Notes: generated by a model from the letters alone, not told the origin. A stretch of 64,000 nucleotides of DNA from an uncultured candidate division Zixibacteria bacterium (GCA_963702205.1 OY969724.1:3488001-3552000), one strand, 5' to 3'. Shown: positions 1-64,000, numbered from the stretch's first letter. A program made the numbers and translations.

Positions 1-689
<689 letters not shown>

Positions 690-720
690 GACGGTCTTCC
701 AATGCAATCCTTTCCTTATG

Positions 721-769
721 TTCCGTCAGGTGTTGATTCCGACGAGGTCGGAATTGTCACCTGACGGAA
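721..769. repeat. REP-like long hairpin
   Basis: TTCCGTCAGGTG/CACCTGACGGAA outer stem and ATTCCGAC/GTCGGAAT inner stem. Confidence 0.75.
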
Positions 770-888
770 TTCTTTAATTCACCGGAACTTCCAAAATTCA
801 TTTGCAATTATAGCTTATATGGATATATTAAGTCTACATTACTTGCCGTAAAATGAACCTTCTTTTTCAACCCAATGAGGGAATAAAC

Positions 889-2289
889 ATGTTTAAAAGA
901 ATCTTATCGACGGCCGTTTTATTTTCGGCCATTCTCGGTCTCCTGGCAGCCGGTGCCTCGGGCGGTACCAACGCGACGGCGCTGACCACCGTACGCGTCG
1001 CCAACGGCCTGACCAAACCCGTGTTCGTCTGCGCCGCCCCGGGGGACACACAAAGATTGTTCATCGTCGAACAGGACGGCAAGATCAAAATCCTCGAAGG
1101 CGGCGCGGTCCTGACCCGTCCGTTTCTGGACATTTCCGACATCGTCGGTTCCAGCGGCAATGAACAGGGTCTGCTCAGCCTGGCCTTCCACCCCCTCTAC
1201 CAATCCAACGGATTCTTCTACGTCGATTACACCGACACCAACGGTGATACCCATGTGTCGCGTTTTCAGGTTTCAACCGATCCCGACAGCGCCGACGCCT
1301 CCAGCGAATTCAACCTGCTTTTTGTCGACCAGCCTTTCTCCAATCATAACGGCGGCTTGCTGGCTTTCGGACCCAATGACGGCTATTTGTACATCGGGTT
1401 CGGCGACGGCGGTTCCGGCGGCGATCCCGGCAACCGCGCTCAGACCGACAGCACCTTTTTGGGGAAGATACTCAGAATCGACGTCGACGGCGGTACACCG
1501 TACGGTATCCCGCCGACCAATCCCTTTGTGGGCAACCCTTCAGTCCCCGATGAATTCTGGGCCAAGGGCGTGCGCAATCCCTGGCGTTTCAGCTTCGATG
1601 CTGCCACCGGCGATTTGTACATCGGCGACGTCGGTCAGAACAACTGGGAGGAAGTCGATTTCCAACCGGCTTCCAGCCCCGGGGGTCTGAATTTCGGCTG
1701 GCACTGTTACGAAGGCAATCACGATTACAACACAACCGGTTGTTCGACGCCCGATAACTACACCTTCCCCATTACCGAATACGGCCACGGCCCGGAATGT
1801 TCGATCACCGGCGGTTATGTCTATCGCGGCTGCGCCATCCCCGACCTTCAGGGAACATATTTTTACGCCGATTATTGTTCTGCCGAAATTTGGTCGTTTC
1901 GTTATGACGGCGCGAACCTGACCGAATTCACAAACCGCACCAGCGAACTCGCACCGGGGAGCGGGCAGGATATAACCGGCATCTCCTCTTTCGGTGAAGA
2001 CACCTACGGAGAGCTTTATATTTGTGACCTGTCCGACGGCGAAGTTTTCAAAATCGTCCCGGACGGCGTCGCTTCGGCCTGCGGCTTCGTCTGCGGCGAC
2101 GCCAACAGCGATGATGCCGTCAACCTGCTCGACATCCTCTTTCTGATCGACGGCATATACGGCGAAGGTCCCGATCCGCTGGTTTTCAATGCCGCCGACG
2201 TCACCAACGACGGCAATCTAAACCTGCTCGATATTCTGGCCCTCATCGAATACAAATATGGCGACGGCACTCCTCTGAACTGCCCGTAA
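889..2289 (+). CDS. PQQ-dependent glucose/sorbosone dehydrogenase family protein with C-terminal dockerin
   Basis: Signal peptide; EQGLLSLAFHP, NHNGG, GDGGSGGDP, GVRNPWRFSFD motifs; GDANSDDAVNLLDIL and ADVTNDGNLNLLDIL dockerin repeats. Confidence 0.9.
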   Translation: MFKRILSTAVLFSAILGLLAAGASGGTNATALTTVRVANGLTKPVFVCAAPGDTQRLFIVEQDGKIKILEGGAVLTRPFLDISDIVGSSGNEQGLLSLAFHPLYQSNGFFYVDYTDTNGDTHVSRFQVSTDPDSADASSEFNLLFVDQPFSNHNGGLLAFGPNDGYLYIGFGDGGSGGDPGNRAQTDSTFLGKILRIDVDGGTPYGIPPTNPFVGNPSVPDEFWAKGVRNPWRFSFDAATGDLYIGDVGQNNWEEVDFQPASSPGGLNFGWHCYEGNHDYNTTGCSTPDNYTFPITEYGHGPECSITGGYVYRGCAIPDLQGTYFYADYCSAEIWSFRYDGANLTEFTNRTSELAPGSGQDITGISSFGEDTYGELYICDLSDGEVFKIVPDGVASACGFVCGDANSDDAVNLLDILFLIDGIYGEGPDPLVFNAADVTNDGNLNLLDILALIEYKYGDGTPLNCP

Positions 2290-2317
2290 AAAATTATATC
2301 CGGCAATTGCCGGTCAG

Positions 2318-2368
2318 GCCCGGAATTGTTATTATGGTATCGGATAACGAAACCGGGCTTTTTATTTT
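2318..2368 (+). terminator. Possible intrinsic terminator
   Basis: GCCCGG...CCGGGC stem followed by TTTTTTATTTT. Confidence 0.45.
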
Positions 2369-3283
2369 ATGCTTATATCCGACTCGATAAAAAATATTGC
2401 TCTCGCACTCGGCGCCGATGCAGTCGGGATTGCCGAAGCCGCGCCTGTTACACGCCGCGAGGAATTCCTGACGTGGCTCGATGCCGGTTATGCCGGTGAG
2501 ATGGACTATCTGCATAAATATAAAGGCGAGCGCTTCGATCCCCGCGTTTTATTGCCGGGCGCCAAGTCGATAATTGTTATCGGCGTCAATTATTTTCAGG
2601 GTGATGAACCTAAAGTCGAAAGAAAATTCAAAGTTGCCCGATATGCCCGCCGCCACGATTACCATCACGTCCTGCGCAAAATGCTCAAACGCCTCCGCCG
2701 TCATCTGAAGGAGCTCTCCCCCGGTCTGAAAGGCCGCATATGCGTCGATACGGCTCCCTTCATGGATAAATACTGGGCTCAAAAAGCCGGTCTCGGCTGG
2801 CAGGGACGCCACACTAACCTCGTCTCCCGCGAGTTCGGAAGCTGGCTGTTGCTCGGGAGCCTGATTATTACCGAAGAAGTCGATTCCTATGACCAGCCCG
2901 AAATCGACCATTGCGGCCGCTGCCAGCGCTGCGTCGTTTCCTGCCCCACCCAGGCGATCTTTAAACCTTACCGCCTCGACGCCACCCGCTGCATCAGCTA
3001 CTGGACCATTGAGTCGCAAGCGCCGGAAATCGACCCGGACGTTGCCGAGCGCATGGACAACCAGATTTTCGGCTGCGACATCTGCCTGGACGTCTGTCCC
3101 TTCAATAAATTCGAGAAACCGGGCGCACTCGACGCGCTCGCGACCGATCCAAACGTCGACTTGATCGAAAACGACCGTTTAGACGAGCTGGACTCCGACG
3201 GCTTCGACAATATATTCGGCCGCACCCCTCTGTCGCGAGCCGGGTTCGACGGCCTTAAAAAAAACCGAAAAGCCCTTAAATGA
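2369..3283 (+). CDS. queG: Epoxyqueuosine reductase QueG
   Basis: WLDAGYAGEMDYL, VARYARRHDYH, CVDTAP, CGRCQRCVVSCPT, CISYWTIE, FGCDICLDVCPFN. Confidence 0.93.
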   Translation: MLISDSIKNIALALGADAVGIAEAAPVTRREEFLTWLDAGYAGEMDYLHKYKGERFDPRVLLPGAKSIIVIGVNYFQGDEPKVERKFKVARYARRHDYHHVLRKMLKRLRRHLKELSPGLKGRICVDTAPFMDKYWAQKAGLGWQGRHTNLVSREFGSWLLLGSLIITEEVDSYDQPEIDHCGRCQRCVVSCPTQAIFKPYRLDATRCISYWTIESQAPEIDPDVAERMDNQIFGCDICLDVCPFNKFEKPGALDALATDPNVDLIENDRLDELDSDGFDNIFGRTPLSRAGFDGLKKNRKALK

Positions 3284-3321
3284 TCGCGATTAAAATACGT
3301 ATCTTATTGATGCGACAGTAC

Positions 3322-3350
3322 TTGACAAGTGCGGGTTGATTGCGTATAAT
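3322..3350 (+). promoter_or_regulatory. Perfect-consensus sigma70 promoter
   Basis: TTGACA-17bp-TATAAT. Confidence 0.75.
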
Positions 3351-3611
3351 ATATAAAATTATTACACGCGGGATATACTACTTTAGGGTTACTCTAAACC
3401 ACCCGTCTGCAAAGAAAAATGTTTAAAAGACTTAAATAAGCGGAAGCGAATTTATCATGCATCACTATGGTGCATTTTTCGGCTGTGATTGAAAAGCAGT
3501 CGGTTGGATAAAACAAATTACTGCTTGACGTTCTGCAAATTAAGTATTGCGCTTTACGACGATATTACACCACACCGTCCATAAGCAAAATTCCGGAACG
3601 TCTGCGGAACC

Positions 3612-3648
3612 CGGCGAGAGATTGCAGACCTCTCGCCGTTTTATTTAT
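3612..3648 (+). terminator. Intrinsic terminator
   Basis: CGGCGAGAG-loop-CTCTCGCCG followed by TTTTATTT. Confidence 0.65.
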
Positions 3649-3730
3649 AACGTTTTGAAACCTATTTTGATCAATTTTCGTTAAAAAAGATATTATAAAT
3701 CCATTTTCAATCCACGCGCAAGGAGGCCTC

Positions 3731-4316
3731 ATGCCCGAGCAGACTTTATCCGAAATCGATGGAAAAATCGAACGGCTCGAAGAACAACTGAAGGCGACCC
3801 ACCGGCAATTGGCCGAACTTCGACGCAGCCGCCCGCCCGAACCGGTGGGTGAATACACCCTTTATAATCCCGACAAAACACCGGTCAGACTTTCCGAACT
3901 GTTCGGAGATAAAAACGATTTGATTCTCATTCACAATATGGGCCAAGGGTGTCCGTACCTGTACCCTCTGGGCCGACGGATTCAACGGCGTGCATCAGCA
4001 CCTCGAAAACCGGGCGGCGTTTGCGCTCGTGTCCCACGACGCTCCCGGCGTCCTGAAAGAATTCTCATCCGGTCGCGGCTGGAAATTCCGCACTCTGTCC
4101 AATAACGGCGGGACTTTCACCGCCGACATGGGCTTCGAAAGCGATCAAGGGAGGCCCCAGCCGGGTATGTCCACTTTTCATCGGAACGCCGACGGCAAAA
4201 TCTTCCGCGTGGCCCACAGCTATTTCGGACCCGGCGACGATTTCTGTTCACTGTGGCACATGTTCGATCTCCTCAATGGCGGCGTCGGCGATTGGCAGCC
4301 CAAATTGAAATACTGA
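3731..4316 (+). CDS. DUF899-family thioredoxin-like protein, split by an apparent +1 frameshift at ~3959
   Basis: LSELFG..LILIHNMGQGCPY joins CTLWADGFNGVHQHLENRAAF...FGPGDDFC if one C is removed after GTAC. Confidence 0.85.
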
Positions 4317-4431
4317 TACCTGGAGCATTCGGTGTCACGAGGCAAACCTTTTCGGGTAATAATTTCTTTGACTCAAAGTCATGACAGATTTAATTTATAG
4401 CAGAAGGCAAATAATTTCCGGAGCTAAACCA

Positions 4432-4893
4432 ATGATTTCGTTGCGCGATGTAACCCCTGACAATTTTGATGCCGTAGTGGCCTTGAAAGTCGCCCCCGGT
4501 CAGGAAGGCCTATGCAGCACCGTGACCGAGTCGCTGGCACGAGCCTTTTTGCGCATCGACGGCCCGCAGTACACATATATGCCCAAGGCCGTTTACTTCG
4601 ATAACGAACCGATCGGTTTTATTATGATCATATACGATCCGGGGAGCACCGATGATTACTGGCTGTCCGGCGAAGTCATCGACAGAAAATACCAGGGAAT
4701 GGGCCACGCCAAGGGTGCGATAATTGCGGTTATTGAACTGATCAAAGACCGACTGACCAACTGCCGGATGCTTAACATATCCTGCCACCCAGATAACCAG
4801 AGAGTTATCAACATGGCCACCTCTCTCGGATTCGCCGCGACCGGTGAGGACAGAAATAACGAAATCGTATACCGCATGGATTTGCGAAATTAG
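4432..4893 (+). CDS. GNAT N-acetyltransferase (spermidine/spermine acetyltransferase-like)
   Basis: ISLRDVTPDNFDAVVALKV start, IDRKYQGMGHAK acetyl-CoA motif, HPDN...LGF. Confidence 0.8.
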   Translation: MISLRDVTPDNFDAVVALKVAPGQEGLCSTVTESLARAFLRIDGPQYTYMPKAVYFDNEPIGFIMIIYDPGSTDDYWLSGEVIDRKYQGMGHAKGAIIAVIELIKDRLTNCRMLNISCHPDNQRVINMATSLGFAATGEDRNNEIVYRMDLRN

Positions 4894-4938
4894 GTAAATT
4901 ATAAAATCCCAATATCTTATCTCTCAAAGGAGTAACTC

Positions 4939-5430
4939 ATGTCAAAAAAAACAATTGTGATCCTCGGTCTGGCACTTTTGGCTCTTGGCCTGGCCGGACC
5001 GTCGGTGCACGCGCAAAGCAAGCCGGTGCAACTGTCGCTGCTGGCCCCGATTCAGCTTTTCAACGAAAAGCAGCCCATATCGGGCATACGGCTTAGCCTT
5101 TTCTACGGCAAAAACGTGGCGGTCACCGGGCTGGATTACGGCCTTGTTAACCATACCACGACCGGCAAATTTGCCGGAGCCCAGTTCGGCCTGGTCGGTC
5201 TGGCCGACTCGCGCTTTGTGGGATTCCAGAACAATTTCATCAATGTTGCCAAGCAGGATTTCGAGGGCTTCCAATGGGGTTTCGTGAACCATGCCCATTA
5301 CGCCAACGGCTTTCAACTGGGCGTCGTCAACTATGCCGGAAGCATGAAAGGACTTCAGATTGGACTGGTCAATATAATCGGACAGGGCGGCCAATTTCCG
5401 GTTTTCCCGATTATCAACTGGTCATTTTAG
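4939..5430 (+). CDS. Secreted/surface protein with GxQxGxVN repeats (LA_2272-like)
   Basis: Signal peptide, PVQLSL, repeated GAQFGLV/GFQWGFVN/GFQLGVVN/GLQIGLVN, C-terminal FPIINWSF. Confidence 0.75.
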   Translation: MSKKTIVILGLALLALGLAGPSVHAQSKPVQLSLLAPIQLFNEKQPISGIRLSLFYGKNVAVTGLDYGLVNHTTTGKFAGAQFGLVGLADSRFVGFQNNFINVAKQDFEGFQWGFVNHAHYANGFQLGVVNYAGSMKGLQIGLVNIIGQGGQFPVFPIINWSF

Positions 5431-5473
5431 TAATTAAAATGTTTGGCACTACTTGCCATAAACGCTTTTCAAT

Positions 5474-5702
5474 GTCATGCCCGCGAAAGCGGGCATCCAG
5501 CTCTTAGCTCTTTGTAGTCAGGAGCCGTGCCGCAGGTCCTGAGCCTTGCGTTGGGCGCTCCTGACGCTTTAAATATTACACACAATGGAAAACAACTCTT
5601 CGTAGGTCGGGGGACGAAAAAACCCGACATCTTGATCCGACAGTGCAACCAACGTTCCGTCATGTCCTGCTTCGCGATTTATCCCGGAGCATGACATGAC
5701 GG
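5474..5702. repeat. Cluster of four REP-like palindromes between convergent genes
   Basis: GTCATGCCCGCGAAAGCGGGCATCCAG (5474-5500); GTAGTCAGGAGC..GCTCCTGAC (5514-5565); GTAGGTCGGG..CCCGAC (5602-5628); CCGTCATGTC..GACATGACGG (5657-5702). Confidence 0.7.
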
Positions 5703-5710
5703 TTTTTCAT

Positions 5711-6949
5711 TCATTTCCTGGTCCGCTGCACCAGCGGTTTAATCGTCAAACCCTGCACCAAAATAGAGAAAATTACAATTATATATGTGATCGACACGAT
5801 CAAATCCCGTTCGGCCCCACCTGCCAAAGACAGCGCCAGCGCAATCGAAATACCGCCCCTTAACCCCCCCCACGTAAGAATCGTGATGGCCCGGTCGCTG
5901 AACTCCTGCGTATACTTAAAGGCATGCACTACCGTCGAGACCGAAACCAGCCGGGCCAGAAGGATTACCGGGATCGCCAGGAGACCCGCGAAAAGATTAT
6001 CCCGTCCGAAAACCAGGACCAGCATTTCGAACCCGATCCAGACAAACAATACGGCGTTCAATATTTCATCGACCAGATTCCAGAATTTGTCGAGATGATC
6101 TCGCGTCTTTTCGGACATCGCAAACGCCCGGCCGTAATTGCCGATCAACAGGCCTGCCACGACCACCGCGATCGGTCCGGAGGTTTGAATCTGTCTGGCC
6201 AGAGCGTAGCCGCCACATACCAGAGCCAGTGTCAATAATACCTCGACCGAATGGTCGTCGACTTTCTTCAACAGCCGGTACGCTATATATCCAATGACCA
6301 CCCCGAAAACCACTCCGCCGAGAGCTTCCTCGATAAACAATAGCGCCACGTCGCCGATCGAGATCCCGTGCCCCGCGCCTTCAGCGGCCAGACTGACCAG
6401 CACGACAAAAACCACCACCCCGACTCCATCGTTGAACAGCGATTCCCCGGCGATTTTCGTTTCCAGTCTTTTGGGAGCACCGACCGATTTTAGCACCGCG
6501 AGAACCGCCACCGGGTCGGTCGGGGAAATCAAGGCTCCGAAAATAAGGCAGTATATATATGACATCGACAGCCCCACAATTCGGAATATATAGTACATCG
6601 CCGTCCCGATAAAGAAGGTCGATATGATTACACCCACCGTGGCCAGAGCCGTCACCACCCACTTTTCCCGGGCCAGATCGTTAAGGTTTATCTTAAGCGC
6701 CCCGGCAAAAAGCAAAAACGACAGCATCCCCTGCATGAGGGCGTCGCTGAAATTGATATTACCGAGGAATTTCTCGGCCGGAGTCCGAAGATCAATCCCC
6801 AATGCGTCGATCAACAGTACCAGAAGCGACATGCCCAGCCCGATCACCATCAGTCCGATCGTCGACGGCAGCTTTATATAACGGTAATTGATATATCCGG
6901 CCAGCGCGGCCAGGGTGATAAAGACGGCGATTATCGAAAAAATACTCAT
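5711..6949 (-). CDS. nhaP: CPA1/NhaP-type Na+/H+ antiporter
   Basis: FGALISPTDPVAV, IAGESLFNDG, TSGPIAVVVAGL, WGGLRGGISIALALSL; many TM segments. Confidence 0.9.
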   Translation of the reverse strand: MSIFSIIAVFITLAALAGYINYRYIKLPSTIGLMVIGLGMSLLVLLIDALGIDLRTPAEKFLGNINFSDALMQGMLSFLLFAGALKINLNDLAREKWVVTALATVGVIISTFFIGTAMYYIFRIVGLSMSYIYCLIFGALISPTDPVAVLAVLKSVGAPKRLETKIAGESLFNDGVGVVVFVVLVSLAAEGAGHGISIGDVALLFIEEALGGVVFGVVIGYIAYRLLKKVDDHSVEVLLTLALVCGGYALARQIQTSGPIAVVVAGLLIGNYGRAFAMSEKTRDHLDKFWNLVDEILNAVLFVWIGFEMLVLVFGRDNLFAGLLAIPVILLARLVSVSTVVHAFKYTQEFSDRAITILTWGGLRGGISIALALSLAGGAERDLIVSITYIIVIFSILVQGLTIKPLVQRTRK

Positions 6950-7112
6950 CCCGAATTTGTAAAATCCCTCTCGTTTTATTGTAGCCAAAATACTACCGTT
7001 TGATTTTGTTGACAACAAATGATTTTTCGGAACTATACCACCCTATATCGGTTTATGGATATAAATCGACACGATAGTGCAGCAATCGCTTTATAAAATT
7101 AAGGAGTCACGC

Positions 7113-7589
7113 ATGAATCAGGATGCGCGCAAAGTTTTACGCAAACTCGAATACGGTGTTTACATCGTAACCATGGGCCGGGGCCAGTCCGGCAACGCCC
7201 TGACCGCCAGCTGGCTAACCCAGGTAAGTTCCGAACCGCCGATGATCGCGCTGGCCGTCAAATCCAGCCACCAGTCTGCGCAGCTGATCGCCGACACCGG
7301 CAACTTTGTCGTCAACCTGATCGCTGAAGGTCAGGAAGAATTCGCCAAGACGTTTTATGGCCCCGCCGAATCGGGGTATAAAAAGCTCGACGGGGCGACC
7401 GTCACCGACTCGCCCGCATCAAGCTCACCGGTCCTGAGCGGAGCGGCAGGATACCTCGACTGCAAAGTCGTCAACAAACTCGAGGTCGGCAACCACGTCC
7501 TTTTCATCGCCGAAGTATCAGCCGCCTCGCTCGATTCCGACGGCTCTATTCTGACTACGGCCAACAGCAAACTGCATTACGCCGGTTGA
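7113..7589 (+). CDS. Flavin reductase family protein
   Basis: YGVYIVT, ASWLTQVSSEPP, GNHVLFIAEV. Confidence 0.88.
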   Translation: MNQDARKVLRKLEYGVYIVTMGRGQSGNALTASWLTQVSSEPPMIALAVKSSHQSAQLIADTGNFVVNLIAEGQEEFAKTFYGPAESGYKKLDGATVTDSPASSSPVLSGAAGYLDCKVVNKLEVGNHVLFIAEVSAASLDSDGSILTTANSKLHYAG

Positions 7590-8167
7590 TGAAAAACATT
7601 CTGATAGCCGCTTTGTTGCTTCTGGCAGTGAGCTCGACGTCCGCCGGAGAATGCTCGCAAAAAATAAAAATCGACTCGGTAACTTATACTATTCCGTCCT
7701 GGTGGTGCAACCGTACCATTGATTCGTCCCTTATTCCCAAACCCGGCGATTTCATGCGTCTGCCAGCCGAATTTTGCCATAACGATTTCAGAATTTATGT
7801 CCGGAAAGACGCCGGGCAGGCCTTTGTCAGGATGGCTCGTGCCGCCGCCAAAGATTCCGTTTATATCAAAGTGAAATCCGGGTTCAGGTCGGTTCAATAC
7901 CAAAAATCCCTTTTTCGGAAATACCTGTCCGACGGAACAACGTTCAACAAAATCGCCGAGCTTGTGGCTCCCCCCGGCTACAGTGAACACCATACCGGCC
8001 GGGCTTTCGATCTGGCCAGAGGCGCTCTCCGTTTCGATAAAAGCAAAACCTACGGGTGGCTCAAAAAAAACGCCTCAAAATACGGATTTGTCGAAAGCTA
8101 TTCGAAAGACGCCAATAATGGCATTCGCTGGGAACCGTGGCATTGGTATTATAAAGGAATGAAATAA
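7589..8167 (+). CDS. M15 family D-Ala-D-Ala carboxypeptidase (VanY-like)
   Basis: SGFRSVQYQ, APPGYSEHHTGRAFD, WEPWHW; signal peptide. Confidence 0.9.
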   Translation: MKNILIAALLLLAVSSTSAGECSQKIKIDSVTYTIPSWWCNRTIDSSLIPKPGDFMRLPAEFCHNDFRIYVRKDAGQAFVRMARAAAKDSVYIKVKSGFRSVQYQKSLFRKYLSDGTTFNKIAELVAPPGYSEHHTGRAFDLARGALRFDKSKTYGWLKKNASKYGFVESYSKDANNGIRWEPWHWYYKGMK

Positions 8168-8171
8168 CAGG

Positions 8172-10211
8172 TCACCTGGGCAGCTTGATGGTCGGATTGA
8201 GCTTCAAGGTCCGGTCATAAAATGACTCCGCCAGTGTACTGTCCTCTTGATTTTTCAATTGATTGCCGAGAAACTTATAGCACTTAAATTCAAAAGCCAT
8301 GACCTGGAAATTTTGCGGATAGCCGTCCGCAAGCGTCTCCAGTTCCTTTATGGCTCGATCGGTCTGACCGAATGATATATAATTTATTATAAGGTTGAAC
8401 TGCGCGGACAGATTGTCCGGATATTCCATACAGAATTTTTCATTGTAGAAAAGTACCGAATCATAGACCCCGGCCTTGAAATCGAATACACATCTTTCAA
8501 AATCCGTAAGCGGTAAAGTATCCCCCGACACACGGTAAATATCCACGGTTCCGTCGCGAACCAGAAATCGACTGAGCTGCAGGGCGTTTTTTAAAAAAGG
8601 AAACAGCTTGAGCGCTCCCCTCCAATTGCTGACGTCGGCCACGACGTGCGTAACGGGAAATTCAGTAAACAGATTCTTTTCCACGTCGGGAAGACCGAAA
8701 ACATATATGACGGCCTTCAATTTATTATCGATCGTGAAGGCCGGTGCGTACGGACCGGTTAAGACCGCGTCCGGCCCAACCATTTCCGCCACCTCACGGT
8801 TCATGTCGCGCAAATACGGCCCCGGTTCGGCCAGACCGCGATAAATCAAATGCCCCTGGAAGATTACAGTCGCCGCGACCAAAACCAGCAACGCTCCGGA
8901 GAGAATTTTCATCTTCAACCGGTTTGAAAGTTTAAAAAGCGCTACGAAAATTACAGCCGTAATCACTATCGCAATCAACACTGCCCAAAACAGAAAACTT
9001 TGTCCCGTGCTTAGCGCCTCTTTATCGACGACCATGGCCATTTTAGTTTGAATAGTAAGATAAAGCACGATTATAAAAACGAGAGGTATCGTAATCAGTA
9101 TTCTGTCGGTTGAAATTTTTATCTTCTGAGATAACGTCCCACCGACCGCCCCGGCGCACACCGCCGACAGCGGCATAAACAGAAACAGCGTATAGCGCAG
9201 GGGGCGATAGACGAAAGGCGACAGCATCAGCATGCCCAAAAGCAGCCACGACGCCATGAATACGACCGGTATATTTTCCTCGCGAAATTCCAAATATTCC
9301 TTTTGACCCAGCAGAAAGACTATGGATGAAAGCCCGGCCAGACTTACCAAAAACGGCGAAAGACGGAAAAATCCCGATTCTCCGCCATACGTAATAAGAT
9401 TCATAAAAAAGCCGGACAGCGATGCGAAACCGGTCGGGGTACTGTACATCCCGGTGGTCTGTTCGTGATAGTACGATAACATCGTCTGATAATCGCCGCC
9501 GTAAAATATGGCGATATAAATTATCGACCCCGCCACCATCCCCAGTACAGTCAGCACCAACGGTACATATAATTTCTTGTGGAAAATAAATAGGTAGGTA
9601 ATTGCTACCGGAACGATAATTATAAACCCGAAAAGCTTCCCGGAAAAAGCGGCCAGTCCGATCAAACATCCGATTAATAGCTGCGCCCATCGACGGTTAT
9701 AATATCGGGCGAAAATATAATAAATCAGCCCGCACCAGAAAATCAGCCCGTTTTCAAGGAACGGCAACCGGGCGTAGAACATAAACGAGGCGCATAAAAG
9801 TGCCAGGAATGCGCCGAACAGGGTCTCGTTCGAAGAGCGGTGCCGCCCCACCCCGAGATACATCAACAAAAGTCCGATAGAATTCAAAAACAGCCCGGCC
9901 AGGTTGGCCGTAACCCGAGACACACCGAACAAAGAAAAAACCAGAAAGGCCGCCCCGGAGACAAGAGAATTTTTAAATACGTCCCAGCGATGAAAATCGA
10001 ACGGCGTCCAGTCGCCGAACAGGACGGCATTGCGGGCATGCAAAGTCAGGTGATAGGGATCGGTCAGGTGGGCCTGCGTGATGCCTGCGAAAAAGTACGG
10101 CGGGTCGATTTCCAGCGATACAAAACGAAGTATCGCCAGAATCGGAATGGCCGCCAGCAGAAACCATTTAATATAAGTCCCGGCCTTTGTTTGAAAATCG
10201 ACAGAACCCAT
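8172..10211 (-). CDS. GT-C (ArnT/PMT-like) membrane glycosyltransferase with C-terminal TPR-like region
   Basis: Multiple TM segments, LFGVSR, ARLPFLEN, RY motif; helical C-terminus. Confidence 0.6.
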   Translation of the reverse strand: MGSVDFQTKAGTYIKWFLLAAIPILAILRFVSLEIDPPYFFAGITQAHLTDPYHLTLHARNAVLFGDWTPFDFHRWDVFKNSLVSGAAFLVFSLFGVSRVTANLAGLFLNSIGLLLMYLGVGRHRSSNETLFGAFLALLCASFMFYARLPFLENGLIFWCGLIYYIFARYYNRRWAQLLIGCLIGLAAFSGKLFGFIIIVPVAITYLFIFHKKLYVPLVLTVLGMVAGSIIYIAIFYGGDYQTMLSYYHEQTTGMYSTPTGFASLSGFFMNLITYGGESGFFRLSPFLVSLAGLSSIVFLLGQKEYLEFREENIPVVFMASWLLLGMLMLSPFVYRPLRYTLFLFMPLSAVCAGAVGGTLSQKIKISTDRILITIPLVFIIVLYLTIQTKMAMVVDKEALSTGQSFLFWAVLIAIVITAVIFVALFKLSNRLKMKILSGALLVLVAATVIFQGHLIYRGLAEPGPYLRDMNREVAEMVGPDAVLTGPYAPAFTIDNKLKAVIYVFGLPDVEKNLFTEFPVTHVVADVSNWRGALKLFPFLKNALQLSRFLVRDGTVDIYRVSGDTLPLTDFERCVFDFKAGVYDSVLFYNEKFCMEYPDNLSAQFNLIINYISFGQTDRAIKELETLADGYPQNFQVMAFEFKCYKFLGNQLKNQEDSTLAESFYDRTLKLNPTIKLPR

Positions 10212-10244
10212 GCCCGATTAATATAGTCTTTTCGACAATAAAAT

Positions 10245-10991
10245 CTACCTGATTATCCGGCCCAGGCGGCTCCAGCGAACCCGATCGTAAAAATGGACGA
10301 TATTATACACGAACATACGCGGCACCGACAGCGGTTCGCTCAGTTCGGCGCCGGGCGAATCCGGATCGGGCGCCCATGACCAGTGAATAATCATCGCCTC
10401 ACCCTCAATGAGGTCGCGATGCACCGGCCCCCAGAACCGGGAATCCAGGGAATTATCCCGATTGTCCCCCATCATGAAATAGTAATCCGGCCCCAGAGTG
10501 TACGGACCGAAATTGTCGGGCGTATCCCGTCCCGACGCCGGCCGTTTCTTGATTTCCGGGTTTATGAATTTGCTGTGCGGCGGATTGGGGAAAAGTATCC
10601 CGTCGACATAGAGCTGCTTGTCTTTTACTTCCACCGTCTGACCCGGCGTCGCCACACACCGTTTTATATAATTGGTCCGTCGGTCGACCGGCCATTTGAA
10701 TATGATCACGTCGCCCTGTTTCGGGTCGCGCACGGCTGGAAGGCGATATCCGATAAACGGCAGCTGGGCGCCATAGATAAATTTATTAGCCGCCAAAAAA
10801 TCCCCGATCAACAGCGTATCTTCCATCGACGCCGAAGGAATCTTGTACGCTTCCACGATCGACGTCTTAATGACGACGGCCAGAACGACGGCTATTAATA
10901 ATGACTTTACATTGTCCCAGACGGCATCGGCCATGTCGGACTTGCCTTTGACCGGTTTGGGTTTTGCTTTGCTTTTTCCCTTGGCTGCCAT
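10245..10991 (-). CDS. lepB: Signal peptidase I (copy 1)
   Basis: IPSASMEDTL, YIKRCV, YFMMGDNRDNSLDSRFWG. Confidence 0.93.
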   Translation of the reverse strand: MAAKGKSKAKPKPVKGKSDMADAVWDNVKSLLIAVVLAVVIKTSIVEAYKIPSASMEDTLLIGDFLAANKFIYGAQLPFIGYRLPAVRDPKQGDVIIFKWPVDRRTNYIKRCVATPGQTVEVKDKQLYVDGILFPNPPHSKFINPEIKKRPASGRDTPDNFGPYTLGPDYYFMMGDNRDNSLDSRFWGPVHRDLIEGEAMIIHWSWAPDPDSPGAELSEPLSVPRMFVYNIVHFYDRVRWSRLGRIIR

Positions 10992-11067
10992 AACTCTTTC
11001 TAAAATACTCCAAATTGCCGAGACGGGCAAGATATAAGATTAGGCGAAAATCAACGATATTCCTGTC

Positions 11068-11790
11068 TCACGAAACCGGGCTGAGGAGGCGATTCCAGCG
11101 CACACGGTTGAAGAAATGCACTATATTATACACGAACAACTTGGGTACCGAAAGCGGATCGCGCAAACTTGCTTGCGGAGAATTATCGTCCGGCTTCCAC
11201 GACCAGTGTATGAGCATCGCCTCGCCGAGAATCAACTTACGGGGAACGAATCCCCAGTAGCGGGAATCCGAGGAATTATCGCGATTGTCCCCCATCATAA
11301 AGTAACACTCATCCGGGACGCGGTGCGGTCCCCAGTTATCGCGACTATCCTGATTATCGTACGGTCTCTTTCTTATCCGCGCATCCGTGAATTTGGAATC
11401 GGGCGGGTCGGGAAAAACCTTGCCGTTTACGTACACGACCTTATCCTTAAGCTCGACCACGTCGCCCGGCTCGGCGACGCATCTTTTTATGTAATTGGTC
11501 GTCTGATCCAGAGGATATTTGAAAATGACCACGTCGCCCGGTTTGATTTCGTGCACCGCCGGAAGACGCCAGTCGACCACCGGCAGCCGCGCCCCGTAGA
11601 CGAATTTATTGGCCAATATAAAATCTCCCACGAGAATCGTATCTTCCATCGATCCCGTCGGGACTTTGTATGCTTCGACAATCGATGTCTTGATTATCAG
11701 AGCCAGGATTATGGCTATACCCAGCGACTTGACATTCTCCCAGATAAAATCAAGAATATCGCCCTGCTTTTTGGTTTTTTCTTTGGCCAT
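11068..11790 (-). CDS. lepB: Signal peptidase I (copy 2)
   Basis: VPTGSMEDTI, YIKRCV, YFMMGDNRDNSSDSRYWG. Confidence 0.93.
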   Translation of the reverse strand: MAKEKTKKQGDILDFIWENVKSLGIAIILALIIKTSIVEAYKVPTGSMEDTILVGDFILANKFVYGARLPVVDWRLPAVHEIKPGDVVIFKYPLDQTTNYIKRCVAEPGDVVELKDKVVYVNGKVFPDPPDSKFTDARIRKRPYDNQDSRDNWGPHRVPDECYFMMGDNRDNSSDSRYWGFVPRKLILGEAMLIHWSWKPDDNSPQASLRDPLSVPKLFVYNIVHFFNRVRWNRLLSPVS

Positions 11791-11845
11791 ACGAATTATT
11801 AAGGGCCGGTCATCCCGTACGTTGTCTTTTCATTTCTACAAAATA

Positions 11846-12904
11846 TCAACGGGTAAGATCGTTAAATGTTACAAAAATGACCAGCAGCAGGACAAATGCG
11901 ATACCGATCTGCTGTATAAAGACCCGTACTTTTACCGAAACCGGAGAGCCCTTGATTTTCTCAATCAGGAAAATCATCAGGTGACTTCCGTCGAACAGCG
12001 GTATCGGAAGGATATTCAATATCGCCAGGTTAACCGACAAAAGCGCCATAAAATCGAGCAGCACGTCGAACCCGGCTCGCGCCGTCGCCCCGGCCACTTT
12101 GCCGATAAATATCGGTCCGCCTATCGACGATGCCTTATACTTCCCGGTAAACAGCCCGCCGATAAAATCGAATATGAGCCTCGCGTATTCCAGCGACCGG
12201 TCGACCGCCGCACCCCAAGCCGCGAAAAACGGCTGCTTTTGGAAAGACATCATATTGCCGATACCTATCTTGCCAACCGTAACACTGTCGCCATTGATAC
12301 TCAGGACTCGGTCTTTATATGTCGTTATCGACGCCGTGACAGTATCCGGTGTCGATGAACTTTTATCGACCCAGCTTAATTCAACCGGCTTTTCCACTTT
12401 ATCATAAATGAGCGCCGCCATCTGATCGAAGGAATCAACTTTCACTCCATCGATACTAAGAATCTGGTCCCCGGTCTTGATCCCGGCCTCGGCGGCGGGT
12501 CCGTTTTCCAACACCTGGCCGACCAGTACTTCCTGCTTTTCGGTTCCACGGAAAAAGAACAGGCCGAAAAGGATAAATACGGCCAGAACGAAGTTAATAA
12601 GCGGCCCTGCCAAAACCACCAGACTTCTCTTCCATACCGGTTTGGACATGAACTCCCACGGCGCACCCGTGACGCCTTCGATCGGATTATCCCCGGCCAT
12701 TTTCACGTAGCCTCCAAACGGCACCGCCCCAATGCAGTATTCCGTGTCTTTGCCCATCTTTTTCTTGAGAATGGTCGGAGGGAAACCCAGCGAAAAGCGC
12801 TCGACCCGGATTCCGGACCATTTGGCAACCAGGAAATGCCCCAGTTCATGGAAAAATACGAGGACTCCCAGTACGAATATCGTGGCTAATATTGTTAGAA
12901 GCAT
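11846..12904 (-). CDS. rseP: RIP metalloprotease RseP
   Basis: HELGH, GGYVKM, PDZ domain, NILPIPLFDG. Confidence 0.94.
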   Translation of the reverse strand: MLLTILATIFVLGVLVFFHELGHFLVAKWSGIRVERFSLGFPPTILKKKMGKDTEYCIGAVPFGGYVKMAGDNPIEGVTGAPWEFMSKPVWKRSLVVLAGPLINFVLAVFILFGLFFFRGTEKQEVLVGQVLENGPAAEAGIKTGDQILSIDGVKVDSFDQMAALIYDKVEKPVELSWVDKSSSTPDTVTASITTYKDRVLSINGDSVTVGKIGIGNMMSFQKQPFFAAWGAAVDRSLEYARLIFDFIGGLFTGKYKASSIGGPIFIGKVAGATARAGFDVLLDFMALLSVNLAILNILPIPLFDGSHLMIFLIEKIKGSPVSVKVRVFIQQIGIAFVLLLVIFVTFNDLTR

Positions 12905-14056
12905 TTATTCTATCATCTCCTGTGCGGTTTGTCGTGCCCAGCCGTCCGCTATCATTATATCTTCCAGGGACGGATTTTCAACTAATTTATGCCGCTGGAC
13001 GGTATTTATAATTATATCGGATATACGGTTAAATTTAATGACATCTTTTAAAAATGCTGCCACCGCCACCTCATTGGCGGCATTAAAGACCGCCGCCGAT
13101 GTCCCCCCTGTTCCCGCTATCTCAAAAGCCAGCTTCAAAACCGGAAATTTATCGAAATCCGGCTTTTCGAATGTCAACTGCCCGATCTGCGCAAAATCCG
13201 CCGCCCCGAATTCCGATGGCAACCGATTTGGATAAAATACCGCATACGCTATCGGCAGCCTCATATCCGGGCTGGATAGCTGCGCGACAACCGTCCGGTC
13301 GGCAAATTCCACCATGGAATGAATAACCGACTGCGGGTGAATCACCAGCTCGATCATATCCGGCGACACATCGAACAGGTTGACCGCCTCGATAATCTCC
13401 AGCGATTTATTCATCATCGTGGCGGAGTCTATGGTTATCTTGGCTCCCATATTCCATGTCGGGTGCTTCAGCGCTCTTTCTTTAGTTATTTCTTTGAATT
13501 CCGAGGCTGGCGTCTGCCGAAACGGCCCGCCCGACCCGGTTAATATGATTTTCCTGACCTCTTCCTTTTGACCGCAAAACAGCGCCTGCCAGATTGCCGA
13601 ATGCTCCGAATCGACCGGGATAATCTCCGCCCCGGATTCATCGGCCGCCGCATTGATCAAACTCCCCCCGACCACCATCGATTCTTTATTCGCCAGAGCC
13701 AGCCTCTTGCCGGACTTGACTGTGGTCAGCGAGGCCTTCAACCCTGCCGCCCCGACAATTGCGTTCAGGATTACATCGCAGTCGGTTTTATCTATCAGGT
13801 ATTCGACGCCTTTATCGTACGGCAATAATTCAATATTACCGCCCGTCAATGCCCGCTCGACAGCTTCCCACGCCTCGGGATCGGTCATTTGAATATACTT
13901 GGGATGAAATTCAGCCGCCTGCTTCAATACCAGATTCGCCTTAGTATGGCCGGAAATTCCGACCAGATCGATTTCGTCCCTGTGTTCTGCGACCACGTCC
14001 AGTGCCGAAACACCGATCGACCCGGTCGAGCCCAGTATTACCAGTTTCTTTTTCAT
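12905..14056 (-). CDS. dxr: 1-deoxy-D-xylulose 5-phosphate reductoisomerase
   Basis: LGSTGSIG, LANKES, PVDSEHSA, HPTWNMGAKITIDSATMMNK, NAANE. Confidence 0.97.
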   Translation of the reverse strand: MKKKLVILGSTGSIGVSALDVVAEHRDEIDLVGISGHTKANLVLKQAAEFHPKYIQMTDPEAWEAVERALTGGNIELLPYDKGVEYLIDKTDCDVILNAIVGAAGLKASLTTVKSGKRLALANKESMVVGGSLINAAADESGAEIIPVDSEHSAIWQALFCGQKEEVRKIILTGSGGPFRQTPASEFKEITKERALKHPTWNMGAKITIDSATMMNKSLEIIEAVNLFDVSPDMIELVIHPQSVIHSMVEFADRTVVAQLSSPDMRLPIAYAVFYPNRLPSEFGAADFAQIGQLTFEKPDFDKFPVLKLAFEIAGTGGTSAAVFNAANEVAVAAFLKDVIKFNRISDIIINTVQRHKLVENPSLEDIMIADGWARQTAQEMIE

Positions 14057-14105
14057 CAATTAATCTAACGAAAGCGCCTGATTAGGGTTCCACTATGGAC
14101 GCAAA

Positions 14106-14675
14106 TCAGCTCTCGATGTCCTTCAAAATTCTGATGCGCTTTATTATCACATAGCTCACCGGCCAGCTTTCCTCTCCGCCGAACGGGCTCGGCTTGACCG
14201 GAACCTGTTCGATTTTATCGAGCACGTCAAACCCGTCGAGCACCATCCCGAAAACCGTGTATTTACCATCCAGGGTCGGAGCGGGCTGAAAACAAATGAA
14301 AAATTGACATCCCGCCGAATTTATATCCGGTCCCCTTGCCATTGACAGGGTACCGCGTATATGGGGAAGGTCCGAAAATTCCGCCGGGAGTGTGTATCCT
14401 GCTGATCCGCTGCCGTTTCCATTCGGGTCGCCTCCCTGCATCATATAGCCTTTGATGACCCGGTGAAAAGTCAACCCGTTGTAGAAACCCTTACGTACGA
14501 GCGACAACATGCTGTCCACGTGGGCCGGGGCGACGTCCCGGTACAGCTCCAGTTCGATCGTCCCGTAGTTCGTATCGATAGCTATTTCGGGATTTGATGC
14601 AAGACGCTTATCCCGGCCACATCCAATGGCCAGGATAAGCACCAAAATTGAAAAGAATAATAATTTGCGGTTCAT
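14106..14675 (-). CDS. Cyclophilin-type PPIase (lipoprotein)
   Basis: LAIGC lipobox; FHRVIKGYMMQGGDP, LSMAR, SAGCQFFI, LDGKYTVFG. Confidence 0.92.
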   Translation of the reverse strand: MNRKLLFFSILVLILAIGCGRDKRLASNPEIAIDTNYGTIELELYRDVAPAHVDSMLSLVRKGFYNGLTFHRVIKGYMMQGGDPNGNGSGSAGYTLPAEFSDLPHIRGTLSMARGPDINSAGCQFFICFQPAPTLDGKYTVFGMVLDGFDVLDKIEQVPVKPSPFGGEESWPVSYVIIKRIRILKDIES

Positions 14676-14690
14676 CGACGATGGAGCTTC

Positions 14691-15338
14691 CTACTCCTCC
14701 TTCGATGCGGCCGATTTAATATCCTTGAGCACCGTCATCTTTTCCATGATAACGTCGTCAACCGGAAGAGCGTTTTCATGGGTCATCGGGTTCATTTTAA
14801 CCGGAACATTCTCGATCTTGCTGAGTACATCGTCACCCGTCATCATCTTGCCGAACACGGTATATTTTCCGTCGAGAAACGGGGCCTTTTTAAACACGAC
14901 AAAAAACTGGCAGGAGGCGCTGTTGGGGTCCTGTGCCCGCGCCATCGAGAGAATGCCGCGATCGTGCGGAATATCGGAAAATTCGGCCTTGAGATTATAT
15001 CCGGCGTTTCCCGTGCCGTTGTCCTTGGGATCGCCGGTTTGCATCATGAAGCCTTTGATGATGCGGAAGACTTTGCGGCCGTTATAGAAGCCTTCTTTGG
15101 CACGGGCCAGCATGCTGTCCACGTGGGCCGGGGCGACGTCGCGATACAGTTCGAAAGTCATTGTGCCGAAATTGGTCTGGATGGCAATTTCGGGATTGTC
15201 CGCGTTACGTTTGACATATTTTTGCATTTCGGTTTTTTCCTTGGGAGCGGTTTTGCCGTCATCCGCGGGCTTGTCGCCGGCCAGGGCTATCCCGAAAGCC
15301 GCGAGCATAAAAAGGGTTAAGAAAAAGTAATGTTTCAT
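14691..15338 (-). CDS. Cyclophilin-type PPIase (secreted)
   Basis: Signal peptide; FRIIKGFMMQTGDP, LSMAR, SASCQFF, LDGKYTVFG. Confidence 0.92.
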   Translation of the reverse strand: MKHYFFLTLFMLAAFGIALAGDKPADDGKTAPKEKTEMQKYVKRNADNPEIAIQTNFGTMTFELYRDVAPAHVDSMLARAKEGFYNGRKVFRIIKGFMMQTGDPKDNGTGNAGYNLKAEFSDIPHDRGILSMARAQDPNSASCQFFVVFKKAPFLDGKYTVFGKMMTGDDVLSKIENVPVKMNPMTHENALPVDDVIMEKMTVLKDIKSAASKEE

Positions 15339-15463
15339 GGAGTCGTTTCTCCTTTCCAAAGGTGATGATTCTCAATTTTGGGCCGCAATATACCCTTTTG
15401 GAATTATACTGTCAATTTCTAACACGGCCTAAAAAATAAGCCCGAATGGGGTCTAGATAGATA

Positions 15464-18400
15464 TTATGTATTATATTTTGTCCGAATGTCCCATACAAAT
15501 TGAAACCGGGCTGAATATCCATCTTCAAAGTATTTTTCACATATGGCATTAGCCAATTCTTTACATTCGTTTGAAAATAGGAAATTCAGAATATTCTCAA
15601 TATGTTCTTGCTTATACTCTGGTTTTTGATCGCCTATTAATTTAATAAAAATATTGGCAATATAGTGAGCTGTTATTTTGGGATCACCTTTGGATTTTAA
15701 CCTATCTAAATGTTCTATAAACTGAGCAGTATTAAAAAGTTTCTGGACATAAGGGGCAACCTGAATTAGCCAATTATAATTTTCTTCATCTATTTCGCTA
15801 ATGAATGGAATTAGAGTTGAAACATTTGACAATATCCCTTTATCTTCATCGGTAAGTTTTTGTGCATCTAATGTCCGATATTTGTTATAGGCCTGCTTCC
15901 AAATATCTAGTATTCTTTTAACAACTTCATTATCGCGTTTATCAGAAGCATTTAAACCCAAGTGATATTGGTTACCCAAAAATCTAAGCAAGTGATTTAT
16001 TCTCTCAATTTGCCATTCCTCAATAATAAGCTTCATTGCACCATTATTTAGGTCAAAGCCCTTTAGTTTTAATAAATATCCTGTAGCAATATGCCTGATA
16101 AGAAGTTCTTCTGAATCCCATTTATTAATAGGATGCAATATCGCTTTTTTGTAGTGGTCAATCATGTTGGAGTAGAATGAAGGGTTACCTAGCGAACCGA
16201 AAAGGTATCCGTAAAAGAATATTTCCCAGACGGCTTTTTTTTCTGAATCAAGAATGACCCTTTGAGCCATATCCGCATATTCTTTATCAAGATAACTTAT
16301 TTGCGGCAACATCCAACCAGTAAATACTAATGCCTCTGGATAAGCTTCCTTCACTGAATCGCGAAAAACTTCTTTGAGTTCAGGATCCCACTTTGCAACA
16401 GCTTCACTATCTTTGTCAGGCCTATTTCTGGCAATTCTTAACGATAAATAAATACAAGCTTCAAGAATTTTGCCTGGAGTTGAATTTGCCGCGAAATCAA
16501 CTGGTCGTCCTTCAATTGAATATTCTCTATTTGAAGCACTTGCAGATAACCCACGCCATATGCGCTTAATAAGCTTGATTAGAATATCATTTAATTTAAA
16601 ATTTATTGCGTGCTTATCATCATCCGTTCCATCCTGAATAAGCCATCCAATAATACCTAACACCCAATCATGATTGGCAGAATAATCATCTCCAGGGACT
16701 TTGAAAGTATCATTCCAAAACTCGTCTCGGTCAATATAACCATATAGAAATGGCAAAAGATTCTCCCAATTTATATCTTTATTTTCTTTCCATGCTGATC
16801 GCAAGCCGGATAAAATATTATAAAGGTACAAATAGCCGGTATTTATAAATAAATTGATATTTTTAGTAAAGTATTCTGGTTTTGCATGTGCAGCATTACT
16901 TATGACTTCTGCCAAGGAGTTAACATTAGGTCCCCTCCATTTATCCGAATTTTCAAATTCGTCAAGGTTTTCAACTAGTTCACCAGGTCGTTTATTAAAG
17001 ATTTCCTCCACATTTAGTGGTGATTCGCCGTGACCGATAAATGAAGTTGGTTGCCTAAATGAAGGTTCGTATTTTTCATCGAATAAACTTTGGTATTTTT
17101 CATACTCCTTTAAAAACTGATCATTTTTTTTCAAAGCGGAATACCATTTCAGCTTAAATGCATTTTGCTGGTACTCCTTTTGATCCTCAGGCATATCAGA
17201 AATGAAAAACCTACCTTTTTCAATGATCTCGCGAATTTTATTTATTTCTGTTTCGGTTAATTTTTCTGCGATATTTTCAAATAGAGTAAATAATTCAGCC
17301 TCATAGGCGTGAAAACTAAGCAGCATATAGCTTTCAGGATAGCCAAATATCTCCCAAAATATATCTTTTAACTCTTGCCAGTTCACTCCAATGGCTAAAA
17401 CGATCGACCTTCTAAATACAAAACTACGATATTTGGTATTGCTAAATTCTCTAAGAATTTCTTTCATATCCTTATGCTTAATATATGCACCCGCAATTAT
17501 CATTTCTTTAAGGATAATCATTAATATATGATGCGCTTCTCTATGGTGCATATCTTTAATCTTGGATAAATCCCTGAACCATATATTCGAATGATCATCG
17601 ATGAGCATGTGATAATGATACATTAATTCAGCTTCTGGAATCTGATGAATGATGTTCAATATGGATGGATTATCTTTTTGATCATTTATTGCCTTTATGA
17701 ATTGTATGTGCTCATCAAATGGGTGGACCGAATTAATAATCCCAAAATTATGATTATATATTGGCTCATTTAATTCAGGATTTGTAATTTTCACTATTGT
17801 TTGATTATTATCATCAAGGCCAATATCAATTCCGTAAGTTGTATCCTCATATTCTACTGTCGGTCTAGATGGTTCTTGCAGTTTCGGTATAATTTCTAGT
17901 AGTTTCTTGGCCACAACCATAATTAGTTCTTTGCATTCAATTTGCATTAACTTATGCAGATATCCTTTTTTAGTTAATGCTTCAGTAATCCAGTAAGGCT
18001 CTGCAAATAAGAACGGTTGGGGTCGTTTTATAATCGCCGCTTTGTTTTCACGCCATTCATAAGTGAATAGTCCATCTAATATCTTAACCAATTGCGCAAT
18101 TGCTTGTGGGTTAGTACCATCTTTCGCGGATTTCGCAATATGCGGAATTAATTCACGGGTGATTGACGATGTAGTCAAAGTGTTGTCGAAATTTGATCTA
18201 AGCCAGATCGGAATATAACTAAATACATCGGTTGCAATCATATTTGCGGGAATATTCGATAGTATTTTCACAAATGCGGCCCACGTATGATGATTATCTA
18301 TATGATTTTCATCAGCGTCTTTATACTCTGAAACAGATCGAATTATGTCTATTAGACCTTGAGAAAATTCAGCATAATGCTCGTTATCATGCTTCATTGA

Positions 18401-18628
18401 TAACATAATCAAATAATCCAAGACATTCCAATATGGTATTCTGAAAAGCCCTTTATCAGTTTCTCGGGGTTTAGGATTATTCTCCGGTTTAAAATGCCCA
18501 CGATCTTGTAGAGGATAAAACCACTTTACTTCTTGAGCATTCTTAAAGAAGTAATCACTTGCGGCCGGATTATTTCTAATATGGTTTAAAACATCCCATT
18601 CTTGGACGCTTAAATTATATTTTGACAC
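15464..18628 (-). CDS. Large alpha-helical hypothetical protein (1054 aa), partner of the SIR2 protein
   Basis: Long ORF in an AT-rich island; GTG start with GGAGG upstream; overlaps the SIR2 stop by 14 nt. Confidence 0.8.
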   Translation of the reverse strand: MSKYNLSVQEWDVLNHIRNNPAASDYFFKNAQEVKWFYPLQDRGHFKPENNPKPRETDKGLFRIPYWNVLDYLIMLSMKHDNEHYAEFSQGLIDIIRSVSEYKDADENHIDNHHTWAAFVKILSNIPANMIATDVFSYIPIWLRSNFDNTLTTSSITRELIPHIAKSAKDGTNPQAIAQLVKILDGLFTYEWRENKAAIIKRPQPFLFAEPYWITEALTKKGYLHKLMQIECKELIMVVAKKLLEIIPKLQEPSRPTVEYEDTTYGIDIGLDDNNQTIVKITNPELNEPIYNHNFGIINSVHPFDEHIQFIKAINDQKDNPSILNIIHQIPEAELMYHYHMLIDDHSNIWFRDLSKIKDMHHREAHHILMIILKEMIIAGAYIKHKDMKEILREFSNTKYRSFVFRRSIVLAIGVNWQELKDIFWEIFGYPESYMLLSFHAYEAELFTLFENIAEKLTETEINKIREIIEKGRFFISDMPEDQKEYQQNAFKLKWYSALKKNDQFLKEYEKYQSLFDEKYEPSFRQPTSFIGHGESPLNVEEIFNKRPGELVENLDEFENSDKWRGPNVNSLAEVISNAAHAKPEYFTKNINLFINTGYLYLYNILSGLRSAWKENKDINWENLLPFLYGYIDRDEFWNDTFKVPGDDYSANHDWVLGIIGWLIQDGTDDDKHAINFKLNDILIKLIKRIWRGLSASASNREYSIEGRPVDFAANSTPGKILEACIYLSLRIARNRPDKDSEAVAKWDPELKEVFRDSVKEAYPEALVFTGWMLPQISYLDKEYADMAQRVILDSEKKAVWEIFFYGYLFGSLGNPSFYSNMIDHYKKAILHPINKWDSEELLIRHIATGYLLKLKGFDLNNGAMKLIIEEWQIERINHLLRFLGNQYHLGLNASDKRDNEVVKRILDIWKQAYNKYRTLDAQKLTDEDKGILSNVSTLIPFISEIDEENYNWLIQVAPYVQKLFNTAQFIEHLDRLKSKGDPKITAHYIANIFIKLIGDQKPEYKQEHIENILNFLFSNECKELANAICEKYFEDGYSARFQFVWDIRTKYNT

Positions 18629-19622
18629 CCTTAAATACTTCCTCCATACCTTCTAAAACGGATGGTGGTTTGGCCACAGCGGAAATGTCCGATTTCCATA
18701 TCTTAATAATTTCTTCAATTTGATCTTGGCCTCTAATGTCTTTTAGAAATGGTAGCAACTCAATGCCAAATTGTGAGAAGTACTTCTTATAATGGTTAGC
18801 GAGTTCAAGGCTGCTTTTATAAAACGCAGATAAAATAAAGTGATTGCCACCAGGATCAAATTTAAGAAACTCTAATATTTCAAGTTCAGACGCGCCTGTC
18901 CCCGCAAATAGGACAGTTTTTTTTCTAAAAACATCTTGCAGAAAATTCCTTTTTAGTATAGAAGTGGGCCGATCTTGAGCATAAGCGTCTATATAGTCCT
19001 TAATTGTAATTATCATGTGGTCAGGCTCTCTAATGCTCCCATGTAAATGCTTTATTCTATCTGGCATAAGACTGTGAAGTGTCATTTCTTCGTCGGTAGA
19101 AGATGACATATTATTGTTATAGATAATGTTTAGATCTTTTTGTGGCGGTGATGAATCATCGGCTTGAACGGACTTTATGCCGTATCTATTCGGATTAGAC
19201 TCGATTGCTCTTTTCAAAGCATATTCGATATTGAGATCATAATTTACAGTAATATAAGTCGCCCTAAATTCGATTAAATGATCATAGATGTTTGGTTCAT
19301 AATTATTGGGAAATATATTTTGCCAGTTTTTCGCATTCGGAAACAACGTGCGATTATTATTCATTATTTGCCAAGCAATTGACAATAATCTTCTGGGATC
19401 CTTTATTGTTCTTAAATCCTCCAATTCTTTAAAATTAATCCCACCCGAATTGTATATGTGATCTAGAATTTTGTTGGCCAAGCCAAACCAAGTGGGACAT
19501 TTATTTCCCGAGCACATTGACAGTCCTGAGCCAACAAATATAACCAAATCTGAATTGCTCGATGCATCCAATATCCTATTAGGGATATCGGGGATAGGTA
19601 GTATTTCTGTTATTTTATTCAT
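18615..19622 (-). CDS. SIR2-family (SIR2_2) NADase-like protein
   Basis: VIFVGSGLS, PTW, YITVNYD, HLHGS, VLFAGTG motifs. Confidence 0.85.
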   Translation of the reverse strand: MNKITEILPIPDIPNRILDASSNSDLVIFVGSGLSMCSGNKCPTWFGLANKILDHIYNSGGINFKELEDLRTIKDPRRLLSIAWQIMNNNRTLFPNAKNWQNIFPNNYEPNIYDHLIEFRATYITVNYDLNIEYALKRAIESNPNRYGIKSVQADDSSPPQKDLNIIYNNNMSSSTDEEMTLHSLMPDRIKHLHGSIREPDHMIITIKDYIDAYAQDRPTSILKRNFLQDVFRKKTVLFAGTGASELEILEFLKFDPGGNHFILSAFYKSSLELANHYKKYFSQFGIELLPFLKDIRGQDQIEEIIKIWKSDISAVAKPPSVLEGMEEVFKGVKI

Positions 19623-20102
19623 AAATCACGCAACTTATCGAACCCCCGAATTTGTCGAATCTAATTATTCATATAATATATATTTCCATCAAATTAACCA
19701 ACCCCAAAATCCCAACCGAATCAATGGCAAATCTGCACGTCACGCTTTTATAGAGGCTATAATTATGTTTGATAATAGCGGAAATTCGATTGAAACGGAG
19801 ACAATCGCGGGCGAAAATTTAAAAAATGAACAAACAAACCCAATTCCCGGTAACAGCAACGCCCATATGTGGTTATCTATGCCAAAACACCCCGAAATCG
19901 ACCCCAAAATCAGGCCCGGGTCGCCAGCAGCTCGCTGTGGGATTCCCCTATTTAAACGCTGACGATCAAGTGATCAGTCTTGGCAGGTCGAAACCCCTGC
20001 CGAAGGTCCCGAAGAATGAAGGGCGGTTTCGACATCTTCATTATGCATCTTAAAAGATTATCTTTATTGCTTTATTCCATCTCTCACACTCTAAAAAATC
20101 AA

Positions 20103-20125
20103 ACAGGGCGGCAGTGCCGCCCTGT
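20103..20125. terminator. Hairpin/terminator downstream of the dockerin gene
   Basis: ACAGGGCGGCA-G-TGCCGCCCTGT, followed by TTGATTTTTT on the minus strand. Confidence 0.6.
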
Positions 20126-20138
20126 ACTATTCAGATGC

Positions 20139-20621
20139 TTAAAGTGGACAAACCGGCTCTGGGCCGGGCGGTGAATTGTACCGGTAAGAAATTAGATACA
20201 ATATATCGATTAGATTGACATTGGTATCGCCGTTGGCGTCGAGGAGCTCATCGCACCCCATGGGATTTCCAGGACCCGGCGGATCGTTGTACAAATGCGC
20301 AATCGTGTACAAAATATCGATCAAATTGACATTCAGATCGCTGTTGGCATCGCCCGGAACTCCCCAGGCCTGGCAGCAGTTCAAATTTCCTGTTTCAAAA
20401 TTCTGCCAGAACCCCTGGTGTACCGCGAAGGTGCCCGACGATACCGAACCCGCCGCGGTCTGACCGACAGTTCCGCTCAACGAAAAACCCCCGCCTGAGC
20501 TGTTTGTACTGCTTCCCGACGAAATCACCTGCCAGGGAATGTTCTCTCCGGCGGCAAATGCCCCGGAGAAAAGCAAGACCACAGCCATAAACCCACATAC
20601 TAAGTATGTTCGCATACTCAT
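20139..20621 (-). CDS. Small secreted protein: W..ISSG/LSGTVGQ/QGFW domain plus dockerin
   Basis: Signal peptide; GDANSDLNVNLIDIL and DANGDTNVNLIDIL repeats. Confidence 0.8.
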   Translation of the reverse strand: MSMRTYLVCGFMAVVLLFSGAFAAGENIPWQVISSGSSTNSSGGGFSLSGTVGQTAAGSVSSGTFAVHQGFWQNFETGNLNCCQAWGVPGDANSDLNVNLIDILYTIAHLYNDPPGPGNPMGCDELLDANGDTNVNLIDILYLISYRYNSPPGPEPVCPL

Positions 20622-20636
20622 TATATCCTCCCGGGA

Positions 20637-23039
20637 TTATTTCTCGTTGAGCATTTTTTCCAGAAGGGCCTTTACTTCCGCCAGTTGATTTCTCAAGTCT
20701 TGGTTTTCCTTATTAAGTTCTTTAATAGCGGCCAGGGCTATTCCTGAGGGGTCTATGGTTGAGATGCTTTTATCATTGTCACCCACTCCGAAAACCGCCT
20801 TAAAATCCTGTGCGGTCGGACCGATATGAGTGATATTGTCCGACTCGTTTTTATAATTCCATTGGCTGATGTTCAATTGATCTATCTGCTGCAATAATTG
20901 CCGACCATCGACGGCCCGGAAATTTTCCTTGAGGTTGACGTCGGACGCATTGGTCCAGACGCCACCGGGCGTGCAGTGGGCGCCGGAGGCCAAGGCCAGC
21001 GGATTGACCGGATCCTGAATGCCAACGCCAAAACGACGTGCAACCATGCCGTCGCCTTCGGAATTGAATTCGACCTGACTGGCACCATTACCGTCAATGG
21101 AAAGCCTGCCTTTGACGGTACCGTCCCAGCCCTTCCTGAAACCCATCGCGACCTGGACGCCCGGCTCGTCAATCGCAATAGCCGCCGTGGTATCATCCAC
21201 GTTTGAACTTATTTGACGATCAGCTACGCCATCGGCGTCAAAATCAGTCGCACAAACGACGCTGCCGGAAAAGGCATCGGTACTGGATATAATCGAAACG
21301 GTGCGATTGTCATTGGCCCCGGTTCCTTTAGTTTTTATTGCCACGCTGGACGTCGTCGGAGTAAGCAGCTGTTCAATTTCCTGATCCGGGACCATGTCTC
21401 CGTCATCATCGATTTCACAGCGATGAACGGCATTGGCTTCATCGGTACTGGACGAAACAGATAAAGTGCGGTTATTATCGGCGCCAGTTCCTTTGCGATT
21501 TATCGCCACACTGGACATGGTTGGAGTAATTTGCAGAGTTGCATCGCAATCGTCCGTGCCGTCGCCGTCCAGGTCGCCTGCGACCATGACCGAGCTATTG
21601 GATTCATCGGTGCTGCATGCCACCGTCCGCTTGGCACTGGTTCCTTTGCTGTTGATAGCCAAACGCGCCCCGGCATCATCGCAGTCGTCATCTATCGATC
21701 GATCCAGTATGCCGTCGCCATCGAGATCGATAGCACAAGCAACACTGGCGCCGGATTGACTGGTACTGGAAATTACTGAAACACGGCCATTATCGTTAGC
21801 ACCCGTCCCCTTGGTCTTTATGGCGACACTGGAAGTCGTCGGGGTGACGATTGAAGAAATATCTGACTCGGGGACACCATCGCCATCCACGTCACTTTCT
21901 ATTGCCTGAACTGCCGAATCAGGATACGTCGTATGGCTGATCCGATTATTGTCGGCGCCAGTCCCCTTGGTTTTGATGGCGACATTGGAAGTTGTTGGCG
22001 TTAATCGCTGTGAATATTCCGTTTCCGGAACTCCGTCATCATCTTGGTCCACTTCCATAAGCATGAGGCCCCCGGCACCGCCTCCGCTTCCGAGAGTCAG
22101 AGCCATACGGGAGTCTGTCAGGCCATCGTCATCGGAATCGCAATCGCGGCTATCGGTAACAGAATCCGCTTCGGCTCTTAAAGTTATGGTGCCGTATTTG
22201 ACTCTTCCCGGTCGTTTACGAGCGAGTTGGACGGAACTTGAGGCAGCATCGTCAGTGATCGATACACCGTCCAACCCTGATGAACCGATGTTGCTGACCC
22301 GCATACTACTTGAAAAACCATCAGTTAACAGTTCGACACCATCGTTACCTGATGAACCCAAATTATTCAGCTTTAATCGCCGGGAGTTTCCTTCAATTTT
22401 AACTTCAACGCCATCCTGTCCAGACGAACCAATATTGTTCATGGATAAACGCCTGCCAGTGTCGTCGGCTACAATCTCGACACCATCCTGGCCGCTGGAA
22501 CCAATGTTGTTAAGTGTTACCCGGCTTGTGGTCGCGTCAGCCGAAATACTCACTCCGTCTAAACCACTTGAACCGAGATTGTCTCGCACAAGTAATTGTC
22601 CGCTGGCGGTTTGAATATCGCCGGAGACACGGCTGGCCGCGATCGAATACGGCGCGGATAGCAAAGGCGTTCGGGGCGACATGGGCGGCTGGCCGCCCAG
22701 CTGGACTTCCAGGTAAATCGCCCCGCCCGCACCGCCGCCACCGCCGCCACCGGAACCGGCCAGAATATCGGCCGTCAGGGGCACGGTTTCACCGATTTCG
22801 ACGGAAAAAAGCCCGTCGGTCACATGGACACTGGCGTGGTCTTCGGTCCAGAGCACCGTTCCCCCTGTTGGCGCATCGTACAAAGAAAAAGTCATGGAAT
22901 AGTCACCGGTTACCGGCTGGCTGCTCGCATCGAGAAGCCGCCCCTGGTAACTGATACTATCCGGAACGCCGGCAAATACGCCCGGCACCAAAACCATCAT
23001 TGCCGCGGCAATGGACGCAATGGCGCACTTTAAACGCAT
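20637..23039 (-). CDS. Secreted tail-fibre-like protein with C-terminal peptidase S74 (intramolecular chaperone) domain
   Basis: N-terminal ISYQGRLLD..LWTE..GLFSVEIG..PRTPL.SAPY; C-terminal SDVNLKEN, WNYK, HIGPTAQDF..FG and coiled coil. Confidence 0.85.
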   Translation of the reverse strand: MRLKCAIASIAAAMMVLVPGVFAGVPDSISYQGRLLDASSQPVTGDYSMTFSLYDAPTGGTVLWTEDHASVHVTDGLFSVEIGETVPLTADILAGSGGGGGGGAGGAIYLEVQLGGQPPMSPRTPLLSAPYSIAASRVSGDIQTASGQLLVRDNLGSSGLDGVSISADATTSRVTLNNIGSSGQDGVEIVADDTGRRLSMNNIGSSGQDGVEVKIEGNSRRLKLNNLGSSGNDGVELLTDGFSSSMRVSNIGSSGLDGVSITDDAASSSVQLARKRPGRVKYGTITLRAEADSVTDSRDCDSDDDGLTDSRMALTLGSGGGAGGLMLMEVDQDDDGVPETEYSQRLTPTTSNVAIKTKGTGADNNRISHTTYPDSAVQAIESDVDGDGVPESDISSIVTPTTSSVAIKTKGTGANDNGRVSVISSTSQSGASVACAIDLDGDGILDRSIDDDCDDAGARLAINSKGTSAKRTVACSTDESNSSVMVAGDLDGDGTDDCDATLQITPTMSSVAINRKGTGADNNRTLSVSSSTDEANAVHRCEIDDDGDMVPDQEIEQLLTPTTSSVAIKTKGTGANDNRTVSIISSTDAFSGSVVCATDFDADGVADRQISSNVDDTTAAIAIDEPGVQVAMGFRKGWDGTVKGRLSIDGNGASQVEFNSEGDGMVARRFGVGIQDPVNPLALASGAHCTPGGVWTNASDVNLKENFRAVDGRQLLQQIDQLNISQWNYKNESDNITHIGPTAQDFKAVFGVGDNDKSISTIDPSGIALAAIKELNKENQDLRNQLAEVKALLEKMLNEK

Positions 23040-23368
23040 TTCACGCTCCTTCTTGTGATAGGTTTGTTGTGTAATCCTGCTTTAGGTGTTTCTCGATGAA
23101 ATCCCACAGCTATATTCTTAAATACGCAGCCTTGCCGTAATATAGAAGATATATTAGACCTATAATATCCAATTTATTAAATAAATTCCGCCCATCATTG
23201 CCATACCCCATCCCCCGTTACCTGTTCTGGTTTTTAATTTTTAGTGAAATTTACAGATTACTTATTTAAAATCGCAGACATTCCCAATACAAATGACATC
23301 TGACAAGATCGCACAAGATGTTGAATAACTGAGATTTATATGAACCTTGCGGATTTACGTCCGGGTGG

Positions 23369-23392
23369 CCACTCCAAACTTGTTTGGAGTGG
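23369..23392. repeat. REP-like palindrome
   Basis: CCACTCCAAAC-TT-GTTTGGAGTGG. Confidence 0.6.
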
Positions 23393-23596
23393 GTGTTCAT
23401 TGAACATGCAAAAACAAAAATTTCCAAATTCGAACCCATTTCCCTGCAACCTGTATCTGTCAATGCGGTTATGAAAGATATGAATGCGAAAGACGTTAAT
23501 TACGACCGCCCAAATTTGACTGGCTTTGGCGTATATGTGATTACTATATTATGGCTTCAATACGACTGATTAAATGATGGAGGGCCTAAACGCATT

Positions 23597-24166
23597 ATGA
23601 AAATTGTACTATCAATAGTGATGTTCCTCTGGAGCTTGTCGATGCTTATCGGCTGCAGCTCACCCCACGTGCAGCCGTCACTCATTTCCCCCGAAACAAA
23701 AAGTATCGACACATGGTACATAAACCTTGTCAATGACCGAACCGCGGCCGATTCGCTGCCGTCGATCGCCGCCTTACGTCAGGAATTCGGGGTCGACGAA
23801 AAAGCCAAAGACTACATTGAAGCCGTCAAAATACATCTCGTCGACAACGGCATCAACGTTTCGGACGACCCGACCGATGCCGTAGGTACGATTAATGTCA
23901 AAGTCCAGGGACCGGGAATGTACGGTGAGATACACGACGTTCAAAAGGGCATGCAAGCGGGGTACACGAAGCGTGCCCCGGACGATACTGATACCCTGAC
24001 TTCCTATGTCGAATTAAAAGAAACCAACAACGTCTCCGAGGTTAATATCAACCTGAAAAGCCCCGACGGGCGTTTCCTGGGGCAGGTCGACATCGACGGC
24101 CACAGAATCAAGCCCGAATTCACTGCCGACGTTATCAAGAAGTTGATTAGAACGGGAGAATACTGA
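23597..24166 (+). CDS. Hypothetical lipoprotein
   Basis: LIGC lipobox after a hydrophobic stretch; RBS GGAGGG. Confidence 0.7.
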   Translation: MKIVLSIVMFLWSLSMLIGCSSPHVQPSLISPETKSIDTWYINLVNDRTAADSLPSIAALRQEFGVDEKAKDYIEAVKIHLVDNGINVSDDPTDAVGTINVKVQGPGMYGEIHDVQKGMQAGYTKRAPDDTDTLTSYVELKETNNVSEVNINLKSPDGRFLGQVDIDGHRIKPEFTADVIKKLIRTGEY

Positions 24167-24173
24167 CAATAAA

Positions 24174-24203
24174 GAAAGGCGGTCTCAAATCGAAACCGCC
24201 TTT
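24174..24203. terminator. Bidirectional terminator-like hairpin
   Basis: AAAGGCGGT..ACCGCCTTT between convergent genes. Confidence 0.6.
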
Positions 24204-24233
24204 GTACTATGGTGACGATATTTTGTACTAAAG

Positions 24234-25067
24234 CTATTCTTTCAGTTTCTTCTCAACTACTTGTCCGACTATGGCGATATCCATCTTGTTGCCGTTTTTG
24301 ATTTCGACTCGGTCTTTATGCAATACGGCTCCCAGGATACCTCCCGCGGCCGCCCCGACCACGGCACCTTTGGCGGCACCCGATGTTTTCTTATTACCCC
24401 CGGTGATCGCTCCCAGAACGCCTCCGGCGATGGCTCCGATTCCGGCGTCCTTGGCTACCGTCCCGGTCTTGCTCCCGGCCTTGATCACACCGTCGCCGTC
24501 ATTGGTGACGATGTACCCTTCCATTGGAACACCATTCTCACCCGGAAGAATAAACTTCGTGAACTTGGGCAGTATCCACGCCGACTCCCCCTCGCTTTTG
24601 CCGTCGGACATCTGCGCGATCTCGCCCTCGATTATCGTCCCTTCCGGAAACTGTGATGGCTGACCTTTCTCGGCCGGACCAAGCACCATGACGCGGAATT
24701 TGTCGCCGACCTTATTGGTTTCGGTCGAAAGATCGGTCAGCATTTCCACCTCCAGCTGATCACCCTGATTAAGAAGCACCGTCTCGACATATTGAGGCTT
24801 CGGCACGGGCTTCGGTTCCGGTTTCAGCTCCGGTTTTGGCTGTGGTTTGGGCTGGGGTTTGGCTTCCGGCTGTTTCTCCGCAACGGTCGGCTGCGGTTTG
24901 GGTTGTTCCGTCACGGTTGTATCGAGGAGGGTCGATTCGCCTGTATCCTGCGGCAATACGGCCTGATCCCCGGTTTTTTCGGATTTGCCCTCTTTTTCGC
25001 CACCGCAGGAAATAATCAGAAGTCCCGCGAACAAGGCAACTGTCATAAAAATCAAAATCCTCTTCAT
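24234..25067 (-). CDS. Lipoprotein with PK/PQ linker and glycine-zipper C-terminus
   Basis: IISC lipobox, KPQPKPQPKPE linker, LSTETNKVGDKF, GAIAGGVLGA..GAVVGAAAGG. Confidence 0.75.
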   Translation of the reverse strand: MKRILIFMTVALFAGLLIISCGGEKEGKSEKTGDQAVLPQDTGESTLLDTTVTEQPKPQPTVAEKQPEAKPQPKPQPKPELKPEPKPVPKPQYVETVLLNQGDQLEVEMLTDLSTETNKVGDKFRVMVLGPAEKGQPSQFPEGTIIEGEIAQMSDGKSEGESAWILPKFTKFILPGENGVPMEGYIVTNDGDGVIKAGSKTGTVAKDAGIGAIAGGVLGAITGGNKKTSGAAKGAVVGAAAGGILGAVLHKDRVEIKNGNKMDIAIVGQVVEKKLKE

Positions 25068-25261
25068 GGCGCTCTCCTCCAAAATTGCGTTATATCCTTT
25101 TTTAAGCATTATATGATTAAACACTCGTGGTTCCCATTTCAACAAAAAGATTGGGAAATCATATTAATCCAAAAGTCCTTGATTTTGCCCGGAATTTGTG
25201 TTTATTTGACCTTTTGCAATTGGCGACGGTTTAAGTATTAGCCGTCGTAAAGTATAAAACT

Positions 25262-25334
25262 GGGGCAGTAGCTCAATTGGGAGAGCACCACGTTCGCAAC
25301 GTGGGGGTCGGCGGTTCGAGCCCGCTCTGCTCCA
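25262..25334 (+). tRNA. tRNA-Ala(CGC)
   Basis: Cloverleaf: GGGGCAG/CTGCTCC acceptor stem with G3:U70, CCACG-TTCGCAA-CGTGG anticodon arm, GGTTCGAG T-loop; CCA not encoded. Confidence 0.95.
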
Positions 25335-25363
25335 TTTTATAATCTTGGGGAGAAAGCTGTAAA

Positions 25364-25631
<268 letters not shown>

Positions 25632-25644
25632 ATAAAATATCATT

Positions 25645-27327
25645 ATGTCATACCAGGTTCTGGCCAGGAAATATCGCCCGCAGCAGTTCGATGATATCAT
25701 CGCCCAGCGACACATCTCGAAAACGCTGAAAAGCGCCATAGAATCGGGACGGATTTCATCGGGATATCTTTTCACCGGTCCGCGCGGCACCGGCAAAACC
25801 ACGACCGCCCGCGTCCTGGCCAAAGCCCTCAACTGCGTCGAAGGCCCGACCCCAACCCCGTGCGACAAATGCGCATCATGCAAAGAAATCATGTCAGGTT
25901 CCGCCCTGGACGTCCTCGAAATCGACGCCGCATCCAATACCGGAGTCGATGACGTTCGGGCTCTGCGGGAAAACGTACGCTATTTGCCGACTACCGGCAA
26001 AAAAAGAATATATATCATTGACGAAGTCCACCGCTTGTCCGGTTCGGCCTTTGACGCTCTGCTTAAAACCCTCGAGGAGCCGCCGCCGCACGTGGTCTTC
26101 ATATTTGCCACCACCGAGCCACATAAGGTTCCGGAGACGATTCGTTCGCGTACTCAGCGCTATGATTTTCACCGGGTTGGTGTGGCGGAACTCGCGGCGC
26201 ACGTGTTGAAAATCGCGGAGAATGAAAGTCTGATGCTCGATGACGCCGCGGCCTTTATCATCGCCCGCAAAGCCGATGGCTCGGTCCGCGACAGCCTGTC
26301 ACTTCTGGACCAGCTATCCGCCTTCTCCGGAGAGAAAATCGACGCCGAAAAAGTGGTTGAGGCGCTCGGCCTGATCGACTCAAGGTTTTTCTCGGACTAT
26401 ATCGAGACTATCGCGTCCAGGGACCAGTCGGCGGCCCTCGAAAAAATCGTCGAACTGGTCAATTCCGGCGCAGAAATTTCAGAATTCTGCGGCGGGCTGG
26501 CTCTTTATGTGCGGAGCCTGATGATCGCCAAAAACGCCCGGAACCCGGATAAAATCCTCGAGGTCACCACGGCCGAACTTGAAGAAATAAAGAAACAGGC
26601 CGAATATTTTTCGACCGGTGACCTGCTTCGTATGATCAAAGCAGTGACCGATATGACACTGGATTTGAAAAGCGGGCTGGACCCGAGGCTTTTGCTCGAA
26701 ACAATGACCCTTAAATTAGCCAGCATGGAATCTACGGTTCGTTTCGAAGAAATTTTGGCGCGGCTGTCCGAAGAAGATTCGGAAACATCGGGACCGAACA
26801 GCGGCGGAGATCTGTTTGGCAAATCGACTGCTCCGCCGGTCAAGAAGGATTTTCCTTCAGGAGAAGATCCGGTTGCCTCCGCTCCCCCTCCGCGCGAAAG
26901 CGCTCCTCCCCTGACCGGGGCTCTTGTAAACCTGCCGATGGTACAGTCGAAATGGGTCGACTTCACCGAGCAGGTAAAAAAGCACAATCGAATGCTCGCG
27001 GCTCTTCTGTCGATGGCCGAGATACGCGAAGTACGCGACAATGTCATCACCGCCGTATTTTATAACGCGGGCGGGACATCCAAACAGGTGCTGGAAAAAG
27101 CGGACTATATCACAGCCATTCATAATGAGTTGCGTTCGTTTTTTAAAACGCCGTTAAAAGTAAAGTATGAAATTGATCCGTCAAAAAAGCCGGAAAGTTC
27201 CGAGACCAGAGCCCCGTCGGTGGAAAAAATCGACGCTGATAAAATACTTGAATCGGACAAAAAACTGAAAGATATTGTCGAACGTTTCAACGGTGAAATT
27301 GTCGGAAAAAAGAAAGTGGATGATTAA
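25645..27327 (+). CDS. dnaX: DNA polymerase III subunit gamma/tau
   Basis: MSYQVLARKYRP, GPRGTGKTT, Zn-finger Cys, EIDAASN, IIDEVH, LKTLEEPP. Confidence 0.97.
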   Translation: MSYQVLARKYRPQQFDDIIAQRHISKTLKSAIESGRISSGYLFTGPRGTGKTTTARVLAKALNCVEGPTPTPCDKCASCKEIMSGSALDVLEIDAASNTGVDDVRALRENVRYLPTTGKKRIYIIDEVHRLSGSAFDALLKTLEEPPPHVVFIFATTEPHKVPETIRSRTQRYDFHRVGVAELAAHVLKIAENESLMLDDAAAFIIARKADGSVRDSLSLLDQLSAFSGEKIDAEKVVEALGLIDSRFFSDYIETIASRDQSAALEKIVELVNSGAEISEFCGGLALYVRSLMIAKNARNPDKILEVTTAELEEIKKQAEYFSTGDLLRMIKAVTDMTLDLKSGLDPRLLLETMTLKLASMESTVRFEEILARLSEEDSETSGPNSGGDLFGKSTAPPVKKDFPSGEDPVASAPPPRESAPPLTGALVNLPMVQSKWVDFTEQVKKHNRMLAALLSMAEIREVRDNVITAVFYNAGGTSKQVLEKADYITAIHNELRSFFKTPLKVKYEIDPSKKPESSETRAPSVEKIDADKILESDKKLKDIVERFNGEIVGKKKVDD

Positions 27328-27344
27328 CATAAAGGAGCATCGTG

Positions 27345-27671
27345 ATGAATAAAGGTCAACTCGGGGGTATGATGAAACAGATTCAGCAGATGCAGGCCAA
27401 AATGGAGAAAATCCAGGCCGAACTTGAAGAAATGGAAGTTGAAGGCACGTCGGGCGGCGGCATGGTCAAATGCACCGTCAACGGCAAACAGGAGGTGCTG
27501 GAAATAAAGATCGACCCGGAAGTGGTTAATCCCGATGACGTTGAAATGCTTCAGGACCTGATCGTGGCGGCCGTCAACCAGGCCCGCCAGAAGGCCCAGG
27601 AAATTCAGCAGGAACAGATGAGCCAGTTGACCGGCGGCCTGAACCTTCCCGGCATGAACCTGCCCTTCTGA
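27345..27671 (+). CDS. ybaB: YbaB/EbfC nucleoid-associated protein
   Basis: GTSGGGMV, DVEMLQDLIVAAVN; position between dnaX and recR. Confidence 0.95.
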   Translation: MNKGQLGGMMKQIQQMQAKMEKIQAELEEMEVEGTSGGGMVKCTVNGKQEVLEIKIDPEVVNPDDVEMLQDLIVAAVNQARQKAQEIQQEQMSQLTGGLNLPGMNLPF

Positions 27672-27677
27672 TCGAAT

Positions 27678-28277
27678 ATGTTTGACCGGACTGAATCCGT
27701 CAACCGGCTTATAACGCTTCTGGCCCAGCTGCCCGGCATCGGGCGAAAATCGGCGGGACGGCTGGCGTTTTATATTCTCAAGGCTCGCCGCGAGGACGCT
27801 CTGGAACTGGCCGAGGCCATACAGGACGTGAAAGACAAGGTCGGTTTCTGCACCCGCTGTAACAATATTACCGAAGACGACCCATGCTATATCTGCACCG
27901 ATCCCAGGCGCGATCAAAATACTATCTGTGTCGTCGAAGAGGCCATGGACCTGGCGGCGCTGGAAAAATCCGAGGGCTTTAAGGGTGTTTATCACGTTTT
28001 GGGCGGACGGATATCCCCACTCGACGGCATCGGCCCCGATGATATCAAAATCAAGGAACTGCTCGAACGGCTCGACGATAATACGAAAGAAATAATTATC
28101 GCCACCAATCCCAACGTCGAAGGTGAAGCTACGGCTATCTATCTGGCAAAACTTTTGAAACCGATGGGTGTAAAAATAACCAGGATTGCCCGGGGCCTGC
28201 CGGTCGGAAGCGATCTTGAATACGCCGACGGTATGACCCTGTCGAGAGCCCTGGAAGGACGCCGCGAAATCGATTAG
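27678..28277 (+). CDS. recR: Recombination mediator RecR
   Basis: LPGIGRKSA, C4 Zn finger, YHVLGG, ATNPNVEGEAT. Confidence 0.97.
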   Translation: MFDRTESVNRLITLLAQLPGIGRKSAGRLAFYILKARREDALELAEAIQDVKDKVGFCTRCNNITEDDPCYICTDPRRDQNTICVVEEAMDLAALEKSEGFKGVYHVLGGRISPLDGIGPDDIKIKELLERLDDNTKEIIIATNPNVEGEATAIYLAKLLKPMGVKITRIARGLPVGSDLEYADGMTLSRALEGRREID

Positions 28278-28283
28278 AGCGTT

Positions 28284-30401
28284 ATGAGCGAAAAAAAAAC
28301 TATCTTTGAATATCTGAGCTATCTCGCGATCGCGGTTTCCGTCATACTAATCCTGTTCGGCGTCGACATTTTCAAAAACTCCTGGGGCCTGTCCGGCCTG
28401 CACTATCTGCCGTCATACGTGCTGTACGTATGGGTCGGTTTGATCGTACTAAGCCTGATTCCGTTAGTCCTGAAAAAATCCATCTGGCCGTTTTCGATTC
28501 TGGAAAAACATCTTTGGCGCCCGGAATATTCCAAAATTCAATGGACCTGGCTGGGCTTGATAATCGTAATTTTCTGGCTCCTTCGCATACAGGGACATTT
28601 CTGGGGTAATGGATATATCAACCTCGGTAATTTCGCCAGGCACGATGTGACGATATTTCGTTGGTACGAGTACGGCGGAACATTGGTCCCCTGGTTCATA
28701 TACAAATTTTTCGTACTTATCGGAATTTCCAAAATGGCGGCGGCATTATGGGGCTATCGACTGATTTCCTCTGCTTCAGGAGCCGTCTATATAATTTGCG
28801 CCCATCGGCTGGCCCGGCTGCTTTCCGATGACGATCGCACAAGAACCGGTTTTCTGTGGTTAGTCGTGTTTGGCGGGCAATTGTTGTTCTTCATGGGCAT
28901 GCTGGAAAATTATACTCTGCTTCCGGCGATATTCATGGTGCAAACGGTGCTGACGGTGAAAAGGCATATTTCCGGTTCGACCAACGACCTCTTGAAATTA
29001 TGGCTGGTGACGACGATAGGCGTCTTCGCGGATTTCATGTTTATTTGTACGTTACCGGCCGTGATGTACTCCACGTTTAGCCCCGGCCGCAAAGACCAGC
29101 CTCGTCCGGGAAAAATCGGTCTGATTACGGGATTACTTACAATCGTGATCGGCCTGGTTTTGGTTTACTGGAAATCATCGACCGATATTTTCGTAGAAAG
29201 CCGCCTTTTGCACGTCTCGGTTAACCCGGCCACGCCTTATTACAGCCTGATCGGCATGAAAAACCTGTCCGAAAAATTGAACGCCATATTTTTCATAGTT
29301 CCTCTTGTCCCCTTGTTCGGCCTGGCAATCGTGATGAGTCTTAAAAAGTTCTCACAGTTCAGACAAACCACTTATTTTATTCTTGTTACGTTAAGCCAAT
29401 TGCTGGTGATATTTATCGCCAATCCCTATAACGGTACAGCTCGTGAAATTCCATTTTACGGCTTTTTAAGCCTCGGTCTGGTACTTTGGGGAAGCTATGC
29501 CCTGGTCAGTGCAGGGGCTTATATTAAAATCGGTCTGGCCGGACGATTACCCCTGATAGCGCTGGTGATGGCGGTGCCGGTCATCTGGTTGTGGCACGCA
29601 CCCGAATCCGGAGTCGCATTTCTGAAAAATTATTTTGAACACAACCAAACCAAGTATGAGCCGGCGCTGGGGGCTTTCAGGGATTATTATTTCGTCCGGG
29701 GTAATTATGCCCGGGCCAACGAAGAAGAGCAATCCATCCGGGGCAGCGCGCCCGGACGGCTGGAATCCGATCTGATTTCCGACCTTTATTATCATGAACG
29801 TTACACCGATGCTCTTGAATACGCGGACCGGCTTGTTGAAAGATACCCGTATCAGGGCAAGTACCGTATCCAGCGCGGCAATATTCTGGAATATTTTAAA
29901 AGGTTCACCGAAGCCGAAAACGAATTCAAGACGGCCATTAAACTGAATCCCGACGACATGACCGCTTACCATTTCTTATCCGAGCTGTACCGACAAAACA
30001 AGCTGGAACATAAATGCATCGAAGTGCTCGATCGAGCCCAGGCAATCGCACCGGGTGACAGCCTGATAGTTATCGACCTGATCGGATATTATTATCGAAT
30101 GCGCGATTTCCGCAAAACCGACAGTTTGACCGACATGATTTTGAAAGAGCACCCGGGAGAACCGTACGGTCATATGTACAAAGGACTGTTGCTGGAGCAA
30201 ACCAAACAACCGGACCGGGCGGTCGATCAATACCTGGCTTTCATCTGGCTGAATAAGGACCTGCCCGAGGTTGAGATAATCCGGAAGCGGCTCGAAAAAA
30301 TGGCGCCTCAAAGACTCGATTCGCTCGACGTCGCGATCAAGGGAAAATATTACAAAGTTGGAGGCACTGCGCCTGCCGTTCCCGCCACTCCTACTCAATA
30401 A
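28284..30401 (+). CDS. Polytopic membrane protein (GT-C-like) with C-terminal TPR repeats
   Basis: About a dozen hydrophobic segments, then TPR-like repeats (AIKLNPDD, AQAIAPGD). Confidence 0.65.
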   Translation: MSEKKTIFEYLSYLAIAVSVILILFGVDIFKNSWGLSGLHYLPSYVLYVWVGLIVLSLIPLVLKKSIWPFSILEKHLWRPEYSKIQWTWLGLIIVIFWLLRIQGHFWGNGYINLGNFARHDVTIFRWYEYGGTLVPWFIYKFFVLIGISKMAAALWGYRLISSASGAVYIICAHRLARLLSDDDRTRTGFLWLVVFGGQLLFFMGMLENYTLLPAIFMVQTVLTVKRHISGSTNDLLKLWLVTTIGVFADFMFICTLPAVMYSTFSPGRKDQPRPGKIGLITGLLTIVIGLVLVYWKSSTDIFVESRLLHVSVNPATPYYSLIGMKNLSEKLNAIFFIVPLVPLFGLAIVMSLKKFSQFRQTTYFILVTLSQLLVIFIANPYNGTAREIPFYGFLSLGLVLWGSYALVSAGAYIKIGLAGRLPLIALVMAVPVIWLWHAPESGVAFLKNYFEHNQTKYEPALGAFRDYYFVRGNYARANEEEQSIRGSAPGRLESDLISDLYYHERYTDALEYADRLVERYPYQGKYRIQRGNILEYFKRFTEAENEFKTAIKLNPDDMTAYHFLSELYRQNKLEHKCIEVLDRAQAIAPGDSLIVIDLIGYYYRMRDFRKTDSLTDMILKEHPGEPYGHMYKGLLLEQTKQPDRAVDQYLAFIWLNKDLPEVEIIRKRLEKMAPQRLDSLDVAIKGKYYKVGGTAPAVPATPTQ

Positions 30402-31980
30402 ATATGGCATCGCCCATGTCGGGCGGATGATCCCCCAGGATATTTTTGTCGAAATAAGCCGTTACGGTATTTTTGGAAGAATCATAATAGTCGTCACTGG
30501 GATCGAAACTCGTCACATATTTCGCCACCAGTCTGTTGATGGCATAGTCGTAAACCCCGATTTCGTTTTTGTCAAAACGCAATCCGTAGCGATACCCGTC
30601 GTACAATTCCGTATCTTTGAACTGATCGGCCATCAACTGGGAAGAAACGCCTACCAACCGAGGGTCTTTGCCAAAGACTATTCCGATATCGAACAATTTA
30701 TTGTCACTGCCGGTGTAAGTCACTTGAATCCATTTATCCGATGATGTGATCTTAACTCCGTTTTTGTCGATCAGGACCTTATCCGTTTTGACCTTTCCCG
30801 GGAATATGTCGCCCCCGTGTCGATTACTCTCCGAGGCGAATTTGACCACGCCGGAATCGATATCATTCCAGTCGGCGTCGAAAGCCTTGGCCAGTATACC
30901 TTCAATAATGCGTCCCTTCAAAGAATCATCGGGAATGTCCAGGGCGGATAATTGCGTAAAGCAATTCAAATAATTATCCAGGCCGAATCTGTATATCAGA
31001 TAATTGGTCAGGCATGCCTGAGCCGGTAGAGCGATATCTGTCGTGTTGTTGTCGGCATTGATATTAGTGAGTAGCAGGGTATCGAGGTCAATCAGATTAT
31101 ACTTCATGATGTACTCGCCGAAATCGAGGAGAACGTCCGGGGATCGCTGCCACCCCCCGCCGAGGTACGCCCTCAAACCTGAACGCATAAAATTATCCGA
31201 AAAGAAAGGCAGCTTCTGTAATTTAAAATTAACCAATTGATCGGCCACCGGTGAGGTATTGGTCAGATATGTACTGAAGACCGCGTCGGCGTCTTTTCGA
31301 TACGCGCCGTCGGACTGAATCCCCGCCAGCTTCACGATATCTGCAGGCGAACGGCAGAGATAGAAATGAATCTTTTTATCGGCCAGCAAGGCCAGTTGAT
31401 TGTCATCGAGATTCAGCGCCCCGGCCATGCTTTCCACCATATGGTCCATCGCGGCCGCAGCTACGTCATTATAAGTCTTCTGTTTATCAGGATTTATATG
31501 GTATATGAAATATTTCGTTTCTTTGGTCGGCCAGTCCGAGGCATATATATCGTGTGGATAGGCCAGCCAAAAATAACCGCCGGTTCGCACGATATAATAC
31601 ATATAACTGGCCTTATCGAGATTCGGAGCGTCCAGCCTGAATCGAAAGCGCAGAGTGGTATCGTTTATTTCGGCCTGGCTGTCGATTCCCGAAGGAACTC
31701 CCGCGGCATATTCCTCCACATGATACACTGCCGGAGACAGACAATCCGGCTTGAAGCCAATACCGTCATATTCAATCCCCAGCCGGTCAGCCTCTTTAAT
31801 GGACGCCGGCAGCCATAAACCCGCGGCGGATTCATAATTGCTGGACGAAATCAGGTCCAGGTAATAACCGATGGTTTCCCTGGCCACGTTGATGTAGGGG
31901 TTTTTGGCCAAAACCGGGGCTGCCACGAGCCAGCCCGCAAAACAAATCGTAAAAATAACCCGGACTATTTTATTAATCAT
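30391..31980 (-). CDS. Secreted hypothetical protein (gluzincin-like fold possible, no HExxH)
   Basis: Signal peptide VLA; ETKYFIYH; long ORF. Confidence 0.65.
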   Translation of the reverse strand: MINKIVRVIFTICFAGWLVAAPVLAKNPYINVARETIGYYLDLISSSNYESAAGLWLPASIKEADRLGIEYDGIGFKPDCLSPAVYHVEEYAAGVPSGIDSQAEINDTTLRFRFRLDAPNLDKASYMYYIVRTGGYFWLAYPHDIYASDWPTKETKYFIYHINPDKQKTYNDVAAAAMDHMVESMAGALNLDDNQLALLADKKIHFYLCRSPADIVKLAGIQSDGAYRKDADAVFSTYLTNTSPVADQLVNFKLQKLPFFSDNFMRSGLRAYLGGGWQRSPDVLLDFGEYIMKYNLIDLDTLLLTNINADNNTTDIALPAQACLTNYLIYRFGLDNYLNCFTQLSALDIPDDSLKGRIIEGILAKAFDADWNDIDSGVVKFASESNRHGGDIFPGKVKTDKVLIDKNGVKITSSDKWIQVTYTGSDNKLFDIGIVFGKDPRLVGVSSQLMADQFKDTELYDGYRYGLRFDKNEIGVYDYAINRLVAKYVTSFDPSDDYYDSSKNTVTAYFDKNILGDHPPDMGDAIFIE

Positions 31981-32049
31981 AATTTCTCCCGTGAATAGAA
32001 TATACGGTTCAATATAGCCTATTTTACCCTAAAAGACAAAGAATGTCCG

Positions 32050-32080
32050 AAAAAAAAGCCCCGATTTTGTCGGGGCTTTT
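32050..32080 (-). terminator. Intrinsic terminator after the porV-like gene
   Basis: AAAAGCCCCGA-TTTTG-TCGGGGCTTTT. Confidence 0.8.
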
Positions 32081-32100
32081 AAGCGGATTAATTGATTTCT

Positions 32101-33114
32101 TCAAAAGCTGACGCTGGCCGAGAATTTATGAACCGACTCCAATCGACCGAAATCGACCCAGGCATAGTCGAGCGTCAGACGGGTATTTTCGGTCAGGTTG
32201 GTCTTAAGACCGCCGCCGAAACTGAAATTTTCCTCGTCGAAGTTGACCTTGTAACCTGAACGGAGGAAATATTTATCATTCCAACTGTATTCGGCACCGA
32301 GCGATCCCTGTTGTTCGTGATCATTGGGATGCTTGGCTTCGACAGCCAGCAGCAGATTCGATTCCGGTCCGAAATCGACGTCATATGCCATACCGACCCG
32401 GAACGTAAGAGGAAGGCTGTATCCTTCCACCTTCAAACGGCTGTCGAAATTATCATTATTGGGATTGGTGGCTTGGTCAGGGTCGTAGGCAACGTTAAGG
32501 TCAGGACCGTCGAATTTCAATTCCGGCCCCATGTTGGAAATATTCATACCCAACCGAAGCGTCCGCCAGCCGGTATAAAGCAGCGTGCCGAAGTCGAAGG
32601 CAATACCGGAGGATTTCTCGCGGTAAATTTCCTCTCCGACGTACTTCATACTGGCCCCGAAGGCAAACTGGTTGGTCATGTAGCGGGCAAAGCTGATCTG
32701 AAAAGCATACGACGACGCGGAATAATATTGTCCCGTGCCGTTTTGCTGATCCTGAGCCACACCCGTAATTTCCTGGTCGCCCATCGACAGAATGGTCGCC
32801 GAGACACCAAAGGTCCCGATGTCCTCGAAATTCTGGGCATAAGCGACGTAGTTAAGGCTTATATCGGCCACGTAACTTACATGAGCGAAAGCCACTTCTT
32901 TGCTGGTAATCTGCGACAGCCCGGCCGGGTTCCAATACATGGCATAGATGTCTTCCACGGTCGGAGTGGCCGCTTCACCCATGGCGTTGTACCTGGAGCC
33001 GACGCCTATTTTAAGGAACTGCGCGCCGGACGTGCCAACCTTGGAAAAGTCACTGGCGACAGCCGTCCCGCAGAGAATGGCCATCAGCACTACAGCTAAT
33101 ATTATCTTAGTCAT
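32101..33114 (-). CDS. PorV/PorQ-family outer-membrane beta-barrel
   Basis: GTSGAQFLKIGVGSR..AMG, YWNPAGL, AFDFG, LPLTFRVG, terminal F. Confidence 0.88.
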   Translation of the reverse strand: MTKIILAVVLMAILCGTAVASDFSKVGTSGAQFLKIGVGSRYNAMGEAATPTVEDIYAMYWNPAGLSQITSKEVAFAHVSYVADISLNYVAYAQNFEDIGTFGVSATILSMGDQEITGVAQDQQNGTGQYYSASSYAFQISFARYMTNQFAFGASMKYVGEEIYREKSSGIAFDFGTLLYTGWRTLRLGMNISNMGPELKFDGPDLNVAYDPDQATNPNNDNFDSRLKVEGYSLPLTFRVGMAYDVDFGPESNLLLAVEAKHPNDHEQQGSLGAEYSWNDKYFLRSGYKVNFDEENFSFGGGLKTNLTENTRLTLDYAWVDFGRLESVHKFSASVSF

Positions 33115-33124
33115 GGCGTTTCTC

Positions 33125-35803
33125 CTACTTTATGACGGCAAACCGCCCGGTGCGGTCGCCATATTTCGATTCAATGTGATAAAGGTAAATACCGGATGCA
33201 ATCGACAATCCGGCATCCGACAACATGTTCCATTGATACGTGCCGCCCGTCCCGTAGTGATTGGCGGTCTTGACGAGATCCCCCGCCAGGGTGTAAATCC
33301 TGAGCGTGCATTCGTCGGGAAGATTGATGAAATTCAATTCTCTTTCGTACTCACCATATTCCTGACTTTGATGCGCGAGATACGGGTCGGGATATACCCT
33401 GATTTTATCCATTTCATTTCTGGCTGATGCGGGATTGACGCCGTCGACGCTGAATACGAACTCATCGTCGGCCCCGTTCAACGGTGCACCTTCAATGGTA
33501 TAAACGTCGCCGCTATTATAATCGGTATTGTACGGGTCAACAGCGAAAAACCAGACGTGGTTATATGGAAATGCCTCAGGATGTGGGTCGCCGTCGTACG
33601 GCGTATCGACAATCGAAATATAATCGCCCGCGTCTGGATTCCATTGACCGTCGTCATCCCAGTCATATATTTCCGCATTGACCTGCTGGTTGAAAGTCGT
33701 GTTCCAGACTTCGAATGGCAATGGTATTACGGACGTATGGTCAAACATGAGAAATCCATCTTGCCCGGTTTCCGTGAACCTCAGTTCATAAGTACTGCGG
33801 AAATGCTTGTTGCCGCCCAAAGGCAGTCCAAAGACATAATCGAGATCGCCGAGGAAATCGTACATGGCAATGGTCGTATCACCCGGTACTCCGAACTCCG
33901 TCTGGCCCATATCGCGCGGGACGCGGTCTCCGTCACGGACGACAATTCTGATACCATCGCCGACGGGGTACAATCCCGGTTCGGCCGTAGGGGATTGCAG
34001 GGTTTGCTCGACCAATACGGTATCGTGATTGGTCATATCTTCCAGGTTCCAGTAGGTCTGGTAATCATCTTCAGTAAAAAATACCCTGTATTCACTGCCC
34101 TGTACCAGGTTTTCCTGGAATCGGATCGGATAAACGGCACCTTCCGAAGGCTGATCGTTACCCGTATAATTGTGATCTATCGTCGAATAAGCATCGAAAA
34201 AGCCGGCGGGATCGCTTCGGGGAACCATTTTAACCGCATTCTGATCGAAACCGGGTGTACCGAAACCGTTCTGCAAGGCACCGATCGGCACCGTACTGTC
34301 ACCGCCGTCGAAAGCCACGAGGCAGTACCAGTATTCGGTTCCGTTGGTCACCGTGGAATCGATAAACGAATGGGATATCGGGTCCCCGGCTTCTTCGACA
34401 CCGTACGCCGCGACCGGGTAATAATCGAAGCCGAGGCAGTCATAAATCTGCGTCTCATCTCTATGACCCCAGGTATAGCCGCGATTGTCGGAACGATATA
34501 GTTTATAACCGCGAAAATCCTCTTCTCCCGAAAGGGGATCGACACTGGTTTCCGATGTATCGGTCCAGCTTATATAAACTTTCCCGTCCCCGGCCTGGGC
34601 TGTCAGATGCGGTGTCTCCGGTGGCTGAGGACCGACGAAGTAATTGTCGTACAGCGTTTGCGCAATATCAGCATTGGCGCGAAAATCCGTTTCGTCCTGA
34701 CCGGCGATTATCGCGAATACGACACGAACCGTCTTACCCGCCGTCAGATCAATACCGCGCGTGCACTGCAAATAGTACTGGTCGGTCGGCGGCAGTGACT
34801 CATCGTACTGCGACGAATTGATCAATTCGTATTTGGCGGGGTCGGCGGCCTGATAAACCTGTTCCCATTGACCGGTGCGGAAAGCCGTCATACCGATACC
34901 GTCAGGGGTTTCAAGGTATTTGGTACCCATGACGCCGGTTCTCACAGTCGGGCCCCAGCCCGGATCATAACCGTCTTCGTCGTACGTCCAGGCAAGGTTT
35001 TCCTCCTGGTCAAAAGCCACCAGGTCTCCGAGACGGCCGTTCTCGCCGGAACCGTCGGGACCGCCGATATCGAAATCGCAGTACAGTGCGAAAGCAAAAT
35101 CGGGATAATCGACGTCGGAGGCGTTGGTGATTTCCAAAACGCAAAATATAATATCTTCATTATAGCAATAATTCCATTGATACATCGTCTGCGAGACTTC
35201 GATTCCCAGTGCATCGGGATTCAGACCGTCATCGAAACGATAATACGACTGCTGCAGGGAGGTCGGCCCGCTCGGTACAAAGCTGTCTACTTGCACGGAA
35301 TAATTTTGATTGTAGGTCCATTCCAGCTGGTCGGGATCCCACACTTGCCAGCCGTGGGCGGGATTACCGAAGCCAAGTCCGACCGTATCCAGCGGATCGT
35401 ACTCGAACGAGGTCGTGTCAGTGGAAAGCCTGATTCCGTACGTTTCATCGCCCGAAACCAGCGACGGTATCGGCTCGAAATCTTCATCGGTATCGGCGAC
35501 GACGGTGTCGGTCGCTGATTTCACGGCGCCCATCCAGAACTTGATTTCGCCGATATATTCGTGACCGGAATTGCGCGGCCATTCGCCCGAAGGCCGTCCG
35601 GGTATGCCCCAATAACCGCCGATCAATCCGTAATTGTCGACCGTGGTGGCGATGTTTCCCTTATTTTGGACAATCTGATCCCATACTTCCAGCGGCGGCG
35701 TCTGCGATTCCATGGACTTGGCCAGGGCGTTTGACACCGAGATTGCCAGCAATAGGAAAAATATCCGCCCGATCAAGCGCATATTCTTCGTTTTGTTCTT
35801 CAT
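33125..35803 (-). CDS. Secreted protein with FN3-like region and T9SS/FlgD-like C-terminal sorting domain
   Basis: GEWPRNSGHEY, EDFRGYKLYRS, IRVYPDPY..FINLP..IYTLAGDLV..WNML..IASGIYLY..FAVIK. Confidence 0.8.
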   Translation of the reverse strand: MKNKTKNMRLIGRIFFLLLAISVSNALAKSMESQTPPLEVWDQIVQNKGNIATTVDNYGLIGGYWGIPGRPSGEWPRNSGHEYIGEIKFWMGAVKSATDTVVADTDEDFEPIPSLVSGDETYGIRLSTDTTSFEYDPLDTVGLGFGNPAHGWQVWDPDQLEWTYNQNYSVQVDSFVPSGPTSLQQSYYRFDDGLNPDALGIEVSQTMYQWNYCYNEDIIFCVLEITNASDVDYPDFAFALYCDFDIGGPDGSGENGRLGDLVAFDQEENLAWTYDEDGYDPGWGPTVRTGVMGTKYLETPDGIGMTAFRTGQWEQVYQAADPAKYELINSSQYDESLPPTDQYYLQCTRGIDLTAGKTVRVVFAIIAGQDETDFRANADIAQTLYDNYFVGPQPPETPHLTAQAGDGKVYISWTDTSETSVDPLSGEEDFRGYKLYRSDNRGYTWGHRDETQIYDCLGFDYYPVAAYGVEEAGDPISHSFIDSTVTNGTEYWYCLVAFDGGDSTVPIGALQNGFGTPGFDQNAVKMVPRSDPAGFFDAYSTIDHNYTGNDQPSEGAVYPIRFQENLVQGSEYRVFFTEDDYQTYWNLEDMTNHDTVLVEQTLQSPTAEPGLYPVGDGIRIVVRDGDRVPRDMGQTEFGVPGDTTIAMYDFLGDLDYVFGLPLGGNKHFRSTYELRFTETGQDGFLMFDHTSVIPLPFEVWNTTFNQQVNAEIYDWDDDGQWNPDAGDYISIVDTPYDGDPHPEAFPYNHVWFFAVDPYNTDYNSGDVYTIEGAPLNGADDEFVFSVDGVNPASARNEMDKIRVYPDPYLAHQSQEYGEYERELNFINLPDECTLRIYTLAGDLVKTANHYGTGGTYQWNMLSDAGLSIASGIYLYHIESKYGDRTGRFAVIK

Positions 35804-35813
35804 AATCAACCTC

Positions 35814-38495
35814 TTAAAAATTGTATTCAAGCCCCAGCCGAATCGTGCGCGGCCTGGAGTAATGGGTCGGATCTTTGGCAAACAGGGCGTACAGCTCTCT
35901 CTTTGCCTGCGTTTCTTCGGCGGTCGTGCCAATTACATCATTAAGATTGCGGTCGACGTCGGCCCGGCCCGTGTTGCCGTAAACATCGATTACGTTGCGG
36001 CGATCGAACAGGTTGTCGACCTCGACAAAGAAGGAGAAATAGCTTTCGGTTCTCGGCATGAAGAGATTTTTATAAAAGCGCATGTCAACTGAATAGTTGG
36101 AAGGCAGGCGGCCCTCATTCACACCGACCTGACGACCGGATTCGTCAAGAACGTTATAAGGCATCCCCGAACCGTAGCGGCCGAGAAGATTAAGGCCCCA
36201 GGCGCCGGGAACGGTCATACCCAACACACGGCCTTTCCACCCTCTGGGCACGCGATACGACAGATTCAACGTAGCCGTGTGGCGCTGGTCGAAATCGAGC
36301 GGATATTCCTGCACCGGCAAAACCGTGCTGGTATCGACAATAAACGAATAATATGCTTCGGTCGAATTGGAAGCATTACCTCGGGCTACCATATAACTGT
36401 AAATGAATGATCCCGAAAAGTTGCCTTTGCCTATTTTTTCAAATGTGATGTCGAGTCCCTGAACCGAACCATAATCGTCATTGCTGTATTCCGCTATCGG
36501 GTAACCACTGTTCGACGGGACCAGAGAACCATCGGCCTTGTAAACCGGTCGGGCCGAAATCAGGTTTTCGATATCCTTAAAATAGGCCGTAACATCCAGG
36601 CGGTAGTCATCGTTAACCATCTGGTTCAGACCGAGTTCATAACTTATAGTACGTTCATCCTGAAGATCGGGATATCCGAATATGGGTATCCCCTGATTCT
36701 GGTCGGCCTGGATATTGGTGTACATATACTGGTATGTAGGCGCCTGATAATAATATCCATAGTTGAATCGAATCATCGAGTTTTCCGAAATCGGGTGCGA
36801 AACACCCAGCCTCGGTGAGACATAGGATTTGGATTTGGATTTAACCCGGTAATCTTTATCTATGACATTATTCCAGTAATTGACTTCACTGTTGAAATAA
36901 TCCCAGCGCATTCCTACGTTTATCACAAAGTCGCGGGTCTCCATTTTGTCCTGTAAGTAGGCCATGGCGACGACCGGTGACTGCGCGTATTTTTCACCGT
37001 ACGGCTGATCGTTGTAAAATTGCTTGGCATCCCAATCGATGCGATAATCCCGCAGTTCTCCGCCTAATCTGAGCTGATTGTCCCGGTTGACCTGGGACGT
37101 AACCGTGCTGGAAAAGGCGTTATACCTGGCGACTCGGTGAACGTAGGTGGGATTAAAATCGTTACCCGTCGTATAACCAATCCAGTAATAATCCGACGAA
37201 GCCAGGTAATTATCGTCGTCGATTTGACCATCATAGACACCGGAGTCATTCACGCTATAGCCGGGCCATTGATCCCAATAGGTATCGAAAAGCTGCTCCG
37301 GTGCAGTCTTTGTTTCGGTATAAAAACGGTTAAAGGCGAACGACAGGATGGTTTTTGCATCGAGGCTATAATTACCCTTCAGGCCCCACAGGTCGGCGTT
37401 CTTTTTGGTCAAACCGAGACCGTCGAGGTTGAAATCATAAGATATGCCGTTAACGTCGCGATGGAAATAATTCTGGTATTTATTCCGGTATATACTCCCG
37501 ATACCGGTCAACTTCATGTTCGGAGTCGGCTGCCAGTTCAATTTGGCCGTATGCGTCCAGCTCTCACCTTTATTATGTGGCAAATAGCCGTCATCCCGCA
37601 GCCATTCACTGGCGACGAAAAAGGTCGCCTTATTCGATGTCAACAAAGGAAGCGGCCCTGATAAATTGTAGCTGACGGTATTGTTGTTCGTCCGGGCCAG
37701 GCTCTTGAATGAACCCGTATTTACGTCCCAGGGACGAGTGTAACCGTCATACATCTTAATTTTGCCGTGATAATCTCGGGATCCTTCCTTGGTTACGGCG
37801 TTGACGACACCGGACATCGCCTCGCCGTACTCAGCGGTGAAACCACCGGATGTAAGGTTAAGTTCTTCGAGGGCGTCGGGCATAATTCTTATTCCCGCGA
37901 TATCATAGAATGGGTCCTGTACCGAAAAACCTTCGTACGTATACGAGACCTGCCCGTCGCGGCCACCGCGAACGTGGAAACCGTTATCCCGGTCAACTAC
38001 CGTCCCCGACATATTAGCCAGGATGGCCTGAACCGTGACGGAATTGGGAATTTCGGCCATGCGATCACTGGTCACGATGGAGCGAGACGCCGTGAGGTCG
38101 CGTTGGATGGGATCGCGCTCGGCGTAAACCTTGATCTGACGTTTGAGCGGCATATCGACTTGCTGGATTTCAAAATCGACCGGAGTCGTCAGGTCGAGAA
38201 GAACGCGTACGTCCTGTTTTTCCAGCTCGCCGAAACCCATCATGGTGACCGACAGGTTGTACACCCCGGCGGGTAAATTCAAGAAGTAGTACTCGCCGTC
38301 GGCGTCGGTTTGCGTGACGAAGTCGGTTCCTTCGACACGGATAGTGGCTCCCGGTATCGGTTCACCGGATTTGCCGTTTTCCACAATACCGGCAATCTTG
38401 CCGGTAGTACCTGCCCGTACCATCGGAGGCAAAACAATCGTGCACATCAACAGGAAAACGGGAAGTACAACTACAGTTTTTTTTAGGGTAGTCAA
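35814..38495 (-). CDS. TonB-dependent receptor with CarboxypepD_reg-like N-terminus
   Basis: GTTGKIAG, HVRGGRDGQ, SGGFTAEYGEAMSGVVN, SPRLGVSHPI, PRTIRLGLEYNF. Confidence 0.92.
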   Translation of the reverse strand: MTTLKKTVVVLPVFLLMCTIVLPPMVRAGTTGKIAGIVENGKSGEPIPGATIRVEGTDFVTQTDADGEYYFLNLPAGVYNLSVTMMGFGELEKQDVRVLLDLTTPVDFEIQQVDMPLKRQIKVYAERDPIQRDLTASRSIVTSDRMAEIPNSVTVQAILANMSGTVVDRDNGFHVRGGRDGQVSYTYEGFSVQDPFYDIAGIRIMPDALEELNLTSGGFTAEYGEAMSGVVNAVTKEGSRDYHGKIKMYDGYTRPWDVNTGSFKSLARTNNNTVSYNLSGPLPLLTSNKATFFVASEWLRDDGYLPHNKGESWTHTAKLNWQPTPNMKLTGIGSIYRNKYQNYFHRDVNGISYDFNLDGLGLTKKNADLWGLKGNYSLDAKTILSFAFNRFYTETKTAPEQLFDTYWDQWPGYSVNDSGVYDGQIDDDNYLASSDYYWIGYTTGNDFNPTYVHRVARYNAFSSTVTSQVNRDNQLRLGGELRDYRIDWDAKQFYNDQPYGEKYAQSPVVAMAYLQDKMETRDFVINVGMRWDYFNSEVNYWNNVIDKDYRVKSKSKSYVSPRLGVSHPISENSMIRFNYGYYYQAPTYQYMYTNIQADQNQGIPIFGYPDLQDERTISYELGLNQMVNDDYRLDVTAYFKDIENLISARPVYKADGSLVPSNSGYPIAEYSNDDYGSVQGLDITFEKIGKGNFSGSFIYSYMVARGNASNSTEAYYSFIVDTSTVLPVQEYPLDFDQRHTATLNLSYRVPRGWKGRVLGMTVPGAWGLNLLGRYGSGMPYNVLDESGRQVGVNEGRLPSNYSVDMRFYKNLFMPRTESYFSFFVEVDNLFDRRNVIDVYGNTGRADVDRNLNDVIGTTAEETQAKRELYALFAKDPTHYSRPRTIRLGLEYNF

Positions 38496-38544
38496 ATCAT
38501 ACCTCCGTACAATTGTTAATTATTTTTATGCTCATTTATAATTC

Positions 38545-38559
38545 GCAAAATGCGATCCA
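38545..38559 (-). promoter_or_regulatory. Possible sigma54 -24/-12 promoter of the TBDR operon
   Basis: TGGATCGCATTTTGC on the minus strand (GG-N10-GC), ~50 nt before the start. Confidence 0.35.
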
Positions 38560-38813
38560 ATACAATTCATGTGACATATTTCGCCACTTTCATTTTATCG
38601 ACGTCTCTTCGATTAACTTTATAGGTCTTGCCCGATGCGAACCGGCAATTTTCATCGTAATTTTGACAAAGTTGTCAATTATTGAGCGGCAGGGCCGTCA
38701 AGTTTCGTCGCAATCGCCCGATAAAGATAGGGTGACTCAATAAATACAAGGATTTGGACGAGACAGTGATAAAAGCGTGCCGCGGCATGCTCTTTTATAA
38801 AGCTACTTGGTTT

Positions 38814-39755
38814 ATGATTAACCGATCACTTCTTATAGCATTGGCCGTGGTTCTCCTGGCAGGGAGCGTAAGCGCCCAGGGCGCCAAGCTGGTCATTGTC
38901 TTTTCGGATAGTCTGAAATCAACCCAAAGAACCATCAGGGGCATTACTTCAACCATCGAGCAGGGCTGCCAGAATTGCGAATTCCACGAATTTCTACTCG
39001 AACGCGACACCGATCTTATCTCGGGTCAGATAAGCAGGATTAAGGCCCTCAATCCGGCGCTTATCGTCACGGTCGGTTCGATGGCGACTCAGATCATGTC
39101 CGACAAAATAACCGACCGGCCGATAATCTTCTCAGCCGTCCTCAATCCGGAAACATCGGGATTTGTCAAGTCACTGGCCAGGCCGGGAAAAAATATCACC
39201 GGGGCGTCGCTGGATATTCCATTCGACATCCAGTTCACCTATTTCAAACAGGTTATCGGAGGTTTGAAAAAAATCGGTGTATTGTATACGACGGAAACGG
39301 CTAATTTGATCCCCCCGGCCAAAGCCCTGGCCCATACCGAAGGACTGGAGCTCGAAGCCATAGAAGTAAATTCAGAAAAAGACATCCCCTCGGCCCTGGA
39401 AAAATTGATCGGCGACGTCGACGGCATCTGGTCGGTGGCCGACGCGCACATTTTTACGCAACGTTCGACAAAGTTCATTCTCTTAAATACATTGCGGAAC
39501 GGTGTCCCGTTCATGGGATTTTCCCGCAATCTGGTCGAATCGGGAGCCCTCTTCGCGCTTGATTTCGATTACAAGGACATCGGCCGTCAATCCGGCGAAA
39601 TCGCTTTGCGCGTTCTGGGCGGCCAGCCGGCTTCCAATATTCCCGTCGCCGTTCCCCGCATCCGCTGGTTCCATTACAACGAAAAGACCGCCAAACATAT
39701 AAATGTCAAGATTCCGGATGAACTGGTGGCCGTAGCCAAGGAGGTTTATCGATGA
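38814..39755 (+). CDS. ABC_sub_bind-family periplasmic binding protein
   Basis: Signal peptide; PIIFSAVLNP, PGKNITGAS, KIGVLY, GALFAL..DY..IGRQ. Confidence 0.88.
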   Translation: MINRSLLIALAVVLLAGSVSAQGAKLVIVFSDSLKSTQRTIRGITSTIEQGCQNCEFHEFLLERDTDLISGQISRIKALNPALIVTVGSMATQIMSDKITDRPIIFSAVLNPETSGFVKSLARPGKNITGASLDIPFDIQFTYFKQVIGGLKKIGVLYTTETANLIPPAKALAHTEGLELEAIEVNSEKDIPSALEKLIGDVDGIWSVADAHIFTQRSTKFILLNTLRNGVPFMGFSRNLVESGALFALDFDYKDIGRQSGEIALRVLGGQPASNIPVAVPRIRWFHYNEKTAKHINVKIPDELVAVAKEVYR

Positions 39756-41398
39756 GCTTCTTTGGTTCCATCAGCCGCTTTGCCCTGCGCGGGAAATTCG
39801 TCCTGCTGGTTTCGGTCGTGACAATCGCCAGCATGCTGATTATTTCCGGCTACCTGATTAAGCGTCAGGGTGTCATTTATCATGACGAGCTTGTCAAACG
39901 CGGAGAAAATTTGGTTTCCAACCTGGCGTATAACGCCGAGTACGGGGTAATTCTGGAGTCGTCCTCCGAACTGGAAAACCTCATTCGCGGCGCGGCCCGT
40001 GCCGATGATATCGTCTATATTGCCATTTCCTCGTCCGACGGCCGCATTTTGGCTAAAACCGGAGCGAATTACGGCGATAACGGCCGAACCATCGATAAAG
40101 ATATTTACAGCCCTTCGAATGACCAGAAGTTCCGGTACCGTCAATTCATTTCCTCCAATAATATCGAATATGTCGAATTAATATATCCGGTTGAAACGCA
40201 AAGGATGTCGGTTTCCAAGGAAAACCTGGGATCATTGTACTCCGATGCCGAAGACACCGCCGTCATGGAAAAAATCGGCGAGGTCAAGGTTTGTGTGACA
40301 CTGGAAAATCTCAACAAGGAAATCGACAAGTCCGAAACGACGTCGACTCTGCTGGCCATACTGGTCATAATTTCCGCCATTATAATTATGTCGGCTTTCG
40401 CCAGGGTTATCACCCGCCCGATAGAAACGCTGGCCACCGTCACGGATCAGATATCCAAAGGCGATCTGACAAAAACGGTCGACATCAACCGGTCCGATGA
40501 AATCGGGCATTTGGCCCGGTCTTTCAACCGGATGATCGACTCGCTGAAACGATATCAGGACGAAGTCGAAGAGTACAACCGTACGCTCGAAGAGAAGATA
40601 ATCGAACGGACGCGCGAACTCGATGAAGCTCAATCGCAATTGATTCAGTCCGAAAAAATGGCCGCCCTCGGTCAACTGGCAGCGGGCGTGGCCCACGAAT
40701 TGAACAATCCGCTCGGCGGTATTCTCGGTTATGCCCAGTTCACTCTCGAAAAAATGGAAAAGAAACCGCTGGAACAGATGACCGATAAAGACGTCGATTC
40801 CTACCGTCGGTACTTGAAAGACATCGAAACCCAGGCGCGTCGGTGTAAGACCATTGTTCAGAATCTGCTCAAATTCTCGCGGTCGTCACATTCCGCGGAA
40901 TTCGAGATGCTTAATATTAACGACATCATCAACGAAACCATGACTTTTATAGAACATCAGCTCATGATGCAGCAGATTCGCCTTACCCGTAATTTCGGCG
41001 ATAATCTCCCCGACATTCCGGGCAACGCCGGTCAGCTTCAGCAGGTTTTCACCAACATCATCATTAATGCCATGCACGCTTCAAAATCGAATACGGAAAT
41101 CTGCATCAACACCCGTTATCTCCCGCCGCTCGGAGAATTTACCGGAGCCGTGGAAGTCACCATTTCCGATCAGGGTTGCGGAATAAGTGAGGAAAACATC
41201 AAGAGGATATTCGAGCCGTTCTTTACGACCAAGGAAGTCGGAAAGGGTACGGGGCTGGGCCTGTCGGTCAGCTATGGCATCGTAAAAGAACACGGCGGGG
41301 AAATAAAAATCGACTCGACCGTCGGCCAAGGCACGAACTTCACGATAATATTTCAACTGGAGAAATCGACCCAATCGGCCGATAAAGCCAATAAATAA
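39752..41398 (+). CDS. Membrane HAMP histidine kinase (NtrB/HisKA type)
   Basis: Two TM segments, DEIGHLARSFN HAMP, AHELNNPL, QQVFTN, DQGCGI, PFFTTKEVGKGTGLGL. Confidence 0.94.
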   Translation: MSFFGSISRFALRGKFVLLVSVVTIASMLIISGYLIKRQGVIYHDELVKRGENLVSNLAYNAEYGVILESSSELENLIRGAARADDIVYIAISSSDGRILAKTGANYGDNGRTIDKDIYSPSNDQKFRYRQFISSNNIEYVELIYPVETQRMSVSKENLGSLYSDAEDTAVMEKIGEVKVCVTLENLNKEIDKSETTSTLLAILVIISAIIIMSAFARVITRPIETLATVTDQISKGDLTKTVDINRSDEIGHLARSFNRMIDSLKRYQDEVEEYNRTLEEKIIERTRELDEAQSQLIQSEKMAALGQLAAGVAHELNNPLGGILGYAQFTLEKMEKKPLEQMTDKDVDSYRRYLKDIETQARRCKTIVQNLLKFSRSSHSAEFEMLNINDIINETMTFIEHQLMMQQIRLTRNFGDNLPDIPGNAGQLQQVFTNIIINAMHASKSNTEICINTRYLPPLGEFTGAVEVTISDQGCGISEENIKRIFEPFFTTKEVGKGTGLGLSVSYGIVKEHGGEIKIDSTVGQGTNFTIIFQLEKSTQSADKANK

Positions 41399-41423
41399 AA
41401 AAGTTTGGAATTGCACCTGAATT

Positions 41424-41828
41424 ATGGCAATCGCAACAAAAAGTATCCTGGTAGTCGACGACGAAGAGGTCATGCGGGAATTCCTCTTTGAAGTCCTTGA
41501 GGACTTCGAAGTGGAAAAAGCATCCGACGGCGATGAAGCCATCACGCGTTTGAAAGACAAGCGCTTTGACCTCGTTATTACCGACATGAAAATGCCTCGC
41601 GTGCCCGGCGAGGAAGTTGTCCGATACGTAAAAGAGAATTACCCCGAATCGGGAATTATCGTAATATCCGGATATTCGTCTCTGATGTCGGTGACCAGTG
41701 CCGTCGGGCACGGCATTGACGCCTATCTTTCCAAGCCGTTCACTATCAAACAACTCAGGACCGAAGTGGAAAAAGCCATGTACAGCCGTCAGCAGCCCGA
41801 GGATAGTGACGAAGGGGCCCGGCTATGA
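41424..41828 (+). CDS. Single-domain response regulator
   Basis: LVVDDE, DLVITDMKMP, YLSKPF. Confidence 0.92.
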   Translation: MAIATKSILVVDDEEVMREFLFEVLEDFEVEKASDGDEAITRLKDKRFDLVITDMKMPRVPGEEVVRYVKENYPESGIIVISGYSSLMSVTSAVGHGIDAYLSKPFTIKQLRTEVEKAMYSRQQPEDSDEGARL

Positions 41829-42202
41829 AACACCGTGTACTGGTAATTGACGACGCCCCGGTGATTCGAGAACTTTTAAAAGACGTCCTGACCGACCTGG
41901 GGTTTCACGTTGACCTGGCCGGGAACGGTCTGATCGGCACTCAGCAGGTCGAAAAAAATGACTACGATCTTATTTTCTGTGACGTTCATATGCCCGTCCT
42001 GAACGGTCAGCAGACGGTACTGCGCATCAAAGAAACCAAACCCCATATACCGATAATAATGACCGACTCTTTTCCCGACCTCGACGCTCAGGAAGCACAG
42101 GACGCGGGCGCCATTTGCTGCCTGAACAAGCCCTTCGATCTTGATGAACTCAGACAAATGCTGAAACATTTTCTGAATGTTAATGAAATAAAAGTTTTTT
42201 AG
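41825..42202 (+). CDS. Single-domain response regulator
   Basis: LVIDDA, DLIFCDVHMP, CLNKPF. Confidence 0.92.
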   Translation: MKHRVLVIDDAPVIRELLKDVLTDLGFHVDLAGNGLIGTQQVEKNDYDLIFCDVHMPVLNGQQTVLRIKETKPHIPIIMTDSFPDLDAQEAQDAGAICCLNKPFDLDELRQMLKHFLNVNEIKVF

Positions 42203-42216
42203 GCGAGTCATCGTAG

Positions 42217-43901
42217 ATGGACGCGCAGACGACCAAAATCATAATTGTCGATGACGAAGAAATAGTCCTCTCCCTTGCACACGACGCCCTCGAAGACAGC
42301 GGCTATGAAATAGAACTGGCCAGGAGTGCTGATGAGGCCGTTCAAAAGCTGGAAAAAGGGTTCTTTGATTTTATCCTGACAGACATTCGTATGCCCGATT
42401 GCGACGGCATTCAGCTGGCCCGCATGGCTCGGCAGTTGATCCCTTCAATCGGCGTTATGTTCATGACCGGCTATGCCAACCTGAATTCCGCCAAGGATGC
42501 CATCAAGGAAGGCGCTTATGATTATATCATGAAGCCGTTCGAGTTAAACGAGATCAGACAGGCCGTCAAAAACGCCATCGGCAAGAAAAAGAACGAAACC
42601 GAAAAGACTCTGAATAACGAACTCAGCAGGCTTTCGGAACTGAACGAACTCATGTACACCATGGGGGACCGCAAATCGCTCGTGCGCCTCTCCCTCGGAT
42701 TCGCCATGATGCAGGCGCGGGCCTCGCGGGGAGCCATTGTTTTCAAGACTGGCGCCAAAAACGACGTCGAAGTAATCTCCACGGCCAACCTTGCCGGAAA
42801 CGATTTTGTCGAATCGATCATCTCACTTGAAAAAGACTATTTCTCACGATTGACCCCTGACCTCGACGTGCCCGCCATAATTGGTTCCCTGGACGAACAT
42901 CCGCTGTACAAAATGTACAGGTGACCGGAGCATGGCGAGCTTCCTTATTCCGCCATGGTTCAAAGAGTCGGATCAACTGGTCAACATTGCCCTCAAACGA
43001 GGCTCCCGACTGTTCGGAATGCTGATTATGGGCTACCAGGATGATTCGGATACGCTTAAAGGAAGTGACCTGAAATTTCTCGGAATCACGGCCAGCCAGA
43101 TCGCCATTTCGCTGGAAAATATCGCCTTGTTGGAGGATTCCCGCCACGCCTATGCCCGTCTCAAGGACCTTCAGGATCAGACCATACAGCTCGAAAAAAT
43201 GGCCGCCAAAGGCGAAATGTCGGCCGAGATTGGTCACGAACTCAACAATTTTCTCGGCGTCGTATCCGGCAACCTGTCGCTGATGGAACATCATCTTCAG
43301 AAAAAAAATTACGACGATCTGGAGAAATACCTGAAAGCTATTATCGCGAACCTGGAACAGATGAAAAAATTCACTTCCAACCTTATGGATTATTCCGGGA
43401 CCGACGGCGACTATACTATATGCAATATCAATGATCTAATCGACAACATCATTCAGTACCCTTCTGGCCCAAAAGAGAATGCATAATGTCGAAGTGAAAT
43501 TCGACCGGTCACAGGAAGATATTATTACCATGGCCGATAAAAGCCAGTTTCAGCAGCTTCTCTATAACCTTATCAACAACGCCGCCGATGCCACCCGCGA
43601 TAAGGCCGATACCGGCGGTACGGTCAGAGTCTCAACCGAGCTGTCGCGAGACGCCGGAAGTTTTACTTTGACCATCGAAGACGACGGCGTCGGATTTTCC
43701 CCGGAGCACCTCGAACACGCCTTTAATGCGAGATTTACGACCAAGGAAAACGGTCACGGTTTTGGGCTGTTGGTCTGTAAGAGAATTATAGAAAATCTTC
43801 ACGGACAACTGCACGTCGATTCTCAGCCCGGGTCAGGCACAAAAATAAACATTGACGTGCCGGTCAAATCCGAATCTAAACTGCCCGTCGCGGCTCTTTG
43901 A
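42217..43901 (+). CDS. Hybrid REC-GAF-histidine kinase split by two apparent +1 frameshifts (~42919, ~43460)
   Basis: REC (IVDDE, TDIRMP, KPF), GAF-like segment, GHELNN, QLLYNLINNA, DDGVG, TTKENGHGFGL in three consecutive frames. Confidence 0.85.
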
Positions 43902-43924
43902 TCCCAAGCTATATTTAAATAAAA

Positions 43925-43958
43925 AAGGCGGAATGCTCTATTACCGTCACATTCCGCC
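43925..43958. terminator. Hairpin between convergent genes
   Basis: GGCGGAATG..CATTCCGCC flanked by an A-run. Confidence 0.55.
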
Positions 43959-43982
43959 GGGAAAAAGGAAGAGACAAGGGTG

Positions 43983-45755
43983 TTACTTTTCCAGCGATAT
44001 CATAATGCCCCACTTTTGCGGATTCATGGGTGGCGATGCGTTAAAATCCGGGAAAGAATGCGAACCATCCGTAACATAGTAGGCGTAATAAGAACCCTTT
44101 TCGAGATAAATTGACTGATTGACCATGCGGTTCTTGTTGGCGCCCCCGGCGTGCCGGGTTTTGCGGTAGGTCATTTCCCAAACGACATCGCCGTTGTCGG
44201 CCTTTTCTATCCATCCATAATCGTACATATCGCCCGATGAACCTTCGCCCAAAGCGCTTATCCGCACCTTGCCGTCTTTATCCAGGGTGAATTTTTCACG
44301 AACGTCTTCATCGTTGCCGACTCCTGTCAAATCCACCAGGAAATTGGTATTTTTGGGCAGGTCCTCGAGGACTTCTATTTTGCTTTCATCGAAATCTTTG
44401 CCCACGCCGGAAATAGTAATGCCATACAGGTCCTTATCGATCGGCGGCGAGGCATTCCAGTCGCGGTAAGCGTGGGAATCATCCGTTACATAGTACACGG
44501 CATACGTGCCCGCCGGCAGCTTGATGTTACCGTCGAACTTCCTGTTTTTCCGCGCTCCCCCGGCGTGCTCGGTGTTGTCTGCCGTCATTTCCCAAACCAC
44601 TTCACTCGCATTATAATCTTCGATCCATCCGTAATCGGCAAAATTGTCGTCACTGCCTATTTCTCCGATCGCGAGAATATGCAGTTCCATCGGTTCTTTC
44701 AAGATAAAGCCCATCTGCTTGAACTGGCTGTTGCGGACTCGCGTGAGGGAAATTATCGTCTTCTGGGCGAATTGATCCTGATACTCGTGAATGTACTGCT
44801 TGTCGTTCGGATCGAGGGTGTATAAAACCATGCCATAGTGCAAAGGATCGTACGGCGGCGGGACGTTCCAGGCGCCGAAACTATGACTGTCGTCGGTTCC
44901 GACAAAGGCCAGGTAATTTCCTGCCGGGAGCTCTATTTCGCCCACGAAACCGCGATTTTTCCGGCCGCCTCCCGCCCACGACGTGTTCCAGCGATCCATC
45001 GACCAGATTTTTTCTCTCGTGTCGGCGTTTATGATCCAGCCGTAATCGACAAAAATCCGATCACCGCTGGAATACTCGCCTATAGCATCGATCTTGATCT
45101 TCATATCGCGATCGAGGGTGAAGCCTTTCTTTTCGTAAAAGTCGTCATCGGGTTTGGACAGGTCGACAAAGGAGTTTTCTTCCTGAATTTTGACCGGATC
45201 GTATTTCTCGAAACTTCCTTCGGGCGCATTGATCGTCATCATTATCAGGTCCGAGTCTTCGGTATATTCGCCATCGTATTTTCGGACTTCGTCGCTGTCA
45301 AAAATGTCACCGATAATTTCGAAGACGCCGTCCAGACCCTTCAAATTGGTCGAAATTCCTGAAAAATAATAGGGGCTGCCAACATAAAAATAGGCTTCAT
45401 AGCTGCCCGGATCCAGCGTCAATTCACCGGAATATTCCCTGAGATACTTGGACCTTTTGTAACGTTCGGTATCATCGGCGTTGAGCACCCAAACCGGTTC
45501 CCTGCTTTTGGCATCCAGAATCCAACCGTAAGCGAACATCTCATCCGAGTATTTGGATTCGGCTCCGATCGCCTCGATTGAAAGTCTGGTCTTTTCCTTT
45601 AACTTAAAGCCATCGACGGCCAGGTCGCCAGTTCTGAAATCCCGCATGTCTATTACCGTCTCGCCGGCTTTGGCGGTGGTGGTACCGAAAGCGACTATAA
45701 TCGGAAGAACCACGACCACAACAGCCGTCCCCAGCAAGGCCTTAATTTTCGCCAA
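43983..45755 (-). CDS. Secreted protein with four repeats of an uncharacterised beta domain
   Basis: Signal peptide; four YGWI..xW; AGG.xKNR and TDxSH in repeats 2-4. Confidence 0.8.
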   Translation of the reverse strand: MAKIKALLGTAVVVVVLPIIVAFGTTTAKAGETVIDMRDFRTGDLAVDGFKLKEKTRLSIEAIGAESKYSDEMFAYGWILDAKSREPVWVLNADDTERYKRSKYLREYSGELTLDPGSYEAYFYVGSPYYFSGISTNLKGLDGVFEIIGDIFDSDEVRKYDGEYTEDSDLIMMTINAPEGSFEKYDPVKIQEENSFVDLSKPDDDFYEKKGFTLDRDMKIKIDAIGEYSSGDRIFVDYGWIINADTREKIWSMDRWNTSWAGGGRKNRGFVGEIELPAGNYLAFVGTDDSHSFGAWNVPPPYDPLHYGMVLYTLDPNDKQYIHEYQDQFAQKTIISLTRVRNSQFKQMGFILKEPMELHILAIGEIGSDDNFADYGWIEDYNASEVVWEMTADNTEHAGGARKNRKFDGNIKLPAGTYAVYYVTDDSHAYRDWNASPPIDKDLYGITISGVGKDFDESKIEVLEDLPKNTNFLVDLTGVGNDEDVREKFTLDKDGKVRISALGEGSSGDMYDYGWIEKADNGDVVWEMTYRKTRHAGGANKNRMVNQSIYLEKGSYYAYYVTDGSHSFPDFNASPPMNPQKWGIMISLEK

Positions 45756-45889
45756 AATTTCTCCTTTCCCTGTATATGAAACTCATACTAATCTGGTTTA
45801 CGAATCCGTAGGTTAAGAGTTTCAAGAGTTTGGCCTGATTATCATCGCCCCGCAGATGATCCGCGGGGCGATGATTTTGGCAAAAATTA

Positions 45890-47242
45890 TTAAAAGTCGG
45901 TGGTCCCTGTGAATTTGAAGGAACCCAGATGCAGGGCCGGTACCGCCAGACAGCCGACGGCATCCCACCACGACGGAATCAACTGCCGGTCTTTCGAAAT
46001 GCCTTTAACATTCGAGAAGGCCCGGATAATCGAATCGGTGAAGCGCAGGTTTTTGATACCGTGTTGGATTTCGCCGTTTTCCACCCAGAACGTGCCGTCG
46101 CGGGTCATCCCGGTCAAGACGGCTTTGGGCGTATCGATAAAGCCGTTGAGGTAGTGGAAACGAGTAATCAAAATTCCGCGCGGCATCGAGTGCAGCATTT
46201 CATCTCTCGCTTTGTCTCCCGGAGCCATAAACAGGTTCAGGGCTATCGCTCCTTCCCCCTGGCTGTCGGCAGTCAGGGCATGACCGGTGGATTGAGTCCC
46301 CGCTCGGGCGGCGGAAGTGCGGTCATACACGACCCCTTTGGGAACGCCTTTATCGACGAAGACCACTTTCTTTTTGGGCACACCTTCGAAGTCGAACGGT
46401 ATCGCGATGCCGCTCGGATCGTTGCCGTCGTCATAGATCGTTATGGAATCGTCCATGATCTTCTTGTCGAGATTGTGGGCGATAAACGACGTCTTCTCTT
46501 CGAACGCCTTGGAACCGAACGCAATATAGTTGGTCCATTCCATCGCTTCGGCTACGGCCGCCGGTTCGAGGATGACTTCGTATTCCCCTTCCTTGAGCGG
46601 TTTCGGCTTTTTCGCTTTGTACGCCTTTTCGACCGCAATATCGGCCAGAGCAACGGGGTCAATGTCTGCGACATTGCGCGACATGCCGCTGGCATAACCC
46701 GACGACGAGTTAGACATGGCGATTACATTGAGACTGGAGCCGGTCACCGGCTGATAGCAGCGCACTCCGTTGGTATTGAATACGGCTATTTCGCCTTCGC
46801 CGGTCGAGAAAGCTCCGGCCATCGTGAACTTGCGGCGATTGGAACGATAGATCATCTTTTTGACCATGCGGGCCCGGTCATTGGGCTTATAATTGGCGGT
46901 CGCCTCGAAATACGTTTTTATATCAGCGTACGCCTCGGGCCCAGGTAAACCCTGAAAATACTTGTTGTCCTTTTGGTATTTCGAAATCTCGATGGCGTTT
47001 TTAAGCGTCGCCTTAAGATCGTTTAAGGCCATGGAATTGGTCGAGGCCACACCGATTTTTTTGCCGCGTATCGCCCGGAACATAATCGTCGCATTGGTTT
47101 CGTGGACGTTTTGGTGAATCGTCGAATTGGCGTAACGGGTCAGCCCGGTGTCTCTGCCGATAAAGACGATTTCGGTCTGGTCGGCTTTCGATGATTTAGC
47201 CACCGTTTCAAAAGTCGAAAATATCTTGTCTTTGCCTATCAT
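45890..47242 (-). CDS. tldE: TldE/PmbA family protein
   Basis: TRYANSTIHQN, YEVILEPAAV, PFDFEG, LTGMTRDGTF, NLRFT; lacks HExxxH. Confidence 0.85.
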   Translation of the reverse strand: MIGKDKIFSTFETVAKSSKADQTEIVFIGRDTGLTRYANSTIHQNVHETNATIMFRAIRGKKIGVASTNSMALNDLKATLKNAIEISKYQKDNKYFQGLPGPEAYADIKTYFEATANYKPNDRARMVKKMIYRSNRRKFTMAGAFSTGEGEIAVFNTNGVRCYQPVTGSSLNVIAMSNSSSGYASGMSRNVADIDPVALADIAVEKAYKAKKPKPLKEGEYEVILEPAAVAEAMEWTNYIAFGSKAFEEKTSFIAHNLDKKIMDDSITIYDDGNDPSGIAIPFDFEGVPKKKVVFVDKGVPKGVVYDRTSAARAGTQSTGHALTADSQGEGAIALNLFMAPGDKARDEMLHSMPRGILITRFHYLNGFIDTPKAVLTGMTRDGTFWVENGEIQHGIKNLRFTDSIIRAFSNVKGISKDRQLIPSWWDAVGCLAVPALHLGSFKFTGTTDF

Positions 47243-48681
47243 TTGCTCACCCCCACCTTGATCTGGCGGAACCGAGCTGGCGACGTTCCGTGCGCCACGT
47301 GGGCCGATTGCATCGGCTCTCCCTTCCCGCAGTTGGGCACGCCCCACACATGCCAGTTATTTTTATTGCAGATAGCATCGCAGGAATTCCAGAACTTGGG
47401 CGTCATGGCCGTGTAAAGAGGGTTTTTGTACATCTTGCCCAGCTTGCCATTCTTGATTTCCCAGGCACACTCCACACCGAACTGGAAATTGAGCCGCTGA
47501 TCGTCGATCGACCACGACTTATTGGCATCGAAGAAAATGCCGTCGGCGGTATCGGCGATTAGATCGTCAAGCTCCCATTCGCCCGGTTCAAGATTGATAT
47601 TGGTCATGCGAATGAGCGGTACCCGGTTCCACCCGTCGGCTCGCATCGTACCGTTGGAGCGCTGACCGATAACCGGTGCGGTCTCGCGACTGGTTTGATA
47701 CCCGACATGCACGCCGTTTTGAATTATCGGAGCCCGCTGCGCCTTGACACCTTCGTCGTCGTAACCGAACGACCCGAGGCCGCCTTCGACCGTAGCATCG
47801 GCGAAAATGTTGACGATGTCGGAACCGTACTTGAGCTTGTTCAAGCCGTCGATCTGCATGAATGAACCGCCGGCCAGCGAAATTTCGGTCCCGAGAACGC
47901 GGTCGAGTTCGGTCGGATGACCGCACGATTCATGTACCTGCAAAGCCATCTGCGAACCGCAGATGATAATGTCCTTGACCGTATCGGGACAAGCCTCGGC
48001 GGTCAGAAGCTGTAACGCTTCCTCGCGCACCCGGTCGACGTGATCCGGCAATTTCAGGCTTTCGATAAATTCATAACCCAGGGTCGCGAAATCGCCCCTG
48101 TGCGAGTTTGGATATGAGCGCTTTTGCACGTCGTTGCCGTCGTACGCTATGGCCTCATACCCGGCACCGGATTCGAGCAGGTCCTGTTCGATCTCGGCGC
48201 CTTCAGTGGAACAGAAAACCTTGTTGTACTTGAAAAAGTCCATCGACCCCGAAGCCGTCTTGATGCGGTCGTCGGTTTTGAGTTTGTCGCAGATTTCCAG
48301 CAGCAGGCCCATCTTTTCATCGAGCGGGACAGCGAACGGGTCTTTGGCAAACCTGGTCTTGTAATGATCCTTGAACGCTTCCTGTTCGGCGAGACGGACC
48401 GCCTCTTTCTTGGTTGTGGCCGAGGCACGGGCTATCTGAAGAGCCTTGTTGGCGGTTTTCTTGATATCGCCATCCCTGGTCGACGCGATCGAGGCAAAGC
48501 CCCAGGCCCCGTTATAGAGCACCCGGACGCCGACCCCGACATTGACTTCGCGGTTGAGCGTATCGACCGTGCCGTCGGTCACCCGGACGGATTCGGTTTC
48601 CTTCCGGACGTACCGGCAATCGGCATAATCGACCGATTTGCCTTTGAGCCAGTCGAGCGCGTTTGATAATTTATCTTTCAT
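47239..48681 (-). CDS. tldD: TldD family metalloprotease
   Basis: HESCGHPTELDR, GYDDEGV, RMTNINL, NCGKGEP. Confidence 0.92.
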   Translation of the reverse strand: MKDKLSNALDWLKGKSVDYADCRYVRKETESVRVTDGTVDTLNREVNVGVGVRVLYNGAWGFASIASTRDGDIKKTANKALQIARASATTKKEAVRLAEQEAFKDHYKTRFAKDPFAVPLDEKMGLLLEICDKLKTDDRIKTASGSMDFFKYNKVFCSTEGAEIEQDLLESGAGYEAIAYDGNDVQKRSYPNSHRGDFATLGYEFIESLKLPDHVDRVREEALQLLTAEACPDTVKDIIICGSQMALQVHESCGHPTELDRVLGTEISLAGGSFMQIDGLNKLKYGSDIVNIFADATVEGGLGSFGYDDEGVKAQRAPIIQNGVHVGYQTSRETAPVIGQRSNGTMRADGWNRVPLIRMTNINLEPGEWELDDLIADTADGIFFDANKSWSIDDQRLNFQFGVECAWEIKNGKLGKMYKNPLYTAMTPKFWNSCDAICNKNNWHVWGVPNCGKGEPMQSAHVAHGTSPARFRQIKVGVSK

Positions 48682-48817
48682 CCTTCCTCCAAAACACGGA
48701 TTGATATTTCACATGCAGAAATTACGGATTTTTAATTTACGAGTTTTGAAAAATAAAATCAAGGAGGGAAAATAAAACCAAAATCGTAAAATCCGAGGTT
48801 AATTCAAAAATGTCAAC

Positions 48818-48861
48818 TCGTAAATTACGATTTGAAATTCGTTGGTCCTCGTAAATTACGA
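48818..48861. promoter_or_regulatory. Paired palindromic enhancer sites TCGTAAATTACGA (48818-30, 48849-61)
   Basis: Two 13-bp palindromes 31 bp apart; architecture repeated at 53983-54026. Confidence 0.8.
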
Positions 48862-48961
48862 GATAACCTCCTTAACATCTATCTGCTCTATCTTTATGTA
48901 TTCATAAATTTGACGTTTATTGACAAAGGCTTACGAGCCAATTTTTTGTCACATTCATTAT

Positions 48962-48977
48962 CGGCACAAATCTTGAT
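48962..48977 (+). promoter_or_regulatory. Sigma54-type -24/-12 promoter
   Basis: CGGCAC-N5-TTGAT (GG to GA spacing 12); near-identical copies at 54127 and 56532. Confidence 0.7.
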
Positions 48978-49004
48978 TTACAATTTTATGACATCATGAC
49001 AGGT

Positions 49005-49103
49005 AGACATACCCAGCCTGTACCTATTGGTTAATCGAGGCCGGAAATACATCGGGCCGGTCGGATGGCGACCGCCCGATCCGGCCATAAATTGGAAGGG
49101 GGT
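49005..49103 (+). repeat. Conserved structured leader, copy 1
   Basis: AGCCTGTACCTATTGGTTAATCGAGGCCGGA..ATCGGGC..GACCGCCCGATCCGGC..GAAGGGGGT shared with 54171-54271. Confidence 0.85.
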
Positions 49104-49186
49104 TTATTATTGGATTATTGGATCGAAAATTCACGCGGTTTAATCCGCAGAAATCATTTGCATTTTTAAAGTGGAAGGAGTAAACT

Positions 49187-50113
49187 ATGTTTAAGGGAAG
49201 GCTCTTTAAAGCAGTTTCATTGTTAATCGTGGTGGCCATGATGAACCTTATGGTAGCATGTAGCACATCCAAAGCCCCGACCGGGGAAAATTCGTCAATT
49301 GATAAAAATCGGATTGATTCAGCGCCGCTGACCGGCGCAGATAATATGGACACACAAATTCAGTATGTAGGCAATAACACGATTAAAACCTTCGAGTTAC
49401 CGAATGGGGTCAGCATTGACATAACTGACTACAAAGTTTCCGATGACAACTATGTTATAAGATTCCAATATAATTCGTCCGGCATTATCGTAATCCGCGA
49501 CGCCGTCATTTCGTTCGATTTTACAAAATTAAATCTATATGATCTTTTTGGTAACAGGATTTATCATTACGCCGTCAATTTGGCGGAGGACAGCAATTCC
49601 GTCGATTTTACGTATGACACAGATCAGGATGAACTCATTGTTTCTTATTACACCAATGAAACGAGGCGAAGATACGAATTCATGGGCGATGTTGTCGATA
49701 TTTCATTTGAAAACGAAGATCAATTGGACAGCGCAGGATGGTTATTTCAGAATTATACGGAAGAAAACAAGTTCATATTATCGCAGGATGATCTTGCATT
49801 ATACGAAAAAATAGCCAGCGTAAATCAATTGTTTTCGGCACCAAGTTCATTTACGGATAATACAGACGCCGAGGTTTCAGCTTATATGGTAGGATATGAA
49901 CCGTTTATAAAGTGGGCATTCACGCATGACAATGAGCCATCAATGAAAATGAAATATCCAAAATGGTGGAATCCGTTTTGTCATGTTGCAAATTACGCGA
50001 CACTAACGTGTGCCTGCTGGTTTACGGGTTTGTGCATAATCATTTGCGTCCCGGCTGTCGGAATTTCAATAGTGTGCGAAGTCACATATTGGTATGATGT
50101 CTTTAGCAAATAG
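49187..50113 (+). CDS. Lipoprotein with C-terminal twin-CX9C hydrophobic tail (putative toxin/bacteriocin precursor)
   Basis: MVAC lipobox, acidic body, PKW..C-x9-C..C-x9-C tail; RBS AAGGAG. Confidence 0.75.
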   Translation: MFKGRLFKAVSLLIVVAMMNLMVACSTSKAPTGENSSIDKNRIDSAPLTGADNMDTQIQYVGNNTIKTFELPNGVSIDITDYKVSDDNYVIRFQYNSSGIIVIRDAVISFDFTKLNLYDLFGNRIYHYAVNLAEDSNSVDFTYDTDQDELIVSYYTNETRRRYEFMGDVVDISFENEDQLDSAGWLFQNYTEENKFILSQDDLALYEKIASVNQLFSAPSSFTDNTDAEVSAYMVGYEPFIKWAFTHDNEPSMKMKYPKWWNPFCHVANYATLTCACWFTGLCIIICVPAVGISIVCEVTYWYDVFSK

Positions 50114-50122
50114 GAGGGGAAA

Positions 50123-50368
50123 ATGCCTTATGTCGTCAGCGTATTAAGTCTGCTATCTATGCTTTGCGGGGTGGTATTCATAATTATTGGATATTCACAA
50201 CACAATCCCGAAAAAAGCCTGTTCAGTTTTAAAAACCCCTTTAACCCGCTCAAAATGCGGCCATGGTTTAAAAGTAACTGGGGATACAAATTCGGTATAT
50301 CCGGCGGCTTTTTATTAGCATTTGGCGGATTACTTGGATTGGTTCGCCAATGGATAATGAAGGGTTAA
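50123..50368 (+). CDS. Small two-TM protein (putative immunity)
   Basis: RBS GGAGGG 9 nt after the upstream stop; two hydrophobic helices around NPFNP..WF...GY. Confidence 0.7.
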   Translation: MPYVVSVLSLLSMLCGVVFIIIGYSQHNPEKSLFSFKNPFNPLKMRPWFKSNWGYKFGISGGFLLAFGGLLGLVRQWIMKG

Positions 50369-50395
50369 GTATATCTAAGCGAAGATATACGCAAT

Positions 50396-50434
50396 ATTGA
50401 TGGTCAGGTGCCACCTGCGCACCTGATCATCAAT
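50396..50434. repeat. Palindrome sharing a TCAGGTG/CACCTGA core with the 721-769 hairpin
   Basis: ATTGATGGTCAGGTG-9nt-CACCTGATCATCAAT. Confidence 0.6.
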
Positions 50435-50535
50435 AGAAAGTTATGTGAAGCGATTACATCAATTGTTGTCGTTTGCTATGTCACAAAAATTACCGGCGCG
50501 GACGCGGCGGCGCCTTAAAAGAATGAAAGGACAAT

Positions 50536-50772
50536 ATGGCACAGCATTTAACAAAATGGTCTCTGCCGCAATTCATCATCACTGTCATTATGGGCGCCTT
50601 ACTATTTAAAGGCGCGGACTATCTCCTTAAATCAGGAAATGGCGACACTCTGGTTATTGCAAGCGGTATGTTAATTACAGTCGGCTACTCAGATTTAATA
50701 ACGGTTTTGCTCAGGCTATGCAAGAAGGAAAAGTCTGAAAAAAAGCGGGCCGAGCCGCAGAATCAATCCTGA
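50536..50772 (+). CDS. Small two-TM protein
   Basis: RBS AAAGGA; two hydrophobic segments and a basic tail. Confidence 0.6.
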   Translation: MAQHLTKWSLPQFIITVIMGALLFKGADYLLKSGNGDTLVIASGMLITVGYSDLITVLLRLCKKEKSEKKRAEPQNQS

Positions 50773-50799
50773 TTGCTTCCGTTTGAAAGGAGTCATAGT

Positions 50800-51090
50800 A
50801 TGGGTGTAATTTCTATAATCCTTCAAATTGTATCGTTGGCAGCTTTGGTTGCCGGATTGATCCTTATGGTCTCTTCGCGCAAATACAGAACACAGGAATA
50901 TCCACGGATGACTTTAGCGAACTTGTTTAATCCCAAATACTGGATCCCGTTCTGGAAAGCGCAGCAGTGGTTTACTCCGGGCGGCTTCAGGATGTATTTT
51001 TGCGGGGTGATTTTTGCCGAACTTGGCGCAATTACATTATTAATTAATAGCTACCTTGAACACGGGCAAATACTGGGGATAAGATTTTAA
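50800..51090 (+). CDS. Small two-TM protein (putative immunity)
   Basis: RBS AAGGAG; NLFNP..WF.PGGF loop similar to 50123-50368. Confidence 0.7.
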   Translation: MGVISIILQIVSLAALVAGLILMVSSRKYRTQEYPRMTLANLFNPKYWIPFWKAQQWFTPGGFRMYFCGVIFAELGAITLLINSYLEHGQILGIRF

Positions 51091-51188
51091 AGATTCGGTT
51101 GCGCTGGAGATGACGTGCGATCTCCGCTCTATCGGTGTAACCGGTTACGCCGCATTCACTTTGTCAATTTTTGTCACAATATTACTCC

Positions 51189-51217
51189 TTGACAAAGTTT
51201 TAATCACTTTATATAAT
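51189..51217 (+). promoter_or_regulatory. Perfect-consensus sigma70 promoter for the peptide/EBP operon
   Basis: TTGACA-17bp-TATAAT. Confidence 0.75.
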
Positions 51218-51456
51218 TTTATAGAAATAGGCCAAAAGGGCTGGGATTATATTTCTAAGATTCTTTCAACGTCTGTCCGATAATTAAACCAGCCATATAA
51301 ATGGTCACAATTGAACGGGGGTGGATCGTTTTATTTTCTGAAGCGGCATCATTGAAGCGACATCACAATTGGTTCGAAAGCAAATTTAACAAATTAAAGA
51401 TAAGACCTCACACATACGGGGGATGTGAATAAAATCTAATTGGTGAGGAGACAAAT

Positions 51457-51801
51457 ATGAAAATGATAAAGACGACTTTCGCGGCAATATTGCTGATGTT
51501 GTTGTTAACCTCAATATCTTCAGCCTGGCAACCGCCGCCGATTAATGGGCCGATTAGAATAAGTGATGTTGATGGACATCCGTGGGGAGGAACTTCTGTT
51601 GAATGTGATATTCTGAATCCATCTGAAAAAGCTTATTCGTTGAATGAAAATATTGGATTTCTGATTGAATCAGCATCAATCAACTTGATACAACTGATAT
51701 TCCCCAACTTTAAAATTAGCATTAGCGGGAAAACCGACAATTTAATAAATTGGAATAGGGTATCATCGGAAGATGAAAGAAACAATAGCGGAAAACCTTA
51801 A
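51457..51801 (+). CDS. Small secreted protein (putative signalling pro-peptide)
   Basis: RBS GAGGAG; Sec signal ending SSA; WQPPP..DGHPWGG; overlaps the EBP start by 29 nt. Confidence 0.7.
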   Translation: MKMIKTTFAAILLMLLLTSISSAWQPPPINGPIRISDVDGHPWGGTSVECDILNPSEKAYSLNENIGFLIESASINLIQLIFPNFKISISGKTDNLINWNRVSSEDERNNSGKP

Positions 51802-53938
51802 TGCGATTAAAGGGCTGATCGGTGAAAAGAAATTCTCTGAAGCACTGATCGAAATTGAAAACATCGAGATATCGCAATCAAATAATGCCGAATATGCCTA
51901 CTATTGTTTGATATATGCCGATATCAAACTCTGGTTGGGTGATTATAATAGTATTATTCCATATCTTAATACTGCCTTAAATTATTATAAGACCAGTGCG
52001 GACAATCAATATTATGCGCAAGCGAAATATTTGCAGGGGAAGTACTTGGTCTTTATTGGTCAGCGGATAAATGCGCAGGAAAAGCTTTTGGAAGCTTACC
52101 TGAATTTCAAGAGATACGAAGATTTAGAATCGGCTCAGCGAGTTTTAAATTATTTGGCTTTTGTCCAGCATCAGGGCGGAGCAATTAACGATGCCATATT
52201 GAATATTCGAAAGTGTATTGAAATCAACCAGAATTTGGGGAAATTGGATAATGTTTTAACGCTTAAACGCAACTTGGCTTTGGTGCAATTGACTTGCGGA
52301 CAGATTCAATCTGCCTTGATGCAACAAAAAGAAATTGGACGGGAAATTGCAAATGCAAGAATCAATGACAGGGGTCAGTATTACCTTATTTTATCGTTAG
52401 TTTTAGGACACCTTGGCGATATTAATAGCGCCCGCGAAAAGATGGCAATGGCCTTACCTTGTTTAGATGATTACCAACGCGAACACGCCATCTATTATGA
52501 ATATCTCGGCTGGATATATAATCTCGATGGGCAATATGATAAGGCTGAAAAAGCCCTCAAATCTGGACTTGAGGTCGCCCTGAAGATTGCTCCGGAAGGC
52601 GATCTCGTCTCCCAAATAAAACGCCTCCTGGCCGACGCCTATTTAGGTCTGAAACAATACGACAATGCATATTCGACCGCCGAAGAAGCGCTCAAAGTCG
52701 CAGAGAAAATAAACGAACGAGCCGAAATTGCAGCCTGTTATCGTGTGTTTGCTCAAGTGGAACAACAGCGAAGAATAAGTAACAAAGCGCGTGAGTGGTA
52801 CAAGAAAGCGGTTGATTTATTTAAACTAATCCAATCCCGCTATGAGCTGGCCGCGACACAATATCTTATGGCTGAATCGAACTTATATGGTCCTCAGGAA
52901 CGAACCGCCCTGTTATACATGGCAAAAGAGTATTTCGAAGCCGAGGATATCAAACCATATATTAATAAGATTAAGACCCTTGAATCGGCTCAGCACAAAA
53001 ATCCAAAGACTGTACCGTTAAAAGCCAATACCGACGGACAACAAGCGGTGCCGCGATTTATCGCGGTCCACCCCGCCACGAAAAAAATTGTCGATATGGC
53101 CGATCACATCGCCGGTTGCAATATGACGGTGCTCTTAACCGGCCCGACCGGATCGGGCAAAGACCATCTCGCCGCCTATATCCACGAGCAATCCGGACGA
53201 ACCGGCGAATTCGTAACCATCAATTGCGCCGCGATTCCCGACAGTATGGTCGAAGCCGAGCTTTTCGGCTACGCCAAAGGAGCTTTCACCGGGGCGGATG
53301 GTGAAAAAACCGGCCTTCTCGAACACGCCGACGGTGGGACGGTGTACTTAAACGAAATCGGCGACGGCACCGAAGCGTTGCAGGCAAAGCTGCTGGAAGT
53401 CATAGAAACGCGGCGGATCAGACGCCTCGGCTCGACTGAATCGAGACAGGTAGACATAAGATTTATCGCCGCCACGTGTCACGACCTTAAAGAGCGAATC
53501 CAAAACGGCAAATTCCGGCTGGATTTGTACCATCGCCTGAACGAAATTCCGATATTTCTTCCCCCTCTCGACGAACGCAAAGATGACATCCCCGAGCTGG
53601 TGCGTCACTATCTCTCGTCCATGGATGCATCCATAAAGGCCGGGAACGGCGACCTCGAATACGCCCGCCTTTGCGAACTGCTGGTTGACCGAACCTGGGC
53701 AGGCAACATCCGGGAACTTCGGCTAAAATTAAACTGGCTGCACAAAATGTTCGGGTCGGACATATCCGGCATGGTTGACCACCTGGAAGCTCAGGAATTG
53801 AGCGATCGTGAACTGCTGCTTAAGACACTCGAGGAAACCGGCTGGAACCGCTCGGAGACGGCCCGTCGCCTCGGAGTCACCGAGGGAACCGTACGGTATC
53901 GCATCGCTAAATATAATCTTGTCGAACGGGTCACGTAA
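51773..53938 (+). CDS. TPR-containing sigma54-dependent enhancer-binding protein (Fis HTH)
   Basis: About 400 aa of TPR-like repeats; [61 protein letters not shown]. Confidence 0.93.
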
Positions 53939-53982
53939 TCCTCAGGTTTTCTTTTTTATCATTCAAACCAGCATTCCAGAAT

Positions 53983-54026
53983 TCGTAATTTACGAGTTTT
54001 TGCGAATGTGACCTCGTAATTTACGA
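53983..54026. promoter_or_regulatory. Paired palindromic enhancer sites TCGTAATTTACGA (53983-95, 54014-26)
   Basis: Same 13-bp palindrome, 31-bp spacing and 114-bp distance to the promoter GG as at 48818-48861. Confidence 0.8.
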
Positions 54027-54126
54027 ATCGGGACAATATACTCCATTATTATTCAGGCTCTGTTTATATCTCCTAATTAATTATAGGGCAACCAATTATA
54101 ATCTTGTTCAATCGGTTGTCCAAAAT

Positions 54127-54142
54127 CGGCACAACATTTGAT
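54127..54142 (+). promoter_or_regulatory. Sigma54-type -24/-12 promoter
   Basis: CGGCAC-AACAT-TTGAT. Confidence 0.7.
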
Positions 54143-54170
54143 TTATACTTTTTAAGATATGGGGAAGGAC

Positions 54171-54271
54171 AGACATTCCAAGCCTGTACCTATTGGTTAA
54201 TCGAGGCCGGAGAATAATCGGGCTGGCCCGAAAATGACCGCCCGATCCGGCTCATAGATCGGAAAGGGGGT
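54171..54271 (+). repeat. Conserved structured leader, copy 2
   Basis: High identity to 49005-49103, including the GCCGG/CCGGC and ATCGGGC/GCCCGAT stems. Confidence 0.85.
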
Positions 54272-54361
54272 AGATATAGCGGTTTAAAAATTACAATGAA
54301 AATTACGCAAATTCGTCCGTAAAAAACCACTTGCATCTTAAAAAGGAAGGGGTAAGGGATT

Positions 54362-55273
54362 ATGCGCACCAGGGCGTTATTAATTTTGGCTGCCTTTTTA
54401 TTGGGGCTGTTTATGGTGGCATGCAATGATGCCAAAATTCCGACAAATCATTCAAATAACATCATCCCGTATAATACTAAAATCATTTCACTTTCGGATG
54501 AGATGAAGCTGGAAGATAATATCAAAGCGGGCTTTAATCCCAATCCACTCCTGGTTGATACGCTTTCTAATAATACAATAGTAATCGTTAATCAGGCCAG
54601 TACAATGGGAGACATCGTTACCGCATATTTCACCTATATTCCCGAAAACGAATCTCCACGTGAACGTATTATCAAATTGCATAAATCACTATATTCATTA
54701 GCGCTTTATGATAATAGTGGAATATTGCTGTGCGGCTATGATGCAACCCAGTCGGATTCCAATAATGTGAATTTATCGGTTTTCAGTGAAAACTTCAAAT
54801 TAGGCATTTCCACGCCAATAGAAGGCAACGGCAATTTGAAGTTTGAAGTTATCTGCGATGGTGTACATGCCTATACGGAGTTCGCCAATGAAGCTGTTTT
54901 CGACTCTGCCATTAGTATTTATGAAAATGTCTATGACAATGGGTACAATAGGGAGCTTTTATCGCCCGAACAACTTGAGTTATTGACTAAATTGGAAAAT
55001 TTCAATGTGTGCTCAGGCATATTCGATGAAATAGACGAATCAGAGGTAGACATTTCCAAGGTTCTGGCCGGGAGTAAACAGTTTAAAGAAGCCATCGGCA
55101 TATCAGATTCGGGCAACTCAGTTATATCAGAAATGCCAAAATGGCTGAAAAAAATATGCACAATTGTCAATTACGCCAAAAAAATCTGCAGCATAATTGG
55201 CAATACTGTGATATGTGAATATGTTGAGATATTAAGTATTATCTGTGATATGCTCGCGGAAATATTCGAGTAA
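54362..55273 (+). CDS. Lipoprotein with C-terminal twin-CX9C tail (paralog of 49187-50113)
   Basis: MVAC lipobox; PKWLKKIC-TIVNYAKKI-C..IC-EYVEILSII-C. Confidence 0.75.
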   Translation: MRTRALLILAAFLLGLFMVACNDAKIPTNHSNNIIPYNTKIISLSDEMKLEDNIKAGFNPNPLLVDTLSNNTIVIVNQASTMGDIVTAYFTYIPENESPRERIIKLHKSLYSLALYDNSGILLCGYDATQSDSNNVNLSVFSENFKLGISTPIEGNGNLKFEVICDGVHAYTEFANEAVFDSAISIYENVYDNGYNRELLSPEQLELLTKLENFNVCSGIFDEIDESEVDISKVLAGSKQFKEAIGISDSGNSVISEMPKWLKKICTIVNYAKKICSIIGNTVICEYVEILSIICDMLAEIFE

Positions 55274-55306
55274 TCATAACCCCCCCACGATTCCGCCAGG
55301 CGACGG

Positions 55307-56314
55307 CTATCTGGTCGTCGTCTCGTTTTTTAACATAAGTCCTTTCGGCAATACAAACAAGCTGTCGGCCAGGTTCCGCTTTTCGAGATTTATTACTTCG
55401 TTAGAAAATGATATAAAATTTATGAGCGAATCGTTCGATCCGGATCCGAACAGCTTTTGGAACATTGTGAGGAAATGTGTTTCAAACGAATTAGAAGTCG
55501 AATCCATAGAGTCGGGACTATCGCCAGCAGTTGATAATTCATCCGGCGCATTAAAGAGGCCAACTCCGGCTTTTGCATTTAGATCAAATTTCATGATGAT
55601 ACGGCCGAAGACCAATGATCTGCGCACGAGTTCTTTCAAGTGCAATTTTAATATATCACGAAAGCCTTCCACGTCATCGAGGTCTGATTCGGCAACGCCG
55701 GCAAAATCATTTAAGCCGAAACCATGCCTCTGATTTATCTGATAATTTCGGTAAATATTCATGGCGGGAAAGCTATCACATATCCAGATATTTGTTACCA
55801 TTAACATTGAATCAGTCAGGGAGGGTTTGCAACAGGAGTAGAGGCTCACTCGATAACACGGGTATCCGTTAATTGTATCCGGTACGTTCGATGCATCCAG
55901 TGTCGTAATCCAGGTATATTCACCATTTGATGTATCCTGCGGAAACTTGAATGACACAAATCCGGTATCAATCGGACCTTGGGAATCATCGGGCATTGGA
56001 CTCAAATCGGTTATATCATAAGTATTGGCTAACAAATCAATATTCCAGGCGGTCTGACTGCCATAATCCTCTATGGAAAGCGTACTTTCGGCATTGGACT
56101 CAGGATCAAATCGGGATAATCCGTATGGTTCCGATACGCATTCATTGCGGGTCTTATTGTCTGTAATAAAGTCCACCATTTGACTTGTTTCCCCACCCAT
56201 ACCCATAAAATTGCAATTCAGTTTGCTATTGATTACAAGTCCTTCTTCGGCCGTACCGGTCGAAAAGAAAATAACCAAAAGCAGCGCCGCCGGTAGCAAT
56301 GAATTCATTTTCAT
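55307..56314 (-). CDS. Secreted hypothetical protein (DUF4412/GLPGLI-like features)
   Basis: Signal peptide; DTINGYPC, IWIC, C-terminal DSLFVLPKG; RBS AGGAGG. Confidence 0.65.
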   Translation of the reverse strand: MKMNSLLPAALLLVIFFSTGTAEEGLVINSKLNCNFMGMGGETSQMVDFITDNKTRNECVSEPYGLSRFDPESNAESTLSIEDYGSQTAWNIDLLANTYDITDLSPMPDDSQGPIDTGFVSFKFPQDTSNGEYTWITTLDASNVPDTINGYPCYRVSLYSCCKPSLTDSMLMVTNIWICDSFPAMNIYRNYQINQRHGFGLNDFAGVAESDLDDVEGFRDILKLHLKELVRRSLVFGRIIMKFDLNAKAGVGLFNAPDELSTAGDSPDSMDSTSNSFETHFLTMFQKLFGSGSNDSLINFISFSNEVINLEKRNLADSLFVLPKGLMLKNETTTR

Positions 56315-56531
56315 GAACGCCCTCCTTTAGATGATAAAAATAATATACTGCAATCAACCCCAAATTTCAAATAATTTTCGGCAATAATCAGAGCAGGTGA
56401 ACTTGGCATCAATTACTTTCATTTACTTTCATTCCCTTATCTCGTCACATGTCAAGTCGACCATTTTAAATTCGTGCACAAAGCATTTATTCATAATGAC
56501 ATGCAATTCCATTTTTTGTCACGTGCATCTT

Positions 56532-56546
56532 CGGCACGGCATTTGA
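56532..56546 (+). promoter_or_regulatory. Third sigma54-type promoter
   Basis: TTTTTTGTCAC-N8-TCGGCAC-GGCAT-TTGA; flanks match the 48962 promoter. Confidence 0.6.
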
Positions 56547-56647
56547 CTAACACAATTGTGACATCATAATGGAGGATTTTCATGGCTTATGCCTTTTAAT
56601 TAATCGATATTGTAGATAAATCGGGCCGGCCCATAGATAAAATTAAT

Positions 56648-57460
56648 ATGCGAATGAACCGACTTAAAACGACTTACCAGCGGAATTTGTTGCTGGGACA
56701 GGGGGTGTCGCTTTTGATCGCGGCCATTGCGATATCGCTGATGCTCTCATTGCAGAAATCTTATGTCACCATTGATCTGCAGGATAAAAAATGTTCGGAG
56801 TCGTTTCCCGCGGCCCTGGACAAGGCACCACATAATGGGGGAAATGCTATTCATATTCGGTCGTTGTCCGGCGTCCGGATTGATGCGGTAGCCGGTAATG
56901 GATACAACATAGTGAATTATCCTAACTACTCCCCCGATTTTGGCAAAACTGACATTGATAGGGGCGATTTTATGATTTTCGGTGATTATTACGGCAATTC
57001 TGGCGGTGGCTTGAATCCAGTAATCAAATCCGGGGATACTTCGGATGCCTGGCCGATAGCGAACAAGCATACTTTTTTGCAGGATTATTCGATTGAGTCC
57101 TTCTTGTCCGATCGCGTCATTACTCCACCCGGCGAAAACCGCCCCTTAATAATCAATTTAGTCAAACCGCAATACCCCGGCCGCCTTCGTTATAATTGCG
57201 ATGCCATTGTGAAGCTTGGGTTTTCTGTCACCGAGAAAGGGTTTATAGGAAAAATCGATATTATCAACGAGGACCCGGTGGGTTTTGGATTTGCCCTCGC
57301 GGTGAAGGAAGCCTTAAGAAACAGTTGGATATGGCCAGCCGTAAAAGACGGTCATAAAATTGGGGCATATTATACCTTAACATACGAATTTTGCGAAAAG
57401 TGTCCGGACAAGCCGGTCGTTGTCGAATCCGAGGGCGATGTCGTTGTTACCATAAAATAA
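56648..57460 (+). CDS. TonB-family protein (N-terminal TM, TonB_C domain)
   Basis: LKTTYQR..TM; KPQYP..VKLGFSVTEKG..EDPVGFGFALAVKEAL..WPAVKDG. Confidence 0.75.
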   Translation: MRMNRLKTTYQRNLLLGQGVSLLIAAIAISLMLSLQKSYVTIDLQDKKCSESFPAALDKAPHNGGNAIHIRSLSGVRIDAVAGNGYNIVNYPNYSPDFGKTDIDRGDFMIFGDYYGNSGGGLNPVIKSGDTSDAWPIANKHTFLQDYSIESFLSDRVITPPGENRPLIINLVKPQYPGRLRYNCDAIVKLGFSVTEKGFIGKIDIINEDPVGFGFALAVKEALRNSWIWPAVKDGHKIGAYYTLTYEFCEKCPDKPVVVESEGDVVVTIK

Positions 57461-57546
57461 AGTGCGAAAGTATCATGCCGGCATTGAAGTCTAAATGCTA
57501 TTGCGATGGTAAGGTACATATAACAATATATTGTTGGAGGATTTCA

Positions 57547-57729
57547 ATGGTTGCCGTCGAGTATTATTTCGACGAAGTCGAAATTGTCACGCAACGGAAC
57601 TCCATTATAATCCCAGAGTCCTGCCGTAAACCCGAGAATATTTTAAACAATCTCTTGATTGATGCGTGTATTATATACCGGAACGATCCGAGGTATATCA
57701 TCCCCTTCCGAACATCGTTTTGGAGGTAA
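57547..57729 (+). CDS. Small hypothetical protein (60 aa)
   Basis: GGAGG RBS before ATG; stop abuts the next start. Confidence 0.4.
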   Translation: MVAVEYYFDEVEIVTQRNSIIIPESCRKPENILNNLLIDACIIYRNDPRYIIPFRTSFWR

Positions 57730-57730
57730 T

Positions 57731-58546
57731 TTGACTGTCAGCCCCTTAAAAACAAGTTACCAGAAATCGATTATCGCAGGATTGCTGGCCAGTTCGCTGG
57801 CCATGATTGCGGCGGCGATATTCCTGTCCAATGCCGGTTCCTTGGAACGACCCGTGAAAATACGAACGGACAAAAGTATTTATACGATCGTCTGGGCTAA
57901 AAGCAGGGATCGATCGCAAGACAACTGTGTAAGTGAAAGTTCTCCTCCGGCCGAGACCTCAAACGAATCCAATGCCAAAAGGACCATGCCCGAAACTCAG
58001 GATATTGATTCACATCATGCCGTAAACGAAAGCCCTGTCCCGGCGGGATTTTCACTGGCGCAGTATACGACCGGTGCGTACGGGATGAACATGAACATAA
58101 CCGTGCCCACGCAAAACGCTCCGGAATTTGTACCAATGCCTGGCAATGGATTAACCTACGGTGCTAATTCAGACGGTACACGGGACATGGAAATGCCGTT
58201 CGGAAATATGAGCCATCAACCTCTTTTCATAAAATTATTCAGCCTTAAAGCTCCGGATGAGTGCAAGGTGCGTCAGGATACAGTCATAGTATTGCTGAAT
58301 ATAGATGACAAGGCACAAATTAAGAGCATAGAGACCATTTATGACAGCAACCCGGGCAACGGATTTGATACAAATTTCAAGAATGCCATTCGCTATGCTC
58401 ATATCAGACCCGAAATAAAGGACGGCTTGCCAGTCGGAGGAAGTTATTATTTATGCTGGATATGGGGCGAACATGGCCGCGTGGGGGTCAAAAATGCCGA
58501 GAATATTCGCATTCAGTTGGTACCGATCAACCGTGCAGGTTTTTAA
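57731..58546 (+). CDS. TonB-family protein, paralog of 56648-57460
   Basis: TTG start after GGAGG; LKTSYQK..TM; SNPGNGFD..AIR..PEIKDGLPVG. Confidence 0.65.
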   Translation: MTVSPLKTSYQKSIIAGLLASSLAMIAAAIFLSNAGSLERPVKIRTDKSIYTIVWAKSRDRSQDNCVSESSPPAETSNESNAKRTMPETQDIDSHHAVNESPVPAGFSLAQYTTGAYGMNMNITVPTQNAPEFVPMPGNGLTYGANSDGTRDMEMPFGNMSHQPLFIKLFSLKAPDECKVRQDTVIVLLNIDDKAQIKSIETIYDSNPGNGFDTNFKNAIRYAHIRPEIKDGLPVGGSYYLCWIWGEHGRVGVKNAENIRIQLVPINRAGF

Positions 58547-58640
58547 TTGACAATGGTCACCCGGCCGTGCTATTTTTAATTAATAGAAGTCGTTAGTTCG
58601 ACTTGCCCGGGCAAGGCAAAAAATCGGAGGGAATATTATC

Positions 58641-58892
58641 ATGATGTTGCCGCATATTTTGAGTACAGCTCAATTGATTTTATGGTTGTTCAGTTTCGTG
58701 CTCTGGATTATGTCAACCTACCATCGTGATTATAAAGTGCAATTATCCGATTTGCCGCCGTCCGCGAAGTATATAGTGTACAAACGTCGCACGTTTTTTA
58801 GAACCGGCACCGGATTTTTGTACTATGCTATCGCCTGGACATTATTCGGGATCGGTGCGGTACTTGGCATTATTTCCGGATTTATTCGTTAA
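58641..58892 (+). CDS. Small two-TM protein (immunity-like)
   Basis: RBS GGAGGG; FF.TGTGF..Y before the second TM, similar to 50123 and 50800. Confidence 0.65.
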   Translation: MMLPHILSTAQLILWLFSFVLWIMSTYHRDYKVQLSDLPPSAKYIVYKRRTFFRTGTGFLYYAIAWTLFGIGAVLGIISGFIR

Positions 58893-58919
58893 ATACGCGG
58901 AATCTCATTGAATGTATTA

Positions 58920-58943
58920 AGGCCGGAGATAATTCTCCGGCCT
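58920..58943. terminator. Hairpin between convergent genes
   Basis: AGGCCGGAGA-TAAT-TCTCCGGCCT. Confidence 0.6.
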
Positions 58944-58948
58944 ATGGA

Positions 58949-59110
58949 TTACTTCTTTACTTTCTTCCCCCGACCGCTGTCGCGCAGCGCCTGGCGCAGA
59001 AGATATTCAATCTGTCCGTTGAGCGAGCGAAGATCGTCATCGGCCCACTTCTGCAATAGTTTCAGCAGTTCGGGGTCCATACGAAGCAGGAATGACTTCT
59101 TCTCTCCCAC
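58949..59110 (-). CDS. Arc-like ribbon-helix-helix protein
   Basis: KKSFLLRMDPEL..WADDDLRSLNGQIEYLL; commonly follows SPFH genes. Confidence 0.8.
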   Translation of the reverse strand: MGEKKSFLLRMDPELLKLLQKWADDDLRSLNGQIEYLLRQALRDSGRGKKVKK

Positions 59111-59112
59111 GG

Positions 59113-59970
59113 CTATTGATACAACGTCCCCGTGTTTATCACCGGCTGGGTCGAGGTCTCGCCGCACAGTACAACCAGCAGGTTCGAGACCATCGCGGCT
59201 TTGCGCTCATGATCCAGATCGATGATGTCTTTTTCCTTAAGTGCATCCAGCGCCATCTCGACCATACCGACCGCGCCTTCGACTATCAACTGACGGGCCG
59301 CGACAATCGCTCCGGCCTGCTGACGGCGCAGCATGGCCTCGGCGATTTCCGGCGAATAAGCCAGATGGCTGAGGCGTGCCTCGATAACATCCACCCCGGC
59401 CTGGTCCAGACGCTCCTGGATTTCACCCTTGAGCTGTTCCGATATCGCCAGCGTATCGCCGCGAAGTGACAGGCGGCCGTCGACGTGCGTATCGTAAGGA
59501 TGATGGGTCGCCAAATTACGTACAGCGGCTTCGCTCTGGATTTTGACGAATTGCTCGTAGTTGTCCACCTGGAAGCTGGCTTCGGCCGTATCGACCACTT
59601 TCCAAACCACGATCGTCGCGATCTCGATCGGATTGCCGTCGATGTCGTTGACTTTCATACGGCCAGTCTCGAAGTTGCGAATACGAAGCGATAGTCTTTT
59701 CTTGGTGTAAAATGGGTTGGCCCAACGCAGTCCCTCTTCCCGGCACGTCCCGACATATTTGCCGAACAACTGCATAACCCGCGCTTCATTGGGGTTGATG
59801 AAAAACAATCCGGCAAACAAAAACAAGTTAACCAGCAACCAGACTCCGGCCACGATTTTGATAACCGGAACCAGAAAGATTACCGCGAAAACTCCGACGA
59901 TCAGGGTAAACAGGAGAAGGAACAACATTCCCCAGCCCGAACCGACTTTTCTTACTCTTTCTTTAATCAT
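59113..59970 (-). CDS. SPFH/band 7 domain protein
   Basis: [48 protein letters not shown]. Confidence 0.92.
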
Positions 59971-60180
59971 CTTTGCTCTCCTTGTGATATCATTTTGATA
60001 TATTTACTTCGGAAAAATGATAATATTCAAAAAATCGTAAAATTCCACGCGGCGGACACAAGCCATTGAACTGCAATGCATTACGGCGTCACGTCGGATT
60101 TTTGACACGAAAAATGTGCGGAAAATAAATCGGCCCGCCCGGATGGGCGAGCCGGATTAGCCTATTAATGTTTTTTTACA

Positions 60181-62368
60181 TTACTTCCTAAGCGGCAGGC
60201 CGCACTGCGTAACCCAGTCGTCGCACGAACACGGCGCACTGCCCGGAGGAGTATCGTACTTGTAAGAGATCAGATACAATATATCCAGCAGGTTCACCAC
60301 GCAATCGCAGTTCGTGTCGCCCGAGCAGGTATCGTACGGTATCGGTGCCGGCCCCGGCGGCGAACCGTAGACATAATCGATAGTGTACAGAATATCGATC
60401 AGGTTGAACGCAGTATCGTTGTTTGCATCACCGGGAATACAATCGCACGTGCTTTCTCCCGTAATGACGAAAGCCAGATCGAGTGAGCGCTCGAAATCCG
60501 GCGGATAGGTACATATCGGTCCAGAAAAACGGTGGGTCGTCGACCCCGCGCACGGCATCGTCATTATACTGCTCTGTCGACGTTTTCCAACCCCATTGAT
60601 GCGCAGCCGGGTCATCGATAAAGGCACTGATACACAACCAATAAATCGCGCCCTGGGTTTGGACAAACGGCTCAAGCCCGTCCGGCAGGAATACATTGTA
60701 CTCGAAGTAGCGCAAGTGATTATCAGGGAAAAATTGGGCCGTTGGAGGGTCGTACCAACCCTGCGGTGAGGGATCCATCTCCACCGTGAGGACTTCGGGA
60801 TACGGCATTATGAACTCCCAGAGCAGATCGCCGGGCATGCTGTACGGATTTTGAGGCGGGTCGGCCGGAATATCGCTGTAAATACGGATTAAAAAGGCCC
60901 CGAGGTTGCCGACGGCGTCATTGTTCCACGATCCCCAGAAATGAAAATCTGTCACCGGCCCGCTTGCCGAACAACGCCAATCATCGGCCAGCAGGAACGG
61001 GTGGGTTGCGTTCACATCCCAACCCAGCGGGTCGGGCAGCTGCGGGAAGTGCATCTTGTGAGGATCGCCCGGCTCCCACGGTTTTTGATAGCAGGCGTCG
61101 TCGATGCCGTCACCGTCAATGTCCCCAAGACAGACGGTCGAGACGGTTGAAACATTTCCGCCCATATCATCGCAGCACAGGGGATCAACCATGACACAGC
61201 TTCCGGTGCCATCATTGAGACAACACGCTTGAGGCGCCGAACATAACGTCCCCGCTCCCTGCGGGGTGCCACCCTGATCTATGCAGCACAGCGGGTCAAG
61301 GTCGGCGCAAGTGCCGTCGGGCAGACAACAGGCTTCGGCAGCGCTGCACGTCGTCCCCGCTCCCTGCGGGGTGCCACCCTGGTCTATGCAGCACAGAGGA
61401 TCGAGATCGGCACAAGTGCCGTCGGGCAGGCAACAGGCCTGGGCGGTTTGGCACGTCGTCCCCGCTCCCTGCGGCGTGCCGCCCAATGCGTTGACACAGC
61501 ACAGGGCATCGGCGTTAAGGCAGTATCCGTCGGGCAGGCAGCACGCTTCGGTGCCGCCGCAGACGGTACCGTCGCCCTGATAAGAACCGCCGTACTGACT
61601 AATACAATCAGCCGCGGTGGTTTGAATACAAGAGGCCAAACCTACACCGGTCGGATCGTAACAGCAGGCGCCGGTCGGCTCAATCGGGTGGCCCGTGATT
61701 ACAAAAGCCAGATTTAAAGATTCTGTGAATCCCATAGGAAGATACATGTCAATCCACTCAAAACTCAAATCAAAAAACCAGCAGGCATCGTCATTCCACG
61801 GATCTATTGTTGTTTTCCAGCCCCAGGCAAATTCCGACGATGGTAACTCAGGTCGTATTGCCAGCCAGTAAATCGTCCCCTCTTCCTGCATAAACCAGTT
61901 TTGTTCAGGAAGAAAAACGTTGTACTGAAACCATTCCACGTGATTTTCCGGCATTGCTATTCCTTCTGTCGGGCTGTACCAGCCCTGTGGCGAAGCCGGC
62001 ATAGGTTGAACAATAACCTGGTCAATGGGTACGAAATATTCCCAGATAAGCTGGCCGGGCGTGCTATGGGGCCAATCGGGGGGATTGGCCGGAATATCCG
62101 ACCAGATCATTAAATAGAATCCCGACAATGGCCCCACCAGATTATCTCGCCAGGAACCCCAGAAATGAATGTCGCTGACCGGACCGGTTTCGGTGCACAT
62201 CCAATCATCCCCTAGCATAGTCTGCGTGGCATTGACATCCCACCCGAAAGGGTCGGGGTGCTGCGGGAAATGCATCTTGTGGCCGTCGGCATCAACCCAG
62301 TCGGCCGCGGCCGGGATCGCCAGCAGACACAATACCACGAGGGCACTCAGAAATGTTCGCGCTCTCAT
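60181..62368 (-). CDS. Secreted protein with two HKMHFPQ domains, Cys-rich repeats and a dockerin; apparent +1 frameshift at ~60508
   Basis: Duplicated HKMHFPQ.PDP.GWDV..DDW.C..HFWGSW domain; TDMY joins YPPDFERSLDLAFVITG and the dockerin if one base is removed. Confidence 0.82.
61130..61670 (-). repeat. Tandem ~105-bp (35-aa) Cys-rich repeats
   Basis: ACCLPDGTCADLDPLCCIDQGGTPQGAGTxC twice nearly identical, plus three divergent copies. Confidence 0.85.
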
Positions 62369-62822
62369 ATTAAAGTACCTCCCAGAATTAAAAAATCTTA
62401 AGTGTTTGTTGAATAGGCGAGCAATGTATAAAAGCAGTTATAATCAAAGCGATTCGGGGATAATACATGTGCAGGATACTGTTTCCGGTTCAAGCGCCAA
62501 ATTTGCCGTACAGATTCCGAATAAATCAAGGCTTAGCGAATCCGTTCGCGCCGTAACGCCCCGGCCGGAAGAATATGTTCGTTGCACCAGTATCGACAGA
62601 CCCCCGAATCGCATTTGTTAAGTCAGTTTTTGACGCAATCCAAGCGTCGATATTTTTCTTGTCTTAAGTTTTTAAAAAGCGAGTTGAAAAACGAAATTAC
62701 ATCAAGAAGTCCATCCGCTGCACTTATAATATACAGCGCGGTTTTAACGGGTCAAGCAATAATTGGCGAAATTAACATGCTAATTTGCGGAATAAAGCTG
62801 CAAGATGGTCCACTACAATATG

Positions 62823-63749
62823 TTAGGAGATGCGATATTTCATAAGAATACGATTCCGCGCGGCCAGATTGCCTGCTTTCGCGGCTTTGGACAAACTGGA
62901 GGATACGACAAACTCGGCCAGGAAGCCGGCCCCGAAACAGTCGCCACAACCGGTTGTATCGCCGCTAACCGCCCGGCCCTTGACACCATAGAAATGCAGT
63001 TCCGGTTTTTCCTCGCCAAGATAATATAGATAGCTCCCGCGAGCACCGTCGGTAATGATAAACAATTTTCTCTCGATATTTACTTCGGACTTATTCAGTT
63101 TGTCGATACAGACCGAAATATCATTTTTCAAAGATTCTCCATTTGTCGCCGGGTTTCCAACTGATCTGCTCAATAGCTCCAGTTCCCGGCGGTTCATCTG
63201 AATAATGTCGCTGTACCTGACCACGGTCGGCCAGTGGCGCGGAATCCGCAGATATCTGCGCCCATCTTCTCTTTTCCCAAGTGTGTACGAATGTATATCC
63301 GTATACAGGAATCCGCCGAATCGTCGTCGGAACCCGCCCAACGACCGCAGGTCGATATCTCTGCCGGAGATGAAATTCAGCAGGACGGCATCACACCCCA
63401 ACAGGCCCTTTACGCCATCTAACTTCAACGGCGGAACGCCTCCTTCGAGGATTTCCGACTTGGACTCATCGTCGTGATAGACAAGATGACAATGATTGTT
63501 TTTTTCCGGGACGCGACGTATCAGATCGGTTCGTACGCCCGGAATATCCTGCAGTATCTCCATAATCTTATCGTACTGGTTCTGTCCCACGTTGCAGGCC
63601 GGAATAATATCGGCGTGTCCGTGCAGGCACGATGACAGCACTATTAGATTATATAATAAGCCGCCCCAGCCGTTATAACTGGTCCCGTCGGCCAGGGTAA
63701 CCGAGTCTTTATTTATGGTTCCGATGACACCGATCTTGATTTTGTTCAT
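62823..63749 (-). CDS. PfkB-family carbohydrate kinase
   Basis: GG motif, IITDGARG, DTTGCGDCFGAGF. Confidence 0.85.
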   Translation of the reverse strand: MNKIKIGVIGTINKDSVTLADGTSYNGWGGLLYNLIVLSSCLHGHADIIPACNVGQNQYDKIMEILQDIPGVRTDLIRRVPEKNNHCHLVYHDDESKSEILEGGVPPLKLDGVKGLLGCDAVLLNFISGRDIDLRSLGGFRRRFGGFLYTDIHSYTLGKREDGRRYLRIPRHWPTVVRYSDIIQMNRRELELLSRSVGNPATNGESLKNDISVCIDKLNKSEVNIERKLFIITDGARGSYLYYLGEEKPELHFYGVKGRAVSGDTTGCGDCFGAGFLAEFVVSSSLSKAAKAGNLAARNRILMKYRIS

Positions 63750-64000
63750 TCCAGATATTCCCCCGCCGCTTGTAAAACCTCATCGACCGTTATCCGTTTC
63801 ATGCATTGCATATGCCTGTCCCCCGACAACGGACAGCTGTTTTTGACGCACGAAATACATTCCAACTTGTTTTTTATAATCACGGTTTTATTGGCGGCCA
63901 GTGGTGACGTTTCCGCCGGATTATCCGCCCCGGACAGTACAACCAAAGGGATGCCGACAGCACCGGCCAGATGCGCCAGGCCGGAGTCATTGCCGATAAA
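63746..64000 (-). CDS. waaF: GT9 heptosyltransferase (WaaF-like), C-terminal part
   Basis: FIGNDSGLAHLAGAVGIP, CISCVKNSCP..CMKRITVDEV. Confidence 0.8.
   Translation of the reverse strand, partial: FIGNDSGLAHLAGAVGIPLVVLSGADNPAETSPLAANKTVIIKNKLECISCVKNSCPLSGDRHMQCMKRITVDEVLQAAGEYLE

Follow-up and report, generated by a model that had tools for sequence, protein, structure and literature searches.

As a rule, the switch of a sigma-54 activator is a receiver, PAS, GAF or similar domain. NtrC-type activators combine an AAA+ module carrying the GAFTGA loop with a C-terminal Fis-type HTH, and they act from two dyad sites that stand about three helical turns apart, over 100 bp ahead of a -24/-12 promoter, the enhancer sites of glnAp2 lying near -140 and -108. 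Small accessory proteins that feed back are encoded beside some sigma-54 activators, such as ZraP (with ZraS/ZraR), which is periplasmic and acts through a membrane kinase, and PspA (with PspF), which is cytoplasmic. MalT, a transcription activator of the STAND ATPase kind with a LuxR-type DNA-binding domain, oligomerises under the control of a ligand-sensing solenoid. In class II bacteriocin and microcin loci, the gene of a small precursor, which carries a leader of the double-glycine or Sec type, comes with a dedicated C39-ABC exporter and has an immunity gene next to it. Finally, RRNPP systems (Rap, NprR, PlcR or PrgX with Phr, NprX or PapR) place the gene of a small Sec-type protein beside that of a cytoplasmic TPR regulator. 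The abstract of PMC10075063 describes them only in Gram-positive Firmicutes and their mobile elements, and the paper gives as their traits Sec-secreted propeptides of 10-100 aa (21-50 aa for those validated) that mostly hold the signal C-terminally, TPR-containing receptors of 250-500 aa, and a receptor gene immediately beside that of the propeptide (-60 to 400 bp).

The locus explored here, within a 64,000-nucleotide stretch (hereafter the window) of the 3.98-Mb genome of a candidate-division Zixibacteria bacterium, is on balance probably a dedicated sigma-54 regulon of its host, driving lipoprotein genes. All its features lie on the + strand. The lipoprotein gene lipoA (49187-50113, 308 aa, lipobox MVAC) is followed by three ORFs for small two-TM proteins, namely m81 (50123-50368, 81 aa), m78 (50536-50772, 78 aa) and m105 (50773-51090, with a likely start at ATG 50800 that gives 96 aa). 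The s114 ORF (51457-51801, 114 aa, hydrophobic N-terminus) and that of the sigma-54 activator (51773-53938, 721 aa, TPR/AAA+/HTH) overlap by 29 nt and lie downstream of a predicted sigma-70-type promoter (51189..51217, TTGACA-17-TATAAT), a pattern match alone that agrees with consensus at 12/12 positions. A second lipoprotein gene, lipoB (54362-55273, 303 aa, lipobox MVAC), forms a unit closed by a terminator-like hairpin of 11 pairs plus a T run (55298..55323). Signal peptides and lipoboxes were assigned from the sequence, a hydropathy script and a regular expression. The arrangement agrees with an earlier note on this DNA, which had placed a secreted small protein overlapping a TPR-AAA+-HTH activator between two diverged lipoprotein genes, the first followed by small membrane genes, and had regarded the parts as one system of no described kind.

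The note had also ascribed a common upstream architecture to both lipoprotein genes, and palindrome pairs, promoter and leader are indeed found before each, with the palindromes and the promoter at identical spacings. Enhancer A (TCGTAAATTACGA, 48818-48830 and 48849-48861) and enhancer B (TCGTAATTTACGA, 53983-53995 and 54014-54026) each comprise two 13-bp palindromes that start 31 bp apart. Four copies of TCGTAAWTTACGA occur in the window (48818, 48849, 53983 and 54014) against 0.18 expected, a count reached in 0/100 shuffles. Putative -24/-12 promoters matching the pattern CGGCAC-N5-TTGA are located at 48962..48976 and 54127..54141, and the distance from the start of the second palindrome to GGCAC-N5-TTGA (48963 and 54128) is exactly 114 bp at both lipoprotein genes. 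The genome-wide scan that the note had called for returned a single further palindrome pair: five perfect 13-mers and one copy with an altered outer base and an intact 11-bp core make up exactly three 31-bp pairs. This third pair, located 55 kb away and outside the window, precedes a third exported-protein operon: TGGCAT-N5-TTGT follows the pair at about 113 bp, and then comes a 268-aa ORF whose N-terminus is hydrophobic. The cassette of enhancer, promoter and leader is present before lipoA, lipoB and the third operon and at no other place in the genome. Across genera, 12 promoters in 10 loci show a -24/-12-like motif preceded by palindrome pairs at -143..-147 and -112..-117. The half-site, moreover, tracks the HTH sequence: CGTA half-sites accompany an HTH with '[ST]EG' in 13/13 loci, and CGCA half-sites one with 'SES/AES/SDT' in 3/3. 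Such cis-elements, with three sites in 4 Mb, a fixed geometry and a half-site that changes with the HTH, are unusually clean, and the regulon therefore lends itself to reconstruction and testing in E. coli, with no need of a culture of its host.

The upstream regions of lipoA and lipoB share 79% identity, with a nearly invariant stretch at 49010-49115 and 54175-54280, yet the proteins themselves are only 25% identical (E 1e-13). Part of this conservation corresponds to a structured 5' leader, matched by the model R1 at 49000..49123 (124.2 bits; the full leader reaches the start codon at 49187) and at 54166..54290 (125.6 bits). Three genomes of the genus contain nine copies of the leader, some of them ahead of other lipoprotein genes, and it matched no family in Rfam. 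It is a genus-specific RNA without a name today; in an alignment fitted to the model under test, 97.8% of cells are paired and there are 5 compensatory pairs.

The activator itself matches TPR_12 (E 6.1e-17), Sigma54_activat PF00158 (E 1.6e-58), AAA_lid_14 and HTH_8 (E 1.5e-11) in Pfam. Its layout comprises a MalT-like TPR sensor (residues 1 to ~410), an AAA+ module and a Fis-type HTH; alignment to NtrC-family chains locates the GAFTGA loop and a Walker A reading GPTGSGK. This organization, together with an HTH and upstream dyad sites like those of sigma-54 enhancer-binding proteins, resembles the NtrC type. Unlike NtrC-type activators, this one carries no receiver domain and has no kinase, a MalT-like TPR solenoid of ~410 aa being the regulatory part instead, and its targets are lipoprotein genes rather than nitrogen genes. 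A further difference is its non-canonical Walker B, which in the alignment reads VYLNEI where solved activators have LFLDEV and ILLDEI (NE for DE). The Asn (N527) is invariant in 16/16 orthologs, while in the paralog clade DE was read in 7/7 sequences that the regular expression could read, the other 13/20 being left unread by it. Replacement of the Walker B Asp in this clade could weaken ATP hydrolysis and argues against a sigma-54 regulon, as do the putative -12 element, which reads TTGA rather than TTGC, and GGCAC-N5-TTGA, which is not rare on its own (3 copies in the window, where 0.36 would be expected, and 45 genome-wide). rpoN is present in the genome, with Sigma54_DBD above cut-off at genome positions 1473241-1473716, read in two frames.

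The view that these parts belong to one regulon is well supported, since the cassette stands at three operons only, the activator gene lies between two of them, and the arrangement recurs beside activator orthologs in other genera. In addition, lipoA-family genes lie <=2 kb from an activator ortholog in 5/7 other genomes carrying them, in line with the expected co-occurrence. The wiring of the system is clear, and it is undescribed: scans of the locus ORFs gave it no family name, and literature searches yielded nothing. A look-up of public runs listed none that contains the locus. The activator would bind the two palindromes, three helical turns apart and ~145 and 114 bp upstream of the -24 element, and through DNA looping and ATP hydrolysis it would open three -24/-12 promoters, those of the lipoA-m81-m78-m105 operon, of lipoB and of the exported-protein operon 55 kb away. 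The lipoprotein promoters are predicted to be of the sigma-54 type, and the activator gene would be transcribed from its own near-consensus sigma-70 promoter. Within the regulon, the lipoproteins presumably act outside the cytoplasm, on or in membranes.

Regarding the input, the pairing of the activator with a small exported protein is a conserved trait of the system. s114 shows a predicted Sec-type signal peptide (a basic, then hydrophobic N-terminus with an A-x-A-like site, by eye and by the hydropathy script) and the motif D-G-H-P-W-G-G, which is conserved and lies in the mature part, outside the signal peptide; its relatives span 74 to ~146 aa. Activator orthologs were found at best E <= 1e-120 in 20/40 related genomes. 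In agreement with the co-occurrence that the earlier note had made a test, a signal-peptide ORF with a P-W motif (P-F in L024) lies directly upstream in 15/20 fetched ortholog loci, and a [DE][DE](H/Q)PWGG ORF does so in 19/21 loci of the paralog clade, including the host genome's own paralog, although these genomes are kin and both counts overstate independence. Activators of the two clades are only 29-31% identical. The conserved core is the activator plus a small exported protein with an acidic-(H)PWGG motif, and because the pairing is kept in both activator clades across the order, the small protein is most likely an input or feedback element of the TPR sensor. The regulated genes, on the other hand, vary between loci, nearly all the classifiable ones encoding exported proteins (one of them a subtilase with dockerin), so that the same cassette precedes very different exported proteins across genomes. 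PspA and ZraP offer a likeness, the gene of a small protein adjoining that of a sigma-54 activator, but s114 has a predicted signal peptide, no membrane sensor gene was recognised among the locus ORFs listed and scanned, and family scans found no similarity of the locus proteins to ZraP or PspA. Since s114 is exported and the TPR sensor is cytoplasmic, a direct link needs re-import or contact before export, which weighs against the small protein as direct input.

The alternative that survives best, though itself still doubtful, is that the small protein comes along simply as a co-expressed product, perhaps a periplasmic factor, that the TPR domain responds to a small molecule or protein of the cytoplasm in the manner of MalT domain III, and that the lipoproteins are TULIP-like envelope or lipid-handling proteins. 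The model of the TPR domain is an all-helical solenoid (pLDDT 91) whose rank-1 fold match is MalT domain III (1hz4; E 3e-8, TM 0.66/0.74, rmsd 5.0, 374 columns). This match to a small-molecule sensor counts against the small protein as input. NprR and RapI come at ranks 32 and 42, with middling TM values of 0.45 and 0.39, and the modelled domain thus looks nearer to MalT domain III than to RRNPP receptors. The superhelical TPR-like sensor of about 370-410 residues seen in MalT-type proteins is likewise found here, and the family PF17874 (TPR_MalT) is precomputed on most activator relatives, although a Pfam scan of the activator at E <= 0.01 did not include it among the matches. Unlike in MalT, the ATPase is a sigma-54 AAA+ module and not a STAND NTPase, the DNA-binding domain is of Fis rather than LuxR type, and the promoters are of sigma-54 type.

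As for the lipoproteins, residues 67-173 of the lipoA model form a beta-sheet and residues 177-307 helices, with a hydrophobic hairpin, stapled by Cys, at the C-terminal end. Its best fold matches are Der p 7 (Z 7.5) and the E. coli lipoprotein YceB (Z 7.2), followed by weaker ones at Z 5-5.6 (CETP, BPI and others) and by SPLUNC1, juvenile hormone-binding protein and OrfX2/P47, all of them proteins of the TULIP lipid-binding fold, in which a long curved antiparallel sheet wraps around helices and encloses a hydrophobic cavity. The predicted lipoA fold, where such a sheet packs against helices, is reminiscent of YceB, Der p 7 and BPI, and YceB is also a lipoprotein. However, every match falls below Z 8, the tool's range for a possibly common arrangement, identities are 7-10% at Z 5-7.5, sheet and helices come in another order, none of these matches has a counterpart of the disulfide-stapled hairpin at the C-terminus, and a Foldseek search with the lipoA model gave no match at E <= 0.001. 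The resemblance of the predicted fold to TULIP lipid binders is consequently weak. A mere passenger, besides, is not expected to keep its position and motif beside activators only 29-31% identical.

Should the small protein be the signal, the known range of peptide sensing would be widened and a compact, orthogonal sigma-54 switch would be at hand. The corresponding proposal, quorum sensing of the RRNPP kind, is unlikely but deserves weighing: the exported protein would be cut, an acidic-HPWGG fragment re-imported and bound on the concave face of the TPR domain, and the bound fragment would free the AAA+ domain to assemble, turning on the exported-product regulon at high density. Peptide control, for which the earlier note had named the regulon a candidate, agrees with three of the five RRNPP traits in PMC10075063, namely a predicted Sec-type leader (from hydropathy), a TPR receptor (TPR_12) and adjacency, s114 and the activator being at a distance of -28 as the script counts it. 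The sequence profile of the TPRs matches the peptide-binding TPRs of kinesin light chain and LGN, as well as Rap phosphatase (E 4e-5), and the pairing is retained in two activator clades. In three loci of the f4 family the small protein ends just past the motif (..PPWDIPGQ, ..WPWTEPGQ and ..GWDVPEE), as most RRNPP signals do in that account. Locus L015 has an enhancer pair with a -24/-12 promoter ahead of the very operon that encodes the small protein and the activator, an arrangement that would amount to positive feedback, and the prevalence of exported products among the classifiable targets fits as well. On the contrary, the motif is internal in most loci, the 721-aa receptor, fused to a sigma-54 AAA+ engine, and the 114-aa small protein both exceed the lengths given in the same source, the fold ranking favors MalT domain III over NprR and RapI, and the host is not among the Gram-positive Firmicutes in which the abstract of that source places such systems. 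We therefore consider it improbable that an s114-type protein is the precursor of a signal read directly by the TPR domain. If it were, Zixibacteria would possess cell-to-cell peptide sensing like that of RRNPP systems but wired to a sigma-54 AAA+ engine. Receptor and output would be fused, in a phylum from which such systems are not described (the abstract of PMC10075063 places them in Gram-positive Firmicutes), in the form of a two-gene cassette repeated in two clades with freely exchangeable exported cargo.

Even less probable is a secretion-coupled feedback with the logic of FlgM, ExsE or SecM, where the unexported precursor binds the TPR domain and Sec export removes it, so that output of the exported-protein regulon tracks the free capacity of the export machinery. 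This would explain, with no need of an importer, why a Sec-type small protein overlaps and is co-transcribed with a cytoplasmic TPR regulator, why variable targets mostly encode exported proteins, and why the conserved motif belongs to the mature part and not to the signal peptide. Nonetheless, these arguments are purely logical, the C-terminal motif of three loci is left unexplained, and we know of no precedent for such feedback with a sigma-54 activator. With the small protein kept as probable input or feedback element, the system of this uncultured phylum has two partners, a sigma-54 activator whose sensor is a large MalT-like TPR solenoid and an exported small protein of fixed motif; were the small protein not the signal, there would still be a new subfamily of sigma-54 activators, which this activator represents, a lipoprotein family of ~240 clusters and a genus-specific leader RNA, all unnamed.

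The lipoprotein family is unnamed, with members of ~300 aa. As the earlier note had suggested, the Cys-stapled tails of lipoA and lipoB are homologous, four tail Cys being invariant over 9 family members. From these tails and the neighboring membrane genes the note had drawn an antagonism or signalling system; in the antagonism form, lipoA and lipoB would be bacteriocin-like proteins with a membrane-active tail and the two-TM proteins after lipoA would be immunity proteins. Several traits fit: a hydrophobic hairpin of ~45 aa makes up the lipoA tail, among 151 family representatives the last 60 aa mostly contain an even number of Cys (4, 6 or 8), evolution is fast (identity is 25% between lipoA and lipoB and 44% inside the genus, compared with 57% in the activator), and the distribution is patchy (8/41 genomes). 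A small two-TM gene, in one to three copies, lies <=1 kb from a lipoA-type gene in 6/8 genomes that have one. Locus L022 encodes another Cys-tailed lipoprotein and then a Rce1-like/CPBP protein (PF02517, E 9.5e-14), a family linked to bacteriocin immunity, and a sister-genus operon behind the same enhancer has as its last gene that of a 71-aa secreted 6-Cys peptide. The antagonism reading was nevertheless not sustained and is about as improbable as secretion-coupled feedback, given that Pfam and NCBIfam scans of 10 ORFs revealed no toxin, bacteriocin, C39 peptidase or ABC exporter domain, the putative precursors are ~300-aa proteins with a lipobox in place of a double-glycine leader, the lipoA model places the tail inside a folded domain, as two of its helices, at the lowest confidence of any structured part (pLDDT means of 60-85 over 10 residues), the lipoB tail is amphipathic with no small membrane gene downstream, and the small membrane family also occurs alone beside unrelated genes.

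Regarding these membrane proteins, m81 and m105 belong to one family of small two-TM membrane proteins with a W-F-T-P-x-G loop, with which m78 aligns poorly. The family is found in 19/41 genomes and is not specific to the lipoprotein that it adjoins here; in two genomes it adjoins an 892-aa protein, in the same position. In a sister genome, a 75-aa ORF adjoining a TonB-C-like gene resembles m78, by inspection and unscored.

All genes between 48818 and 55323 lie on the + strand in the ORF listing. The lipoprotein gene lipoA (49187-50113, 308 aa) is followed by the small membrane-protein ORFs m81 (50123-50368), m78 (50536-50772) and m105 (50773-51090), and then by s114 (51457-51801), encoding a 114-aa protein with a hydrophobic N-terminus, whose frame overlaps by 29 nt that of the 721-aa sigma-54 activator (51773-53938). 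The second lipoprotein gene, lipoB (54362-55273, 303 aa), is closed by a good terminator-like hairpin at 55298-55323. The overlap of s114 with the activator and the two flanking lipoprotein genes were thus present where the earlier note had placed them. The s114/activator operon is preceded by a sigma-70-type promoter (51189-51217, + strand) matching the consensus at 12 of 12 positions. Near it, a 9-bp inverted repeat is formed by CTTTGTCAA (51159-51167) and TTGACAAAG (51189-51197); since the latter arm overlaps the -35 hexamer, the repeat may be an operator. Additionally, a hairpin with 14-bp arms (TTGATGGTCAGGTG, a 9-nt loop and CACCTGATCATCAA; 13 of 14 positions pair) sits at 50397-50433, where m81 and m78 are separated by 167 bp, with no T run after it.

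The palindrome TCGTAAWTTACGA occurs four times in the window (48818, 48849, 53983 and 54014), with 0.18 copies expected and none of 100 shuffles reaching four. Both pairs are spaced 31 bp, and at both sites the start of the second palindrome lies 114 bp before a GGCAC-N5-TTGA motif (48963 and 54128), the same architecture of paired palindromes and a -24/-12-type promoter being found upstream of each lipoprotein gene, as described earlier. The genome-wide motif scan proposed in the earlier note, performed on the single 3.98-Mb contig of which the window covers positions 3488001-3552000, returned only five perfect 13-mers and one copy with an outer base changed and the 11-bp core intact, which together make exactly three pairs, each spaced 31 bp. 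The third pair, outside the window at genome 3597380/3597411, faces the minus strand, and some 113 bp past it a TGGCAT-N5-TTGT motif precedes the third operon, which comprises a 268-aa ORF, hydrophobic at its N-terminus, and an ORF of 97 aa with one TM segment. The single regulon that had been proposed, made up of the activator, the enhancer, the three promoters and the exported outputs, is supported as well as is possible from sequence alone. Another GGCAC-N5-TTGA motif of the window (56533-56546) stands 100 bp before a 270-aa protein; no palindrome pair was found upstream, and it was therefore left out of the regulon. This 270-aa protein matches the TonB C-terminus weakly (E 1e-3 to 1e-4), and a paralog of 295 aa comes next (56648-58546 for both). 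Regarding sigma-54 itself, rpoN is present, but the match to its DNA-binding domain (genome 1473241-1473716, locus L058) is split over two frames that overlap, with open frames of 457 and 125 aa; the split is due to a frameshift or else to an assembly error in this single-contig genome.

Palindrome pairs 30-32 bp apart adjoin activator orthologs in many genera. For 12 promoters in 10 loci (window included) the pair is situated at -143 to -147 and -112 to -117, as counted from the TGG/CGG of the -24/-12-like motif, while among the variant loci L023 has it ~13 bp closer, and the sister genomes G001 and G003 carry a third palindrome. The second HTH helix begins with [ST]EG in 13 of 13 loci with CGTA half-sites, and with SES, AES or SDT in the three loci, from three genera, with CGCA half-sites; no enhancer site was found in two further loci of this comparison. 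These counts, as well as those for the enhancer, are descriptive and carry no statistical test, because the genomes are kin. At L015 8322-8480, the small-protein/activator operon is itself preceded, at a distance of ~600 bp, by a palindrome pair and TGGTAC-N5-TTGC, which suggests autoregulation in that genus; no pair and promoter of this kind was found before s114 in the window.

Pfam resolves the activator into TPR_12, Sigma54_activat (E 1.6e-58), AAA_lid_14 and HTH_8, NCBIfam returning generic sigma-54 activator models only, all far below their cut-offs. Orthologs (best match E <= 1e-120) are found in 20 of 40 related genomes, several with two or three copies, and the full-length matches listed are 38-58% identical. 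Most genomes also hold a member of a paralog clade (29-31% identical, ~745-790 aa), the own copy lying at genome 518084-520264. Residues 1-420 as query gave 150 proteins at E <= 1e-5, of which 120 were listed; these are nearly all ~700 aa long with the domain set of the activator, and any source name they carry goes no further than 'sigma 54-interacting transcriptional regulator' or the like. The TPR domain is modelled with confidence (pLDDT 91), and its best structural match is domain III of MalT (TM 0.66/0.74), followed by LGN/Pins, TONSOKU and APC subunits, whereas the RRNPP receptors NprR and RapI rank only 32 and 42. By sequence profile, its best solved relatives are the TPRs of kinesin light chain and LGN, with Rap phosphatase at E 4e-5. 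Taken together, structure and profile matches indicate a predicted ligand- or peptide-binding solenoid, whose ligand the fold alone cannot name.

The AAA+ domain conserves GAFTGA and Walker A, while its Walker B (53351-53356, codons N527-E528) reads NE where solved activators show DE. N527 is invariant in 16 of 16 aligned orthologs, and DE is found both in the seven paralog-clade sequences that the pattern could read (13 of 20 were not readable) and in the seven other activators of the own genome readable in this way. Since an Asp-to-Asn change at this position abolishes ATP hydrolysis in NtrC, the ortholog clade may, by analogy, work unusually. No paper was found on Zixibacteria with sigma-54, nor any TPR-regulated activator among the papers listed on bEBP/sigma54 regulatory domains, the sole TPR mention in PMC12316311 being a COG category in Planctomycetes. 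The earlier impression that the system is not among the described ones agrees with these searches.

In 15 of 20 fetched ortholog loci the gene immediately before the activator is a signal-peptide ORF (74-136 aa), in which a Pro is invariant and a Trp nearly so, with acidic residues before them; in the three loci of the f4 family the protein ends just after this motif. In the paralog clade, 19 of 21 loci contain a [DE][DE](H/Q)PWGG[ED] ORF, usually 2 bp from the activator start, the exceptions being a locus situated at the end of a contig and another that lacks the ORF. The neighbourhood search recovered the co-occurrence of activator and small exported ORF anticipated by the earlier note. The own genome follows this arrangement at 518084-520670 (genome), where an exported protein of 119 aa with D-E-H-P-W-G-G is encoded 2 bp upstream of a paralogous activator (29% identical); a pair of CGT-N5-ACG elements spaced 29 bp, at genome 520482, immediately precedes this cassette. 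A profile of the partner ORFs matched 13 proteins among 5.8 billion, with 'exported hypothetical protein' as the sole name. The conserved core of the system is, as judged from these neighbourhoods, the two-gene cassette of activator and exported small protein, and the conservation of the pairing argues that the partner matters to the sensor, the alternative being that it is merely co-expressed with the activator. If the partner does matter, it would act either through a re-imported fragment, in an RRNPP-like manner, or by contact with the sensor before export. Complex prediction for the TPR domain (1-420) and mature s114 (24-114), with alignments, scored 0.00 twice with no controls, and weighs neither way.

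The cargo (genes adjoining activator orthologs or behind the enhancer) varies, and at other orthologs it nearly always has a signal peptide or lipobox, as judged by eye and script. Examples are a subtilase with dockerin plus a PD40-repeat lipoprotein, an FGE-sulfatase/PEGA protein, secreted proteins of 1350-1675 aa, and a Yip1-domain protein whose gene precedes those for a relative of the third-operon protein and for a secreted 71-aa peptide with six Cys. Further examples are ~350-aa lipoproteins starting C-C-D-D-C-x-D-C-P-x-C, behind the same enhancer-promoter-leader cassette in G001 and G003 (L078 1907-2980, L081 127-1185 and L082 430-1482). Lipoproteins with a similar Cys-cluster start adjoin activator orthologs in L012 and L015 (by eye), one of them with a weak PD40 repeat. 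In a sister genome, the same type of enhancer precedes an operon whose last gene (L011 2441-2656, 71 aa) encodes a signal peptide and a mature part of 45 residues, rich in Cys (six) and in Trp/Tyr/Phe.

The regions upstream of lipoA and lipoB are 79% identical, far above the downstream coding regions, and include a nearly invariant block (49010-49115 and 54175-54280). In the own genome the leader words occur at the two window sites only, and Rfam gave no family for 48000-56500 at E <= 1. A covariance model built from four leaders was searched against 41 genomes, yielding nine strong copies, all in three genomes of the own genus, one marginal hit (E 9.8e-4, 26.2 bits) outside the genus, in a fourth genome, and no match in the other 37. 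Some copies follow the same enhancer and promoter but precede different lipoprotein genes. In the model-fitted alignment 97.8% of cells pair, with both-sided change in 5 of 26 pairs; none of 500 shuffles was as high, and slid controls gave 27-56% pairing. Such an alignment leans towards structure and the copies are related, so the hairpin leader ascribed earlier to both lipoprotein genes is retained only as a conserved, probably structured element. Leaders in other genera are different, with a GC-rich hairpin (by eye). A leader peptide was discarded because the short frames are not conserved between the two leaders (by eye). No public sequencing runs matching 48700-55400 were listed, RNA runs included.

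LipoA and LipoB are 25% identical (E 1e-13) and share the lipobox M-V-A-C; the Cys tail noted earlier is confirmed, four Cys being invariant in the family seed alignment. A word-based search with LipoA gave four proteins only, hence an exhaustive profile search was used, which retrieved 242 cluster representatives at E <= 1e-3 among 1.84 billion, those listed being mostly ~300 aa long. Of 151 examined, 104 have a lipobox by our own pattern, and the last 60 residues mostly contain 4, 6 or 8 Cys. Neither Pfam nor NCBIfam gave a family above cut-off for the two lipoproteins, the small membrane proteins or s114. AlphaFold, given an alignment of just 9 sequences, models LipoA (pLDDT 76.6) with a linker that is disordered, a set of ten antiparallel strands (67-173) and six helices, of which the last two form the Cys tail. 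Foldseek found no match in the PDB at E <= 0.001, and the first 16 rows of a wider structural aligner included Der p 7, YceB, CETP, OrfX2, SPLUNC1, BPI, juvenile hormone-binding protein and P47, which share the TULIP lipid-binding fold; their Z scores of 5.0-7.5 all lie in the range that the aligner itself regards as possibly a common arrangement. For LipoA, ESM Atlas returned unnamed 'Lipoprotein' clusters only (0.83-0.85, below the tool's meaningful level). C-terminal sorting signals consist of one helix plus a basic tail; the tail of LipoA, with two helices, paired Cys and an acidic end, was thus dropped as a PEP-CTERM, MYXO-CTERM or T9SS CTD candidate. Eight of 41 genomes contain LipoA-family genes. 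Apart from the own genome, five of the seven have them no more than 2 kb from an activator ortholog, and the remaining two have them on contigs of 3-5 kb.

The candidate toxin/bacteriocin function raised in the earlier note, read with the lipoproteins as bacteriocins and the small membrane proteins as immunity, fared less well: fast evolution, patchy spread, the stapled hydrophobic hairpin and, in one locus, a CPBP gene that follows a related lipoprotein lend it some circumstantial support, but it has no positive domain evidence and several further points stand against it. At L022 11663-13573, downstream of an activator ortholog, that lipoprotein, which has a Gly/Cys-rich hydrophobic tail, precedes an Rce1-like/CPBP protein with six TM segments (PF02517, E 9.5e-14). 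As for immunity, a single family of two-TM proteins, ~80-100 aa long and with a W-F-T-P-x-G loop, includes m81 and m105; m78 aligns poorly to it, and m105 had one sub-threshold NCBIfam match (E 0.0076, 16.5 bits, cut-off 45). The family occurs in 19 of 41 genomes and within 1 kb of a lipoA-type gene in six of the eight that have one, but is also found alone beside unrelated genes, a spread that makes the immunity role less probable. Relatives of m78, m81 and m105 and of the 270-aa protein and its 295-aa paralog are grouped in one sister genome (L070).
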